Source: Gemmatimonadota bacterium (GTDB lineage: Bacteria; Gemmatimonadota; Gemmatimonadetes; Longimicrobiales; Gaopeijiaceae). Taken from it: a stretch of DNA of 64,000 nt. The stretch lies in the NCBI GenBank assembly GCA_034521595.1, contig JAXHMG010000003.1:448001-512000 (forward strand). Reading direction: 5' to 3'. Within the stretch, counting starts at the first letter, position 1; each line of letters opens with the position of its first letter. Shown in pieces: positions 1 to 64,000 of the stretch. The notes beneath the pieces were generated by a model, which was not told the origin of the DNA, made no database searches, and worked only from the letters and a program-made list of their open reading frames with translations. The translations under genes were made by a program, and so were the position numbers.

Positions 1-720
1 GAGTTGGCCGCCGAGGAATCGCCCGTGGTCCGTGCGCGCTCTCTCGGGCATCCGCTCCTCGATCCCGAACGCTGCGTGACCAACGATGTGGCGATCGGCC
101 CGCCGGGGAGCTTCCTGCTCGTCACCGGCTCCAACATGTCGGGGAAGAGCACCTTGCTCCGCGCCGTCGGGTTGAATGCAGTGCTCGCAGGGGCCGGAGG
201 GCCGGTGGCCGCCGACGAAGCCCACCTTCCCTGTATGCGTGTGTTCACGTCGATGCGCGTCGACGATTCGTTGGAAGAAGGGGTGTCGCTCTTCATGGCC
301 GAGCTTCTCCGGATCCGTGGAGTGGTCGAGGCCGCCCGCACCCCCGACCCCGAAGGCCGTCCCGTGCTCTACCTTCTGGACGAGATGTTACACGGAACCA
401 ATACCGCCGAGCGGCGGGTCGCGGCGCGCGGGGTGGTGCAACACCTTCTGGCGGCGAACGCGGTCGGCGCGGTGAGCACACACGACCTTCTGCTGGCCGA
501 GACGCCGGAGCTCCAGGCTGCCGCGAACGCGGTCCATTTCCGCGAGCATATCGAAGGCCGCGGGCCCGACGGCCGGCCTCGGATCACCTTCGACTACCGC
601 CTCCGTCCCGGCATCGCGACCACGCGGAATGCCCTCAAGCTCCTCGCAGCGGTCGGGCTCGATCTGCCGGACGCTTCTTCGGGGGATGCACGGGAGCGAG
701 GTTCGGACGCGGACGCGTAG
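1..720 (+). CDS. MutS-related ATPase (domain V), C-terminal part; 5' end outside the window
   Basis: Walker A GSNMSGKST, SLFMAEL, Walker B LLDE, STH motif; resembles MutS-like proteins lacking the mismatch-binding domain. Confidence 0.85.
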   Translation, partial: ELAAEESPVVRARSLGHPLLDPERCVTNDVAIGPPGSFLLVTGSNMSGKSTLLRAVGLNAVLAGAGGPVAADEAHLPCMRVFTSMRVDDSLEEGVSLFMAELLRIRGVVEAARTPDPEGRPVLYLLDEMLHGTNTAERRVAARGVVQHLLAANAVGAVSTHDLLLAETPELQAAANAVHFREHIEGRGPDGRPRITFDYRLRPGIATTRNALKLLAAVGLDLPDASSGDARERGSDADA

Positions 721-789
721 TGTCGATCGATTCGGGGTCGTGGCGACGGAACCATCCGCGTGGTGAGCGTCTCGTAGTGGTCAGTGCGC

Positions 790-1287
790 CCCGCCCTTCC
801 TGTCGCAAGTGTTCGTTGAAGAAGTCGATCGTGCGTTCCTGCGCGAGGCGCGCCGCGGCTTCGTCGTAACCGGGCGTCGTGTTGTTGTGGAAACCGTGGT
901 TGGCGCCCTCGTACATGTGCATCACGTACTCCTTGTCGTGTGCGTCCAGCGCGTCGCGAAAATCCGGCCACCCGGCGTTGACCCGTTCGTCCAGCTCGGC
1001 GTAGTGGATCATCAACGGCGCCTCGATGCGGGACACGTCCTCGGGGGGAGGCTGGGTGCCGTAGAACGCGACCCCGGCACCCAGTCGAGTTGCCGCTGCA
1101 TCTCCCTGCCTTCGTCGTCGTTGCCGGGATAGCCGCCCAAGGGCGTCAAGGCGTCGGGGCCGAGCGCTAGGAAGTCGGCCGCGGCGAGCCTGCGCACCAC
1201 GTCCTCGATATACGGGTTCAGCCCACGGTTCTCGTGGACGAGCAGCACGGCCGGCTTCGTCCCTCCACTGACGGGCCGGGCCATCAT
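790..1287 (-). pseudogene. Dienelactone hydrolase (YghX-like) remnant with internal deletion and frameshift near 1085
   Basis: [18 protein letters not shown]...GYPGNDDEG in one frame and AGVAFYG...NHGFHNNTTPGYDEAAARLA in another; the GFCxGG nucleophile segment between them is absent. Confidence 0.75.
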
Positions 1288-1370
1288 GGGCCTCGCGGGC
1301 TCCCTCGACCGGGCAAGGACCGGGTGCGTGCATCAACGCCCCCGCGCCCGGGGCGATCCCCCGGGAGTGC

Positions 1371-1410
1371 TTGACTGCGGACGCAAAATGTTGTAATATA
1401 TGAAGTTACA
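1371..1410 (+). promoter_or_regulatory. sigma70-type promoter overlapped by an inverted repeat (putative operator)
   Basis: TTGACT (1371-1376), 17 bp, TAATAT (1394-1399); TGTAA-N9-TTACA at 1392-1410; AT-rich island in GC-rich DNA; RBS GGAGGAG before ATG 1443. Confidence 0.65.
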
Positions 1411-1442
1411 TTCATTTATAGATAGATGGACGGGAGGAGCGA

Positions 1443-1775
1443 ATGGGAAACCAGGATCGCACGACACAATTCGACCGCGCTCGGGACGAGCTTTGCAGCC
1501 ACGTCGTTCGTTGCGAAGTGCTCGAAGCGGATATGGACGATCGTCTCACGTGGCTCGAAGAGACGATGGATTATATGGGAGAGCGTTATCCGGACCTGAC
1601 GGAACTCGAGCTCGCGCAGCTCGAGCTCATCGGCCGACGTTTCGTGCAGCCGGCGATCCCGCATGGGGCGCACGCGCATGCCGCGAACCGCGATCGGTGG
1701 GAAGACGTGCCCGAAGGCGAGCGGCAGGAGGTTCCGGAGGCGGAACCCGAAGCCGACCTCGCGGGTGCGGCCTAG
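1443..1775 (+). CDS. Small acidic helical hypothetical protein (110 aa)
   Basis: Strong RBS, own promoter and terminator, protein-like composition (FDRARDELCSHVVRCEVLEA...). Confidence 0.75.
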   Translation: MGNQDRTTQFDRARDELCSHVVRCEVLEADMDDRLTWLEETMDYMGERYPDLTELELAQLELIGRRFVQPAIPHGAHAHAANRDRWEDVPEGERQEVPEAEPEADLAGAA

Positions 1776-1831
1776 CACGGGCTGCTAACGTGATGGTGGC
1801 CGGCCAATGCCGGATCGCTGGCTTTTTCGAG

Positions 1832-1875
1832 AAAGGTGGGGAGGCGCTCGGCGCGCCCCCCGCCTTTTTTGTTTT
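1832..1875 (+). terminator. Rho-independent terminator
   Basis: GC-rich hairpin AAAGGTGGGGAGGCGC-TCG-GCGCGCCCCCCGCC followed by TTTTTTGTTTT. Confidence 0.7.
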
Positions 1876-1893
1876 CCCTGACCCCACGAAGCC

Positions 1894-2961
1894 ATGGAAA
1901 TCCTAGCAAGGGAATACCTCGGCAACTCACTCGGCGGGTGGTTGGCCGCGCTCGCCACCGTGCTGCTCGTTTACGTGGGCCTCCGGTTCATCGCCGGCTT
2001 CGTCGTCGGTCGATTGTTCCGTCTCGCGCCGGGCACGTCGACCTATTGGGACGACGTCATCACACATGCGCTCAAGCGTACCAAGGCGTTTGCCCTTCTT
2101 GCCGTGGCGGTGTTCTCCGGCGGGTTGGTGGTGACCCTCCCGGCTCGCCTGGAGTCGCTGATCGAGCACATCGCCATCCTCGCCGTCCTCGTCCAGGTGG
2201 GGATCTGGATCAGCGCCGGGATCAAGCACTGGATCGCGGTGACGCGGGAGGCGCGAGCGGCGGAGGATGCGACGGCCGTGATGACGATGAACGTCATCGG
2301 GATCGCGGCCAGGATCGTGCTCTGGTCGATGGTGCTCTTGCTAGCCCTGGACAACTGGGGCGTCGACGTCACCGCGCTCGTGGCGGGCCTCGGTGTGGGC
2401 GGCATCGCGGTCGCGCTGGCGGCGCAGAACATCCTCGGCGACCTCTTTGCCTCGCTTTCCATCGTGCTCGACCGACCGTTCGTCCTCGGGGACTTCCTGA
2501 TCGTCGACGAGATGCTGGGCAGCGTCGAAGAGATCGGATTGAAGACGACCCGCATCCGGAGCCTGTCCGGGGAACAGCTCGTCTTCTCGAACACGGACCT
2601 GCTGAGCAGTCGGATCCGCAACTACGGGCGGATGTTCGAGCGGCGGGTCGTCTTCGAGATCGGCGTCACCTACCAGACTCCCCGCGAGCAACTGAAGGCG
2701 ATCCCGAAGATGATACGTGGAGCCATCGAGGAGCACGGAGACGAGGTCCGCTTCGACCGGGCTCACTTCAAGAAGTATGGCGATTTCGCGCTCGTCTTCG
2801 AAACGGTGTACTACGTGATGGGGCCCGACTACGCGAAGTACATGGATATTCAGCAGGCCGTCAATTTTCGTGTTCACGAGCTCTTCGAAGCGAGCGGGAT
2901 CGAATTCGCGTATCCGACCCAGACGTTGTTCGTGCGCACGAGTGCAGAAGCCGTCTCGTGA
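1894..2961 (+). CDS. mscS: Small-conductance mechanosensitive channel family protein
   Basis: GLGVGGIAVALAAQNILGDLFAS, DRPFVLGDF, IGLKTTRIRSLSGE, GIEFAYPTQ. Confidence 0.92.
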   Translation: MEILAREYLGNSLGGWLAALATVLLVYVGLRFIAGFVVGRLFRLAPGTSTYWDDVITHALKRTKAFALLAVAVFSGGLVVTLPARLESLIEHIAILAVLVQVGIWISAGIKHWIAVTREARAAEDATAVMTMNVIGIAARIVLWSMVLLLALDNWGVDVTALVAGLGVGGIAVALAAQNILGDLFASLSIVLDRPFVLGDFLIVDEMLGSVEEIGLKTTRIRSLSGEQLVFSNTDLLSSRIRNYGRMFERRVVFEIGVTYQTPREQLKAIPKMIRGAIEEHGDEVRFDRAHFKKYGDFALVFETVYYVMGPDYAKYMDIQQAVNFRVHELFEASGIEFAYPTQTLFVRTSAEAVS

Positions 2962-3061
2962 CGGGCGCTCGGACGTCCCGCGGCCGCTTGCCCGGAGGGC
3001 GCCTCGTGACGATCGTCAGGGGTCCCTTCTCGCCGCCCGACCGAGCTTCGGAGGTTCCCAG

Positions 3062-3883
3062 GTGATACGCGCTTCGCTGATGTTCGTGCTGGCCATGGCC
3101 GTGCCGCTCTCGCCCGCGCTCGCGCAGACTCCGTCCGAGATCGTCGACAGGATGCTGGAGGCCTTCGAGCGCAATGCGGCTGCTGTCGAGAACTATTCGG
3201 TGGTGCAGGAGGTCATGGGGTTCGAATCCGAGCTCTACTTCGAGAAGGAGACCGTCGACGGCCGGCCGGTATTCCGCTTGCGGGGCTCGTCGTCGGGAGG
3301 GCTTCCGTCGGACATGGATGACGACGTGGGTTACACGGACGTCTATGCCGCCGCTCCGCAGCTGGTCGAGCACGCGCGCTACGGGGGCACGGAGCAGGTG
3401 CACGGTGCCGAAGCGCACGTCCTGCTGATCGACGATCTCGAGGCTCTGGACCTCGGGGCCGCCGCCGCGCCGGAAGATGCGGAGTTCCGTCCTCGTAGCG
3501 GCCGCATCCTCATCGACGCGGAAATGTGGGTGCCGCGCCGCATGGAGTTCGCCGGAGACCTCGATACGGGGAATGGCGTCGCTGAGGTCACCAGCGTGAT
3601 CGACATGCAGGACTATCGTGAGGACGAGGGCATGCTCATGCCGTACCTCACCGTCGTGCGCATGGAAGGCATGGAGGCCGCGATCGATCCGGAGATGCGA
3701 GCGGAGCTCGAGGAGATGCGCGCGCAGCTCGAGGAGCTTCCCGAAGGCCAGCGTGCCATGGTCGAAGAGATGTTCGGCGGGCGAATGGAGCAGATGGAGG
3801 CTCTGCTGGGCGGAGAAGAGGGAGCCATGACGGTGGAGATGCGGGTGCTGGAGCTCCGGGTGAACGAAGGACCACCCCGCTGA
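3062..3883 (+). CDS. Secreted acidic hypothetical protein (possibly LolA-like beta fold)
   Basis: GTG start after GGAGG; signal peptide ending ALA-Q; beta-rich core and Met/Glu-rich helical tail. Confidence 0.6.
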   Translation: MIRASLMFVLAMAVPLSPALAQTPSEIVDRMLEAFERNAAAVENYSVVQEVMGFESELYFEKETVDGRPVFRLRGSSSGGLPSDMDDDVGYTDVYAAAPQLVEHARYGGTEQVHGAEAHVLLIDDLEALDLGAAAAPEDAEFRPRSGRILIDAEMWVPRRMEFAGDLDTGNGVAEVTSVIDMQDYREDEGMLMPYLTVVRMEGMEAAIDPEMRAELEEMRAQLEELPEGQRAMVEEMFGGRMEQMEALLGGEEGAMTVEMRVLELRVNEGPPR

Positions 3884-3977
3884 CGGGAAAGCCCGCGGGT
3901 AGGGCCTTCTACGGACCCCGACACCGGGCATTCCCGAATTGTCCCCGGTGCCGCAACCACCCATGTTTCTTACAGTT

Positions 3978-4991
3978 ATGACCTATCCGGAACCCAAGGC
4001 CGTCCCGGGCGCCATGCGTCCGCGGCGCCTACGCCGCAGCGCCGCGCTCAGAGAGCTCGTGCGGGAGCACCGTCTCGCGCCCGCGCACCTCGTGCTTCCC
4101 CTCTTCGTGACCGAGGTGGAAAACGAGCCCGTCGAGATCGCGTCCATGCCGGGAGCGTTCCGCTGGCCCGTCGAGCGGGTGGACGAGCCGGTCGGTGAGG
4201 CGGTCGACGCGGGGGTGGGTGCGGTGCTGCTCTTCGGGATTCCCGCGCACAAGGACCCGCGAGGCAGTCAGGCCTCGGCGACCGACGGCGTCGTCCAACG
4301 CGCTGTGAGGGCTCTGCGTGCGTCCGGGTTCACCGGGGTCGTGATTACCGATGTGTGTCTGTGTGAGTATACCGATCATGGACACTGCGGCCTTCTCGAC
4401 TCGGACGGCGTGGTGCTGAACGACCCGTCGTTGGAGCGGCTCGCGGACGCGGCCGTGTCCCTCGCTCAGGCGGGGGCCGATGTCGTGGCTCCGTCCGCGA
4501 TGATGGACGGCCAGGTGGCGGCCATTCGGAGCGCGCTGGACGAGGCAGGGGCCGAGCAAACGGCGATCCTGTCCTACTCTGCCAAGTACGCGTCGTCCTA
4601 CTACGGCCCGTTCCGGGACGCCGCGGACGGCGCGCCGGCATTCGGGGATCGGAAGAGCCATCAGATGGACCCCGGGAACGCTCGGGAAGCGATTCGCGAA
4701 CACCGTCTCGACATCGCGGAAGGAGCGGACGTGTTGATGGTGAAGCCGGGCCTTTCGTATCTCGACATCGTGCGCCGATCCCGCGAGGCGTTTCCCGACG
4801 TGCCCCTCGCGGCGTACAACGTGAGCGGGGAATACAGCATGGTGAAGGCGGCGGCCGCACGAGGTTGGATCGACGAGCGTTCCGTCGTTCTGGAGACGTT
4901 GCTCAGCTTCCGGCGCGCGGGCGCGGATATGATCATCACCTACCACGCGCTCGATGCGGCCCGTTGGTTGGGTGAGGCGCATACACTTTGA
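3978..4991 (+). CDS. hemB: Porphobilinogen synthase (ALA dehydratase), Zn-binding type
   Basis: RPRRLR, DVCLCEYTDHGHCG, SAMMDG, YGPFRDA, MVKPG, YNVSGEY; exact start uncertain (3963/3978/4014). Confidence 0.96.
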   Translation: MTYPEPKAVPGAMRPRRLRRSAALRELVREHRLAPAHLVLPLFVTEVENEPVEIASMPGAFRWPVERVDEPVGEAVDAGVGAVLLFGIPAHKDPRGSQASATDGVVQRAVRALRASGFTGVVITDVCLCEYTDHGHCGLLDSDGVVLNDPSLERLADAAVSLAQAGADVVAPSAMMDGQVAAIRSALDEAGAEQTAILSYSAKYASSYYGPFRDAADGAPAFGDRKSHQMDPGNAREAIREHRLDIAEGADVLMVKPGLSYLDIVRRSREAFPDVPLAAYNVSGEYSMVKAAAARGWIDERSVVLETLLSFRRAGADMIITYHALDAARWLGEAHTL

Positions 4992-5002
4992 GAGGAAGAC
5001 GT

Positions 5003-5119
5003 ATGTCGGAGACCGAATCGGAAAGCGAGATGAAACGGCCCATCGTGGGACGGTGCACCACGCCGCTCCACACCGGGGTTTCGATCCCGGCAGGGGAGTG
5101 GGCGGAGAGCCTGGCGTAG
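5003..5119 (+). CDS. Putative 38-aa small protein inside the hem operon (MSETESESEMKRPIVGRCTTPLHTGVSIPAGEWAESLA)
   Basis: Read directly from DNA: GAGAGGA RBS at the hemB stop, ATG 5003, TAG 5117-5119; fills the hemB-hemA gap. Confidence 0.45.
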   Translation: MSETESESEMKRPIVGRCTTPLHTGVSIPAGEWAESLA

Positions 5120-5130
5120 CCGGGAGCGAC

Positions 5131-6426
5131 GTGTCCGTGGAGCTTTTCGTCGTCGGTACGAGCCAGTCGGTTGCCCCGACTCGAGTCCGCGAGCGTATGT
5201 ACGTGGATCTCGACGAGGTGTATGCTACGCTCGGCGCGCTCCTGACCGATCGGGGGGTGCTGGAGGAGGCCGTGCCTCTCGCGACGTGTGGTCGACTCGA
5301 GCTCTACTGCGTGGCGCGTGAGCCGGAGCGCGCGCTCAAGCTCCTCGTCCGCATGTTGGCTCGTCGGACGGGGGTGCCGAAGGACGAGCTCCGGACCCAC
5401 GTCTATGCGCTCAAGGGCCAGACGGCGGTGCGTCACCTCTTCCGTGTGGCCTCCGGTCTCGACTCGATCGTCCACGGCGAGGCGCAGATCCTGGGGCAGG
5501 TTCGGGAGGCCGCGTACCACCCGCTCGCGATGACGAGCAAGGGGCCCATCCTTCACCGGATGTTCGAGATGGCGCTGTCGACCGGGAAGAAGGTGCGAAC
5601 GGAGACGGATATCGGACGTGGAGCTGCTTCGCTCGCCAGCGCGTCGCTCAAGATGGTCCAGCGCGAAGTGGGCTCCATGGAACACGTGCGGGCGGTCGTG
5701 ATCGGTGCGGGCGAGACGGGCGCCCTCATGGCACGGTTGCTCCGCAAGGCGGGTGTAGGCCGGCTGACGATCGCCAACCGGACGGAGGAGACGGCCCACG
5801 AGCTCGCCGAGTCAGTCGGTGGGGAAGGGGTCGGCCTCGACCGCTTGCCGGAGCTCCTGGGTGACGCGGATCTGGTCGTGGGTGCCGTGACCTCGGACGA
5901 GTGGTTGGTGACGGTGGACATGGTTCGGGAACGTGTGCCGACCTCGTCCGAGCGTCCCCTGCGCTTCCTGGATCTGGCGCATCCCAGAAACTTCGATCCC
6001 GCTCTCGCGGAATTGTCTGGGGTTCGACTGTTCGATCTCGATCACGTCTTCGAGCGGGTCGAGGAGGCGAGAGCGGCACGGGCCGCCCAGATCCCCAGGG
6101 CGGAGGCCATCGTCCGAGAGCAGGCCGACGCCTACGAGCAGTGGCTCCGCTCGAGACGAAGCGTCGACGTTCTCAAGGCCGTGCGCCGGCAGGTCCTGGA
6201 TCTCGCTCAAGCGGAGGCGGAGCGGTTCGGACAGGGCCGCAGTGAGGAAGAGAAGGAACAAATGCGGCAGCTCGCGCGCTCACTCGCGCGCACGTTCCTG
6301 CATCCGCCGACCGTGGCGTTGCGGGAGACGGACCCCGAGAGCCCGGAAGGGCGCTTCCTGCTCGACAACGCTCCGGCACTCTTCGGTGTGGACCCGGACG
6401 ATGCCGACGGCAAGGAGTCGAGTTGA
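5131..6426 (+). CDS. hemA: Glutamyl-tRNA reductase
   Basis: TCGRLE (variant of TCNR), SGLDS..GEAQILGQV, IGAGETG, DLAHPRN; GTG start after GGGAG. Confidence 0.93.
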   Translation: MSVELFVVGTSQSVAPTRVRERMYVDLDEVYATLGALLTDRGVLEEAVPLATCGRLELYCVAREPERALKLLVRMLARRTGVPKDELRTHVYALKGQTAVRHLFRVASGLDSIVHGEAQILGQVREAAYHPLAMTSKGPILHRMFEMALSTGKKVRTETDIGRGAASLASASLKMVQREVGSMEHVRAVVIGAGETGALMARLLRKAGVGRLTIANRTEETAHELAESVGGEGVGLDRLPELLGDADLVVGAVTSDEWLVTVDMVRERVPTSSERPLRFLDLAHPRNFDPALAELSGVRLFDLDHVFERVEEARAARAAQIPRAEAIVREQADAYEQWLRSRRSVDVLKAVRRQVLDLAQAEAERFGQGRSEEEKEQMRQLARSLARTFLHPPTVALRETDPESPEGRFLLDNAPALFGVDPDDADGKESS

Positions 6427-7376
6427 CGGCCGTCCGGTTGGGCACGCGCGGGTCTCGGCTGGCGCTCACCCAGTCGGAATGGATCGCGGGCCTCCTGCGA
6501 GAGCGGCATCCCGGGCTCGAGGTCGAGCTCGTGCGGATCCGGACGTCGGGTGACTCCATACGTGACGTGCCGCTCGGCCCCGAGCTCGGGCAGGCGTTCT
6601 TCACGAAGGAGATCGAAGACGCGCTCCTGGACGGGCGAATCGACCTGGCGGTCCATTCCTGTAAGGATCTGGCGACGGCGATGCCCGAAGGGCTCCGGAT
6701 CGGGGCGATCCCGAAACGGGAGGATCCGCGTGACGTGCTCGTGAGCGGGTACGCAAGCCTGGGCGCGCTGCCGAAAGGGGCGACCGTGGGCACCTCGAGT
6801 CCGCGGCGGAAGGGGTTTTTGCGGGCCGCGCGCCCCGACTTGGATGTTCGTGACCAGCGTGGCAACGTTCCGACCCGGCTCCAAGCCGTCGACGACGGCG
6901 TCGTCGACGCCGTCGTGCTCGCGGCGGCCGGACTGGCTCGGCTCGGCTTCGCAGCCCGTGCCACGGAGATGATCGACCCCCACGTCATGCTTCCGGCCGC
7001 GGCCCAAGGGGCGCTCGCCGTGCAGGTTCGACGACAGGACGAGCGCATGGAGGCACTGACGGCGACGCTCGACGATCCGGCCACCCGGCGGACGGTGGAA
7101 GCGGAGCGGGCGTGTCTGAGTAGGTTGGAAGCCGGATGTCAGGCGCCCGTCGGTGTGCTCGCGACGCTCGGTGCCGACGGGATGCTCGACGTTCAGGCCG
7201 CCCTCGTCACGCCGGAGGGAGTGTTGAGGGCGGAGCGCTCCGAAGGACCCGACCTGTCGTCCGACGAGGTCGGAAGGGCGCTCGCGGAATCCCTGCTTCA
7301 GCAGGCCGGCCTTCCCTCGCTTCGGGATGCGGCCTGGGCCGGTCCGGCGCCCAGGACCCCGGATTCGGGAACATGA
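6423..7376 (+). CDS. hemC: Hydroxymethylbilane synthase (porphobilinogen deaminase)
   Basis: GTRGSRLALTQ, FTKEIE, HSCKD, GTSSPRR, RGNVPTRL, AGCQAP; TTGA overlap with hemA. Confidence 0.95.
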   Translation: MTAVRLGTRGSRLALTQSEWIAGLLRERHPGLEVELVRIRTSGDSIRDVPLGPELGQAFFTKEIEDALLDGRIDLAVHSCKDLATAMPEGLRIGAIPKREDPRDVLVSGYASLGALPKGATVGTSSPRRKGFLRAARPDLDVRDQRGNVPTRLQAVDDGVVDAVVLAAAGLARLGFAARATEMIDPHVMLPAAAQGALAVQVRRQDERMEALTATLDDPATRRTVEAERACLSRLEAGCQAPVGVLATLGADGMLDVQAALVTPEGVLRAERSEGPDLSSDEVGRALAESLLQQAGLPSLRDAAWAGPAPRTPDSGT

Positions 7377-9499
7377 GGCTCTTGGGCCGGGTGGTCGCCA
7401 CCACCCGGGACGGTGCGCCGGATGATCCATTGACGGGCAAGCTGGAGGCGGCAGGCGCGACCGTGGTCGAGTGGCCGGCCCTGGAGTTCGCTCCACCGGT
7501 GGATGAGGGAGCGCTCGACCGTGCTCGCCGCGGTGTTCTGGAGGGAGCCTTCGACTGGATCGTGTTCACCAGCGCCCGAGCGGTGGAAGCGCTCGGGCGG
7601 GGAGACGGCGTTCCGGGCGACGTGCGCGTGGCGGCCGTGGGCCGTGCGACCGCTCGCGCGCTTCGGCAAGTGGGGTGGCGAGTCGACGAGACGGGCACCA
7701 ACGATGCGCGAGACCTCGCGGATCAGATGGCCGGGAGCATGCGGCTCGACGGGACCCGGATCCTTTTTCCCGCGGGATCGCTCGCCGGGAGCGCGCTCGA
7801 GGACACCCTGGGAGCCTTGGGGGCCGAGGTGGAGCGGGTCGAGGCGTACAGGACGCGGGAAGTGCCTCCCGACCCGGAGAAGGTGCGCGCCGATCTGCGC
7901 CGCGGCATCGACGTCGTCGCCTTCGCCAGCCCCTCGGCGGTACGCTCGCTCGCCCGCGCTCTGGGACGTTCATGGACCGCCGACATGTCCGGTGTAGGGG
8001 TGGCGGCGATCGGGCCGTCGACCGAGCGTGCACTGGTGGAGGAAGGAATCGAGCGGGGGGACATCGTCACCGCCGCCCCTCCCGGCCTGGACGAGTTGGT
8101 CGAGGCGTGTCGGGTGGCGGTCACCGTGCGTCGAGACGATCCCATGGAGGCATCGGAACGGCCGCGCCAAGAAATCATGACCAAGGTGGAAGGAACGATG
8201 AACACGACACGGAGCGAGGAGCTCATAGCCCGTTCGCGAAAGATCATCCCGGGAGGCGTGAACAGCCCGGTGCGTGCCTTCACCGGAGTCGGGGGCACCC
8301 CGCGGTTCGTGCACTCGGCGGACGGCGCCTTTCTGAACGACGTGGACGGGAACCGGCTCCTCGACTACATCGGCTCGTGGGGCGTGATGGTCCTCGGTCA
8401 CGCCCATCCGGCCGTGCGGCACGCCCTCGCGGAAGCGATAGAGCGAGGCACGTCGTTCGGGACGGCCACGGAGGGCGAGGCCGAGCTCGCCGAAGCGATC
8501 GCGGAGCGTGTACCCAGCGTGGAGCTCTTGCGGTTGGTCAACTCGGGTACGGAAGCCACGATGAGCGCCCTTCGCCTCGCGCGGGCGGCGACCCAGCGGA
8601 CCCGCATCGTCAAGTTTCGGGGAGGCTACCACGGGCACGGGGATGCCTTTCTCGTCGAAGCCGGGTCGGGCGCGGCGACGCTGGGGGTCCCGTCGAGTCC
8701 CGGCGTGCCTACCGGGACCGTGGCCGATTCCCTCGTGGCGGAGTACAACGACTTGGCTTCGGTGGAAGCGCTGTTCGAAGCGAATCCGGATGAGATCGCG
8801 GCCGTCTTCGTCGAGCCGGTGGCGGGCAACATGGGCTGCATCCCACCGGCGGAAGGCTTTCTGGAAGGGCTCAGGGAGCTGACCTCGGCGCATGGGGCGT
8901 TGCTGATCTTCGACGAAGTGATGACGGGCTTCCGCGTGGCCGAAGGAGGCGCGCAAACACGCTACGGCGTCACGCCCGACCTCACCACGCTCGGCAAGGT
9001 GATCGGCGGCGGGCTTCCGGTCGGTGCGTACGGCGGGAGGGAGGACCTCATGCGCATGATCGCGCCGGACGGGCCCGTGTACCAGGCGGGAACGCTGTCC
9101 GGGAATCCGCTCGTGGTGGCCGCGGGACTCGCCACCCTGCGCTTTATCCGGGATGATGCGGGCGTCTACGATCATCTCGACCGCCTGGGCGCGATGTTCG
9201 ACGAAGGGTTCGCCGATATCGGACGTCGAGTGGGCGTCCCGCTGCGGTGGAACCGAGCGGGGGGGATGGGATCCCTCTTCTTCTCCGAGGGCCCGGTGGT
9301 GGATTGGGAGACCGCCGCGGCTTCGGATCGGGAGCGGTTCACTCGCTTCTTTCACGCGATGCTGGATCGCGGCATCCATTTGCCTCCGAGCTCGTTCGAG
9401 GCCTGGTTCTGGTCTTATGCGCACACGGAGGCGGACGTGACGCGGACATTGGAGGCCGTCGAGGAGGTTCTCGTGCGAGACGGAGCGGATCATGCCTGA
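7373..9499 (+). CDS. hemD-hemL: Uroporphyrinogen-III synthase read through in frame into glutamate-1-semialdehyde 2,1-aminomutase (HemD ~7373-8140; HemL from 8177/8198)
   Basis: HemD motifs FTSARAV, AVGRATA, FASPSAV, AIGPST; HemL motifs PGGVNSPVRAF, NSGTEA, DEVMTGFR, GKVIGGG; no stop between the domains. Confidence 0.9.
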   Translation: MRLLGRVVATTRDGAPDDPLTGKLEAAGATVVEWPALEFAPPVDEGALDRARRGVLEGAFDWIVFTSARAVEALGRGDGVPGDVRVAAVGRATARALRQVGWRVDETGTNDARDLADQMAGSMRLDGTRILFPAGSLAGSALEDTLGALGAEVERVEAYRTREVPPDPEKVRADLRRGIDVVAFASPSAVRSLARALGRSWTADMSGVGVAAIGPSTERALVEEGIERGDIVTAAPPGLDELVEACRVAVTVRRDDPMEASERPRQEIMTKVEGTMNTTRSEELIARSRKIIPGGVNSPVRAFTGVGGTPRFVHSADGAFLNDVDGNRLLDYIGSWGVMVLGHAHPAVRHALAEAIERGTSFGTATEGEAELAEAIAERVPSVELLRLVNSGTEATMSALRLARAATQRTRIVKFRGGYHGHGDAFLVEAGSGAATLGVPSSPGVPTGTVADSLVAEYNDLASVEALFEANPDEIAAVFVEPVAGNMGCIPPAEGFLEGLRELTSAHGALLIFDEVMTGFRVAEGGAQTRYGVTPDLTTLGKVIGGGLPVGAYGGREDLMRMIAPDGPVYQAGTLSGNPLVVAAGLATLRFIRDDAGVYDHLDRLGAMFDEGFADIGRRVGVPLRWNRAGGMGSLFFSEGPVVDWETAAASDRERFTRFFHAMLDRGIHLPPSSFEAWFWSYAHTEADVTRTLEAVEEVLVRDGADHA

Positions 9500-10565
9500 A
9501 GGCCGGACGTTGTTCGAGCGTGCCTGCCGCGGCGAACGAGGGGCTCAAGTCCCCGTTTGGATCATGCGGCAGGCTGGTCGTTACCTGCCCGAGTATCGGG
9601 CGCTCCGGGAGCGCGTGGACTTCCTGACGGCGACGAAGACGCCCGAGCTCGCGGCCGAGATCACGCTTCAGCCGATGCGCCGCTTTCCTCTCGACGCGGC
9701 GATTCTCTTCGCCGACATCATGACACCGCTCGAAGGGATGGGGGTCGCGATGAGCTTTGCTCCGGGCCCGGTGATCGAGACGCCGGTACGGACCCCCCAG
9801 GAGGCCGCGGCGTTGCGGGCGCTCGATCCCGAGGAGGGCACTCCGTTCGTCGCGGAAGCGATCAGCATGGTGCGTGACGAGCTCGAGGACGACCGTGCGC
9901 TGATCGCGTTCGCGGGCGCGCCGTTCACGCTCTTCTGCTACCTCGTGGAAGGCGGGGGATCGAAAGATTTCATGGAAGCGAGGAGCTTTCTCCGTGCCCA
10001 GCCGGAGGCAGCGGGCGCGCTCCTCGACCTCCTCGGTGAGAGCATGGCTCGCTATCTCGTGGCTCAGGCCCGGGCAGGCGCGGACGCCCTGATGGTGTTC
10101 GACTCGTGGGTGGGCTTGCTCGGGCCGGACACCTACCGGCGCTTCGCGCTTCCGGTTCTGCAGCGCATGGTGACGCGAGTACGCACGGAGGTGGACAGGC
10201 CGGTCATCTACTTTGCCAACGGAGGCGCCACGCTGCTCGAGTCGGCCGCGGACGTCGGCGCCGACGTCTTGGGGCTCGACTGGACGTTGCCTCTTTCCTC
10301 GGCGGTGCAACGGCTCGGACCGGGAACGGTCTTGCAGGGGAATCTGGATCCCGCCGCGTTGTTCGCGCCGGAGCAAGAGTTGGGCGACGCGATCGACACC
10401 GTCCTCGGGGAGGGCGCGTCGGCCGCGGCACACATCTTCAACCTCGGTCACGGGATTCACCGTACCACTGATCCGGACCGGGTCGCGTTTCTGGTGGACC
10501 GCGTACACGAAGCGTCCGAGCGCGTGCACCCGCCTCGCACGACATCCACGGGAGCATCACAATGA
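9492..10565 (+). CDS. hemE: Uroporphyrinogen decarboxylase
   Basis: PVWIMRQAGRYLPEY, FAGAPFTL, QGNLDP, IFNLGHGI. Confidence 0.96.
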   Translation: MPEGRTLFERACRGERGAQVPVWIMRQAGRYLPEYRALRERVDFLTATKTPELAAEITLQPMRRFPLDAAILFADIMTPLEGMGVAMSFAPGPVIETPVRTPQEAAALRALDPEEGTPFVAEAISMVRDELEDDRALIAFAGAPFTLFCYLVEGGGSKDFMEARSFLRAQPEAAGALLDLLGESMARYLVAQARAGADALMVFDSWVGLLGPDTYRRFALPVLQRMVTRVRTEVDRPVIYFANGGATLLESAADVGADVLGLDWTLPLSSAVQRLGPGTVLQGNLDPAALFAPEQELGDAIDTVLGEGASAAAHIFNLGHGIHRTTDPDRVAFLVDRVHEASERVHPPRTTSTGASQ

Positions 10566-11647
10566 GGCCATCGTCCGAGAAGCTGGGTGTGTTGGTCATC
10601 AACTTCGGTGAGCCGGACGAGCCCGTGCTCGAAAAGGTCGAGCCGTTTCTGGAGCGGATCTTTCTGCAGAACGCGGGCCTGGAGCCGAACGAATCCGTGC
10701 GGGAGCGCGCCCGTCAGCTCGCTGCGGACCGCGCGCCCGGCCTCATCGAGGAGTACCGGGAGATCGGTGGCTCACCCCTGAACAACCAGGCCGAAGAGCA
10801 GGCGGAGGCTCTCGAGCGCGTTCTCGCTACCCGTGGATGGGACGTGCGCGTGTACCCGGCCTACCAGTTCACCGCGCCCACGATCGAGGAACGGATCGTG
10901 GAAGCCCGGTCGGAAGGCGTGGAGACGCTCGTCGCCGTGCCCGTGTATCCTCTCTGTGGCCAGTCCACCACGGTCGCCGCGTTGGACGAGGTGGTGCGTA
11001 CCCTGGCCAAGGATGAGGAGAGCCCGCGATTCGTCGGTGTTTCGGGATGGCACGACCATCCCGCCTACGTCCGGCTCCGGGTGGACAATATCCGCTCCTT
11101 CGTCGCGTCGAGGGGGCTCGACCTCACCGATCCCGATACGCTGCTCTATTTTTCCGTCCACGGCACACCGGTGAAGTATCTGGAGGCGGGGAACCGTTAC
11201 GATCGGTACGTGGACGAGCATTGCAGGACCGTCGCGGCGGAGCTCGGCACGAACCGGTACGGGGTCGGCTTCCAGAACCACACGAATCGGCACATCGTCT
11301 GGACGCAGCCGGACAATGAAGAGCGCATCCGGAACGCGTCCGAAGGGACGTTGGTGGTGGTCCCGATCTCCTTCATGCACGAGCAGTCGGAGACGCTCGC
11401 GGAGCTGGACATCGAGATGCGCCGCTTCGTGGAGGGGCTCGGCAAGACGTTCCACAGGGTGCCCGTGCCCCACGACGCTCCCGCCTTCGCCGACCTCCTC
11501 GCGGACCTCGTGGAGGAGCTCGCGGCGGGCCCGGAGTCCGGACGACTGTCTCTCGCGGCTTGCCGGTGCGCGCCCCATGACGGCATCTGGTGCACGAATG
11601 GCGCGCGTGATCTGCCCCCGAGCCCATTTCTGCCGGCGAGTGCGTGA
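10562..11647 (+). CDS. hemH: Ferrochelatase (proto- or coproporphyrin type) with Cys-containing C-terminal tail
   Basis: INFGEP, IGGSPL, PVYP, SVHGTP, WTQP, PISF...ETLAELD; ATGA overlap with hemE. Confidence 0.88.
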   Translation: MRPSSEKLGVLVINFGEPDEPVLEKVEPFLERIFLQNAGLEPNESVRERARQLAADRAPGLIEEYREIGGSPLNNQAEEQAEALERVLATRGWDVRVYPAYQFTAPTIEERIVEARSEGVETLVAVPVYPLCGQSTTVAALDEVVRTLAKDEESPRFVGVSGWHDHPAYVRLRVDNIRSFVASRGLDLTDPDTLLYFSVHGTPVKYLEAGNRYDRYVDEHCRTVAAELGTNRYGVGFQNHTNRHIVWTQPDNEERIRNASEGTLVVVPISFMHEQSETLAELDIEMRRFVEGLGKTFHRVPVPHDAPAFADLLADLVEELAAGPESGRLSLAACRCAPHDGIWCTNGARDLPPSPFLPASA

Positions 11648-11755
11648 TCTGCACCGGCTACACGGTGGTCTCCCTGGCACGGGCTGCTCGTGCGGTGGGC
11701 TGACGTGGGCGTCCGTGGGGCGCTTCGGTAGGCGCGGGGTAGGGAGCTCTCCCGA

Positions 11756-13054
11756 ATGATCGCGGTCGTCGGAGGCGGAATCACCGGGCTGGCCGTGGGC
11801 CATGCGCTGCGACGCACGGAAACGGACGTCGTCGTCTTCGAGGCGGAGGAACGACCGGGCGGCGTCATCCGGAGTGCCGAGATCGACGGACGTGTGCTCG
11901 ACTGGGGACCCCAACGGACCAGGCTCACGGCGGGGGTGAGCCCCCTGATCCACGAGCTGGGCCTCGACGATCAGGTCGTGACGGCTCCCGACGGCCTGAA
12001 GCTGTTCGTGTTTCGGGATGGAAGGCTCCGAGAGGTGCCTTTTTCGCTCGGGGCGTTCGCCACTTCGGACATCGTGGGCCTGCGCGGCAAGCTTCGCATG
12101 CTGCTCGAGCCGTTGACCCCTGGAGCCGAGCCGGACGAACGCGTGTCGACCTACTTCGAGCGGAAGCTGGGGCGCGAGGTTTACGAGACCATCGTGGCCC
12201 CCCTTTACGGAGGCCTGTACGCGTCCGATCCGGCGGACATGGAGGTGGGGCTCAGCCTGATCCACGTGCTTCGGCAGTTCGGAATCGGACGTAGCCTCCT
12301 GTGGCCCCTGGCGAGGCGCGGGGGGCGGATCGCACCGCCGCCCGCGTGTTCTTTTCGGGACGGCATGCAAACGCTTCCCGACGCGCTGGCTCGTTCGCTG
12401 GGAGCACGGGTGCGCTTCGGACAGCCTGTTCGCTCGCTGGAGCGGATCGGCGACCGTTGGCGGCTCCAGCTCGGGGACGGCTCCGAACGACACAGGGTCG
12501 ATGTCACGTCGGTCGTGCTGGCCGTGCCCGCACCCGTCGCGGGCGAACTGTTGAGCACCATCGCGCCCCGGGCGGCTTCCGTCATCCGCGGGCTCCGCTA
12601 CAATCCGCTGGGCGTGGTCCACCTGGACGCCGAGACGAACCTGACGGGACTCGGCTTCCAGGTTTCGTTCACGGAGCGGCACCGAGCTCTTCGGGGCGTT
12701 ACGTTCAATCACAGCCTGTTCGGGAGGACCAACCTGTACACTGCGTACCTGGGGGGGGCGCTTCGCCCTGATGTCGCGGAGCTGCCCGAGGATGACCTCG
12801 CCAGACTGGCCGTGAAGGAGTTCGGCGAGACGACCGGGTTCGATGCCGAGCCTCTTGCCGCGGAGCAGGAGTGGGTCCCCGCGTGGGACGTGACGTGGCG
12901 AGGGCTCGCGGATGTTTCGCTGCCTGCCGGCCTGCACCTCGGGGGGAACTGGTGGTCCCGACCGGGGCTGCCGGGTCGCATCGCGGAGGCCGAACGTTTG
13001 GCGTCAGCCCTGTCCGAAGCCCGCCCGGAGCCACGGTCCGGGAGGGATACGTGA
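11756..13054 (+). CDS. hemY: HemY-type flavin-dependent proto/coproporphyrinogen oxidase
   Basis: GGGITGL Rossmann motif, EAEERPGG, GLYASDP, GMQTLPDAL; position in hem operon. Confidence 0.88.
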   Translation: MIAVVGGGITGLAVGHALRRTETDVVVFEAEERPGGVIRSAEIDGRVLDWGPQRTRLTAGVSPLIHELGLDDQVVTAPDGLKLFVFRDGRLREVPFSLGAFATSDIVGLRGKLRMLLEPLTPGAEPDERVSTYFERKLGREVYETIVAPLYGGLYASDPADMEVGLSLIHVLRQFGIGRSLLWPLARRGGRIAPPPACSFRDGMQTLPDALARSLGARVRFGQPVRSLERIGDRWRLQLGDGSERHRVDVTSVVLAVPAPVAGELLSTIAPRAASVIRGLRYNPLGVVHLDAETNLTGLGFQVSFTERHRALRGVTFNHSLFGRTNLYTAYLGGALRPDVAELPEDDLARLAVKEFGETTGFDAEPLAAEQEWVPAWDVTWRGLADVSLPAGLHLGGNWWSRPGLPGRIAEAERLASALSEARPEPRSGRDT

Positions 13055-13659
13055 GGAGCCGCCCTGCGGGCGTGGTCGCGGTTGCCTGGACGCTGGTCGG
13101 GGTCTCGGGGCTTTTCGCTTTCGCGGTGCTGCGTCTCGGGGGACGGGGTGTGCGCACGATCCTCGAGGGTCTCGCCCCGGGGCAATGGCTCGTGCTGTTG
13201 GTTCTCACCTTCGCGTTCGTGTACGGCGAAGGTGTGATGTCGCTCCAGCGGCGGTGGGTCCCGCGGCTGATCGAGCGGGCGCGGTCGTTACGAGACGAGC
13301 GTCGCGCCCTCCAGGTCCTGGCCCCGCTCTACGGGTTGTCCCTGGTCGGCGCGCCGGCGAAGAGACTGCTCCGGGCATGGCTGGGCACGTTCGCCATCAT
13401 TACCGCGGTGCTGACGGTTCGTACGTTCCCCGATCCGTGGCGGGGGATCGTCGACTTCGCGGTGGCCGGGGCGCTGGTCTGGGGGTTGCTGAGCATCGCG
13501 TGGCGGGCGCCCGGAGCATTTCGAGGCCCTTCAGCCCGGCCCGAGCCAGCGTCCGAACCCGAACCCGGCCGCGGCGACAGCGGCCGTAAGGCACGCGTCC
13601 CAGACGAGCTCCACCGCGACGATGGCGCCGGTCGAGCGCCCTTGGAGAGGGACCCATGA
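13051..13659 (+). CDS. Conserved hypothetical membrane protein (about 4 TM)
   Basis: GTGA overlap with hemY stop; hydrophobic segments with YGEG, LAPL, PWRGIVD motifs. Confidence 0.65.
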   Translation: MRSRPAGVVAVAWTLVGVSGLFAFAVLRLGGRGVRTILEGLAPGQWLVLLVLTFAFVYGEGVMSLQRRWVPRLIERARSLRDERRALQVLAPLYGLSLVGAPAKRLLRAWLGTFAIITAVLTVRTFPDPWRGIVDFAVAGALVWGLLSIAWRAPGAFRGPSARPEPASEPEPGRGDSGRKARVPDELHRDDGAGRAPLERDP

Positions 13660-13723
13660 CAGGAATCCATGACGCTACGGCGGAAGATAGGAGGAAGGGG
13701 CCGGGCTGGGTGGAGGCGCTGGC

Positions 13724-15208
13724 GTGACGACGGAAGAGAGCCCCCGCGTGCGCGTGCTTCGGGACCTACCGGAAGCGTCGGAGCGTGCCTACGTCCTGTA
13801 CTGGATGACCGCGAATCGTCGGTTGGGCTGGAACTTCGCGCTCGATCGGGCCGTCGAGTGGGCGCACGCCCTGGGCAAGCCCCTCGTGATCCTGGAGGCA
13901 CTCGCGGCGGGATACCGCTGGGCCTCCGACCGCCATCACGCGTTCGTGCTCCATGGAATGGAGGAGCACCGGCGCCACCTCGCCGAGAGCCCGGTGGCGT
14001 ACCACCCGTACGTGGAGCCGGCGCCCGGCGAAGGACAGGGGCTGCTCGTCGCGCTCGCCGAGCACGCCTGCGTGGTCGTGGCCGACGATGCGCCGGTCTT
14101 CTTCCTGCCGCGAATCCTCGAAAGTGCCGCCCAGCGCGTTTCGACCCGGCTGGAAGCGGTGGATTCCTGTGGCCTTCTGCCGATGTCGCGTGTGGATCGA
14201 CCGTTTTCCTCGGCCTACCATTTTCGCCGCTTTCTGCACCGGACCCTCGCCCCTTACTTGACCGACCTCCCCGATCCGGCCCCTCTCTCCACGGCGGAAC
14301 TGGAAGGTGGCTCGGTGCCGGACACGGTACGCTCCCGGTGGCCGGAAGCCCCCCGGGAGCTCCTGGCCGGCTCTGCTCAGACGCTCGCGAGGCTCCCGAT
14401 CGACCATGAGGTCACCCCCTCGCCCATACGAGGCGGTACGAGCGCCGCGCGCGCTCGACTCGACCAGTTCCTGGCGCGTGACCTCGACCGCTACGGCGAG
14501 GAGCGGAACCACCCGGACTCGGATGCGTCGAGCCGGCTTTCCCCTTGGCTTCATTTCGGGCATATGTCCGTCCACGAGGTGTTCCACCGGGTCGCTGCGC
14601 GAGAGGGGTGGAGTCCGGCCAGGCTGGCGACGGATGCCACGGGAAAGCGCGAAGGATGGTGGGGAATGGGGGCTTCGGCCGAGGCGTTCCTGGACGAGCT
14701 GGTCACGTGGCGTGAGCTCGGCTTCGGATTCTGCCGCGTCGTTTCCGACTACGACCAGTACGAGACATTGCCCGAGTGGGCCCGCGCGACGCTGGAGGAC
14801 CACGCGTCGGATCCGAGGCCCTGGACGTACTCTCTGGAGGCGTTCGCTCGGGCGGAGACACACGACGAGCTCTGGAACGCCGCCCAGCGGCAGCTCCTGG
14901 GCGAAGGGATCATGCACAACTACGTACGGATGCTCTGGGGCAAGAAGATCCTGGAGTGGAGCGCCTCACCCCGGGAAGCGCTCCGCATCATGGTGGAGCT
15001 CAACAACCGGTATGCCCTCGACGGCCGGGATCCCAACTCCTACAACGGGATCATGTGGGTGCTGGGGCGTTTCGATCGAGGCTGGCCCGAGCGTGCGGTG
15101 TACGGGAAGGTTCGGTCGATGAGCTCGGAGCGGACGCGCCGGAAGGTGTCCCTCGACCGGTATCTGGAACGCTGGGGCGGTCAGGCCGCGCTCGATCTGA
15201 ACGGTTGA
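13724..15208 (+). CDS. phrB: Class II CPD photolyase
   Basis: YVLYWM, SRLSPWLHFG, MHNYVRMLWGKKILEW, DGRDPNSY are class II signatures. Confidence 0.92.
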   Translation: MTTEESPRVRVLRDLPEASERAYVLYWMTANRRLGWNFALDRAVEWAHALGKPLVILEALAAGYRWASDRHHAFVLHGMEEHRRHLAESPVAYHPYVEPAPGEGQGLLVALAEHACVVVADDAPVFFLPRILESAAQRVSTRLEAVDSCGLLPMSRVDRPFSSAYHFRRFLHRTLAPYLTDLPDPAPLSTAELEGGSVPDTVRSRWPEAPRELLAGSAQTLARLPIDHEVTPSPIRGGTSAARARLDQFLARDLDRYGEERNHPDSDASSRLSPWLHFGHMSVHEVFHRVAAREGWSPARLATDATGKREGWWGMGASAEAFLDELVTWRELGFGFCRVVSDYDQYETLPEWARATLEDHASDPRPWTYSLEAFARAETHDELWNAAQRQLLGEGIMHNYVRMLWGKKILEWSASPREALRIMVELNNRYALDGRDPNSYNGIMWVLGRFDRGWPERAVYGKVRSMSSERTRRKVSLDRYLERWGGQAALDLNG

Positions 15209-15232
15209 CGCTCGAGCCCCGTCGGTAGTCGC

Positions 15233-16273
15233 TCACCAAGCGCGCGAGAGGCGGACGCCGAGCGTGAAGTCGGCAGCCGGGGTGTCGGTAGGGAGATCTT
15301 CTTGGAACGAGACGTCCCACCGCCAGGTGTCGTCCAGCGTTCCCGCGACCCCGAACGTGAGATTGAAGGAGGGACCGTCCAGCTCCCGATGCTCGAAGCT
15401 GCGCAGCAAAGGTGAGCTCATCTGGTATTGCACGACGGCCGCCCACCCGTCGCCGAGGCTGCGTTCGATCCCGAGGAGTGCATGATAGCTGCGTGCCTGG
15501 AACATACGGACGTCGGCGTCCGAAGTGGCGCGAACCGTGGAGGCTCCCAGCATCGCGTGTCCGTGCCAGTCGGCTCGGGAGACACGACCGAGCGCGGAAA
15601 CGTCCAGGTCCGTGTTTTCCTGCACGAACGGCCCTCCCGCCGTCGGAATGCGGGTCGTCAGGCGGAGGCTCAAAGTCGCGGGAGCATCCTCAGAGCCGGC
15701 GAGGCGCCACTTTCCGAAAAGCCGAATATCCTCCAGCCCGAAGATGCGTCGCGGGACGTCGAGCACGGTTTCGCCCCCTTCCATTTCGACGGTCTGGTGG
15801 TACGCGCCATCCCGGAAACGTTCCCGGTTCGCGTTGCCCACGCGGAGGAAGGTGTGCCACCACGTCAGGAAGGGATCGAGGTTGCCTCCCCCCGTCGTTT
15901 CGAAGGTCAGGCGGCCGCCGATCTCGAGGTCCCGTGTGACGCCGTAGCGCACCTGCGCGGTCGTCACCAGCCGCTCCATGTCGATCAGGAGGACGTGTTC
16001 GGCGCCCGCTTCCTGCTCGAAGACATTCGAGAACGCCATCCAGGATCCCCACCGGAGGGAGCCGGTTCCGACAGGGTCGGGGGACTCCGCGGGTGCCGTC
16101 AGTCCGAGCCGGTGAAGGGGGGCGCCGTCCTCGGACGTCAGGGGTCCTAACGCGGGCGCTTGGCCCGCGGCGCGGCTCGCGGACGTGAAGAGGCCGAGGA
16201 GGCCCGCCACCACCCAGAGGACGCCTCGCGCCCGTGCTCGCGCGGAGGGAGGTTGGACGGGTGAACGTGACAT
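15233..16273 (-). CDS. Outer-membrane beta-barrel protein (DUF3187-like)
   Basis: Signal peptide, GGGNLDPFLTWWH, FQEDL...ADFTL, C-terminal aromatic residue. Confidence 0.65.
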   Translation of the reverse strand: MSRSPVQPPSARARARGVLWVVAGLLGLFTSASRAAGQAPALGPLTSEDGAPLHRLGLTAPAESPDPVGTGSLRWGSWMAFSNVFEQEAGAEHVLLIDMERLVTTAQVRYGVTRDLEIGGRLTFETTGGGNLDPFLTWWHTFLRVGNANRERFRDGAYHQTVEMEGGETVLDVPRRIFGLEDIRLFGKWRLAGSEDAPATLSLRLTTRIPTAGGPFVQENTDLDVSALGRVSRADWHGHAMLGASTVRATSDADVRMFQARSYHALLGIERSLGDGWAAVVQYQMSSPLLRSFEHRELDGPSFNLTFGVAGTLDDTWRWDVSFQEDLPTDTPAADFTLGVRLSRAW

Positions 16274-16481
16274 GGTGGCGGAATCGATGGTCCGTGGAAG
16301 GCGCGGAAAGGTAGGAAAAGAAGAGCTATCCGACGCGAACGATCAAGGACGTGCGTCGCCTCGAGCAGGGGGGGAGTGGACTTCGGCGGCCATGCGCCGT
16401 CTCTTGCAGGATCTCGAGCATACCCGGACGGGTACGCCGCGACCGATCTTTTTCTCCGCATTCAGGGACGCCCACGTTTTC

Positions 16482-16994
16482 ATGTACACTCTCGACGCTC
16501 TCGGAAATCTCGGCGAATTCGTAGGCGCCCTCGGCGTCGTGATTTCGTTGGTTTATCTGGCCCGCCAGATGCACCAGAACACGATTTCGGTGCGGGCGGC
16601 GTCCTTCAACGCGATGATCCAGAACAGCATTCGACTCCTCGAACACTCCTTCCGAGATTCCGAATTCGCGGCTTTCCTCGCACGGGCCGAAGCGGATCCC
16701 GACCAACTCACGCCGCAGGAGAGGGTGCGCTGGGACTCGTACATGACCGCCGTGTACCGGCATTTCGGCAACCTGGTATTTCAGTCCCGCGTCGGGGCCC
16801 TGGACGAGCAGATGTGGAAGGCGTATCGGGAGGACCTGAAGCGACATCTCAAGCAGGATTCCTGGGCGAGGTGGTACCATGCCCACAGCGAAGTTTTCAG
16901 CCGATCGCTGACCGATCAGGTCGAGCAGACTTTGCGTGAGATCGAGGTCGAGCGCCACGAGCATCGCGAAAGCCACGCGACTCCCACAGATTAG
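16482..16994 (+). CDS. Hypothetical protein with N-terminal TM anchor
   Basis: LGNLGEFVGALGVVISLVYLARQ..NT start typical of a widespread unknown-function family. Confidence 0.7.
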   Translation: MYTLDALGNLGEFVGALGVVISLVYLARQMHQNTISVRAASFNAMIQNSIRLLEHSFRDSEFAAFLARAEADPDQLTPQERVRWDSYMTAVYRHFGNLVFQSRVGALDEQMWKAYREDLKRHLKQDSWARWYHAHSEVFSRSLTDQVEQTLREIEVERHEHRESHATPTD

Positions 16995-17085
16995 AACAGT
17001 GTGATGATCGTACCCCTGCATGTGCTGGAGCGTCGAGGGGCGTCCGAACGTGTCAGGGGGCCACCCGGTCGACAGTCGAGGAACG

Positions 17086-18447
17086 ATGAGCGCGCGGTTT
17101 CGGATTCGAACGCCACACGGCCAGGAGCTGTCCTTCGGCTCCGAGGAGATGTTCGCCGACTTCGTCAGATCGGGCGAGCTTTCCCAAGACGACCTCGTGT
17201 ACGACGCCGCCACGGGCGAGTGGTCGCCGGCCTTCACGCACTCGCTCGTGCTCGAGGTCCAGGCCGGCGGGCAAGGGACCGGGGTGCAGGAGACCGAAGG
17301 CGGTAGTGACGGGCCCTCTGGCGGTGAAGCTTCCCGGGCGGATGCTTCCGACGACGAGGATTCGGATCTGAGCCTCGATCTCGCTCCCGAGCAAACTCCT
17401 GAAGAGGCTTCGGCCGCGTTCGTCAAGGAGATGGAGGAAGAGCGCGCCTCGGAGTTCGAGCGGACGGAGGAGCTCCATGGCCTGCGGCCGAGCAAGGAGG
17501 GCGGCGGATTGCTTCGGGACTCCGAAGAAGATCCGCAAGACTCTGCCGAGACGAACACGGACGCGGCAACGTCGGAGCGGGGTGGGCGGGATCCCGGTCG
17601 GGTCGAAGAGGACCTTACGAGCGAAGCCGAGGCGCAACCGACCCGGCGCACTCGGTCGACGCGGCGTCGTCGCCCGCCGTCGAGAAGCGCTCGAGCGTCC
17701 GTCTCCGGTCGGTTCGTCGTGTGGGTGTTGGTGCTCGGCGCGTTGGCCGGTGGCGTCGTCCTGCTGGGGCCCAACGTGGTCGGGCTGGCGATGGACTCGG
17801 GGGAGTCGGAAGACGTGGTCACCAGCGTGCCCGTGGTCGCCGACACCGAAGAGGCGGTCCGTGCGGCGGCCTCCGTGCGGTTTCTCGCTCGGGTTCGCCC
17901 CGGCCTGGTCGGGCTTCCGACCATCCCGTCCGTTTGGCTCGATGGACGATACCTCGCGAACGCGTCGGACTTTCCGGAGGTCCGTGCGGCTTGGCAGGAG
18001 CATCTCGCGACCGTGCGCCGTTTGCGGGTCGATGAGGAGGAGCACTACTCGACCGCGTATCTCAGCGCTCTCGACGATGCAGGAGTGACCGGCGCTACCC
18101 GAACCCTTCGCCTCGCTTCGGCGCTTTCGCGGTTCGAGAGCCGTGCACCGGAGCGCGCGGCACACTACGATCGCGTGGAGGAGCTGGCCGAGGCAGCAGT
18201 CGAGCTCCATGACTTTCTCGTGGCGCGTGAGGCGGACATCACGTACGAGCCGGCCGTGGGTTCCAGAGTGTCGGTCGACCCCATTCTCCAGGCCGCGGGA
18301 CGGGATCCGGAGACGCAGGCTTCGCTCGAAGCCGCGCTCGACCGTGTTCTGGATGCGCTTTCCGGAGGGGGCTCGGGACCGGTCGAAGTGGCTCGGGTGC
18401 CTCAGTGGACCTTCCAGGGGCTCCGCGACGTGGTGATGCCGGAATGA
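17086..18447 (+). CDS. Bitopic protein: GYF_2-like N-domain, acidic linker, basic patch, TM, helical periplasmic domain (paralog of 45746-47542)
   Basis: GELSQDDLVYD...W motif; TM VVWVLVLGALAGGVVLL; ATGA overlap with next gene. Confidence 0.7.
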   Translation: MSARFRIRTPHGQELSFGSEEMFADFVRSGELSQDDLVYDAATGEWSPAFTHSLVLEVQAGGQGTGVQETEGGSDGPSGGEASRADASDDEDSDLSLDLAPEQTPEEASAAFVKEMEEERASEFERTEELHGLRPSKEGGGLLRDSEEDPQDSAETNTDAATSERGGRDPGRVEEDLTSEAEAQPTRRTRSTRRRRPPSRSARASVSGRFVVWVLVLGALAGGVVLLGPNVVGLAMDSGESEDVVTSVPVVADTEEAVRAAASVRFLARVRPGLVGLPTIPSVWLDGRYLANASDFPEVRAAWQEHLATVRRLRVDEEEHYSTAYLSALDDAGVTGATRTLRLASALSRFESRAPERAAHYDRVEELAEAAVELHDFLVAREADITYEPAVGSRVSVDPILQAAGRDPETQASLEAALDRVLDALSGGGSGPVEVARVPQWTFQGLRDVVMPE

Positions 18448-19973
18448 CCGAGGCCGTGGGCCGCTGGGCCAAAGTCATCGACCACACGCGCTGCATCGGC
18501 TGTCACGCGTGCACGACCGCCTGCAAGTCCGAGAACGAGGTTCCGCTCTCGGTCACCCGAACGTATGTGAAATACGTCGATGTGGGGGCGTTTCCCCAGG
18601 CGCGGCGCTCGTTCCAGGTCACGCGCTGTAACCAGTGCGCGGACGCGCCCTGCGTCTCGGCCTGTCCGACCGCGTCCATGCACAAGCGTCCGGACGGCAT
18701 CGTGGACTTCGACAAGTCGATCTGCATCGGGTGCAAGGCGTGCATCGCGGCGTGTCCGTACGACGCGATTTTCATCAACCCCGAGGACAAGTCGGCCGAG
18801 AAGTGCAACTTCTGCGCGCACCGGCTGGACGTGGGGCTCGAACCCGCGTGCGCGGTGGTATGCCCGACGGAAGCCATCCTGGTCGGCGACATGGACGACC
18901 CGCTCTCGGCCGTGAGCCGGATCATCAACCGGGACGCGGTCACGGTGCGTCGTCCGGAGAAGGAGACCCGCCCCAAGCTCTTCTACAAGGGCGCGGATCA
19001 AGCCACCCTCGACCCCTTGGCTGCCCAGCGTCCCGACGGCGGGCTCTTCATGTGGAGCGAACAGGGTAAGGTGCCGCACCAGGTGCCTTCCGGGCATCCC
19101 GGTGACGGGGCCGGTTACGGTCAGGGGGGAGCGAACAGCTCGGCCGCTGCGCTCCTGAGCTATGACGTGACGCACCGGGCCCCGTGGGACTGGCGGGTCA
19201 GCGCGTATACGTTCACGAAATCGATCGCGGCCGGCGCGTACCTGGTGTCGCTGACGCTCGGCTTGCTGGGGCTGCTCCCCTTCACCTCGGCCACGTGGGG
19301 GTGGCATGCACCGCTCGTGGCCGTGGCCGGGCTTCTCCTGACGGGTGCGTTGCTCGTGTGGGACCTCGACCATCCGGAACGGTTCTGGATGGTGCTCACG
19401 CGGCCACAGTGGGGGAGCTGGCTCGCGCGGGGTGGGGCCATCATCACGGCGTACGGAGCGTTGCTCGCGGCGCATCTCGCGGCGACGGTCGTGGGACGTG
19501 CGGATCTTACGCCTCTCTTGGCCTGGGTGGGCGCCCCGCTCGCGGCGATGTCGGCGGTCTACACCGCATACCTCTTCGCCCAGGCCCGCGCCCGTGACCT
19601 CTGGCAGAGCCCCATGCTTCCCGCCCACCTGCTCGTGCAGGCCTTCGCGGCCGGCGCGGCGGTGTTGCTCGTGCTCGGAGCCACGCCCACCGGACCCGTC
19701 GTGGCGCTCTTCCGGATCGCTCTCGGCCTCCACCTCCTGCTCGTCGTGGGCGAGGCGACCATGGGCCATCCGACGGCCCATGCCGCGCTCGCCGCCCGGA
19801 ACATGACGTTCGGGGCCTACGGCCACTTTTTCTGGCTGGCTCTGGCGTTCGGGGTGCTCGGTCTGATCTTCCCGGTCGGCGCCCCGGCGATCGCCGCGCT
19901 CGGAGGCCTCCTGAGCCTCCTGCTCTACGAGCACGCTTTCGTGCAGGCGGGCCAGTCCGTTCCCCTCGCTTGA
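18444..19973 (+). CDS. 4Fe-4S electron-transfer subunit fused to a NrfD/PsrC-type membrane anchor
   Basis: CIGCHACTTAC, CNQCADAPCVSACP, CIGCKACIAACPY, KCNFC; DLDHPERF and SWLARG NrfD motifs with several TMs. Confidence 0.9.
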   Translation: MTEAVGRWAKVIDHTRCIGCHACTTACKSENEVPLSVTRTYVKYVDVGAFPQARRSFQVTRCNQCADAPCVSACPTASMHKRPDGIVDFDKSICIGCKACIAACPYDAIFINPEDKSAEKCNFCAHRLDVGLEPACAVVCPTEAILVGDMDDPLSAVSRIINRDAVTVRRPEKETRPKLFYKGADQATLDPLAAQRPDGGLFMWSEQGKVPHQVPSGHPGDGAGYGQGGANSSAAALLSYDVTHRAPWDWRVSAYTFTKSIAAGAYLVSLTLGLLGLLPFTSATWGWHAPLVAVAGLLLTGALLVWDLDHPERFWMVLTRPQWGSWLARGGAIITAYGALLAAHLAATVVGRADLTPLLAWVGAPLAAMSAVYTAYLFAQARARDLWQSPMLPAHLLVQAFAAGAAVLLVLGATPTGPVVALFRIALGLHLLLVVGEATMGHPTAHAALAARNMTFGAYGHFFWLALAFGVLGLIFPVGAPAIAALGGLLSLLLYEHAFVQAGQSVPLA

Positions 19974-20003
19974 CCTCCGCCATTCATCCGTGAGGACGCA
20001 GCG

Positions 20004-22928
20004 GTGACCCATGATGAGCTGAACCAACGCGTCTCGGCCGCGCGAGCCGAGGTCGAGGCGCGCGGCGAGACCTTCTACCCCGGGGCGAGCCGGGTTCATC
20101 TCGCGTCCTTTCCACCGAAGGAGCGCTGGGACGACTGGGTCGAGCTCGACTCGAAAGCATGGCCGGAGCGCGTCGAGAAGCGATACATGCTCGTGCCGAC
20201 CACCTGCTTCAACTGCGAGTCGGCGTGCGGGCTCCTGGCCTACGTGGACCGGGATACGCTGCAGGTGCGGAAGTTCGAAGGGAACCCGGAGCATCCGGGC
20301 TCGAGGGGGCGGAACTGCGCCAAGGGGCCCGCGACCATAAACCAGATCACCGACCCGGACCGCATCCTCCATCCCCTCAAGCGCGCCGGGCGGCGCGGGG
20401 AAGGGAAGTGGGAGCGCGTGAGCTGGGACGAGGCGCTCGACGACATCGCCGGCCGGATCCGCACGGCCATGAACGAGGATCGACACGACCAGGTGATGTA
20501 CCACGTCGGCCGGCCCGGCGAGGACGGGTACACGACCCGGATGCTCGCGGCCTGGGGGGTGGACGGTCACAACTCGCACACCAACGTCTGCTCGAGTGGG
20601 GCGCGTGCAGGCTACCACTGGTGGATGGGCATGGACCGCCCGAGCCCGGACCACGCGAACGCCGCCGTCATCGTGCTGGTGAGCAGCCACCTCGAGACCG
20701 GCCACTACTTCAACCCTCACGCCCAGCGGATCGTGGAGGGCAAGAAGAACGGTGCCAAGCTGATCGTCCTCGACACGCGCCTCTCGAACACCGCCACGCA
20801 CGCGGATCACTGGCTGTCCCCGTATCCGGGATCGGAGCCGGCGATTTTCCTCGCGGTCGCTTCGTGGATGCTCCAAGAGGGACGATACGACCGCGAGTAC
20901 GTGCGGCGATGGTGGAACTGGGGCGAGTACATGGAGGCGGTGCACGGGGAGCCGGAAGCGTCGTTCGACCGCTTCGAGGAAGTGCTGAAGGGGACGTACG
21001 AGGGCTACACGTTCGAGTTCGCCGCGGCCGAGTCGGGCCTCGATGCCGACGAGCTGCGGGTCGTGGCCGAGACCATCGCGTCGGCGGGCACGCGGCTGGC
21101 CACGCACAACTGGCGGAGCGCGGGGTCGGGCAACCTGGGTGGATGGCAGGTCGCGCGGACCCTCACGTTCCTCAACGCGCTCCTGGGCGCGCTCGCGACC
21201 GAGGGGGGGACGTTCCCGAATTCCTGGAATCGGTTTTCTCCACGGCCGCCACGCCTGCCCCATCAGCATCCGAAGCGCTGGAACGAGGTGCTCTGGCCGC
21301 GCGAGTACCCGCTCTCGCTCATGGAGATGTCCTATCTGATGCCGCATCTGATGCGGGATCAAGATGCGTTCGTGGACGTGTATTTCACTCGGGTCTACAA
21401 CCCCGTGTGGACCAACCCCGACGGCTTCAGTTGGGTGGAGATGCTCTCCGACGCGAAGCGAATCGGACTCCACGTGGCCATGACCCCGACCTGGAACGAG
21501 ACCGCGTACTTCGCGGACTACGTGCTGCCGATGGGACACTCGTCGGAGCGGCACGACATCGTCTCGTACGAGCAATACGACGGTCAGTGGGTGGGCTTCC
21601 GGCAGCCCGTGCTGCGCACGGCCCGCACCCGGATGGGTGAGACGCTCACCGATACCCGGCAGGCGAACCCCGGCGAGGTGTGGGAGGAGAACGAATTCTG
21701 GATCGAGCTCACGTGGCGGATCGACCCCGACGGCTCGCTCGGCATCCGGGAGTTCTTCGAGTCGGTCGAGCGGCCGGGCGAGAAGATGACGGTCGAAGAG
21801 TACTACCGCTGGATCTTCGAGAACTCCGTGCCCGGGCTTCCGGAAGCCGCTGCCGCAGAGGGGATCTCGCCGCTCGAGTACATGCGGCGCTATGGAGCCT
21901 TCGAGGTCGAGCGCAAGGTCGGAAGGGTCCACGAGCGGCCGGTTCCGGACGCGGAGCTCGAGGACGTGCGGGTCGACGAGGACGGTCGCGTGTATAGCCG
22001 GGCTCCCGTGCCTCCCAGCCCGAAAGCGCCGGGTGGTACGAAGATCGATCCCGACGTCGAGGGACGCCGGCGCGTGGGCGTGCGCGTGGATGGTGAGATC
22101 GTCCGCGGTTGGCCGACCCCGAGCGGAAAGCTCGAGTTCTGGTCGCGGACCGTGGCCGAGTGGGGTTGGCCGGAGCTCGCCATTCCGACGTACGTGAAGA
22201 GCCACATCCACCCGGAGAAGCTCGAGTCGGACCAGATGCCCCTCATCTCGACCTTTCGTGTGCCCGTGCAGATCCACACCCGGAGCGCGAACGCCAAGTG
22301 GCTCGACGAGATCGCGCATACCAACCCCCTCTGGATCCATCCTGCGGACGCGGCGCGGGTCGGGGTGGCTCGGACCGGGGATCTGGTACGCGTGGAAGGC
22401 GAGATCGGATACTTCGTGCTCAAGGCCTGGATCACGGAGGGCATCCGACCGGGCGTGGTCGCGTGCAGCCATCACATGGGCCGCTGGAAGCCCGAGGGAC
22501 AGCCCGGGCAGCGCCTGGGCATGATGACCGTCGCCCTCGGCCAGGAGGGCTCGCAGTGGTCGCTTCGGCCCACGGAGCACGGCGGCCCGTTCGAGTCTCC
22601 GGACCCGGACACGATGCGTGTGTGGTGGACCGACGTGGGAGTCCACCAGAATCTCACGCACGCCGTCCACCCGGACCCCGTGTCCGGCATGCACTGCTGG
22701 CATCAGGCCGTGCGGGTCCGTCCCGCGGAGCCGGACGACCAGCCCGGCGACGTCTCCGTCGACGTGGCACGGGCCCGCGCTACCTATCAGGATTGGCTCG
22801 CCATGGCCCGGTCCGCCGACGAGCACTCACCGGACGGGACGCGGCGCCCCTACTGGATGCTGAGACCGGTTCGTCCGGAGCGGGAAGCGTATCGCCTGCC
22901 GGAGCGACGGACTCCGGTCGGTGTCTGA
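20004..22928 (+). CDS. Molybdopterin (bis-MGD) oxidoreductase catalytic subunit, no Tat signal
   Basis: TTCFNCESACG...NCAKG FS0 cluster, RVSWDEAL, HNSHTNVC (Cys ligand), ADYVLP, TPSGKLEF, LWIHPADA. Confidence 0.9.
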   Translation: MTHDELNQRVSAARAEVEARGETFYPGASRVHLASFPPKERWDDWVELDSKAWPERVEKRYMLVPTTCFNCESACGLLAYVDRDTLQVRKFEGNPEHPGSRGRNCAKGPATINQITDPDRILHPLKRAGRRGEGKWERVSWDEALDDIAGRIRTAMNEDRHDQVMYHVGRPGEDGYTTRMLAAWGVDGHNSHTNVCSSGARAGYHWWMGMDRPSPDHANAAVIVLVSSHLETGHYFNPHAQRIVEGKKNGAKLIVLDTRLSNTATHADHWLSPYPGSEPAIFLAVASWMLQEGRYDREYVRRWWNWGEYMEAVHGEPEASFDRFEEVLKGTYEGYTFEFAAAESGLDADELRVVAETIASAGTRLATHNWRSAGSGNLGGWQVARTLTFLNALLGALATEGGTFPNSWNRFSPRPPRLPHQHPKRWNEVLWPREYPLSLMEMSYLMPHLMRDQDAFVDVYFTRVYNPVWTNPDGFSWVEMLSDAKRIGLHVAMTPTWNETAYFADYVLPMGHSSERHDIVSYEQYDGQWVGFRQPVLRTARTRMGETLTDTRQANPGEVWEENEFWIELTWRIDPDGSLGIREFFESVERPGEKMTVEEYYRWIFENSVPGLPEAAAAEGISPLEYMRRYGAFEVERKVGRVHERPVPDAELEDVRVDEDGRVYSRAPVPPSPKAPGGTKIDPDVEGRRRVGVRVDGEIVRGWPTPSGKLEFWSRTVAEWGWPELAIPTYVKSHIHPEKLESDQMPLISTFRVPVQIHTRSANAKWLDEIAHTNPLWIHPADAARVGVARTGDLVRVEGEIGYFVLKAWITEGIRPGVVACSHHMGRWKPEGQPGQRLGMMTVALGQEGSQWSLRPTEHGGPFESPDPDTMRVWWTDVGVHQNLTHAVHPDPVSGMHCWHQAVRVRPAEPDDQPGDVSVDVARARATYQDWLAMARSADEHSPDGTRRPYWMLRPVRPEREAYRLPERRTPVGV

Positions 22929-23889
22929 CCCGGTGACGCCTCCCGAAGCGGGTGAGCTCCTACGGGCCCTCGCCCATCTGGCCGAGCCACCGGGCCCCGC
23001 GCATCCTACGCTCGCCGAAGCGCTGGGGCTGCCGGCGCCGCCGGACGCCGCCACGCACACCGACCTCTTCGGCTTCCAGCTTTACCCGTACGCATCCGTG
23101 TACCTCGGCTCCGAAGGCATGATCGGGGGGGAAGCCGAGGAGCGAATCTCGGGGTTCTGGCGCGCCGTGGGCCGGGAGGTGCCCCCCGAGCCCGACCATC
23201 TGGCGTCGCTCATGGGCCTCTACGCGGCGCTCGGCGAGGAGGAGGCCGAGCTCGCCGCCGAGCCCGGAGCCGAAGCCCGTGTGACCCTGGTGGCTCGGAG
23301 CCGTCGTGCGCTCCTGGAAGAACATCTCGCTCCATGGGTGTTCGCTTTCCTCGAACGGATCGAGGAGTTGGGGGGCACGTTTCACGCGCGCTGGGCCGAG
23401 ATGCTTCGGGGCTGCCTGTTGCACGAGCTCGCTCGGGGCGGAGCGATCGCCTCGCGTCCGGTGCATCTCGAGGTGGCGCCACCCCTGCCGGATCCGCGAG
23501 ACGAGGGCGCGGCACCCTTCATGACCGCGCTGCTCGCCCCTGTCCGCTCCGGAGTCATCCTGACCCGGGCGGATCTGGCACGGATCGCCCGGGCGCTCGA
23601 ACTGGGGCTCAGGGCGGGCGAACGCCGGTATGCGTTGAAGCATCTGATGGGCCAGGCTGCTCCGGACGTGCTGGCCGCCCTCGCGGAGGAGGCGGAGCGG
23701 CAGGCGGACCTTCATGCCGCGAGGAGCGCCCCGATCGGTGCTCCCGCGTCGTTCCTGGAAGCACGAGCGCGCGGGACGGCCGAGCTACTGCGCACCCTCG
23801 CCGGGGCCGCGCGTGCATCGGAGCTCGCGGAGTCCGACGGGACGGCCGGCGAAACAACCCCCGCAACTCTCGAGTCCCGAGGCTCGTAG
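22921..23889 (+). CDS. TorD/DmsD-family molybdoenzyme chaperone
   Basis: PYASVY, EPDHL, EHLAPW motifs; coupled to the catalytic gene. Confidence 0.8.
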   Translation: MSDPVTPPEAGELLRALAHLAEPPGPAHPTLAEALGLPAPPDAATHTDLFGFQLYPYASVYLGSEGMIGGEAEERISGFWRAVGREVPPEPDHLASLMGLYAALGEEEAELAAEPGAEARVTLVARSRRALLEEHLAPWVFAFLERIEELGGTFHARWAEMLRGCLLHELARGGAIASRPVHLEVAPPLPDPRDEGAAPFMTALLAPVRSGVILTRADLARIARALELGLRAGERRYALKHLMGQAAPDVLAALAEEAERQADLHAARSAPIGAPASFLEARARGTAELLRTLAGAARASELAESDGTAGETTPATLESRGS

Positions 23890-23961
23890 GGATGGATGCA
23901 CGACGGACCCCGCGCGCTGGATCCCCGGTGCGAGCGGGGCGCATTCCTCGGGAGGTTTCAC

Positions 23962-24243
23962 ATGTTCGAGCTACTCGCGCTGGCGATCGCCGGCACGGCC
24001 GGCGTCTTCGGTCATCTACAGTCGCGACGCTTCGTGGGGCGGAGGCTCCGCCATACCTGGATCGTGGAGAAGCCCGCGCTCGGCCTGTGGGCCGGAGTGG
24101 GCGCCACGATCATGGCCGCGCCGGTCGTCGCGTTGCTCCCCATCGTCGGTGCGGGCACGGCGCTCGCGCTGGGCGCCGGCGTGGGCACGGGCGTCGCACT
24201 CGGCGTCAAGGATACGCGGCACCCACCGCTCCTCGAGGACTGA
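23962..24243 (+). CDS. Small Gly-rich membrane protein (93 aa)
   Basis: GGAGG RBS; hydrophobic Gly-zipper-like segments flanking a basic SRRFVGRRLR patch. Confidence 0.65.
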   Translation: MFELLALAIAGTAGVFGHLQSRRFVGRRLRHTWIVEKPALGLWAGVGATIMAAPVVALLPIVGAGTALALGAGVGTGVALGVKDTRHPPLLED

Positions 24244-24349
24244 GTCCCCGTTGCGACCGTCGAGCCCGCAGGCACCGTCCAGGGCGGGGCCTGGCCGACG
24301 CGATCCTTCGGGCGGCTCACCCTCGAAGCAGACGTGAGCGAATCCTCGC

Positions 24350-25270
24350 ATGAGCGATCCGGTGCGTATCTCCGGGTTCTCGTTCGTGCGCAACGCGGTC
24401 TCCCTCGATTACCCGCTCGAGGAGTCGCTGCGCTCCATCCTGCCGGTGGTGGACGAGCTCGTGGTGGCGGTGGCGCGCTCGTCGGGGGAGCGCGACGACG
24501 GGACCCGAGCCGTGGTCGAAGGGCTCGACGACGGGAGGGTCCGTATCGTGGACGCGGTCTGGGACGATACGCGCCGACAGGAGATCTACGCCGATCTCAC
24601 CAACGCGGCGCTCGAACGGTGCACCGGTGATTGGTGCCTCTACATCCAGGCCGACGAGGTCGTCCATGAAGACGACCTCCCGCGCATCCGGGCCCGTGCG
24701 GAAGCGCTGCAGGCCGACCGCCGGGTCGAAGGGCTCCTCTTCGACTACCTGCACTTCTTCGGCGACTACGATCACCTGCAAACCGGCCACGGATGGTATC
24801 AGCGCGAGATCCGCATGATCCGCAACGGTGTCGGCATCCGCTCCGTCCGGGACGCTCAATCGTTCCGCTATCCCGATCAGACTCGGCTTACCGTCGCCCA
24901 TTCCGGCGCGCGCATCTTCCACTACGGTTGGGTGCGCCACCCCGCTCGCATGCAGGCCAAGGTCCGGGAGTTCTGGTCGCACCGTAAGAGCCCCCGAGAG
25001 GTCGAGACGGAGTTCGGTAGGGCGGAGCGGTTCGACTACGGTCCGCTCGGACGGCTCCCCCGGTTCACCGGCACGCACCCGGCCGTGATGCGCGAGCGGA
25101 TCGGGGCCATGGACTGGGCCGACATGCTTCGGGAGGCCGATCCGCCCGGCGTGGAGCGCACGCAGATCCACAAGGACGAGCGGCTCAAGCACCGTGCCTT
25201 GAGCGCGATCTCGCGCTGGACGGGGATCGACTTGAACCACACCAATCACGGGAAGGTGCTGGACGTCTGA
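24350..25270 (+). CDS. Glycosyltransferase family 2
   Basis: SGFSFVRN, DYP..ES, QADE, IFHYGWVR. Confidence 0.85.
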   Translation: MSDPVRISGFSFVRNAVSLDYPLEESLRSILPVVDELVVAVARSSGERDDGTRAVVEGLDDGRVRIVDAVWDDTRRQEIYADLTNAALERCTGDWCLYIQADEVVHEDDLPRIRARAEALQADRRVEGLLFDYLHFFGDYDHLQTGHGWYQREIRMIRNGVGIRSVRDAQSFRYPDQTRLTVAHSGARIFHYGWVRHPARMQAKVREFWSHRKSPREVETEFGRAERFDYGPLGRLPRFTGTHPAVMRERIGAMDWADMLREADPPGVERTQIHKDERLKHRALSAISRWTGIDLNHTNHGKVLDV

Positions 25271-25301
25271 GGTGTGCCGTCCGGTTGGCTGGACTCCTAC
25301 C

Positions 25302-27071
25302 CTACCGCAACTGGATGCGTGGCAGGACCCGCAGGACCCCGATCGCGGCTGCGCCGGCCACCGTGAAGCAGAGGACGGCCGCCCCCGTTTCTCCGTACAG
25401 GGTGTACCCGGTCCCGAAGAGTGCCCCGTAGATGACGATGCACCCGAGGAACCACGCGAGGAACGCCGCCGAGGGACTCCCGGCGTCCTCGTCGGGCTCG
25501 AGTCCCAGACCCGCTCCCCGCCACCCGTTGCCCATGGGGCGGATGCGCTTATGGAACGATCGTAGCGTCTCCTCGTCCGCCGGGGGCGTGAGCAGGGTCA
25601 CGGTGAGCCACCCGACCGTGGTCACCACGACACCGATCACCAGGCGGAGCGACGGATCGATCGCCCCGAAGCCCAGAGCTTCGTGGACGAACTGGAAGTA
25701 CACCGCCACGAGGAACGACACCACCATGGCGGCCACCTCGCTCCACGCGTTGATGCGCCACCAGAACCAACGGAGCAGAAAGACGAGTCCCGTGCCGGCA
25801 CCGATTTGGAGCAGGATCTGAAACGCCTGGAGCGCGTTCTCCAGCCAGAGCCCGACGGCGCTCGCCAACACGATCAGCCCGACGGTCGTGATCCTCCCGA
25901 TGCGCACGTAGTGCCGCTCGTCCCGTCCGGGCCTCAGGAAACGGCGATAGACGTCGTCCACGATGTACGACGCGCCCCAGTTCAGGTGGGTGCTGATGGT
26001 GGACATGTACGCCGCGGCGAGCGAAGCCACGACCAGCCCCAGGAGGCCGGAGGGCAGGAAGATCAGCATCGCCGGATAGGCGAGATCGTTTTGCACGATG
26101 GACGGATCCACGTGCGGGAAGGCGGCTTGGATGGAGCCCAGGGTGGGATAGACGATCAGTGAGGCGAGGCCCACGACGATCCACGGCCAGGGCCTCAGGC
26201 CGTAGTGCGCCACATTGAACCATAGTGTGGCCTTGAGCGCGTGGGACTCGTCCTTGGCGGCGAGCATGCGCTGCGCGACGTATCCTCCTCCGCCCGGCTC
26301 CGCGCCCGGGTACCAGGTGCTCCACCACTGGACCGCGATCGGCACGATGAAGACCGTCGTCGCCGCGCGCCAATCCGTGAAGTCGGGTAGGAGCGAGAGC
26401 TTCCCGTCGAGGGCGGGGTGGCTGAAGAGCCCGACGAGCCCACCCACCTCGGGCTGGGCCACGGCGAAGTAGGCGGCGGCGATCGAGCCGACCATCGCGA
26501 CGACGAAGAGCAGGAGATCCGTGACGACGACGCCCCAGAGGCCGGAGGTCGCCGAATAGAGGGCCGTGGCCGTCCCGGCGATGAGGACCACCTCGTACTT
26601 GGATGCGCCGAGCAGAACCCCGCCGATCTTGATCGCGGCGAGCGTGACCGTCGCCATGATCATCACGTTGAAGAACACGCCGAGATAGACGGCCCGGAAG
26701 CCTCTCAGGAAGGCCGCCGGCTTCCCCGAATAGCGAAGCTCGTAGAAGCCGAGGTCGGTGAGGACTTCGGAACGGCGCCAGAGCCGAGCGTAGAAGAAGA
26801 CCGTTAGCATGCCGGTGAGCACGAACGCCCACCAGAGCCAGTTCTGGCTCACGCCACCGGTTCGCACCAGGTCGGTGACCAGGTTCGGCGTGTCCGTCGA
26901 GAACGTGGTGGCCACCATGGACGTTCCGAGGAGCCACCACGGCATCGAGCGTCCGCCCAGGAAGAACTCTTCGGTCTCCCGGCCGGCCCTCCGCGCGAAA
27001 TAGAGGCCCGTGCCGACCGCGAGCACCGCGTACACCGCGATGACGATCCAGTCGAGCTCGGTGAGCTGCAT
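25302..27071 (-). CDS. Sodium:solute symporter (SSS family)
   Basis: FFLGGRSMPWW, SMVATTFSTDTP, AQRMLAAK, AAYMSTIST; many TMs. Confidence 0.9.
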   Translation of the reverse strand: MQLTELDWIVIAVYAVLAVGTGLYFARRAGRETEEFFLGGRSMPWWLLGTSMVATTFSTDTPNLVTDLVRTGGVSQNWLWWAFVLTGMLTVFFYARLWRRSEVLTDLGFYELRYSGKPAAFLRGFRAVYLGVFFNVMIMATVTLAAIKIGGVLLGASKYEVVLIAGTATALYSATSGLWGVVVTDLLLFVVAMVGSIAAAYFAVAQPEVGGLVGLFSHPALDGKLSLLPDFTDWRAATTVFIVPIAVQWWSTWYPGAEPGGGGYVAQRMLAAKDESHALKATLWFNVAHYGLRPWPWIVVGLASLIVYPTLGSIQAAFPHVDPSIVQNDLAYPAMLIFLPSGLLGLVVASLAAAYMSTISTHLNWGASYIVDDVYRRFLRPGRDERHYVRIGRITTVGLIVLASAVGLWLENALQAFQILLQIGAGTGLVFLLRWFWWRINAWSEVAAMVVSFLVAVYFQFVHEALGFGAIDPSLRLVIGVVVTTVGWLTVTLLTPPADEETLRSFHKRIRPMGNGWRGAGLGLEPDEDAGSPSAAFLAWFLGCIVIYGALFGTGYTLYGETGAAVLCFTVAGAAAIGVLRVLPRIQLR

Positions 27072-27075
27072 GACC

Positions 27076-27996
27076 TCAGCCGAGCTCCGCGAAGCCTCGG
27101 GAGAGCCGTTCGGGGTATATGCCCTCGGAGATGCGCCCCATGAGGGCACGCTGTGTGCGCTCGAGATCCGTGTTCTTGGTCATGCCGAACCACGGATCGG
27201 GGGCGCTGTACACATGAACCCCGGTCTTGCCCAGCTTGATCTGGTCGCTAATGGCCGTGGAGAGGAAGAACTCGTGCTGGGTATCGCTTCCCCAGTACTC
27301 GAGGAAGCGTTCGAATTGTCGCTGGAGTCGGGGCACGATCTCCGGCAGAAAGCCCCACAGGTTCATGGAGACCGTCTCGTTACCCGACAGCTCGACGGGC
27401 TCGCCGTCGACCGTGACACCCGTGACCCAGCCGTCCCGGCGCCACACTTCACGGACCTCGGTGATCCGCTGTAGTGAGCCTTCCTGGCGTAACACGCACA
27501 CTCCGCGTGCCACCGACCCGGTGGCGGAGAGCGTGTCCTCGAGGCGGTAACCGACGAGGGCGGACTCGGTGGGCGCGGGATCGGAGGTCATGTGCCGTCC
27601 GAGCATTTCGAACGCTCCGGGGCCGTAGAGGTCGTCGGCGTTGCAGACCGCGAAAGGCCCGTCGATGCCTCGAGCCGCCTCGATGACGGCCTGTCCGGTT
27701 CCCCATGGCTTCTTGCGATCCGGGGGGGCGCGGAACCCTTCGGGAACGTCGTGGAGGTCCTGGCAGACGAAGTCCACCGGAAGGTGCTCGCCGATCGTTC
27801 TCGCCACATGGCCGCGTACCGATTCGAGTATCTCGGGCCGGACCACGAAGCGAATCGGGGAGAAGCCCGTGCGCGCCGCGTCGTAGACGTTGTAGTCGAG
27901 GATCGTTTCCCCGTGCGGACCGACCGGGTGGAGCTGCTTGAGGCGGCCGAACCTTCGTGACAGGCCGGCTGCCATGACGATGAGTGGGAAGCTCAC
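27076..27996 (-). CDS. Sugar-phosphate nucleotidyltransferase (NTP_transferase)
   Basis: MAAGLSRRFGRLKQ, KPWGTGQA, NADDLYG, SMNLWGF; GTG start after GGAGG. Confidence 0.85.
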   Translation of the reverse strand: MSFPLIVMAAGLSRRFGRLKQLHPVGPHGETILDYNVYDAARTGFSPIRFVVRPEILESVRGHVARTIGEHLPVDFVCQDLHDVPEGFRAPPDRKKPWGTGQAVIEAARGIDGPFAVCNADDLYGPGAFEMLGRHMTSDPAPTESALVGYRLEDTLSATGSVARGVCVLRQEGSLQRITEVREVWRRDGWVTGVTVDGEPVELSGNETVSMNLWGFLPEIVPRLQRQFERFLEYWGSDTQHEFFLSTAISDQIKLGKTGVHVYSAPDPWFGMTKNTDLERTQRALMGRISEGIYPERLSRGFAELG

Positions 27997-28279
27997 GCGC
28001 GATCCTCCGACATGGCGAGCCGGGGCGGTTGGGTAAGAGAACGTGGATGTGGTCGACGAAGCGACATGGGATCCTGCGAGGATGGCGGTGAGCGTTTCGA
28101 GGGCACCGGTGTAAGCTCCGGTGACCAACATGGTGGCGGTCCGCCTCGGGCGCGAGCGCATCGGGCTCAGCCGACGCGGATTGAAGCGTTTGCTCGGTGC
28201 GACGGATCGTCCCTTCGGGTACCGAAAGTGGTCATCATGCGAGGTGGCCGAAAGTCTGTTTTTTGTTTATGTATCACTA

Positions 28280-29434
28280 ATGACTGAATATGCAGAAGCG
28301 GGGGGCCGGAACGGGTCCGCGGAAGGGAATCGGACGCGTGTGGTCCTGAAGCTCGGAAGCCGCTTGCTGACCGGCGGGTCGACGAGGCTGGATCCCGAGC
28401 GGATGCGGTGCGTGGCCGAGATCGTGGCTGGTGAGCGGCAGAGCGAAGTGGTGATCGTCTCCAGCGGGGCGATCGCCGCCGGATTCAGAGCGCTCGGACA
28501 TACCGCGCCGCCGAGTCGGATCCGGGACCGTCAGGCGGCGGCCGCGGTGGGACAGACCCGGCTCATGGCGCTCTGGTCCGAAGCGTTCTCCTCGGTCGGT
28601 CTCGAGGTCGCGCAGGTGCTGCTCACCAACGACTGCCTCACCGACCGGCGCCGTTACGTGGCGGCCCGAAGGGCGCTGGCGACGTTGCTCGACGCTGGAG
28701 TCGTCCCGATCGTGAACGAGAACGACACGGTGAGCGTGGAAGAGATCGTGGTCGGCGACAACGACAACCTCGCAGCATCGGCCGCTGCCCTCGTGGATGC
28801 GGAATTGCTCGCGCTGCTCACGGACGTGCCCGGGGTCTACGATGGCGATCCGGAGGCGGGGGGCGAGGTTCGGCTCATCGAGGAGGTGGCCAGCGCGGAG
28901 GAGCTCCGGCCTTACTGCTTCGCCAAGAAGGCTCGCGAGTCCACGGGGGGGATGCAGACGAAGCTGGACGCGGCGGAGCGGGCGGGGCGGTACGGCATTC
29001 CCACGGTGGTCGCGTCGGGAAGCGATCCGCGAGCGATGGAAGCGATCGTCCGTGGGGAGCGCGCGGGGACCTACATCGCGGCCTCCGAGCGGCCGCTCGC
29101 CGCGCGGAGGCATTGGATGGCCGTGCAGCGGGGGCTCGTCGGCGCCATCGTGGTGGATCGCGGCGCCGTCGACGCGCTTCGGCGGCGGGCGAACCTCCTC
29201 CCTAGCGGGATCGTCGAGGTGCGCGGGCACTTTCGGAGTGGGGACCTCGTCTCGGTCATGGACACGGAGGGGGTGGAGCAGGCCCGTGGAATCGTGAGGC
29301 TCGATGACCGCGAGGTGGACAGGATCCGCGGCCTCCATACGACCGACGCCAAAGAGGCGCTCGGCCGGGACCGGAGCCACGTCGTGCTGCGGCCCGACCG
29401 CATGGTATTGATCGACGAGGAGGGTAGGGTGTGA
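28280..29434 (+). CDS. proB: Glutamate 5-kinase with PUA domain
   Basis: VVLKLGS, VSSGAIAAG, AAAVGQ, NENDTV, GDNDNLAA, TGGMQTK. Confidence 0.95.
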   Translation: MTEYAEAGGRNGSAEGNRTRVVLKLGSRLLTGGSTRLDPERMRCVAEIVAGERQSEVVIVSSGAIAAGFRALGHTAPPSRIRDRQAAAAVGQTRLMALWSEAFSSVGLEVAQVLLTNDCLTDRRRYVAARRALATLLDAGVVPIVNENDTVSVEEIVVGDNDNLAASAAALVDAELLALLTDVPGVYDGDPEAGGEVRLIEEVASAEELRPYCFAKKARESTGGMQTKLDAAERAGRYGIPTVVASGSDPRAMEAIVRGERAGTYIAASERPLAARRHWMAVQRGLVGAIVVDRGAVDALRRRANLLPSGIVEVRGHFRSGDLVSVMDTEGVEQARGIVRLDDREVDRIRGLHTTDAKEALGRDRSHVVLRPDRMVLIDEEGRV

Positions 29435-30741
29435 GCACCACGGACGCGAGGACGGAAGCTCCCGGTGGGCCGGAGGCCGGCTCCGTGAGCGCCGAGATGA
29501 CGACTATGGCCCGCAGGGCGCGGACGGGGGCGCGCGAGGTGGCACGCCTCGACGCGGAGGACCGGTCGGCGGCCTTGCGCGAGATCGCGGCGGCGCTCGA
29601 AGGTGGGGCCGACGAGATCCTCCGGGCGAACACGAAGGATCTGGAGCGTGCGGACGAGCGCGGTGTGACGGGGCCGCTGCGAGATCGCCTGAAGCTCGAC
29701 AAAGAGGGGGTACTCGGGATCGCCGCTGCCGTCCGGGAGATCGCGGGGCAGGAGGATCCGCTGGGCCGGATCGAGGACGAGCACGTGCGACCCAACGGGC
29801 TGCGTGTGGGGCGGATGCGGATTCCGCTCGGAGTCGTGGCGATGATTTACGAGAGTCGGCCCAACGTCACTGCGGACGCGGCCGCGCTCTGTCTTCGGGC
29901 GGGCAATGCGGTCATCCTGCGCGGCGGATCGGAGGCCATTCACTCGAATCGGGCGATCGCCGAGGCGGTGCGGGCGGGGCTCGCCCGCTCGAGCGTGCCG
30001 GTCGATGCCGTGCAGCTCGTGCCGACCACGGAGCGAGAGGCCGTCGACGCGCTTCTCCGCCAGGAGGACACGATCGACCTCGTGATCCCCCGAGGCGGCG
30101 AGAGCCTCATCCGCGCGGTCACGGAGAAGAGCCGGATCCCGGTGCTCCAGCACTTCAAGGGAGTCTGTCACATGTACCTGGATGCCTCGGCGCCGGCAGA
30201 GCGCGCCGACGAGCTGGTGCTCAATGCCAAGGTGCAGCGTCCGGGCGTTTGCAATGCCCTGGAAACCCTACTGGTGCACCGCGACGCGGCCGCGCGTCTG
30301 TTGCCACGCCTCGCGGACCGGTTGTCGGATGCGGGCGTGGCGCTCCGGGGATGCCCGGCCACCCTTTCCGTGCTGTCCGATCGGAGAGTTCGGCCCGCGA
30401 CGGAAGACGACTGGAAGGCGGAGTACCTCGACCTGATCCTCGCCGTGCGCATCGTCGATGATCTCGAGGACGCGCTCGAACACATCGCGACGTACGCGTC
30501 CGGACATACTGAAGCGATCGTCACCGACGACGAGGAAGCCGCCCGCGTGTTCGTGGAGGCGGTCCAGTCTTCGACCGTCTTGGTCAACGCGAGCACCCGC
30601 TTCGCCGACGGAGGCGAGCTCGGCCTCGGCGCGGAGATCGGCATCTCCACCTCGAAGCTGCACGCGTACGGACCCATGGGGGCCCGAGAGCTGACGACCC
30701 GAAAGTTCGTCGTGTTCGGCGACGGACAGGTGAGAGCGTGA
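29431..30741 (+). CDS. proA: Gamma-glutamyl phosphate reductase
   Basis: PLGVVAMIYESRPNVT, GVCNALETLL, NASTRFADG, GAEIGIST. Confidence 0.96.
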   Translation: MSTTDARTEAPGGPEAGSVSAEMTTMARRARTGAREVARLDAEDRSAALREIAAALEGGADEILRANTKDLERADERGVTGPLRDRLKLDKEGVLGIAAAVREIAGQEDPLGRIEDEHVRPNGLRVGRMRIPLGVVAMIYESRPNVTADAAALCLRAGNAVILRGGSEAIHSNRAIAEAVRAGLARSSVPVDAVQLVPTTEREAVDALLRQEDTIDLVIPRGGESLIRAVTEKSRIPVLQHFKGVCHMYLDASAPAERADELVLNAKVQRPGVCNALETLLVHRDAAARLLPRLADRLSDAGVALRGCPATLSVLSDRRVRPATEDDWKAEYLDLILAVRIVDDLEDALEHIATYASGHTEAIVTDDEEAARVFVEAVQSSTVLVNASTRFADGGELGLGAEIGISTSKLHAYGPMGARELTTRKFVVFGDGQVRA

Positions 30742-30748
30742 CGGGACG

Positions 30749-31390
30749 TCAGCCGAAAGCTCCATAGAGGGCGTCGAGGGCCAACATGACGTCGTCGTTG
30801 TTGAGGTAGACGTGGAACTCCCGGGTGGTCGAGGTAACCTCCGCGAGGTTGATTCCTTGAAGCGCGAGCGGTTGGAGCAAACGGTAGAGCACTCCGGGTC
30901 GTCGCAGCTGCTCGTCCGTGAGTGAGACCGAGAGGCTGGTCGCGTTACGGACCTGGCGTGTCGGCCGTTCCTCGACCGTGTCTCGCACGGTGTCGAGCGT
31001 GCGCTCTTCGACGATCAGGGTGATCTCCCGGATGCCCTCGGTGATCGTCAGGTATCGCTGCTCCCCGCGCATGAGCTCTTGGAGCGCGATCAACCCCTCC
31101 CGACACCGTGGTGTGTTGGGGAACGTGAGGATGGCCAGACCCCGTTGGACCGTGACCCGGTCGGTTAGCGGAAGCGGAGGTCCGTGCTCCGGATCGGGAA
31201 GATCCGCCTGGAGCCTCGACAGCGCCATCGCGATGGCCGAGGCGTTCACGGTTTTCTGCGTGCGGGCTTCGACCGCGCCGTGGATGTGCCGAGCCACCTG
31301 GCTCAGGTTCATCAGGCGCTGCGCGAGCCCCGTCCGGACGACCGGGTCGTGATCCACGATCTCCCGCACGGCATCCGCGATCTTGATCAT
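30749..31390 (-). CDS. ACT-domain protein with helical N-domain; putative amino-acid-responsive regulator
   Basis: N-terminal NLSQVAR...AIAMALSR helices; C-terminal PGVLYRLL...GINL.EV.ST..E ACT-like motif; no kinase domain; divergent from lysW. Confidence 0.6.
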   Translation of the reverse strand: MIKIADAVREIVDHDPVVRTGLAQRLMNLSQVARHIHGAVEARTQKTVNASAIAMALSRLQADLPDPEHGPPLPLTDRVTVQRGLAILTFPNTPRCREGLIALQELMRGEQRYLTITEGIREITLIVEERTLDTVRDTVEERPTRQVRNATSLSVSLTDEQLRRPGVLYRLLQPLALQGINLAEVTSTTREFHVYLNNDDVMLALDALYGAFG

Positions 31391-31425
31391 GGTTGGTCGA
31401 GCCTCCCGTGTCCTCGCTTGGTGGA

Positions 31426-31443
31426 TGTTTCAAAATAAACAAA
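31426..31443. promoter_or_regulatory. AT-rich palindrome, candidate operator in the divergent promoter region
   Basis: TGTTT-CAAAAT-AAACA; its minus-strand TTTGTTTAT also occurs at 28262-28270 just before proB. Confidence 0.35.
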
Positions 31444-31582
31444 TTTCGTTCTTCATGGTGTATTTCCTCGAATTCTTTGGGGCAATCGCGGGATCCGCCC
31501 ATCATCCCCGCATCGATTGACGGTGCGCGGCGCCGCGACGGACGGAGCGGCGCACGGAAACGGAATGTGACAGGAGAGAACG

Positions 31583-31765
31583 ATGAGCGTAGCGACGACG
31601 ACCGAGTGCCCGGTGTGCGGTGGCGAAGTGGATGCTGCTTCCGACGTGATCGTGGGTGAGCTGCTGGATTGCGACGAATGCGGCAGTGAGCTCGAAGTCA
31701 CCGCCTTGAGCCCGAACCCGGTGCTCATCGAGGCCCCGATGTCCGCAGAGGACTGGGGAGAGTAG
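31583..31765 (+). CDS. lysW: Amino-group carrier protein LysW/ArgW
   Basis: CPVC...CDEC zinc ribbon and invariant C-terminal EDWGE; RBS AGGAGA. Confidence 0.96.
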   Translation: MSVATTTECPVCGGEVDAASDVIVGELLDCDECGSELEVTALSPNPVLIEAPMSAEDWGE

Positions 31766-31767
31766 GG

Positions 31768-32682
31768 TTGACCGCCCCGTCGGCCGATCCGTCGGACGGC
31801 GGGTCCGAGGGCCGGCCCTCCGTTGCGCTCGTATGCACCGGTGTTCGGCCCGAAGAAAAGATGCTCCTGGCGGCTTTTCGGGCGCGCGGTGCCGTGCTGG
31901 AGGTCGTGGACGACAGGGGAATCCACGGCGACCTCTCGGGTTGGCCGGTCGGGTTGCCGAGGGTCGACGCGGTTCTGCTCCGGGCCAAGAGCCATTGGCG
32001 CAACACGGTGCTCGCCCGGTGGCTCCGCACGCTCGGCGTCACGACGGTTAACCCGGCCATGGTCCTGGAGACCTGCGGCGACAAGGTGTCCACGACGTTG
32101 GCGCTCCTCGACGCGGGAGTGCCGACCCTGTCCGCTTCCGTCGCCTTCACGGGTGCCGGGGGGCTGGAAGCCGCGGACGCGCTCGGCTATCCCCTGGTCG
32201 TCAAGCCGGTGATCGGGTCCTGGGGCCGCCTGATCGGTAAGGTGAACGACCGGGACGCGCTGGAGACGGTGCTCGACCACAAGGATGCGCTGGGCGGGGC
32301 GCCGCACGCGGTCACCTACCTCCAGCCCTACGTGGAGCTTCAGGGGCGCGACATCCGAGCGTTCGTGATCGGTGGGCGCTGTGTCGCGGCGATCCACCGG
32401 AGCTCCCGGCACTGGAAGACGAACACCCACCTGGGAGCAGAGGCCTCCGCCATGGAGGTCGACGAAGCCTTGGCAGGCATCTCCGAAGCGGCCGCGGCCG
32501 CCGTGGGCGGTGGCGCCGTCGCGATCGACCTGTTCGAAACGGACGACGGCTACGTGGTCAACGAAGTCAACGGATCGATGGAGTTTCGGAATTCGGTGGA
32601 TACGACCGGAGTCGACATCCCCGGCCTCCTGGCCGAATATACGCTAGCCGTCGCCGCGACCGGCGGGGTGGAGGCCACGTGA
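31768..32682 (+). CDS. lysX: ATP-grasp LysW ligase (LysX/ArgX, RimK family)
   Basis: RPEEKML, CGDK, KPVIGSWGRL, RDIR, WKTNT, NEVN..MEF. Confidence 0.92.
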   Translation: MTAPSADPSDGGSEGRPSVALVCTGVRPEEKMLLAAFRARGAVLEVVDDRGIHGDLSGWPVGLPRVDAVLLRAKSHWRNTVLARWLRTLGVTTVNPAMVLETCGDKVSTTLALLDAGVPTLSASVAFTGAGGLEAADALGYPLVVKPVIGSWGRLIGKVNDRDALETVLDHKDALGGAPHAVTYLQPYVELQGRDIRAFVIGGRCVAAIHRSSRHWKTNTHLGAEASAMEVDEALAGISEAAAAAVGGGAVAIDLFETDDGYVVNEVNGSMEFRNSVDTTGVDIPGLLAEYTLAVAATGGVEAT

Positions 32683-33752
32683 CTCGCGTTTCCATCCTCG
32701 GAGCGTCCGGATACGGGGGAGGCGAGCTCCTACGGATTCTGCTCGGCCACCCGCACGTCGAGATCGGTCAGGTCACGTCCAGGCGGCTCGCGGGGAAGCC
32801 GGTGCACCGTGCGCATCCGAACCTCCGGGGTCACACCTCGCTCCGCTTCTCGTCTCCCGACGAGCTCGAGCCCTGCGATCTGCTCTTTCTCGCGCTCCCG
32901 CACGGCGGAGCGTCGGCGCGGTGGGACGCGCTCGAGCCCCTTGCCGAGCGTTTCGTGGACATGAGCGCAGACTTCAGGCTCGACGATCCAGGGCTTTATG
33001 AGCGCTACTACGGGCCGCATCCACGCCCGGAGCTTCTGGGCACATTCGCCTATGGCTTGGCCGAAGCGAACCGGGAACAAATCCGGGGCGCCAGGCGCGT
33101 CGCGACCGGCGGGTGCAACGCCACCGTCTCGATCCTGGCCCTTCTGCCGTTGTACGAGGCGGGCGTAGTGCTGCCGGATCGGACGGTGGTCGATGTGAAG
33201 GTGGGCTCGAGTGAGGCCGGCGCCGACGCGAACGAAGGCTCGCACCATCCGGTCCGGAGTGGCGTCGTACGTCCGTACAGTCCCACCGGTCACCGCCACA
33301 CGGCCGAGGTCGAAGCCGTGCTGCGTGGTCTGTCCGACGGTGCCGGAGATCCCAGGGACGTCTCGCCCTCGGAGGCCCGGGTGCACCTGAGCGTGACCGC
33401 CATCGAAATGGTCCGTGGCGCTGCGGCGCTGGCGCACGTGTTTCTCCGAGAAGGCGTCTCACAGCGCGACATCTGGTCCATCTACCGGAAGCGGTACGCG
33501 GACGAGCCGTTCGTTCGAATCGTCTCCGAGCGACAGGGCGCCTACCGGCTCCCCGAGCCCAAGCTGCTGTCCGGGACGAATCACTGCGACATCGGTTTCG
33601 AGCTCGACGCGTCGGGAGAACGGTTGGTCGTGGCCGCGGCGATCGACAACCTCGTGAAGGGCTCGGCGGGGCAGGCGGTCCAGGCGATGAACCTGATGCT
33701 GGGCTGGGACGAGCGGGCGGGGCTCGGGTTCCCGGGCCTGCACCCCATCTAG
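32679..33752 (+). CDS. lysY: LysW-gamma-aminoacyl-phosphate reductase (LysY/ArgC)
   Basis: GASGYGGGELLR, SADFRL, GCNAT, GSSEAG, HRHTAE, IDNLVKGSAGQ, C-terminal GLHP. Confidence 0.93.
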   Translation: MTRVSILGASGYGGGELLRILLGHPHVEIGQVTSRRLAGKPVHRAHPNLRGHTSLRFSSPDELEPCDLLFLALPHGGASARWDALEPLAERFVDMSADFRLDDPGLYERYYGPHPRPELLGTFAYGLAEANREQIRGARRVATGGCNATVSILALLPLYEAGVVLPDRTVVDVKVGSSEAGADANEGSHHPVRSGVVRPYSPTGHRHTAEVEAVLRGLSDGAGDPRDVSPSEARVHLSVTAIEMVRGAAALAHVFLREGVSQRDIWSIYRKRYADEPFVRIVSERQGAYRLPEPKLLSGTNHCDIGFELDASGERLVVAAAIDNLVKGSAGQAVQAMNLMLGWDERAGLGFPGLHPI

Positions 33753-33777
33753 CTCGGGCAGCAAGGAGCGCTTGACG

Positions 33778-34461
33778 ATGTGTCGGTTCTTCGCCCTCCG
33801 GTCGGACGGGCCCGTCGATCCCGTGCCCTGGATCGCGTCGTTCGCCGAGCGCTGCAGGGTCAGCAAGGAGTACCAGGGTCATGGGTGGGGCGTGAGCTGG
33901 TGGGACGGTGAGGGCTGGCAGCGCCACCGCTCCGTCCGTCCCATCTGGGAGGAGGTGCCGGAGGAGCTTCCGAGCGCCACGATCGTGCTCGTGCATGCAC
34001 GGAGCGCGTTCCGTAACGAGGGCATCGTCGTGGAGAACAACATGCCGTTCGTGGCTGACGATATGGCCTTTGCGTTCAACGGCGAGCTCCGGGGAGTTCG
34101 CTTGAGCGTGCCGGGCGAGACCGGAGCTGCGAAGCTCTTCGAGCTTCTTCGGCGCTTCCGTGCGGCGGACGGGAATACGGAAGGAGCGCTCCGGAGGCTC
34201 GACCGGGTGGTCACCGCCCGCACGGAGTACGTCCGCGCGCTGAACACGGTGGTCAGTGACGGACGAGACGTGTGGGCAAGCAGCCGGTACTCGGAGGACC
34301 CGGAGTATTTTACGCTCTGGCAGGCATGGTTGCCGCTCCTGGCCGGCGGAACATCCGCGGTTTCGTCCGAGCCGTTGGACGTCGACGGGCAGCGGCCGGA
34401 ATGGGACCCCATGCCCCATGGAGAGATTCTGAAGATCGACCGGGAGACCACGTGCTCGTAG
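33778..34461 (+). CDS. Class II glutamine amidotransferase-fold (Ntn) hydrolase, EgtC/YafJ-like
   Basis: M-C-R N-terminal nucleophile, GWG, HARSA, NNMPF, FNG oxyanion hole, VSSEPL; RBS AAGGAG. Confidence 0.85.
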   Translation: MCRFFALRSDGPVDPVPWIASFAERCRVSKEYQGHGWGVSWWDGEGWQRHRSVRPIWEEVPEELPSATIVLVHARSAFRNEGIVVENNMPFVADDMAFAFNGELRGVRLSVPGETGAAKLFELLRRFRAADGNTEGALRRLDRVVTARTEYVRALNTVVSDGRDVWASSRYSEDPEYFTLWQAWLPLLAGGTSAVSSEPLDVDGQRPEWDPMPHGEILKIDRETTCS

Positions 34462-36470
34462 TCAAGATAGGGGGCGGCGATCTGGATCTGGGCGAGATCG
34501 CCGACGACCTCGCGGCGCTCGACGACCCGTTCGTGCTGATTCACGGAGCCAACAAGCTCCGGGACGAGCTCGCGCACGCCCTGGGGAGGCCGCCGAAGGT
34601 GGTCGAGTCGATCTCCGGATACACGAGCGTGCTCTCGGACGACGACGCCATCGACGTGCTGATGGCAGCCTACGCCGGCGTGCGCAACAAGCGCCTCGTG
34701 GAGGCCCTGCGTCGTGCCGGCGTCGATGCCGTCGGGTTGACCGGCCTCGACGGTGGACTGGTCGAAGGCGTCCGGAACAAGGGGATTCGGGTCAAGCAGG
34801 ACGGGCGCAAGCTCCTCCTTCGCGACAACTCCGGAAAGCCCCGATCCGTGAACGGAGATCTGCTACGCGACCTCCTGGCGCGAGGCCACGCACCCGTCAT
34901 CACGGTACCGATCGCGGGTGAGGACGGATCGGCCCTGAACACCGAGAACGACGAGGTCCTCGCGCTCTTGAGCGCCGAGCTCGGTGCGACCGACGTCGTC
35001 TCGCTCATCGAGGCGCCCGGGCTGCTGACCGACAAGGACGATCCGGAGTCCCTGGTGCAGCGGGTGGACGCGAACGAGCTGGAGGGGTGGGAGAAACGCG
35101 TCGAGGGGCGGATGCGTCGCAAGATTCGTGCGCTCAGGTCCCTTTTCGATCGCGCTGGAACACCCGGGCCACGGGTCCGGCTGAGTGATGGCCGAGTGTC
35201 GCGACCCGTATCTCGAGCGCTCGAAGGTGCCGGCACGCTCTTCGCGCGAAACGGAGCTTCGTCCGAGGAATCTCCGGCCGAGGCGTCGACCTCGAATCAC
35301 TGGCTCGAGCGGATGGCCGAGCACGAGCTCGATGTCTACGGGAAGCGAGGGTTGACCCTCGTCGGTGGTGAAGGAGCTCGGGTGACCGACGTGGAAGGAA
35401 GGTCTTACATCGACTGCATCGGGGGGCACGGAGCGTTGGCGCTCGGGCACAGGCATCCCGCGCAGGTCGCTGCGCTGCGCCGGGCGGCCGAGGGGCCGTG
35501 GTTCGTTCCCGGATCCTTCGGTAGCCCCCCGCGGGTGGCGTTCCTGGAAAGGCTGCACGAGATCCTGCCCGACGAGCTGGCCCGGACGTTCCTTTCGAAC
35601 TCCGGCACGGAAGCCGTGGAAGCCGCCCTCAAGATCGCCCGGGCCCATACGGGCCGCAGCGAGTTCGTGGCTGCGGTGCGGGGCTTCCACGGACGGACCT
35701 TCGGGGCGCTCTCCGTTACCTCGGAGGCGCACTTTCGTAAGCCGTTCGAGCCCCTGCTCGGCGACGTGCGGCGGGTCCGATTCAACGATGCAGCCGGCCT
35801 GGCCGAAGCCGTGAGCGACCGGGTGGCCGCGGTCGTTCTCGAGCCCGTTCAGGGAGAAGGGGGTGTGCACGTCGCCGAGCCTGCCTTCCTCCGCGCCGCG
35901 CGGGAGGCCTGTGATGCGCACGGCGCGCTGCTGATTTTCGACGAGGTACAGACCGGGTTCGGTCGGACCGGCACGCTCTTCGCCTTCGAGCGCTCGGGGG
36001 TGGTCCCCGACGTTCTGTGCCTGGCGAAGAGCATAGCCGGAGGACTCCCACTCGGTGCGACGGTCGTGCGCGAAGGTATCTCGCTGCCCGTGGGAACACA
36101 CGGCTCCACGTTCGGCGGGAATCCACTCGCCACGGCGGTGGCGAGCGCTACGCTCGATGTCTTGACCGCGCCGGAGGGCGAAGCGCTGCTCGCCGAGGCG
36201 GAGCCGAAGGGGCAGCGTCTGGCCGAACGCATCCGCGACGCCGACCTCGAGCAGGTACGTGAGGTCCGGCAAGTCGGCCTGATGGTCGGGATCCAGATGC
36301 GTCGGCGGTTGGGTGACCTGCTCGGTGACCTGCAGGAGCGCGGGGTCCTCGCCCTGTCCGCGGGGTCGAAGGTCGTGCGGCTCCTGCCGCCGCTCGTGAT
36401 CAGCGACGAAGAGGTCGAGCTGGTCGGGGACGCCCTGCTCGAGGTTTTGTCGGCCTCCGGGACGCGATAG
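34452..36470 (+). CDS. lysZ-lysJ: Fused LysW-substrate kinase (LysZ) and PLP aminotransferase (LysJ/ArgD)
   Basis: VVKIGG, GLTGLDG, GRMRRK kinase motifs; then NSGTEAVEAA, FHGRT, EPVQGEGG, DEVQTG, AKS, HGSTFGGNP; one continuous frame. Confidence 0.9.
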   Translation: MLVVKIGGGDLDLGEIADDLAALDDPFVLIHGANKLRDELAHALGRPPKVVESISGYTSVLSDDDAIDVLMAAYAGVRNKRLVEALRRAGVDAVGLTGLDGGLVEGVRNKGIRVKQDGRKLLLRDNSGKPRSVNGDLLRDLLARGHAPVITVPIAGEDGSALNTENDEVLALLSAELGATDVVSLIEAPGLLTDKDDPESLVQRVDANELEGWEKRVEGRMRRKIRALRSLFDRAGTPGPRVRLSDGRVSRPVSRALEGAGTLFARNGASSEESPAEASTSNHWLERMAEHELDVYGKRGLTLVGGEGARVTDVEGRSYIDCIGGHGALALGHRHPAQVAALRRAAEGPWFVPGSFGSPPRVAFLERLHEILPDELARTFLSNSGTEAVEAALKIARAHTGRSEFVAAVRGFHGRTFGALSVTSEAHFRKPFEPLLGDVRRVRFNDAAGLAEAVSDRVAAVVLEPVQGEGGVHVAEPAFLRAAREACDAHGALLIFDEVQTGFGRTGTLFAFERSGVVPDVLCLAKSIAGGLPLGATVVREGISLPVGTHGSTFGGNPLATAVASATLDVLTAPEGEALLAEAEPKGQRLAERIRDADLEQVREVRQVGLMVGIQMRRRLGDLLGDLQERGVLALSAGSKVVRLLPPLVISDEEVELVGDALLEVLSASGTR

Positions 36471-36705
36471 GTCTCGCTGCGTCATTTCCTCTGATGCAAC
36501 GCTCCGGTGACTTCGGAGCGTCTACCACGGGCTGCTCAAGCTGCGTCGGCCACTCGTTGATCCGGCGAGCGCCGAACGGGATGGAGGCCGGTTGGTGGTG
36601 GTTCTGCGGGGTGAAACTTTCCGCGCTCGGAGCACGAAGGGTCAGACACGGAGGGGCGCAGGGGCTTCCCTCCCGAAACGAGAAGCAGGGACGAGGTCAA
36701 AGGAC

Positions 36706-36942
36706 ATGATCAACACGCATCTCAGGAAACGGAACGAGGTCCCATGGTGGGCGGTGATCGGTGCGCCGGTCGTGGGGGTTCCGTGCATCGTGGCGCTCCT
36801 GGCGCTGGCAGGTCCCGAGCAGGAGGCTGGCGGGGCGGACACGGAGGTGGACTTCGCAGTGGAGCAGCTCGACGTCGAGCCGGCGGAGGCGCGGCTCGAG
36901 GCCCGGAGCATCGGTCCGATCCGGTTGGTCGCGAGCTGCTGA
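36706..36942 (+). CDS. Small membrane-anchored hypothetical protein
   Basis: AAAGGA RBS; one hydrophobic segment then acidic tail. Confidence 0.4.
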   Translation: MINTHLRKRNEVPWWAVIGAPVVGVPCIVALLALAGPEQEAGGADTEVDFAVEQLDVEPAEARLEARSIGPIRLVASC

Positions 36943-36966
36943 AGCATCCGATCGGATCGACCGTCT

Positions 36967-38043
36967 TTACCCGAACAGCTCCATCTGGGCCGGGCCGGAC
37001 TCCGCGGGTCGACGGAACGCCGCGGCGGAGAGCGGCGGCGCGTTCTCCAAGGCCAACCGCCGGCGCTGGACCCGGAAGACCGAGCGTAAATGTTCGGCCC
37101 ACGGTCCTTCCCCACGCCCTCGGACACCGAACCGTGCGTCGTAGAGAGCTCCGCCCCTGAGCTCTCGGATCCGATTCAGCACCTTTTCCGCCCGCTCGGG
37201 CGCGTGCTGCCTCAACCATCCCTCGAACATCTCCTTTACGCCGTGTGGCAGCCGGAGCAGGATCATCCCGGCGAACGAAGCACCAGCGTCGGCCGCGGCC
37301 TGGAGGATGGCCGGGATCTCGTGGTCGGTGAGTCCCGGAATGACCGGTGCGACGTTCACGCCCACGGGTATGCCCGCGTCGGCCAGCACTTGGATGGCAC
37401 CGAGGCGCCGGGCCGGGGTCGAAGCACGGGGCTCCAGCTTGCCCTGCAGCTTGCGGTTCAGGGTCGTGACCGAGATGAAGACGGCGGCTGCATCGTGTCG
37501 TGCCAGGTCGGCCAGGAGGTCGACGTCCCGGCTCACGAGGTAGCTCTTCGTGGTTATGCCCACCGGATTCCGAAACTCGGATAGGATCTCGAGGCAGCGG
37601 CGCGTGACCCTCAGGCGGCGCTCCACCGGCTGATACGCGTCGGTATTTCCGCTGAGAGCGATCGTGCGCGGCGTCCACTTGGGTGATGCGAGGGCGTCTC
37701 GCAACAGATCCGGAGCTTCCGGCTTCACGAGGATGCGGGTTTCGAAATCCAGTCCCGCGGAGAAGCCCAGGTACTCGTGCGTGGGCCGGGCGTAGCAGTA
37801 GGCGCAGGCGTGCTCACACCCTCGGTACGGATTGATCCCGACATCGAAACCCACGTCGGGCGAGTCGTTGAACGACAGGATGGAACGACTCGCGTCCCTG
37901 AGGAGGACGGTGTCGGGAGGCGGGTCGTCTGTATCCGTCCACCGCTCACGCTCGACGTGGAGGCGGTCGTAACGGTTCGGTGGATTCCAGGCGACGCCCC
38001 GACCACGGAGCGTGGGCAGCGGAAGGTTTAGTGGCGAGTCCAT
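36967..38043 (-). CDS. PA0069/SplB-like radical SAM protein
   Basis: NPYRGCEHACAYCYARP (CxxxCxxC), TDAYQPVE, APVIPGL. Confidence 0.9.
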   Translation of the reverse strand: MDSPLNLPLPTLRGRGVAWNPPNRYDRLHVERERWTDTDDPPPDTVLLRDASRSILSFNDSPDVGFDVGINPYRGCEHACAYCYARPTHEYLGFSAGLDFETRILVKPEAPDLLRDALASPKWTPRTIALSGNTDAYQPVERRLRVTRRCLEILSEFRNPVGITTKSYLVSRDVDLLADLARHDAAAVFISVTTLNRKLQGKLEPRASTPARRLGAIQVLADAGIPVGVNVAPVIPGLTDHEIPAILQAAADAGASFAGMILLRLPHGVKEMFEGWLRQHAPERAEKVLNRIRELRGGALYDARFGVRGRGEGPWAEHLRSVFRVQRRRLALENAPPLSAAAFRRPAESGPAQMELFG

Positions 38044-38250
38044 GGAAGACAATGATACCGAATAAAGACCGAATATCAAGCGGTGGGACGCGACACGCGG
38101 ATGCACGAACGCCCCGGCGGGCTCAAGCGCTCGCCGAGGCGTTCGTGGAGTTGGGCTTCCCCCTGATCGCGGCCCCTGGAGAAAGGGCGCCGCGAACGGG
38201 TTGACGACCGTCGGAGCGCGCTCCGACGGTCGTGTTCGCGCGTCCGTGCG

Positions 38251-38682
38251 TCAGGCGGTCTCGATGTCGTAGCAGATGCGCCAGTCGGACATGTTCTCGG
38301 GGTCGTCCGTCCCCTCGTCGGTCGGCTCGTGTCTCCCGATCCAACTCTCCGGGTCTCCGGTGAACTCCCGTCGGTAGTTGTCGAGCGGGTCGTTCTTGGA
38401 GAATTGGTCCAACTCCGTACCGAACATTTCCACGACCATGTTCTCGCCGACCTCACCCTCGAAGAGAACCTTGTCGATCTTGTCGACCTTGTTTCGCCGC
38501 GGATGATCGGATATTGACCAGTACCCTTCCTTCGGGAACTGTGTCTCGTGGCTCTGACCGGCCGTCGTCACTACCGAGCGAAAGCGGAACTCGCCCTCGT
38601 CGTCCCACATGGCTTCCTTGTTGTCCTTGATTTGAACCCATCTAAGGACGATGCGAATCCGGTTGCCACCTTTTTCGGACAT
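38251..38682 (-). CDS. Small acidic beta-rich hypothetical protein (143 aa)
   Basis: AGGAG RBS before ATG 38682; protein-like composition only from MSEKGG onward. Confidence 0.7.
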   Translation of the reverse strand: MSEKGGNRIRIVLRWVQIKDNKEAMWDDEGEFRFRSVVTTAGQSHETQFPKEGYWSISDHPRRNKVDKIDKVLFEGEVGENMVVEMFGTELDQFSKNDPLDNYRREFTGDPESWIGRHEPTDEGTDDPENMSDWRICYDIETA

Positions 38683-38813
38683 TCTAACTCCTGGCTTTCG
38701 TTCGGTCGGACCAGCGACGCGGACAAATAGGGCCGCAGGCGGGGTCCGGTCAAGGGTATGGCGACCATCGCTCCGTCGTCGCGCTGCAAACGAAGGATGG
38801 TAACGGGCCGGCC

Positions 38814-41159
38814 TCAGAAGGAGAAGGAGACCCCTACGAGGGGCAGCAGCGGTCGTTCCGCCAGCGGAGTCACCGCTTCGTCCCGCCACGGCTCGAAGGT
38901 ATAGAACATCGCGTCCCGCTGATCGAGCGCGTTCAAGATCCGGACGTACGGTCGGATGTGCCAAGATCGGCCGCCCCAGGTCGTTTCGAGCGAAGCGTGT
39001 AGCTCCAGGTCCAATCGGAGGAATTCTTCGTCGAGTCCACGCACCACGGGGTCGACGGGGGCCGTTCGGCTCGCGGTAGCGACGGGTTCCGCGGAGGCGA
39101 ACCCGGGGGCGGAGTCCTGGCGCGTCGGAACCGGGATGCTGGTGTACGGAAGGCCGGCTCCGTAGGAGATCCGGGCTTCCCCGGCGATCGGTCCGGCGAG
39201 GCGACCGGAAAGGCCGGCGGTCAGCAGGTGTCGCCCGGAGAAATCGGCGGTTCGTCCCGCCAGGTCGGTGCCCGACCAAAACCAGGAGAGCCCGTAGCCG
39301 AGCCACCCGGATGCGTGCTCTCCCGCGCTGAGAATGCGAACGTCCACGCCGGAGCTCCGCACGGTCTCCCGTTCCGGGCGATGCAACCCTTCGAAGCGCT
39401 TGAAGAACCCTTCGAGCCCGAGCTTCGCCGAGTTCCCGATGCGCTGATCGAGTGAGAGGACGACGTGGTCGGCCGTGGCGACCGGAAGCACCTCGTCCGC
39501 TTCGATGCCGTCGTCCGTCATCTCGACCAACGTGTGCTCGACGGCGGGATCCACGGTGCGTGTCGGCTGGTGGTAGCGTCCCGCCGCGACCGTGACGAGC
39601 GCGTCGGGCCCGATCTCCCAAAAGAACGAGGCTCGTGGGGCCGCGCGGAATCCGACATCGGGAAAGTAGTCGGCCCGGAGGCCGGCACGCAGAGTGACCC
39701 CTGCCGCGAGCCGACGCGTTCCTTCGAAGAAGGCCCCGGTGCTCTCGGCGTGACCTCGATTCTCACTGGTGTGGTGACCGGGCGAAGTGACCGCCTGAAA
39801 GGCTGCGGCGATCCGCTCGTGGGAGGTGCCGACGCGCATCTCCGCGTCCGGGGCGCCCCACGTCAGCTCTCCCACGGCCCGGAGCCGCTCGGTTCCTCCG
39901 GATGCGACGAAGGAGGTGGGTGACGGCTCCTCGGGCGTCGGGGTCCCTCGGAGCGGAAGCTCGGCCTCGTATCCGCTCGCGCCCAGGGACAGGTCGAGGC
40001 GCGCGCCCCCCAGATCCGCTCCGTACGACAGGGTGGCCGCGCGGTTCGACCAACGGGCATCGTCGGAGACGCGGGCATGGTCGAGAAGAACCTCCTCGGA
40101 GTTGAGAAAGCCCGTGACTCCGAGCTCGTGTCCGGGCGCGACTTCTCCGTCGACCGCGACGAGCAGGTCTCGGTATCCGTACGGTCGTGCTCCGCCCAGC
40201 GCCCGCCTTCCCAGGTCGTGGAGGCTACGCCCGGAAGCCAGGATCCCGGCATGGTCACCCAGGGGGGATTCGACCGCCGCGGAGGTCGTGAGGAGATCCA
40301 CGGTTCCGGAAGCGCGCAGGCGGTCCCTGCGGGCCGTCCGGGTCCGGAGGTCGAGGATGTGCGTGAGGCCGCCGTCGTAGCGGGCGGGGGCGCCACCTAC
40401 GTGTAACTCGGCCGTGCCCAGGACCGCGGGCTCGAAGCTGCGCATGAGACCCGCGACGTGGAATGGCGTATACACCGGGACCCCATCCAGGAGGACGAGC
40501 TTGAGGTCCGTGGTCGAGCCTCTCATGAAGAGGATGTCGCTCGCGTCGGCCGGGTCGTTTCCGGGCAGCGAGCGGACGGCGTCGAGCAGGCCCTGACGTC
40601 CCACCCCCGGCGCCAAGTCGAGGGCCTGCATGTCGAGCTCGGCCAGACCGGTCGAGGGTGTGCGTGGAGTGGCGCGCGAGGGATCCGGCACTTCGGGACG
40701 GTTCCGGGAACTCCGGACGTCCACTGCGTCGAGGGCGATCGGCTTGGCGGACAGCTCCAAGTCGACATCCACGGTGCCGCCCGCCGGAACCGTGACCAGG
40801 AGTTCGACGGGGGCGTGGCCCGGGTGGAAGGCCCGGAGCACGACCGGTCCCGCGGGGAGGCGCTCGAGGCGGTAGTGTCCATCCCTGTCGGCAGGGGTCG
40901 TGCGGGTGACTCCGTCCGCCGACGCCTGTACGGTGGCGAAGCCGAGAACCCTCGTGCCTCCCTGGAATCGACCTTCGACCTGGCCTCGGATCACGCCACT
41001 GGGTGAATCTTCGGGAACCTGCCCGAACGACGATCCCGGGGACGTACCGACGAGCGCTGCGGTGCCGAGCAGCACGGCTGAGGCACGGACGCACCTCAGC
41101 GCGCCGCCCCGCGGAAGGGTTCCCGCACCCTTACGGCGTCGTGAACAAGATCCGAGCAT
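38814..41159 (-). CDS. TonB-dependent receptor with N-terminal carboxypeptidase-regulatory-like domain
   Basis: Plug motifs SLPG, MRGS, LDGVPVY, GGAPARY; beta-barrel ending in F; start uncertain. Confidence 0.85.
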   Translation of the reverse strand: MLGSCSRRRKGAGTLPRGGALRCVRASAVLLGTAALVGTSPGSSFGQVPEDSPSGVIRGQVEGRFQGGTRVLGFATVQASADGVTRTTPADRDGHYRLERLPAGPVVLRAFHPGHAPVELLVTVPAGGTVDVDLELSAKPIALDAVDVRSSRNRPEVPDPSRATPRTPSTGLAELDMQALDLAPGVGRQGLLDAVRSLPGNDPADASDILFMRGSTTDLKLVLLDGVPVYTPFHVAGLMRSFEPAVLGTAELHVGGAPARYDGGLTHILDLRTRTARRDRLRASGTVDLLTTSAAVESPLGDHAGILASGRSLHDLGRRALGGARPYGYRDLLVAVDGEVAPGHELGVTGFLNSEEVLLDHARVSDDARWSNRAATLSYGADLGGARLDLSLGASGYEAELPLRGTPTPEEPSPTSFVASGGTERLRAVGELTWGAPDAEMRVGTSHERIAAAFQAVTSPGHHTSENRGHAESTGAFFEGTRRLAAGVTLRAGLRADYFPDVGFRAAPRASFFWEIGPDALVTVAAGRYHQPTRTVDPAVEHTLVEMTDDGIEADEVLPVATADHVVLSLDQRIGNSAKLGLEGFFKRFEGLHRPERETVRSSGVDVRILSAGEHASGWLGYGLSWFWSGTDLAGRTADFSGRHLLTAGLSGRLAGPIAGEARISYGAGLPYTSIPVPTRQDSAPGFASAEPVATASRTAPVDPVVRGLDEEFLRLDLELHASLETTWGGRSWHIRPYVRILNALDQRDAMFYTFEPWRDEAVTPLAERPLLPLVGVSFSF

Positions 41160-41898
41160 CGGTCCGCTCTCCAATCGGCCCCGTGACGTCCGTTTGACCT
41201 TCGCTCCGTGTCAGGTATGGCTCTCCATCGACTTCGACCGTGACGGGGACTTCCGAGTCGGGTAGCTCGATGCGCACCGGACCTCCCGCGACGAGCGCCT
41301 CGAGTCGCCCGTCTCCGTAAGTGAACCGGCTGCCTTCGGGCGCGTCGATCCGGGCCGTGGCCTCGTCGATCCAGACGACCTCGAGGGAGCCCAACGAGCC
41401 GAGGCTGCCCACGAGGACACGAATGCCTTCTTGGGGGACCGCCACGGAAACCCCCGACCGAGGCACTTCCTGAGCGGTCTCCGCGGTCGCGCCCGGTGTG
41501 GCCCGATCATCGGACCCCGCGCTGGTCAACCAGCTGTGAAGCGGTAAGCCGGGCAGGGCCGATACCGCTCCGACGGCGACGAGGAGCACGGCCGCGGCCC
41601 TCCCGAGGTGCCCCGGCCACCGGAACCGGCGTCGCGACCGCAGGTCGTCCTCGATGCGCGCGTCCAGGCGCTCTCGGACGCGGGCGCGTGCCTCGTTCAG
41701 CTGCTCCGAATGCCGGGTCCCGCCGACACCGGGCTCGTCGAGGGTTCCCAGAAGTCGATCGATGTGCTCGGCACGCCATTCCGCTTCACGCAGCGCCGAC
41801 TCGCACGCACTGCACTCTTCGAGGTGGTCGCGGGAGACGTCCGGCACGGCCTCTCCGTCACGGAGCGCCAGGATCGTGCTTTCGTCCATATGGTTCAT
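41131..41898 (-). CDS. Zinc-binding anti-sigma factor, single TM
   Basis: H...HLEECSAC (HxxxCxxC ZAS motif), TM AAAVLLVAVGAVSALPG; ATGA overlap with the sigma gene. Confidence 0.8.
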   Translation of the reverse strand: MNHMDESTILALRDGEAVPDVSRDHLEECSACESALREAEWRAEHIDRLLGTLDEPGVGGTRHSEQLNEARARVRERLDARIEDDLRSRRRFRWPGHLGRAAAVLLVAVGAVSALPGLPLHSWLTSAGSDDRATPGATAETAQEVPRSGVSVAVPQEGIRVLVGSLGSLGSLEVVWIDEATARIDAPEGSRFTYGDGRLEALVAGGPVRIELPDSEVPVTVEVDGEPYLTRSEGQTDVTGPIGERTDARILFTTP

Positions 41899-42386
41899 AC
41901 GACTTCTCCCGCCGAGACGGCCTCGGCGAATCGTTGCTCTGCTCGTGACAGGAGGGTGCCCACCGATGTGGAGGCGACGTCGATCGCCGCGGCGATCTCC
42001 TTGTAGCTGAATCCGGAATAGCGCATCAGGAGGATCTCTTTGTCGCGCGGGGAAAGAGCGTCGAGCGCCTCACGGACGATGGCCCTCGTCTCGTCGCGCT
42101 CGAGCGTCCGGTCGGGCGTCTCGAGCGCGACGGGTCGCACGGGGTGCCGCTCCAGGAGTCGTTGTCGGTTCGTATCCACACGGTACCGGTCTCGCACGAG
42201 GTGAGTGGCCGTCTTGTAGAGCCAAGCTCGAACGCCCGACTCGCTCCCGGAGATCCTTCGGTCGAAGAGCCGGACCATGGCCTCTTGGGCGATATCCTCC
42301 GCCGTGTCGCCGTCCCCCGTAAGGCGCTGCACGTAACGCACCAAGCCCGGGTAGTGCTCGTCGAACACCGCGTCGAAGTCGACCAT
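41895..42386 (-). CDS. ECF sigma factor
   Basis: AEDIAQE, WLY..A region 2; GFSYKEIA...SVGTLLSRA region 4. Confidence 0.92.
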   Translation of the reverse strand: MVDFDAVFDEHYPGLVRYVQRLTGDGDTAEDIAQEAMVRLFDRRISGSESGVRAWLYKTATHLVRDRYRVDTNRQRLLERHPVRPVALETPDRTLERDETRAIVREALDALSPRDKEILLMRYSGFSYKEIAAAIDVASTSVGTLLSRAEQRFAEAVSAGEVV

Positions 42387-42479
42387 GAGTCGGTTGGAGT
42401 CGCTCAATGTGGCCCTCCGGGCCACGGAATGGATGGTACCCGGCCCTGCGCCCCGGGTGTTCCCGCTTCCTGGTCCATG

Positions 42480-42505
42480 AACGACCGAGGCGCGTCGTCT
42501 GTGAC
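42480..42505 (-). promoter_or_regulatory. Candidate ECF-type autoregulatory promoter
   Basis: Minus strand GTCACA-N16-CGTT upstream of the sigma gene. Confidence 0.45.
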
Positions 42506-42511
42506 GGGGGG

Positions 42512-43702
42512 TCAGTCCGTGGCGAGATTCGGGGACTCGACGGAGGGCCGCTTTTCGAGAACCCGGTCGGCGAAGAGGGCCCGATCGAAGAACCGGAGGA
42601 GCGGTGCGGAGATCGACCCGACGCCCGCTGCCGCCAGCGCCGCCCCGAGCCCGTCGGGCAGCGCCACCGGTCCGAAGAGGCCGCTGGCGAGGAGAACCTC
42701 GAGCACCGTCGCGGCCAGTAGGAGGGTCATGCTCAGCAGGGCACCACCCGCGATGCGTCGGGTGAGCCGCAACGCATCCACTCTCTCCGGAGCGAGCTGG
42801 GTGCCCGCGAGCCCGAGAACGAACCCGAGGGCGCCGAGGTCGAGGAGGAGGGGGCGCCACGCCCGGGCCGGCTCCGGCCAAGAGGTGACCGAGAGGAGGA
42901 TGTTGCCCGCGATGACGAGCATCACGGTGGTGACGAGCGCGGACACGGCCGCGACGAGCCACCACATCTTGTGACGGTCGGTCGGGCTGGACCGGATCCA
43001 GGAGTCACGGAGGTTCAGCACGACCGTCGTGGCCGCGGCGACACGTAGCAGGTCCATGAAGGGACTGAGGCCGGCGTCCGAGACGGGTGCGCCTCGACCG
43101 ATGCTCGTACCGACGAGAACGATCGGAAACACGACGGCGACGCCCCAAACCAGCTCGGCTCTCAGAAGTCCGGTGCGGAGCGGACGCAGCGAGGACGCCA
43201 ACAGCGAGCCCTCCGCGCTCGACGCGAGGCTCCGCTCGTCCAGGGCCCTTGGAAAGAGGGTCGTGAAGCGCACCAGCCCGGCCAGGCCGAGGGTCTCGAC
43301 GAGGAGGAAATGCCCTTCGAAGGCGAGCCGGGCCGTGCCGGGAGCCGGCCGGAAGAGGAGCACCGTCCCGGGGTAGGCGAGGATGTAGCTCCACGCGGCG
43401 ATCGCGAGGGCGAGGCCACGTCGCTCGGGTCGATCCACCTGATTCCGGAAGACGATCAGAAGCGCCACCGCCGCCGAGCTCACGGACAAGAGGCCGTTGG
43501 CGGCTACTACGGTGATCAAGTTCGGCGTGGCTCGCGGGCCCCACAGCTCACCCGGAGTGAGTACGCGCCACGTCAGCGCATCCATGTACGTCCACTGTCC
43601 CGCTACCGCGACGGCGGCGAGCAGGAGCACGAGCACGCGGACGACGACCGTGCTCGAAGGGATGGACGAACCTCGTTGGAAAGGCACGGTGCCAAGGTGC
43701 AT
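42512..43702 (-). CDS. Multi-pass membrane hypothetical protein
   Basis: Roughly 9-10 hydrophobic segments; start uncertain. Confidence 0.6.
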   Translation of the reverse strand: MHLGTVPFQRGSSIPSSTVVVRVLVLLLAAVAVAGQWTYMDALTWRVLTPGELWGPRATPNLITVVAANGLLSVSSAAVALLIVFRNQVDRPERRGLALAIAAWSYILAYPGTVLLFRPAPGTARLAFEGHFLLVETLGLAGLVRFTTLFPRALDERSLASSAEGSLLASSLRPLRTGLLRAELVWGVAVVFPIVLVGTSIGRGAPVSDAGLSPFMDLLRVAAATTVVLNLRDSWIRSSPTDRHKMWWLVAAVSALVTTVMLVIAGNILLSVTSWPEPARAWRPLLLDLGALGFVLGLAGTQLAPERVDALRLTRRIAGGALLSMTLLLAATVLEVLLASGLFGPVALPDGLGAALAAAGVGSISAPLLRFFDRALFADRVLEKRPSVESPNLATD

Positions 43703-43861
43703 CAGGGTCCGTGGTCGCCACAAGCACGAAAAACGGTGGGCTCCGCCGGAACCGGGGGCTGTCCGGGCCGGCCCCGCTCCCCGCGACCGGGTCCTGTGAG
43801 TTGCGTGGTGCCGCTCCAGGGTGACATTTCAAGGTACCGAAGCCTATAGCCGGAGTGATAC

Positions 43862-45631
43862 ATGATCAGGTTCGTTCGTTCGTCGTGCGTGGTGTCGTTC
43901 CTTCTCCTCGCGGTCTTGGCCTTACCCGTCGAGCAAGCCTCCGCGCAGGCGGGTTCGCTCGTGGGCCCGGACGGGGAGGTCGATTGGAATCGTTTCTACA
44001 CGGCGTCCGAAACGAACCAGATTCTGGCCGAGTTCCACCGGCTCTACCCGGAGCTGACCGAGCTCTACTCGATTGGTGAGAGCATCTACGGGCAGCCCCT
44101 CATGGTCATCGAGATCACCAACGAGGCGACGGGGCCGGCTTCGGAGAAGCCTGCGCTCTACGTGGACGGAGGAATCCACGCCCAGGAGCTCACCGGGTCG
44201 TCGGTGGCCACGCATGCCATCGGATACCTCCTGAACGGGTACGGAGAGGACGCCCGGATCACGCGGCTTCTGGATGAGCGGGCCTTCTATGTGCGCCCGA
44301 AGTTCAATCCGGACGGCTCGGACCTCGTGCTCATCGAAGACCAGTTCATGCGCAGCACGCCGCGACCCGTGGACGAGGACGAGGATGGCGTCGCGGACGA
44401 GGATCCGCCCCAGGATCTCAACGGGGACGGGTGGATCACGCATATCCGGTACCCCGACCCCGAGGGGGACTGGGTCGTCGATCCCGACGACGACCGAATC
44501 CTGATCGAGGACGAGGACGGTGAGCTCCCGGGTGACCGGTATACCCGGATCCGCGAAGGGATCGACAACGACGGTGACGGCCTGATCAACGAGGACGGCA
44601 TCGGTGGCATCGACATGAATCGCAACTTCCCGCGGAACTGGGAGCGGTGGCATCTGCAGCCCGGGTCCGGGGATTATCCGCTCTCCGAGCCCGAGACGCG
44701 AGCGGCCGTCGAGTTCATCAACGCCCACCGAAACATCACGGGCGTTTATCACGGGCATACGTCCGGCGGCTTCGTTTATCGGCTCCCGTCGGCCGTGTCG
44801 CCGCCCGACTTCCCGGAAGTGGATCTGGGTCTGATCGTGGACCTCGGAGAAGAGTACACGAGGTCCACCGGACGACCGGTGGTCCCCAGCTCGACGCACC
44901 CCACCGAGCACCGTTACGGGACGTTGATCTCCTGGGCCTACTGGGACCAGGGCGTGATCGGCTGGGTGCCGGAGTTCTCACCGGGGCCCGAGGCATGGGT
45001 GACCGACTACGACGGCGACGGTGAGATCAGTGAAGCCGAGCAGCACCGCTTCAACGACGAAGGGCTCGACGGGCGCTATTTCGTGGATTGGGAGTCTTAC
45101 GACCACCCGGATCTCGGCCCGGTCGAGATCGGAGGGTGGCTGACGAAGTTCTGGGGCCAGAATCCTCCGCCGGAGTTCCTGGAGGACGAAACATCCCAGC
45201 AGATGCACTGGATCCTGTATCTGGCCGAACAGTCTCCGATGCTCGAGCTGAGCACGCCGACCGTCACCGCCCGGGGTGACGGTACCTACCTCGTCGAGGC
45301 GACCCTCACCAACGAAGGGTACCTCCCCACGAGCATCACCGACCGCGGGGTGGTCGGACGCGAGCGAGAGGACGGCACGCTCGAGCGTCAGGTCGTGCGG
45401 CCGCCGAGCCTCTCGCTCGAGTTCCGTGGACTGGAACTCGTCGAAGGACGGCCCCGGATCGCCATCGAGCATCTGGCCGGAACCAACACCCTGCTCGAGG
45501 AGCTGGACGAGCGCAGCCGATCGGTGAGCTGGGTCGTGCGACCGACCACCGAGGGCCCGGGCGCGCTTCGCGTCGTGGCGGAAGCCGACAAGGGTGGCGT
45601 GGTTCGGAGTGAGTGGATCGAGGCTCCCTGA
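43862..45631 (+). CDS. Secreted M14 zinc carboxypeptidase
   Basis: Signal peptide; HAQE, NPDG, DMNRNF, SEPETRA, YHGH; acidic DxDGDG insert. Confidence 0.88.
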   Translation: MIRFVRSSCVVSFLLLAVLALPVEQASAQAGSLVGPDGEVDWNRFYTASETNQILAEFHRLYPELTELYSIGESIYGQPLMVIEITNEATGPASEKPALYVDGGIHAQELTGSSVATHAIGYLLNGYGEDARITRLLDERAFYVRPKFNPDGSDLVLIEDQFMRSTPRPVDEDEDGVADEDPPQDLNGDGWITHIRYPDPEGDWVVDPDDDRILIEDEDGELPGDRYTRIREGIDNDGDGLINEDGIGGIDMNRNFPRNWERWHLQPGSGDYPLSEPETRAAVEFINAHRNITGVYHGHTSGGFVYRLPSAVSPPDFPEVDLGLIVDLGEEYTRSTGRPVVPSSTHPTEHRYGTLISWAYWDQGVIGWVPEFSPGPEAWVTDYDGDGEISEAEQHRFNDEGLDGRYFVDWESYDHPDLGPVEIGGWLTKFWGQNPPPEFLEDETSQQMHWILYLAEQSPMLELSTPTVTARGDGTYLVEATLTNEGYLPTSITDRGVVGREREDGTLERQVVRPPSLSLEFRGLELVEGRPRIAIEHLAGTNTLLEELDERSRSVSWVVRPTTEGPGALRVVAEADKGGVVRSEWIEAP

Positions 45632-45745
45632 GGCGGGGGGCGGCTCGTGGGGCTCGCCGCCGCCGCGCGCCGACTTTAGACTTGGGGCGGTCGGGGCTCC
45701 GAGCCGAGGTCGGAGTCGAGATCGTCCTACTTCACCGGGCGTGGA

Positions 45746-47542
45746 ATGCGCTTCGCATATATCGATTCTCAGGGCAACGAAGTGGGGATTCCGAGCGTGG
45801 ATGCCCTGGCGCTGCGCATCGAGCTCGGAGCCATCGGTCCGGAGACGCAGCTCTACGACGCGCAGGCGGATCGCTGGGCGCCGGCGGAGTCGCACGAGAT
45901 CTTCCATACGTTGTCGCGGGACCTCGCGGGCGACGACTTCGTGTTGCCCGAGCCTCCGACACCATCCCCGGGACCGGCCACGCCGGAGCCCGACGCACCC
46001 GTGGAACCGGAGGAAGGGTCTGACGCGGAGTCGGGAGATGACGGATCGGCCCCGCCCGATGAGGGCCTACCCGCCTTGGCCGACGACTTCGAGCTCACCC
46101 TCGTGCCGACCGACGGGCCGGCAGCCGCTCCGGAAGGCGATCCCGAGCCGTGGGGTGGACTTTCCGAGGCCCCGGACGAGGACGCCGACGACGACTCGGA
46201 AGACACCGCCGCGAGCGCCGACCTCCCCCTGGACCTGACCCCCATGGAGTCGGCCGGGCCCACCGATAGCGGTGACCCCGACCACGTCGGCGACACCGAC
46301 GACGCCGGAGCCACGGCGCTGCCCCCGGACACCCCATCGGCGGCCGAAGAGGCGTTCGAGGACGCCCCGTTCGATTTCGGGATGCCCCCACCCGAGGAAG
46401 ACGACGGCGCGCTCGAGCTCGAGGCCCCGCTGAGCTTCGACGGGGAGCCGACGGAGGAGGAGGACATGGCGGGCGGGCTGGATCTGGAACCACCCATGTC
46501 GGATTTCGACCCTTCGGCACCTCCCGCTTGGATGGCAGAGGGTGGTCCGGCGCGGGAGGACGACCCGGCTGGAGCTGATCAGGATCACGAGCCGGTGCTG
46601 GATTTCTCGGACGGTATGGAGGGGCGTCCGGATATGGGTGGGGGATCCGCGTCGCCGGCACCATCCGCCGCCGAAGGACGGATTCCGGACAGTGAGGTGG
46701 AACCCGGATCGGTCCCGCAGAGGCCCGGGCGTCGGCCGGAAGGTGCGGCGCGGCCCGCGGCTCGCCGTCCCTCGAGAAGGAAGCGGCGCTCGCGCACACC
46801 TCTCGCCGTCTTCCTACTCATGGCCGCGCTCGGAGCCGGGGGCTGGTACGGGTGGCAGACGTTCGGGGAGCGCGTCGCTCCGCCGCCACCCAGGCCGCCG
46901 GTCGTGATACCGGACATTCCGGCTGAGCTCGAGCCGCCCATGCGGGACATGGCCGAAGCGGCGCTGCCCCTGATGTTCGAGCGAATCGAATCCCGCACGT
47001 TCGGGGATGGAGAGCCGGCCGCGCCGAGCGAGGAGTGGCTGGCCGGTGTGTATCTCGGCAACGCGAGCCGGTTCGCGTCGGTGGAGACGTTCTGGGCCGG
47101 AATCGCCGAGCTCGCGACCAGGCTCGGAGAGGAGGAGGTGGAGGTGTTTCACGAAACCTTCACCGCGCTCGCGGATTCGTCGGAGCTGACATCCGAATCC
47201 GTGGGTCAGGTCGTGGAACGCGCGGATTCGGGTTTCATGGCCACCCGGCCCGCACGGCTCGAAGTCTACGACCTCCTGCGCACGGTCGCGGACGCCTCGT
47301 TGGACCTGCACGCTTTCTTGCTCACCCATGAAAGCGAGATCTCGTACACCCCGGCGAGGGGCTTCTCGGGCAATCCCATCGAGGAGGTCGTGCCCGCGAC
47401 CGAGGAGGTCGGGGATCGGATGTGGGACTTGGTCGAGAACATCACGAGCGCGCTCGATGCCCTCGGGTCTCTCGATCGCGTCACGCGGGTCCGTCTCTCG
47501 ACGGTGGTGTTGGAGCGAATCGAGGAGATCGGAATCCGTTGA
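45746..47542 (+). CDS. Bitopic protein: GYF_2-like N-domain, long acidic linker, basic patch, TM, helical domain (paralog of 17086-18447)
   Basis: GAIGPETQLYD...W; RRKRRSR before TM; C-terminal blocks shared with the paralog. Confidence 0.72.
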   Translation: MRFAYIDSQGNEVGIPSVDALALRIELGAIGPETQLYDAQADRWAPAESHEIFHTLSRDLAGDDFVLPEPPTPSPGPATPEPDAPVEPEEGSDAESGDDGSAPPDEGLPALADDFELTLVPTDGPAAAPEGDPEPWGGLSEAPDEDADDDSEDTAASADLPLDLTPMESAGPTDSGDPDHVGDTDDAGATALPPDTPSAAEEAFEDAPFDFGMPPPEEDDGALELEAPLSFDGEPTEEEDMAGGLDLEPPMSDFDPSAPPAWMAEGGPAREDDPAGADQDHEPVLDFSDGMEGRPDMGGGSASPAPSAAEGRIPDSEVEPGSVPQRPGRRPEGAARPAARRPSRRKRRSRTPLAVFLLMAALGAGGWYGWQTFGERVAPPPPRPPVVIPDIPAELEPPMRDMAEAALPLMFERIESRTFGDGEPAAPSEEWLAGVYLGNASRFASVETFWAGIAELATRLGEEEVEVFHETFTALADSSELTSESVGQVVERADSGFMATRPARLEVYDLLRTVADASLDLHAFLLTHESEISYTPARGFSGNPIEEVVPATEEVGDRMWDLVENITSALDALGSLDRVTRVRLSTVVLERIEEIGIR

Positions 47543-47588
47543 CGGCTCCGCCAGACTTCTGCCACGGGCTGTTGGCGAGCGTGCCGAT

Positions 47589-48473
47589 CTACATCGCCCA
47601 GGGAACGAGCAGTGGAGGCTCTTCCATCTGTCGCTCGCGCACCATCCGACGTGCGCCGAGGTCGTAGATGTCACCGGGGCTCAACCACCGCAGCGGGATG
47701 AGCATCGAAGGATCCGTGACGTCGTAGACGACGACCTGATTGCCCATGACTCTCGCGAAGTCCCGGGTAATGATGAGCGCCGCACCTTCGTTCAGCCCTA
47801 GGCCGAGAAGGTGAGGCTTCGTACTGAGGACCTGGAGCAGGTCTTCCTCGCGTCCGCGAGCGACCAGGTGCTGGTCGATGGCCACGTTACGCAGGAACCC
47901 GAAGCCCTCTTCGCGCTCGGGCGTTGCCACCACGTCGTTCTCCTCGCCACCACGCACCAGGAACGAGGCAAGAGCCGAGGCTCCCGCCGAGTTACCCCCG
48001 ACGATCCCTCCGCGCGCCAGCACGTTACGAAGCTCGGTGTGCGTTCGGGTGTTCAGGTAGGGATCCACGAGTCGCCACTGACGCCCTCCCGAGAGCCATA
48101 CCCCGGTCGCTTTCCGGAGGGGCGCCGCGAATGCGTCGAGATCGGCGATGGCGCGATTCCGTGTATGGAGGACCTCGAGCCGAGTGACGCCGGCGTCCCG
48201 CAGCCGTTCGAGAGCCGCCCACCCGTCGTGTCGGCCGTACTCCACGCCCGCCGTCGGGATCAATACGATGCGGGCCTCGCTGCCGCCCGCCAAACGCACG
48301 AACTCCTCGTAAACTTCGTCCCCGAGAGTGCCACCACCCGCCGCCATCACCGCACCCCGAAGCGGACCGACACAGGGGCTCCCGCATGACTGCGCCGGGA
48401 GGCCGGTCGCGGCCCCGAAGATCATCGGGACGGCCACCGCCGGGCCGAACAGCCTCGCGGGGAGTGGGGGCAT
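47589..48473 (-). CDS. Cyanophycinase-like serine peptidase (S51), probably exported
   Basis: IPTA, SGGRQ, GNSAGA nucleophile, IDQH. Confidence 0.85.
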   Translation of the reverse strand: MPPLPARLFGPAVAVPMIFGAATGLPAQSCGSPCVGPLRGAVMAAGGGTLGDEVYEEFVRLAGGSEARIVLIPTAGVEYGRHDGWAALERLRDAGVTRLEVLHTRNRAIADLDAFAAPLRKATGVWLSGGRQWRLVDPYLNTRTHTELRNVLARGGIVGGNSAGASALASFLVRGGEENDVVATPEREEGFGFLRNVAIDQHLVARGREEDLLQVLSTKPHLLGLGLNEGAALIITRDFARVMGNQVVVYDVTDPSMLIPLRWLSPGDIYDLGARRMVRERQMEEPPLLVPWAM

Positions 48474-48486
48474 GGTTCGTTCGCGG

Positions 48487-49086
48487 TTACAGGTAGGGGT
48501 TCTCTCCCGACTCGTGATCCGTCACGTCGTGCACGGCGGCGAGCTCGGGCACGGCTTCTCTCAACATGCGCTCGACACCCTGGCGGAGCGTCATGCGGGA
48601 GAGCGCGCACCCCTGACAGCCGCCGCTCATCTCCACGTAGACGTCTTTGTCCTGCACGTCGATCAGCGAAATGACCCCGCCGTGGGCCGCGATGGCCGGG
48701 TTCACTTGCGCGTCGAGCACGCTGCGCACGCGTTCGGCGATCTCGCCGGTGGGGGGCTCGCTCGGACGGCTCCGAGGCTCGGGAGTAGCGACCTTGACCT
48801 CGAATCCACTCTCATTGACGCGCTCGACGTAGTCGATCGTCGCTCCGTCGAGCCGATCCGCGTCCTCCGAGCGAATGAGGACGCCGAAGTCCTCGTCGGT
48901 CAGCTCCACTTCGTCGTCGTCACGCTCTTCACGCTTCACGAGCGTCAGGTCGAAGCGGGGAGCCGTCGCGTCGTCGGTCATCGAGATCCGCAGCGCTTCG
49001 AGCTCCCCCCCGTTCTGAGACAGAAAGGAGCGTACCATCTCTCGGGCGCGATCCGTGAAGGTGATCGTCGTCACAGTTGGTTCCAC
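48487..49086 (-). CDS. nfuA: Fe-S biogenesis protein NfuA
   Basis: Degenerate A-type domain plus NifU C-domain NPAIAAHGG, GGCQGC, DVTDH..GENPY. Confidence 0.9.
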   Translation of the reverse strand: MEPTVTTITFTDRAREMVRSFLSQNGGELEALRISMTDDATAPRFDLTLVKREERDDDEVELTDEDFGVLIRSEDADRLDGATIDYVERVNESGFEVKVATPEPRSRPSEPPTGEIAERVRSVLDAQVNPAIAAHGGVISLIDVQDKDVYVEMSGGCQGCALSRMTLRQGVERMLREAVPELAAVHDVTDHESGENPYL

Positions 49087-49296
49087 CGGTTCCCGTGTCG
49101 TGTGTTGCTATCGTCGTATTCTACCTACCCCTAGAGATTCGTCGAGGTTCGCCCCGGTCCTTTGATGGCCCCGAGCGAACCCCCACGTCCTGTGGGGTCC
49201 GTACGGGCGTTGATCGGCCTTGAGGGGGCGGGTACCTTTCGCGCCGGCCGCAGGCCCCCCTGTCGACCCCCTGACCGCAGCAATCCGAGGCGTCTC

Positions 49297-50616
49297 ATGG
49301 CGAACGTGGACTTGATGGACAAGCTCGTGTCACTCGCGAAGCGGCGTGGCTACATCTTTCAGTCCTCGGAGATATACGGCGGCGCGGGCTCTGTTTGGGA
49401 CTATGGCCCGCTCGGTGTGGAGCTGAAACGGAACCTGAAGGATCTCTGGTGGTCCGCCATGGTGCACCGGCGGGATGATATCGAGGGACTCGACGCGGCG
49501 ATCCTGATGCATCCCCGGGTTTGGGAAGCCTCCGGACACGTCGAGGGGTTCACGGATCCGCTCATCGAGTGTGGAAATTGTCACCGGCGTTTCCGGGCGG
49601 ACATCCCGGAGGTCGCCGAAGGTCAGTGCCCGACGTGCGGGACGCGTGACGCGTTCAAGGAGCCCCGGCAGTTCAACTTGATGTTCAAGACGCACATGGG
49701 GCCGGTGGAAGATTCGTCGGCCGCGGTGTATCTGCGCCCCGAAACGGCCCAGGGCATCTACGTGAACTTCCTCAACGTCCAGGGCACGGCGCGCCGGAAG
49801 CTTCCGTTCGGGATCGCGCAGATCGGGAAGGCGTTCCGGAACGAGATCACGCCGGGCAACTTCATCTTTCGGACTCGAGAGTTCGAGCAGGCCGAGATGC
49901 AGTTCTTCGTGAAGCCGGGCGAAGACGAGGAGTGGTTCGAGCGGTGGATGGATGTGCGCATGGCCTGGCACGAGGAGCTCGGCATCGACTCGGACAAGCT
50001 CCGGTTCCACGAGCACGGCCCCGACGAGCTCGCGCACTATGCGAAGAAGGCGTTCGACATCGAGTACGAGTTCCCGTTCGGGTGGAAAGAGTTCGAAGGC
50101 ATCCACAACCGCACGGACTTCGATCTCTCCCGACATCAGGAGTATTCCGGTAAGCGGCTCGAGTACATCGACCCGGTGTCGAACGAGCGGTACATCCCCT
50201 ATGTCATCGAGACGTCCATGGGCGTGGACCGTGCGCTACTCGTTCTCCTCGCGGATGCGTTCCGGGAGGAGGAGGTCGAGGGTGAGGAGCGCGTCGTGCT
50301 GAGCCTGGATCCGCGGGTTGCGCCCGTGAAGGCCGCGATCTTCCCCTTGGTGAAGAAGGACGGGCTCCCCGAGAAGGCCGAGCGCCTGACGCATGCCCTC
50401 AAGGCCGCCGGAATTCCTTCCTTCTACGACCACGCGGGCTCGATCGGCCGGAGATACCGGCGCCAGGACGAAGCGGGCACGCCCTGGTGCGTGACGGTGG
50501 ATGGCGAGACGAACGAGGACGACACGGTCACGATCCGTGACCGGGACACGCTCGAACAGGTTCGGGTCTCCACGGACAAGGTCGTCGCTTGGGTACGCGA
50601 GCGTCTCACCGGGTAA
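49297..50616 (+). CDS. glyQS: Glycine--tRNA ligase, homodimeric alpha2 type
   Basis: KRRG, YLRPETAQG, FRNEITP, REFEQ, IGRRYRRQDE. Confidence 0.96.
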   Translation: MANVDLMDKLVSLAKRRGYIFQSSEIYGGAGSVWDYGPLGVELKRNLKDLWWSAMVHRRDDIEGLDAAILMHPRVWEASGHVEGFTDPLIECGNCHRRFRADIPEVAEGQCPTCGTRDAFKEPRQFNLMFKTHMGPVEDSSAAVYLRPETAQGIYVNFLNVQGTARRKLPFGIAQIGKAFRNEITPGNFIFRTREFEQAEMQFFVKPGEDEEWFERWMDVRMAWHEELGIDSDKLRFHEHGPDELAHYAKKAFDIEYEFPFGWKEFEGIHNRTDFDLSRHQEYSGKRLEYIDPVSNERYIPYVIETSMGVDRALLVLLADAFREEEVEGEERVVLSLDPRVAPVKAAIFPLVKKDGLPEKAERLTHALKAAGIPSFYDHAGSIGRRYRRQDEAGTPWCVTVDGETNEDDTVTIRDRDTLEQVRVSTDKVVAWVRERLTG

Positions 50617-50897
50617 GCGTCCGCGCCGGGTGAGCTCGCGGGGTCTCCGGACCTCGCTACATGGCGATCGGCAACCGACTGTCTCGGGGGATGCCGCGGA
50701 GGCGAGCCCTTGCCGCCCGCCAGAGCGTCCGTGCACTATGCGCTCCCGCGCAAGCACATGATGCTCGCACTCGGCGCGCGTCTTCGGGCTCGTTCGTTGT
50801 CGCACGCAAGGGAATGCAGTAGCGCACGTCCGAGCTCGAGACGGTGGAATAAACCGACGCGACGACCTTCCCGACCTCAATCGCACGGGAGACAGAC

Positions 50898-52346
50898 GTG
50901 GCATCGAAGTCCGAAGTGTTCAGCTCCCGCTGGGGGATGCTGCTCGCCATGGTGGGCATGGCCGTGGGAACGGGAAACATTTGGCGCTTTCCCAGGGTTG
51001 CCGCGACGAACGGGGGTGGATCCTTCCTCGTCGCCTGGGTGGTGTTCCTGCTCGCCTGGTCCATCCCGTTGCTCATTCTGGAATTCGGCCTGGGCAAGGG
51101 GACCCGCAAGGGCCCGATCGGTGCCTTCGTCAAGACGCTCGGCCCTGTAGCCGCGTGGATGGGCGCTTGGGTGGCCGTCGTGGCCACCGGCATCATGTTC
51201 TACTACAGCGTCGTCATGGGTTGGACGCTGCGCTTCTTCCTCGGCACGCTCACTGGCGAGGTGCCGGGCAGCGGCGCTCCCGACGCCTTCTGGAACGGCT
51301 TCCATTCCACCCCCCAAGCCCTGGTCACGCACGCCTTGGCGGTCGGCATGGCCGTGTTCGTGGTGTCGAAGGGAGTGCGGGGAATCGAGACGGCCGCTCG
51401 GATCCTGATCCCCAGCCTCGTCGTGCTCGTGATCGTGCTCGCGGTCAAAGCGGTCACGCTTCCGGGCGCCACGGACGGACTCGCGTTTCTGTTCACGCCG
51501 GACCTGGCGGAGTTGGCCGACTACGAGATCTGGCTCCAGGCGCTCACCCAGAACGCATGGGACACCGGGGCGGGGTGGGGGCTCGTCCTGACGTATGCCG
51601 TCTACATGAGAGCCCGTGAGGACACGGCGCTCAATGCCTTCGTGATCGGGTTCGGAAACAATTCGATGTCGCTGCTGGCGGGGATCATGGTGCTGTGCAC
51701 CGTCTTCAGCGTCATGCCGGAGGCCGCCTCGGAGATCGTCGGGGCGGGGAACGAGGGGCTCACGTTCATCTGGATCCCTCAGCTCTTCCAGGAGATTCCC
51801 GGCGGACAGTTCTTCCAGGCGTTGTTCTTCCTCTCTTTGGTGTTCGCCGCTTGGACCAGCTTGGTCGCCATGATCGAGCTCGCGAGCCGGATCCTGATGG
51901 ATCTGGGTGTGGAGCGGCGGCGAGCGGTCACACTGGTGGGGGCTGCCGGACTCCTCTTCGGTCTTCCGAGCGCATTGAACATCGAGATCTTCCGGAATCA
52001 GGACTGGGTCTGGGGGGTCGGGCTGATGATGTCCGGCTTCTTCTTCGCCTTCGCCGTCCTCCGCTACGGGGTGACGCGGTGGCGCGAGACTTTCGTGAAC
52101 CAGGACGGCTCGGATATCGAAATCGGTCCGTGGTGGGATTGGGCGATTCGGTTGGTGGCGCTGGAAGCCGTCGTCCTGGCCGGCTGGTGGCTCTGGAGCG
52201 CGCGCGGGGCGGACTTCCGATCGACGTGGACGTTGTTCAGCTCGTACAACATCGGATCCGTGCTCATCCAGTGGGGGGTGATCATCGGCATCCTGCTGCT
52301 CCTCAACCGGCGACTGGCCCGGCCCTTCGAGGATCGGGACGCCTGA
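50898..52346 (+). CDS. Sodium-dependent transporter, NSS/SNF family
   Basis: AVGTGNIWRFP, NGGGSF, GLTFI; about 12 TMs. Confidence 0.92.
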   Translation: MASKSEVFSSRWGMLLAMVGMAVGTGNIWRFPRVAATNGGGSFLVAWVVFLLAWSIPLLILEFGLGKGTRKGPIGAFVKTLGPVAAWMGAWVAVVATGIMFYYSVVMGWTLRFFLGTLTGEVPGSGAPDAFWNGFHSTPQALVTHALAVGMAVFVVSKGVRGIETAARILIPSLVVLVIVLAVKAVTLPGATDGLAFLFTPDLAELADYEIWLQALTQNAWDTGAGWGLVLTYAVYMRAREDTALNAFVIGFGNNSMSLLAGIMVLCTVFSVMPEAASEIVGAGNEGLTFIWIPQLFQEIPGGQFFQALFFLSLVFAAWTSLVAMIELASRILMDLGVERRRAVTLVGAAGLLFGLPSALNIEIFRNQDWVWGVGLMMSGFFFAFAVLRYGVTRWRETFVNQDGSDIEIGPWWDWAIRLVALEAVVLAGWWLWSARGADFRSTWTLFSSYNIGSVLIQWGVIIGILLLLNRRLARPFEDRDA

Positions 52347-52352
52347 GCCGCG

Positions 52353-53087
52353 GTGGATTTCCGAACCTTCGAACGGAAAGCCCGTGAGGCGTATGACGAC
52401 ATTCCGGAGGAGTACAAGCACGGGGTGGATGGGCTGCTCGTGTCGCGGGACGCGCCCGCCCATCCGACCCTCCGGGACGTGTACACGCTCGGGGAGTGCC
52501 TGACCGAGGACCATCCTTCGGATTTCGGTGGGCCTGAGACCACGCGATCGGTCATCGCCCTCTACTGGGGATCGTTTCGCGCGCTCTCCAGTCGCTACGA
52601 GGAGTTCGACTGGGAAGAGGAGCTCTGGGAGACCCTGACTCACGAGCTCCGGCATCATCTCGAATCCCTCGCCCGCGAGGATGCCCTCGAGGGTGTCGAC
52701 TACGCGGCCGACGAGACCTTCAAGCGCGACCAGGACCTCCGGTTCGACCCGTGGTATTATCAGCATGGGGACGACCTGGGGGGCGGAGTGTACGCCGTCG
52801 AGGGGGCGCTCTACATCGAGCAGGCTTGGACGCCGGCCGCCTTCGACCGAGCGCAGCGCATCGAGTTCGATTGGGCGGGCCGCCGCTACGCGATCCCCCG
52901 CCCGGAAAGGCTCGGTGACGTGCACTTCGTCTGGCTCGAGGGACTCGACGGAGCGGAGGGCTCGGTGGAGCTGGTGCTTCTGCGCCGGCAAGGGTGGTGG
53001 GAACAGCTTCGGGGGCTGGTCGGCCGGAAACGTCCCGATGTATTCGAATCGCGGGCCCGCGCGGAACCGCTCGAGCGGGAGGGGTAG
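52353..53087 (+). CDS. Zincin-like metallopeptidase domain protein
   Basis: IALY..SF and THELRHH (HExxH) motifs. Confidence 0.7.
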   Translation: MDFRTFERKAREAYDDIPEEYKHGVDGLLVSRDAPAHPTLRDVYTLGECLTEDHPSDFGGPETTRSVIALYWGSFRALSSRYEEFDWEEELWETLTHELRHHLESLAREDALEGVDYAADETFKRDQDLRFDPWYYQHGDDLGGGVYAVEGALYIEQAWTPAAFDRAQRIEFDWAGRRYAIPRPERLGDVHFVWLEGLDGAEGSVELVLLRRQGWWEQLRGLVGRKRPDVFESRARAEPLEREG

Positions 53088-53096
53088 GCGTCGCAC

Positions 53097-53897
53097 ATGG
53101 CACTTCACGACACGTACGCCCGGCGCACGCCGTTCGAGATCGCGTTCCCCGACCCGAGCCGAGCGCAGACGCTCGCGGACCAGGTCTTCGAGGAGGCGCA
53201 GGCGCGGTCGGTCGACCCGCATCATCCGCAGATGTTCGCGACGCTCGGTGCGGTCGGAGGCTTCGTGGAAGAGCTGCGGGATCCGGACGCACCACCGGAG
53301 GCGGCCCATCAGTACGCGGCGCTCGCGTTTCACGGAGTCCACTTCGTGCGCGCGAGCCGGCCCCTGTACCTGCTCGACACCGAAGCGTTGCGGCATCTCG
53401 TGGACCAGGATCCGGGCGGGGATCCCGACCCGCCTTCCGGAGCCGGGTACCTGCAGCTCCCGCAGCATCTCGTATGGATCGAAGCGGAAGGCGCCGAAGG
53501 CGATGCGCCGGAATCGCTGGATGGAGTCTTCTGGACCACGACGCCCGCCGGGATGCTTCACGCGCTGCTGGTCACCGGGTTGCGGCCGGATCGCCCGGGA
53601 GTAGGGGTCATTCCCGTGCCCGAGGCACCGCTCTCCGACGCACCGACCTGGGGGACGACGAACGTGCGTACCGACGGGGAAGGGGAGGATTTCGACAGTT
53701 CCATTCCGGGCGCGGACCTCGACCGGCTCTACGGGATCCGGGCCGCCGGTGAGCCGCTGAAGCTCCTCGCCCGTTTCTTCGCGTATGTCGCGGTGACCCC
53801 GGAAGCGGGAGGTGCGGAGCAGCCGCCGGAAGAGGCCGAGCCGGGCGAGCCCCTCCCCTCCGCTCTCCCCTATACCCGGATTTCGGTGAATGGCTAG
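53097..53897 (+). CDS. Hypothetical protein
   Basis: Fills the operon gap, overlaps the nth start, globular composition. Confidence 0.65.
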   Translation: MALHDTYARRTPFEIAFPDPSRAQTLADQVFEEAQARSVDPHHPQMFATLGAVGGFVEELRDPDAPPEAAHQYAALAFHGVHFVRASRPLYLLDTEALRHLVDQDPGGDPDPPSGAGYLQLPQHLVWIEAEGAEGDAPESLDGVFWTTTPAGMLHALLVTGLRPDRPGVGVIPVPEAPLSDAPTWGTTNVRTDGEGEDFDSSIPGADLDRLYGIRAAGEPLKLLARFFAYVAVTPEAGGAEQPPEEAEPGEPLPSALPYTRISVNG

Positions 53898-54540
53898 GGA
53901 GTCGAAGAAGGCACGTCGCGAGCGTGCGGCCACCGTGTACGATCTGCTCCGGGAGGAGTACCCCGACGCGCACTGTGAGCTCGATTACGAGAGCCCGTTC
54001 CAGCTCGCGGTCGCCACGATCCTGTCCGCCCAGACGACGGACGTGCGCGTCAACATGGTCACGCCGGAGCTCTTCCGCCGGTTTCCGGACGCCGAGGCGC
54101 TCGCCAACGCGGCTCAGGAGGAGGTCGAGGAGCTCGTCCGCTCCACGGGCTTCTACCGCAACAAGGCGCGAAACATCATCGGATTCGCCCGTGGGCTCAT
54201 GGCGGATCACGAGGGCGAGGTCCCGGCCGACATGCAAGCGTTGGCCGCTCTGCCCGGCGTGGGACGCAAGACCGCGAACGTGATTCTCGGCAATGCGTTT
54301 GGAATCGACGAAGGTGTCGTCGTCGACACGCACGTGAAGCGGCTTTCCAACCTGCTGGGGTTCACCCGGGAGAAGACGCCGGAAAAGGTGGAGCGCGACC
54401 TGATGGATCTCTTCTCGCGGGAGCAGTGGACGATGCTCGCGCACCTCCTCATCTGGCACGGCCGCCAGGTCTGTGAGGCACGTCGCCCGCGGTGCGAGGC
54501 CTGCGTCATCTCGCATCTGTGCCCCTCGTCCAAGGTGTGA
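53890..54540 (+). CDS. nth: Endonuclease III
   Basis: LSAQTTD, LPGVGRKTA HhH motif, VDTHV, C-x6-C-x2-C-x5-C FeS cluster. Confidence 0.96.
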   Translation: MARESKKARRERAATVYDLLREEYPDAHCELDYESPFQLAVATILSAQTTDVRVNMVTPELFRRFPDAEALANAAQEEVEELVRSTGFYRNKARNIIGFARGLMADHEGEVPADMQALAALPGVGRKTANVILGNAFGIDEGVVVDTHVKRLSNLLGFTREKTPEKVERDLMDLFSREQWTMLAHLLIWHGRQVCEARRPRCEACVISHLCPSSKV

Positions 54541-54696
54541 GCCGGAACGTCTTGACCGGCGGCGGGACCGGCAGGCAGCTTGCGGCAAAGGGCCCGACCG
54601 CGCCCGAGAACCGGGGCGGTGGCGTCCGCGACGAACCCGGGGGGATCACGGGCCGTTTGCCGACCACTTTCCCTGACAACCTAGAGGATTCCGTAG

Positions 54697-55262
54697 ATGC
54701 CCGATCGCGCCCAAGCCGTAACCCTCCTCGAGGAGTGGGTCGAGAACGAGGGGCTTCGCACGCACATGTATGCCGTGGAGGCCGCGATGCGCCACTACGC
54801 CCGTCTGCGCGGAGCCGACGAGGATCTGTGGGGTCTGGCCGGGCTGCTCCATGACCTCGATTGGGAGAAGCATCCGGAAGAACATCCTCTGAAGGCCGTC
54901 GCACGGCTCGAGGAGCTCGGCTATCCTGAACCGAAATGCTGCATGCCATCCTGGCGCACCGATCCGATTTCACGGGCGTGGAGCCCGAGACGGAGCTCGA
55001 CAAGGTCCTGATCGCCTGTGACGAGCTCTCGGGCCTCGTGTATGCCGCGTGCTTGGTGCGCCCGAACGGCATCGAAGACCTCAAGCCGAAGTCCGTGGTC
55101 AAGAAGCTGAAGGACAAGACCTTCGCGGCTGGGGTCAGCCGGGAGGAGGTGCAGTGGGGCATGGACCTGATCGGCCTCGAACGCAAGGAGCACATCCAGA
55201 ACGTCATCGACGGCCTCCGCGAGCGGGCCGCGGATTTGGGGCTCCGGGCGCAGGACATCTGA
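54697..55262 (+). CDS. HD-domain (HDIG) phosphohydrolase, frameshifted near 54930
   Basis: H..AVEAAMR, GLLHDLD in the first frame; AILAH, ACDELSG, FAAGVSR in the second frame. Confidence 0.8.
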
Positions 55263-55452
55263 TTCACCCGTTCCCGAGGCAGAGTGGGGCGCTACGGGAA
55301 CTGGCGTTTTGGCGTTCGGGTAGAACCTCTGCATCGGATCCGTCCCTGCTCGGGTCCGTGTGCGCCCTCCGCAGGTGTCTTCTGTGACCGATCGCCGGTT
55401 GGACGAGTGGCTCTTTCACCAGCTTCCCGTCTCGCCCCACTCCCGCAAACCG

Positions 55453-58011
55453 ATGACGCGCTCAGCTATCACGCTCGTAGTCGGAGGCCTCCTACTGGCC
55501 GCCGCGCCGGACCGAGCCGTCTCCCAGGACGTGGAGATGCTCGGACAGCGCTACGGGACGCAGCCGCCGGAGGCGTACTACCGTGAGCGGGCCCGCAACC
55601 CCGATGCATACCGGTTCTCGAGGGGACGAGCGACCCGGATCCGTCCCGCCGGCGCGGCGGGGAGCGGAGACGACGGGTCGGGGGGCGGGGCGGGCGGACC
55701 GCTCCGGATCGCTCGGACCCTCGTCACGGAGTGGTGGAAGGCGACTTTGCGATCCCGGTGGTGCTCGGGCTCTTCGCCGACACCGAAGGCGGTGGGCCGT
55801 ACCCGGCGGACGAGATCGACGGTGAGTATTTCGGCGACGCGCCCGGGACGGTGCGAGCGTACTACGCGGAGGTGTCGGGGGGACGGGTCACGCTGGAGGG
55901 GGTGATCCGGACCGTGGGAGCGCGTGGACGAGCTCAGCACGAGGCGGAGGTGGCGCGGCGACGACGGGGCGCTCAGCGAGCGCGCCACGCTGGGCGAGGG
56001 CGGAATCGGCAACTTCATCTACCAGGCGGTGCAACAGGTCCTCGAGTCGGATCCGGACTTCGACTGGGGCCGGTTCGACAACGACGGCCCCGACGGGATC
56101 CCCAACTCGGGCGACGACGACGGATACGTGGACGCGCTGGCGGTCATGCATCCGACGCCGGGCGCCGAGTGCGACGGGGATCTGTCCCGCATCTGGTCGC
56201 ACAAGTGGAATCTGCGACGAGGCGCTCGAGGGATGAGGAAGGCGTCGGCGTCACGATCGAGACCCCGACGGTGCGGCCCGGGGGTGGCCCGATCCGGATC
56301 GACGACTACTTCGTCGTGCCCGCGATGGCCTGTCCGGATCTCGAGGAGGGCTCCCGGAGCCTGAACGAGATCGGGATCTTCACGCACGAGGTGGGACACG
56401 TGTTCGGGCTGCCGGACCTCTACGACGTGCGCAGCACGTCCGCCCACGCCGGCGTCGGCACCTGGGACCTGATGGCCTCGGGCGCGTGGGGGTGCGACAA
56501 CGATTCACCCGAGTCGCCCTGCCACATGGGTGCGTGGAGCAAGGCCATGCTCGGCTGGGTCGACGTCGTGGAGCTCGACGATGGCGTCGACCATGGGATG
56601 CGAACGTTGGGACCGGTTCAAGACGGGGGCGAGGTCTACCGGGTGCGGGCCCAGGATGGTTCCGGAGAGTACTTTCTGTTGGAGAATCGCACGCCGGTGG
56701 GCTTCGACAGCCAGCTCCACGGCGGTGGCGGTCTGTTGGTGTGGCAGGTGGATCCCGTGCGCGTGTCGAACCGTTGGGGCGCGAACACCGTGAACGGCAG
56801 CGACATGCCGGGGGTGCGCCTCCGCCAGGCGGACGGACGGGACGACCTGGGTCGAGTCGTCGGCGACCGCGGGGACGCGGGTGATCCGTTCCCGGGCGTG
56901 ACGGGAAACACCGTGTTTCACGCGGGCTCCACCCCTGCCGCGACGTCGTATGACGGCACGCCCACGGGCCTCACGGTGCTCGAGATCGAGCCCACGGGCT
57001 CGAACGTCGGGTTCCACGTGCTTACCCGCTTCTCGGCCGTCACGCTCGTCGCCGACGGCTCGGACGGCACGACGAACCTGTTCACGGTGGACGGTGCCGC
57101 GCCGCGCGCGTCCGGCGAGAGCTTCACGGCGGCCCCGTTCAGCACGCGTATCGTCGAGGCGGCGGCGGGCGAGCCGTTGGAACCGGGCGTACGGCGGCCC
57201 TTCGACAGTTGGCTCGACGAGGTCGCCGACCGGGTCCGTTCCGTCGAGATCCCGCTCGAGGACACGACGCTCACGGCCATCTACGATGACGACGCCAAGG
57301 AGGTCCGCCTCGAAGTCACCCTCGACGGGGGGGAGGATGGCATCGTGCCTGCGGTCGTGGAAAGCTTTCCGACGAGCCCGGACCTCTGGTTTCGGGAGCG
57401 CCGGGACGTGTCGGTGGAGGTGAAGCCACGAGCGGGATTCAGCTTCACGGAGTGGACCGGCGCGCTGGAGGGTGAAGCAAACCCCGCGTTCATCACGATG
57501 GATGCGCCGGTTACGGCGGGAGCGATTCTCGAGACCATCTATGAGGTCCCGTCCATGTCGTTTACGCCGGTCGCCGCACGGGACGCGCCGATCGAGCTTT
57601 CGGTCCTGAACGCGACCGACCCGGTGCGTTGGAGTCTCGTCGACGGGAAGCTTCCCGAAGGGCTCTCGCTCCGGAGTGGTGGCGTCGTCTCCGGCGCGGC
57701 GCTCGAGACCGGGACGTTCATCGTGACGGTCCGAGCCCGCGACGCCATCGGGCTCACGGCCGAAGGCGAGGTCACGCTCGAAGTGCACACGCCCGACATC
57801 CCGGGTGCTCGTGCAGCAAGCCCTTTTCTGGGGACGGACGCTTCCGTGTCCGAGGCGGAGAAGCGGTTCCTGGACCGCCGCGGCAACGGGAACGGACGAT
57901 ACGACCTCGGGGACCTCCGGGCCTGGGTCGCCGGTGACGAGGAAGCCACCGGTTCGGCAGAGCCGGTCTCCCGGGCCGAGGTCGGAACCCGACAAGGAGC
58001 GGCGACGGTGA
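55453..58011 (+). CDS. M6 (immune inhibitor A-like) secreted metalloprotease with Ig-like and dockerin-like C-terminal domains; several frameshifts
   Basis: Signal peptide, YYAEVS.G, FDNDGPDG..DDDGYVD, IWSHKW, HEVGHVFGLPDLY, LMASG, EYFLLENR; frame switches near 55715, 55915, 56230 and probably ~57950. Confidence 0.8.
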
Positions 58012-58411
58012 AGGTGACGACAAGGTTGTTCGAGACATTGCTTCTCGCTCATCGCTTGCCGTCATGGCGGTGGCGGGCTGCGATGCGGGACCGAGTGGCC
58101 CGGGGACGCTGGTCGCCACGGTGGATGCCGGCGACGCCTTGGGTGCGGTGACCCTCGAAGTCGTGGGCCCGGCGGTCACGGGCTTCGAAGGCGTTGGAAC
58201 CACACGGGCCTACGGCACCACCGTCTCGGCCAGAGAGAACCGGCACCGAGTGGTGCTCGTCGATCCGGAAGGCGGTGGCACGCTTCAGGTCGGCATCCGG
58301 GTCGAGGACCTTCGCGCGGACCTCCCGACCATCACGGCCGTTTCCGCGGCGGGGACGGACAACCTGGAGCGCGTCACCTCGGACATCGAGGTGAGCGTGG
58401 GCGCCCCCTGA
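58008..58411 (+). CDS. Small beta-sandwich lipoprotein; signal peptide apparently frameshifted
   Basis: AAGGAG RBS and GTG at 58008 (GTGA overlap); lipobox VAGC in the 58064 frame; beta-rich mature region. Confidence 0.55.
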
Positions 58412-58530
58412 CCGGCCGCCCGCGGCTCCCCGGGGACCGTCCGACGATCGCCCGCCTCGGCCACCCTTGCCGCGCGGGGAAGTGAGGCGTACCGTGCGAT
58501 GCGGGGTCCGAGGATCAGGCGAGGTCGCTC

Positions 58531-59094
58531 GTGGAACCAACGGGTCTGGTTTTATTCGGCCGCGCATACCACCTCTGCTCGCGCCTGGGCGGTGTGCAAG
58601 CGGCGCTGTTGTTCTCATTCGCATCGTCCGGATGCGTCGACAGCACCGGTCCGCCTCATCCCCTGATCGTGGAGACGGACTTCGCGCTCAGCCTCGGGAT
58701 CGACCTCGAGGAAATGACCCGGATCGGCGCGGGCGTCTACGTCCAGGACACGATCTCCGGCACCGGGACGAAGGTCGACGTCCACCACAGCGTGTCGTTC
58801 GCGTATGACCTCTTCCTCCCGGATGGACGGCGCGTGCTCCGGCGGGAAGGTGCCCATTTCGTCACCGGGTGTCGGCAGGTGGTGTCGGGCCTGGAGACGG
58901 GCATCCGCGGCATGCGTGTGGGCGGTACGCGCCTGATCGTGGTCCCGCCGCGCATGGGGTACGGGGAGGAGCCGCCGTGGCTGGTCGAAGTCCCGCCCTA
59001 TGCGATCCTCGTCTATTTCGTCGAGCTTCGCGACAGCCGGTCGGTGACGGAGCGCGAGCGACCGTGCGCGGCGGCGCCATCGGTGGCGCCATGA
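58531..59094 (+). CDS. FKBP-type peptidyl-prolyl isomerase (likely lipoprotein)
   Basis: GTG, VVSGLETGIRGMRVGGTRLIVVPP.MGYG, ILVYFVEL. Confidence 0.8.
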   Translation: MEPTGLVLFGRAYHLCSRLGGVQAALLFSFASSGCVDSTGPPHPLIVETDFALSLGIDLEEMTRIGAGVYVQDTISGTGTKVDVHHSVSFAYDLFLPDGRRVLRREGAHFVTGCRQVVSGLETGIRGMRVGGTRLIVVPPRMGYGEEPPWLVEVPPYAILVYFVELRDSRSVTERERPCAAAPSVAP

Positions 59095-59717
59095 GCCGCA
59101 TGCGGTGGATGCGATCGGCGCTCCTCGCCGCCTCATGGGTGGCTCTGGCCTGTGGACCTCTGGGCGCGCAGGGGTCGTTCTCTCTGGGGGCCGGCTTCGG
59201 GAGCTTCACGGGCGGAGACTTCTCCGGGACGCCTCCCGGAGTGACGGTCGGAGGCGCGTACCATATCGGGTTCGAAGAGACCTTCGACGACGACACCGAG
59301 CTCGCCCTGGGAATCGACTACTCCCGTTACGGAGATCACGGATTCGTCGGGGCCACCAAGCAGCTCGACTACGCGGCGACCCTCCGACGACGGATGCTCG
59401 GGCGGTTGCCGGAGCTGCTGCTCGGAATCCGCTTCGGGTACAGCACCCGGTCTCTGTCGCTGGTCGAAGAACCCGCGCACACGGATGGATTCTTGGCGGG
59501 CCCTGTTCTTTCGCTGAGGGCTCCGACGGGTCTGGGTTGGGCGTTCGATCTCTCGTTGGACGTCCTGTATCACTCCTACGAAGAGCTGATCATGTACGCC
59601 TCGCGGGAGTACGGCACCGATCAGGACGGATTCCGGGTCGTGCTGCGGGCGGGCGTGCTCGTTCCGGTGCTTTCGGGCGAGCGCGGCCGGATCCGCGAGT
59701 CGCCGAACGATCGATGA
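59091..59717 (+). CDS. Outer-membrane beta-barrel protein
   Basis: ATGA overlap with FKBP gene; signal peptide; alternating beta-strand pattern. Confidence 0.6.
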   Translation: MSRMRWMRSALLAASWVALACGPLGAQGSFSLGAGFGSFTGGDFSGTPPGVTVGGAYHIGFEETFDDDTELALGIDYSRYGDHGFVGATKQLDYAATLRRRMLGRLPELLLGIRFGYSTRSLSLVEEPAHTDGFLAGPVLSLRAPTGLGWAFDLSLDVLYHSYEELIMYASREYGTDQDGFRVVLRAGVLVPVLSGERGRIRESPNDR

Positions 59718-59893
59718 CGCTCGCCGGCCGGTCGGCGGCCCGATCTCGCCCCGGACGCGCTTGCCTGCACCCGCGAGTTCCATCACCTTACTCAGGCCTT
59801 CCGGCGGGCCCCTTCCCGAGGGGCGAAAGTCGGCCGGACCCGGCCATCCCTTGATCACCACTCCAGGCCGCCTGCACGGAGGAGGAGCAGTCC

Positions 59894-60010
59894 ATGACCG
59901 GAGCCACGTGGATCACGATGTTCGCGATCGTCGGCTTCGTCTGGGGTGGCTTCCTCCTCGTTCTGCTTACCGCGATCCGCAAAGAGTCCGGCAAGCTGGG
60001 CGATGAGTAG
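59894..60010 (+). CDS. MetS-like small subunit of NSS amino-acid transporter (38 aa)
   Basis: MTGATWITMFAIVGFVWGGFLLVLLTAIRKESGKLGDE after GGAGGAG; single TM with WGG motif; absent from the ORF track. Confidence 0.7.
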   Translation: MTGATWITMFAIVGFVWGGFLLVLLTAIRKESGKLGDE

Positions 60011-60055
60011 CATGCTTTCCCGCGTGCGGTGGCCCGGCATACCCGAGCGCTCCAC

Positions 60056-63300
<3,245 letters not shown>

Positions 63301-63304
<4 letters not shown>

Positions 63305-64000
63305 GCTCGGTGACCACGGGGTTTTACCTGCACCCCGCGTCCCCTCTCCACGATACCGGCTGGAGCCATCCCGAGCATCAGGGGCGCTTGCGAGCGCTGG
63401 CCTCGACCGTGGGTAATGACTTGCTCACGCTGCACGGGCACGTGACACCGTTCGAGCCGGAGGAAGCTGGCGAGGCCGAGATTCGGCGGGTCCACGAGGA
63501 CGGCCACGTCGAGCGGGTGAGGCGTGCGGTTTCGATGGCGAAGGAGCGTGATGCGATTGTCTCGATCGACGCGGACACCAAAGTTTCAGGTGAGTCGTGG
63601 GACGCTGCGGTGGGCAGTGCCGGAGCCGGCATCGCGGCCGCGAGAGCGGTCGCCGAAGGGGAGATACGTAACGCCTTCGTCGCGGCGCGTCCTCCGGGCC
63701 ATCACGCGACGCCGGGTCGTTCCATGGGCTTCTGCCTGTTCAACAACGTCGCCATCGCCGCGCGGTGGCTGCAGGCCGAGGGTTACGCGAAGCGCGTGCT
63801 GATCGTGGATTGGGACGTGCATCACGGGAACGGGACGCAAGATGCTTTCTACGAGGATCCGGACGTGTTCTTCCTGTCCTTCCATCAGTCACCGCACTAT
63901 CCCGGCACGGGTGCGGCGAGTGAAACGGGCTCGGGCCCCGGTGAGGGAAGCACGCGCAACGTGCCGCTGCCGGCGGGCACGCCGCGAGACGAGTACATGG
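63301..64000 (+). CDS. Histone deacetylase-family (AcuC/APAH-like) hydrolase, partial
   Basis: Translated from DNA: HPE...[36 protein letters not shown] overlap with carB. Confidence 0.92.

Follow-up and report, generated by a model that had tools for sequence, protein, structure and literature searches.

A cysteine Ntn amidohydrolase proposed to replace LysK in LysW carrier-protein operons

Introduction

The LysW route to lysine or ornithine has been taken to require LysK, and in pathway reconstructions a genome with the operon but without lysK is scored as incomplete or auxotrophic. LysK belongs to the M20 metallopeptidases of the ArgE/DapE family (models TIGR01902 and NF003367), and the step that it performs in this pathway, hydrolysis of the isopeptide that joins LysW to the product, is the one that we propose here for a protein with no homology to it: a Cys-Ntn hydrolase that is metal-free, about 227 aa long and of the alpha-beta-beta-alpha GATase fold. 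The substrate of EgtC, from the ergothioneine pathway, is small and has its glutamyl alpha-amine free, and yeast Dug3 participates in cleavage of the gamma-glutamyl bond of glutathione. By PDB entry titles and established knowledge, EgtC (TIGR03442; PDB 4ZFJ, 4ZFK, 4ZFL) works alone, hydrolyzing a gamma-glutamyl amide to free the amine part. Dug3 and uncharacterized GATase_4 proteins of the YafJ type (PDB 3MDN, 1TE5) share the Pfam family and the fold of the protein described below.

Operon organization and gene assignment

The window analyzed here is a 64,000-nucleotide stretch (C3:448001-512000) of a 3.49-Mb Gemmatimonadota genome. ORF calls and family scans place five genes on its + strand between positions 31583 and 36470, with the following features:

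31583–31765, + strand: lysW/argW, 60-aa zinc-ribbon amino-group carrier protein with the C-terminal end EDWGE
31768–32682, + strand: lysX/argX, ligase of the ATP-grasp type, for loading the last residue of LysW with substrate; start codon uncertain
32679–33752, + strand: lysY/argC-type semialdehyde dehydrogenase (reductase); TIGR01850, 364.1 bits against a cut-off of 233.6
33763–33768, + strand: AAGGAG, read from the sequence as a ribosome-binding site, 9 bases 5' of the Ntn ATG
33778–34461, + strand: Cys-Ntn amidohydrolase (Ntn), class-II GATase fold, GATase_4, 227 aa; PF13230, 39.1 bits against 23; product proposed to be a [LysW]-ornithine/lysine gamma-glutamyl amide hydrolase, a non-homologous stand-in for LysK
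34452–36470, + strand: lysZ::lysJ fusion; a single ORF matching both PF00696 (87 bits) and PF00202 (346 bits)
about 34452–35162, + strand: amino-acid kinase domain of lysZ::lysJ
about 35364–36443, + strand: class-III aminotransferase domain of lysZ::lysJ

A preliminary description of this DNA had listed a tightly packed lysW-lysX-lysY-[Ntn]-lysZ/lysJ operon. Its order and packing are borne out by the ORFs, the family scans, a 4-base lysX/lysY overlap and a 25-base spacer carrying AAGGAG 5' of the Ntn ATG, but, as a correction to it, lysZ and lysJ form one fused ORF, on which LysJ/ArgD models score about 390–397 bits. The listed start of this ORF at 34272 is probably too early, and the GTG at 34452, overlapping the Ntn stop codon, is the likely one. 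Fused genes of this kind are seen at 8 Gemmatimonadota loci; at 82 other loci the two are separate.

LysW scores 52 bits with PF21344 (Zn_ribbon_LysW), where 27 suffice, and falls slightly below the TIGR01206 cut-off (52.3 against 53.2 bits); 46 homologues all retain its four Cys and its tail E56-D57-W58-G59. LysX is borderline by TIGR02144 (276.3 bits against 275.6) and also matches PF22626 and PF08443, and lysY is the sole argC-type gene of the genome that adjoins an AA-kinase. Family scans find LysX, LysY, the LysZ kinase and the LysJ aminotransferase as a complete set, and it is in having no LysK over the cut-off that the operon departs from the known LysW system. A promoter and terminator scan of 31300–36800 returned no promoter-like site and two terminator-like sites, both intragenic and not above shuffled sequence.

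The product of the operon in this genome is most likely ornithine, because dapA, lysA, argF and argH are present and argB and argJ were not found in the genome. Lysine was considered as the product here and rejected, as dapA and lysA score over their cut-offs and no homocitrate synthase does; operons elsewhere that include a homocitrate-synthase-like gene point to lysine.

Family and fold of the Ntn protein

A search of the PDB with the single Ntn sequence gave weak EgtC matches alone (E 0.08–0.18), so that profile and fold searches were needed. In Pfam and TIGR models the protein matches GATase_4 and, weakly, EgtC; it has no M20 homology, making it an analogue rather than a member of the LysK family. 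The AF2 model (pLDDT 94.7, pTM 0.91) has EgtC as its top Foldseek match in the PDB (TM 0.74, E 6.5e-13, 20–22% identity), followed by the glutaminase domains of GlmS and PurF. The window's ORF opens ATG TGT (Met-Cys), and 83 of 84 homologues start likewise, the exception (L112) being a fragment. Among 56 sequences C2, R75, N101 and G102 are invariant, which we take to be the nucleophile, the carboxylate-binding Arg and the Asn-Gly oxyanion hole; alignments set R75 and N101-G102 against the Arg and Asn-Gly of EgtC, which shares the N-terminal Cys. The PF13230 score, the Cys after Met, the alpha-beta-beta-alpha fold, the Asn-Gly and the Arg together identify a class-II Ntn GATase.

The protein is nevertheless not an EgtC, because it reaches only 54.3 bits against an equivalog cut-off of 218.65, and we therefore argue its chemistry from fold and residues rather than from orthology. 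Nor is its gene context that of EgtC (egtA, egtB, egtD, egtE); the neighbors in the window and at all 80 loci compared are lysW, lysX, lysY, lysZ and lysJ. Among 1.84 billion sequences, the family comprises 156 representatives at 50% identity (E <= 1e-30), mostly stand-alone proteins of 210–230 aa with no synthase partner domain fused or adjacent.

Synteny and distribution of the Ntn gene and lysK

From at least 573 related loci we next compared the top 80, which come from several phyla. lysZ lies directly 3' of the Ntn gene in 78 of the 80, the contigs of the other two ending within 170 bases, and the full order lysW-lysX-lysY-Ntn-lysZ-lysJ is kept in 59. The Ntn gene is thus tied to lysZ wherever the contig runs on, whereas none of the uncharacterized GATase_4 proteins, nor Dug3, is known to be linked to a carrier-protein operon. 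No M20 match lies within 10 kb of the Ntn gene at any of the 80 loci, and the same M20 queries detect lysK in LysK-type loci. LysK-type operons have the order W-X-Y-Z-J-K; in a divergent Ntn subtype (L107–L109) the order is W-X-Y-(HCS-like)-Z-J-Ntn, with Ntn in the lysK slot at the operon end.

Within this genome, a search for LysK found nothing over the family cut-offs, the best matches reaching 80.1 bits for TIGR01902 (cut-off 163.1) and 107.6 bits for NF003367 (cut-off 363). All 13 PF01546 matches of the genome lie outside the window, in agreement with the earlier statement that neither operon nor window holds an M20 lysK. Other M20 proteins of the ArgE/DapE family are present that could in principle cleave LysW conjugates; one reaches 218.5 bits, with 217.6 as its subfamily cut-off, and another, YgeY-like, 282 bits against 321. 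A cryptic LysK among them is unlikely, both from the distribution across genomes and from scores of 80–108 bits, where 163 and 363 are the cut-offs.

That distribution was assessed in samples from three phyla, using LysX as the marker for choosing genomes. Among 48 LysX-positive genomes, 24 had Ntn only and 24 LysK only; none had both and none had neither. By phylum, the 151 Gemmatimonadota genomes gave 11 LysX-positive ones (9 Ntn only, 2 LysK only) and the 201 Acidobacteriota genomes gave 23 (14 and 9); of the 151 Planctomycetota genomes, the 14 that were LysX-positive were tested for Ntn and LysK (1 and 13). Three of the genomes (G000, G151, G155) were search centres picked for Ntn presence, without which the split is 21 versus 24; the sampled genomes are interrelated, and absence here means 'not found', as many of them are MAGs. 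The mutual exclusion that had been put forward as a check on the hypothesis thus holds in all 48 genomes.

The backbone of the LysY tree is without resolution and requires at least three switches between the Ntn and LysK types; the Ntn type may have a single origin. One paralogous argC on a long branch (L050) was dropped from the later tree. Ntn-type operons occur in Gemmatimonadota, Acidobacteriota, Ignavibacteriota, Calditrichota, some Gammaproteobacteria, Planctomycetota and others, so the operon type is not peculiar to Gemmatimonadota. Cultured carriers of the gene include Melioribacter roseus, Acanthopleuribacter pedis and Sulfidibacter corallicola. The remark that this lineage is not classically known for LysW stands in part only: the accessible text of a Gemmatimonadota paper (PMC11651109) already lists the LysW-glutamate route to ornithine, and does so without the Ntn gene.

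Modeled complex with LysW and the LysW C-terminus

Modeling of the Ntn-LysW complex, one of the checks suggested beforehand, gave an ipSAE of 0.61 (median of three runs) compared with 0.02 for the best of 3 controls. In calibration, 58 of 80 solved complexes attained this mark, as did 2 of 110 mismatched pairs, although the score expresses how confident the model itself is and was obtained with our alignments rather than the calibrated ones. The runs share at least 98% of contacts, with a partner pLDDT of at least 80, and LysW residues 55–60 contact Ntn residues 1–2, 75–78, 100–111 and 115–117. The model thus places the C-terminal tail of LysW at the catalytic residues Cys2, Arg75 and Asn101-Gly102.

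These contacts, the lysZ linkage and the exclusion of lysK are left unexplained if the protein is no more than a glutaminase or amidotransferase subunit of the ordinary kind, or belongs to an unrelated pathway, and stays in the operon for reasons of regulation or history. Such a role would agree with a Pfam placement no more specific than the general GATase_4, a family with many proteins without known function. We nevertheless give it almost no credence, as the family's representatives, mostly of 210–230 aa, stand alone with no synthase partner, and we know of no ammonia-requiring step in the LysW pathway.

The two operon types also differ in LysW itself. LysW ends in Gln (EDWGQ) in 30 of 65 Ntn-type operons versus 0 of 24 LysK-type operons (Fisher p = 8e-6, with related genomes that are not independent), and at least 10 E/Q switches of the terminus are needed on the LysY tree. 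No second full-length LysW was found in five genomes with a Gln-ended one. A Gln end would be tolerable only where a glutaminase-type enzyme acts on that residue, as the Ntn enzyme would, and it suggests a carrier in need of enzymatic activation.

The Gln-ended carriers could also mean that Ntn is a maturation deamidase only, converting Gln-ended pro-LysW to the Glu form, with release left to a hydrolase outside the operon such as an ArgE/DapE-family M20 enzyme, of which the genome offers candidates. We regard this as very improbable: the other 35 of the 65 Ntn-type operons, the window's included, encode a Glu-ended LysW and still keep the Ntn gene, which replaces lysK one for one in all 48 genomes and stands in its slot in L107–L109, with no M20 gene within 10 kb at any of the 80 loci.

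Proposed mechanism and significance

We consider it likely that the Ntn amidohydrolase encoded at 33778–34461 performs the last step of the LysW pathway, replacing the unrelated M20 LysK. Computation strongly supports this replacement: synteny, distribution, fold, conserved residues, the complex model and the Gln-ended carriers all favor the non-homologous product-release enzyme that had been postulated from the operon. From this evidence we infer the activity of the enzyme, its substrate and the deamidation of LysW. After removal of Met1, Cys2 would attack the gamma-carbonyl of the C-terminal glutamate of LysW, which an isopeptide bond links to the alpha-amino group of the completed amino acid; in this attack Asn101-Gly102 would form the oxyanion hole, and Arg75 would grip the free alpha-carboxylate of the last residue. 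The product, ornithine in this genome and lysine in HCS-like operons, would then leave, and hydrolysis of the LysW gamma-glutamyl thioester would regenerate free LysW, so that the Ntn enzyme would take over from LysK. Covalent thioester catalysis of this kind, unlike that of LysK, is implied by the Cys-Ntn class-II GATase fold. The same chemistry would deamidate a C-terminal Gln to the active Glu form, which would explain why nearly half of Ntn-type LysW proteins are encoded with Gln. Compared with EgtC, the substrate would be a protein-terminal glutamyl residue rather than a small molecule.

Cys-Ntn catalysis runs via an acyl-enzyme intermediate, and gamma-glutamyltranspeptidase and other Ntn enzymes carry out transfer. 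The thioester could accordingly be resolved on the alpha-amino group of fresh glutamate or aminoadipate, reloading LysW without ATP in a cycle resembling that of the ornithine acetyltransferase ArgJ, with LysX for priming only. The mid-operon position of the Ntn gene, adjoining enzymes that use loaded LysW, would suit such a cycle. It is decidedly unlikely: EgtC, the nearest structural relative, is a plain hydrolase by its PDB entry titles, and lysX is kept in all Ntn-type genomes examined (although it was the selection marker); of 5 genomes in which the operon is split, 4 have it elsewhere. We think it unlikely, too, that Ntn runs a carrier cycle combining deamidation of a Gln-capped pro-LysW with ATP-free reloading by transfer, neither of which is known for LysK. 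There the carrier would first be made inert, protected as the amide, and the LysW thioester would later pass to a new glutamate or aminoadipate, as ArgJ recycles acetyl, with LysX as the primer.

For hydrolytic release in place of LysK, which remains our preferred reading, a literature search found no paper proposing an Ntn hydrolase for the LysW pathway, consistent with the earlier impression of an undescribed variant. If correct, the Ntn enzyme completes the pathway in all the phyla named above, a function is gained for the so far unassigned family of 156 representatives, and a covalent cysteine hydrolase has convergently replaced a metallohydrolase on a protein-bound substrate. Deamidation of LysW would be seen as a mass shift of +0.98 Da. 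The finding also yields a simple annotation rule for Ntn-type LysW operons. The Caldithrix abyssi genome paper (PMC5317091) left lysine synthesis open, as a possible non-orthologous displacement.

An in-frame TGA was flagged within several Ntn matches; in the three cases read it is the gene's own stop codon, overrun by the profile match, and we rejected it as anything unusual.

In glutaminase domains, the second Asp of the SDTDTEV motif binds the substrate alpha-amine. This Asp aligns with the invariant G116 of Ntn, a correspondence that is tentative because the hhalign alignment of the family to the glutaminase domain of this genome's GlmS has a probability of 0.2; in the complex model, G116 touches W58 and G59 of LysW.

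An Ntn hydrolase gene as the probable stand-in for lysK

The preliminary description held that an Ntn hydrolase replaces LysK, the M20 hydrolase for product release, in the LysW carrier-protein operon at 31583-36470. Its underlying observation, a LysW operon with an Ntn gene and without lysK, was confirmed by ORF listing, family scans of the window and genome-wide LysK and M20 searches. The best explanation, which we regard as quite probable, is that a non-homologous Cys-Ntn enzyme, whose gamma-glutamyl amidohydrolase activity we infer, takes over the role of LysK. Five plus-strand genes form the operon, with the neighbors listed below.

Genes of the operon and its surroundings (window coordinates)
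28277-30741, +, proB and proA (366 and 582 bits), directly upstream of the operon
30749-31390, -, 213-aa protein between proB/proA and the operon; weak ACT and DUF7523 matches
31583-31765, +, lysW; 60 aa; PF21344 52 bits; C-terminus EDWGE
31768-32682, +, lysX (ligase); TIGR02144 276.3 bits against a cut-off of 275.6
32679-33752, +, lysY (reductase); argC model 364 bits
33778-34461, +, Ntn gene; 227 aa; Met-Cys start; Pfam GATase_4 39.1 bits against 23
34452-36470, +, lysZ::lysJ fusion; amino-acid-kinase and class-III aminotransferase domains in a single long ORF
36967-38106, -, PA0069-family radical SAM protein (462 bits), downstream of the operon

The genes are closely spaced: the lysX and lysY reading frames share 4 bases, an AAGGAG motif lies 9 bases 5' of the Ntn ATG, and the Ntn stop codon is overlapped by a GTG at 34452, the probable lysZ start. 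The lysZ::lysJ fusion is confined to the clade of the window, being found there and in eight Gemmatimonadota loci (L017-L020, L022-L025), with separate genes in 82 other loci. The 213-aa protein may regulate pathways that start from glutamate, and the radical SAM gene, on the opposite strand, appears unrelated to the operon. For the Ntn protein itself, the EgtC model gave a weak match (54.3 bits against a cut-off of 218.65), and the family scan returned no specific NCBIfam model.

The nearest relatives of this genome (3.49 Mb, 93% complete) place it in Gemmatimonadota. A search of it with the LysK model TIGR01902 yielded nothing above the cut-off, the top match scoring 80.1 bits against 163.1. 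None of the 13 M20 matches falls inside the window. The top four M20 proteins comprise a YgeY-like protein, an ArgE/DapE-family deacylase, a carboxypeptidase-like protein and a dipeptidase; the [LysW]-lysine hydrolase model gave at most 107.6 bits against 363. Nor was LysK found above the cut-off in five named or long genomes with an Ntn-type operon, those of Sulfidibacter corallicola and Acanthopleuribacter pedis and MAGs of Melioribacter roseus, Arenicellales and Planctomycetota.

The full-text literature, supplements and subscription journals aside, yielded no link between LysW or other amino-group carrier proteins and an Ntn or class-II GATase hydrolase. The Caldithrix abyssi genome paper places 'LysWXZYJ and Hcs' in a single locus of eight tags and raises non-orthologous displacement as a possibility for lysine synthesis in that organism (PMC5317091), and the LysW-glutamate route is listed for Gemmatimonadota in another paper (PMC11651109).

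Distribution of the two operon types

Relatives of the Ntn gene were encoded at at least 573 loci in a pattern scan of species-representative genomes. The best 80 of these, which we annotated with queries taken from the window (its encoded proteins) and from the rest of its genome (four M20 proteins), span Gemmatimonadota, Acidobacteriota, Ignavibacteriota, Calditrichota, Pseudomonadota, Planctomycetota and others. Among these best 80, the Ntn gene is directly followed by lysZ at 78, the contigs of the remaining two stopping within 170 bases, and the complete order lysW-lysX-lysY-Ntn-lysZ-lysJ occurs at 59. Upstream lysW, lysX and lysY are all absent at 10 of the 80, and L094 lacks only lysY. 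Split operons (L031, L033, L042, L048, L057, L069) consist of Ntn-lysZ-lysJ alone, the upstream sequence being unrelated for 2.3 kb or more; of five split-locus genomes drawn from those 10 (L036, L042, L048, L057, L069), four encode LysX at another site. No M20 match to the four queries from the window's genome lay within 10 kb at any of the best 80 loci, and identical queries do pick up lysK in LysK-type loci. The LysK-type operons fetched have the order W-X-Y-Z-J-K (L105, L106, L110, L111, L113-L117). Three loci (L107-L109) whose Ntn gene is more divergent, scoring 76-154 bits on the profile, have the order W-X-Y-(HCS-like)-Z-J-Ntn (HCS, homocitrate synthase), so that the Ntn gene occupies the lysK position. 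The Ntn family is moderately sized: of 1.84 billion representatives, 156 match at E <= 1e-30, and most of these stand alone and are 210-230 aa long.

We then scored the Ntn gene and LysK in three phylum samples, using LysX (TIGR02144) as an independent pathway marker.

LysX-positive genomes by Ntn gene and LysK
Gemmatimonadota (151 genomes): 11 LysX-positive; Ntn only 9, LysK only 2, both 0, neither 0
Acidobacteriota (201 genomes): 23 LysX-positive; Ntn only 14, LysK only 9, both 0, neither 0
Planctomycetota (151 genomes; Ntn and LysK scored in the LysX-positive genomes only): 14 LysX-positive; Ntn only 1, LysK only 13, both 0, neither 0
Total: 48 LysX-positive; Ntn only 24, LysK only 24, both 0, neither 0

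Mutual exclusivity of the Ntn gene and lysK, which the preliminary description suggested testing, was borne out in these 48 genomes, many of them MAGs and non-independent through kinship. Excluding the search centers G000, G151 and G155, which were picked for carrying the Ntn gene, the split is 21 versus 24. Two Acidobacteriota genomes without LysX gave a partial Ntn-like match (G182) and a LysK-like match below threshold (G323); G307, flagged as unpublished, is among the 14 Ntn-only Acidobacteriota, and G057 and G097 enter the denominators only.

In a LysY tree, nine of ten LysK-type rows form one weakly supported group (SH-aLRT 80), and Ntn-type rows fall into several clades across phyla, with Gemmatimonadota at two distant places. 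This topology is consistent with the operon having moved as a unit from lineage to lineage, and it is compatible with either one or several origins of the Ntn type.

The C-terminal residue of LysW

LysW ends in EDWGQ in 30 of 65 Ntn-type operons (including L027, L028, L034, L044, L045, L053, L058, L061, L067, L070 and L073-L075) and in EDWGE in 35, versus EDWGE in 24 of 24 and Gln in none of the LysK-type operons (Fisher p = 8e-6, related genomes not being independent). Near relatives differ (L043 E versus L044 Q; L062 E versus L061 and L067 Q), at least 10 E/Q switches map onto the LysY tree, and no second full-length LysW was found in five genomes with a Gln-ended LysW. A Gln terminus offers LysX no gamma-carboxylate; a glutaminase-type enzyme acting on the last residue of LysW would restore it. 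As judged from the sequences, the Gln-ended LysW ties the Ntn enzyme to this residue, providing an independent line of evidence. The window LysW ends in Glu, and therefore the Ntn gene cannot be retained here for deamidation alone.

Active site and modeled LysW complex

A Met-Cys start is present in 83 of 84 homologues, and C2, R75, N101, G102, G113 and G116 are invariant in 56 diverse sequences. The AlphaFold2 model of the Ntn protein (pLDDT 94.7, pTM 0.91) had three EgtC entries as its top PDB matches (TM 0.74, 20-22% identity, E 6.5e-13), followed by 1TE5, 3MDN and then the GlmS and PurF glutaminase domains. In a profile-to-PDB alignment, R75 and N101-G102 align with the Arg and Asn-Gly of EgtC, which hydrolyzes a gamma-glutamyl amide, the bond type linking LysW to its product. 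When the family is aligned by hhalign, at low confidence, with the GlmS of this genome, G116 takes the place of the second Asp in SDTDTEV, which binds the free alpha-amine of glutamine. Tentatively, loss of this Asp would give room for a peptide chain.

To our knowledge, no structure of LysW bound to a protein of this fold has been solved. Modeling of the complex, as had been suggested, gave an ipSAE of 0.61 (runs 0.52, 0.63 and 0.61), the three controls reaching 0.02 at best, with contact agreement between runs of at least 98% and partner pLDDT of at least 80. Of 80 solved complexes, 58 attained this mark, as did 2 of 110 mismatched pairs; this calibration is approximate because both partners were entered as our own alignments rather than the calibrated ones. 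LysW residues 55-60 (AEDWGE) contact enzyme residues 1-2, 75-78, 100-111 and 115-117, a set that takes in the nucleophile, R75, N101-G102 and G116. As a prediction, the model supports LysW binding by the Ntn enzyme.

Ornithine and lysine as products

This genome has dapA and lysA above cut-offs, as well as argF and argH; homocitrate synthase was not found above the cut-off, argJ was not found, and there was no argB besides the window's lysZ. From this gene content, the window operon is most likely the sole glutamate-to-ornithine route in this genome.

An HCS-like gene lies inside the operon at 15 of the best 80 of at least 573 loci and at all three divergent loci.

Position of the HCS-like gene
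Between lysW and lysX: L027, L028, L034, L043, L044, L053, L056, L060-L062, L067, L079, L092, L094, L095 and the divergent L109
Between lysY and lysZ: L107, L108

Three that were scanned fell short of the TIGR02146 cut-off of 413.55, at 280-351 bits. Their presence suggests that these operons make lysine. In Melioribacteraceae/Ignavibacteria loci, a second, more distant argC, argB and argD set lies directly 3' of the Ntn-type operon (L043, 13027-17172; L044, 12842-16994; L050, 4586-5572), which points to lysine as the product in those Melioribacteraceae. With ornithine here and lysine elsewhere, the Ntn family would act in the synthesis of both amino acids, a dual role reported for LysK (PMC12998189).

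One Ntn-type operon (L063) contains two tandem LysX-like ATP-grasp genes (7275-8087 and 8129-8935), which may be a LysX/ArgX pair for two substrates.
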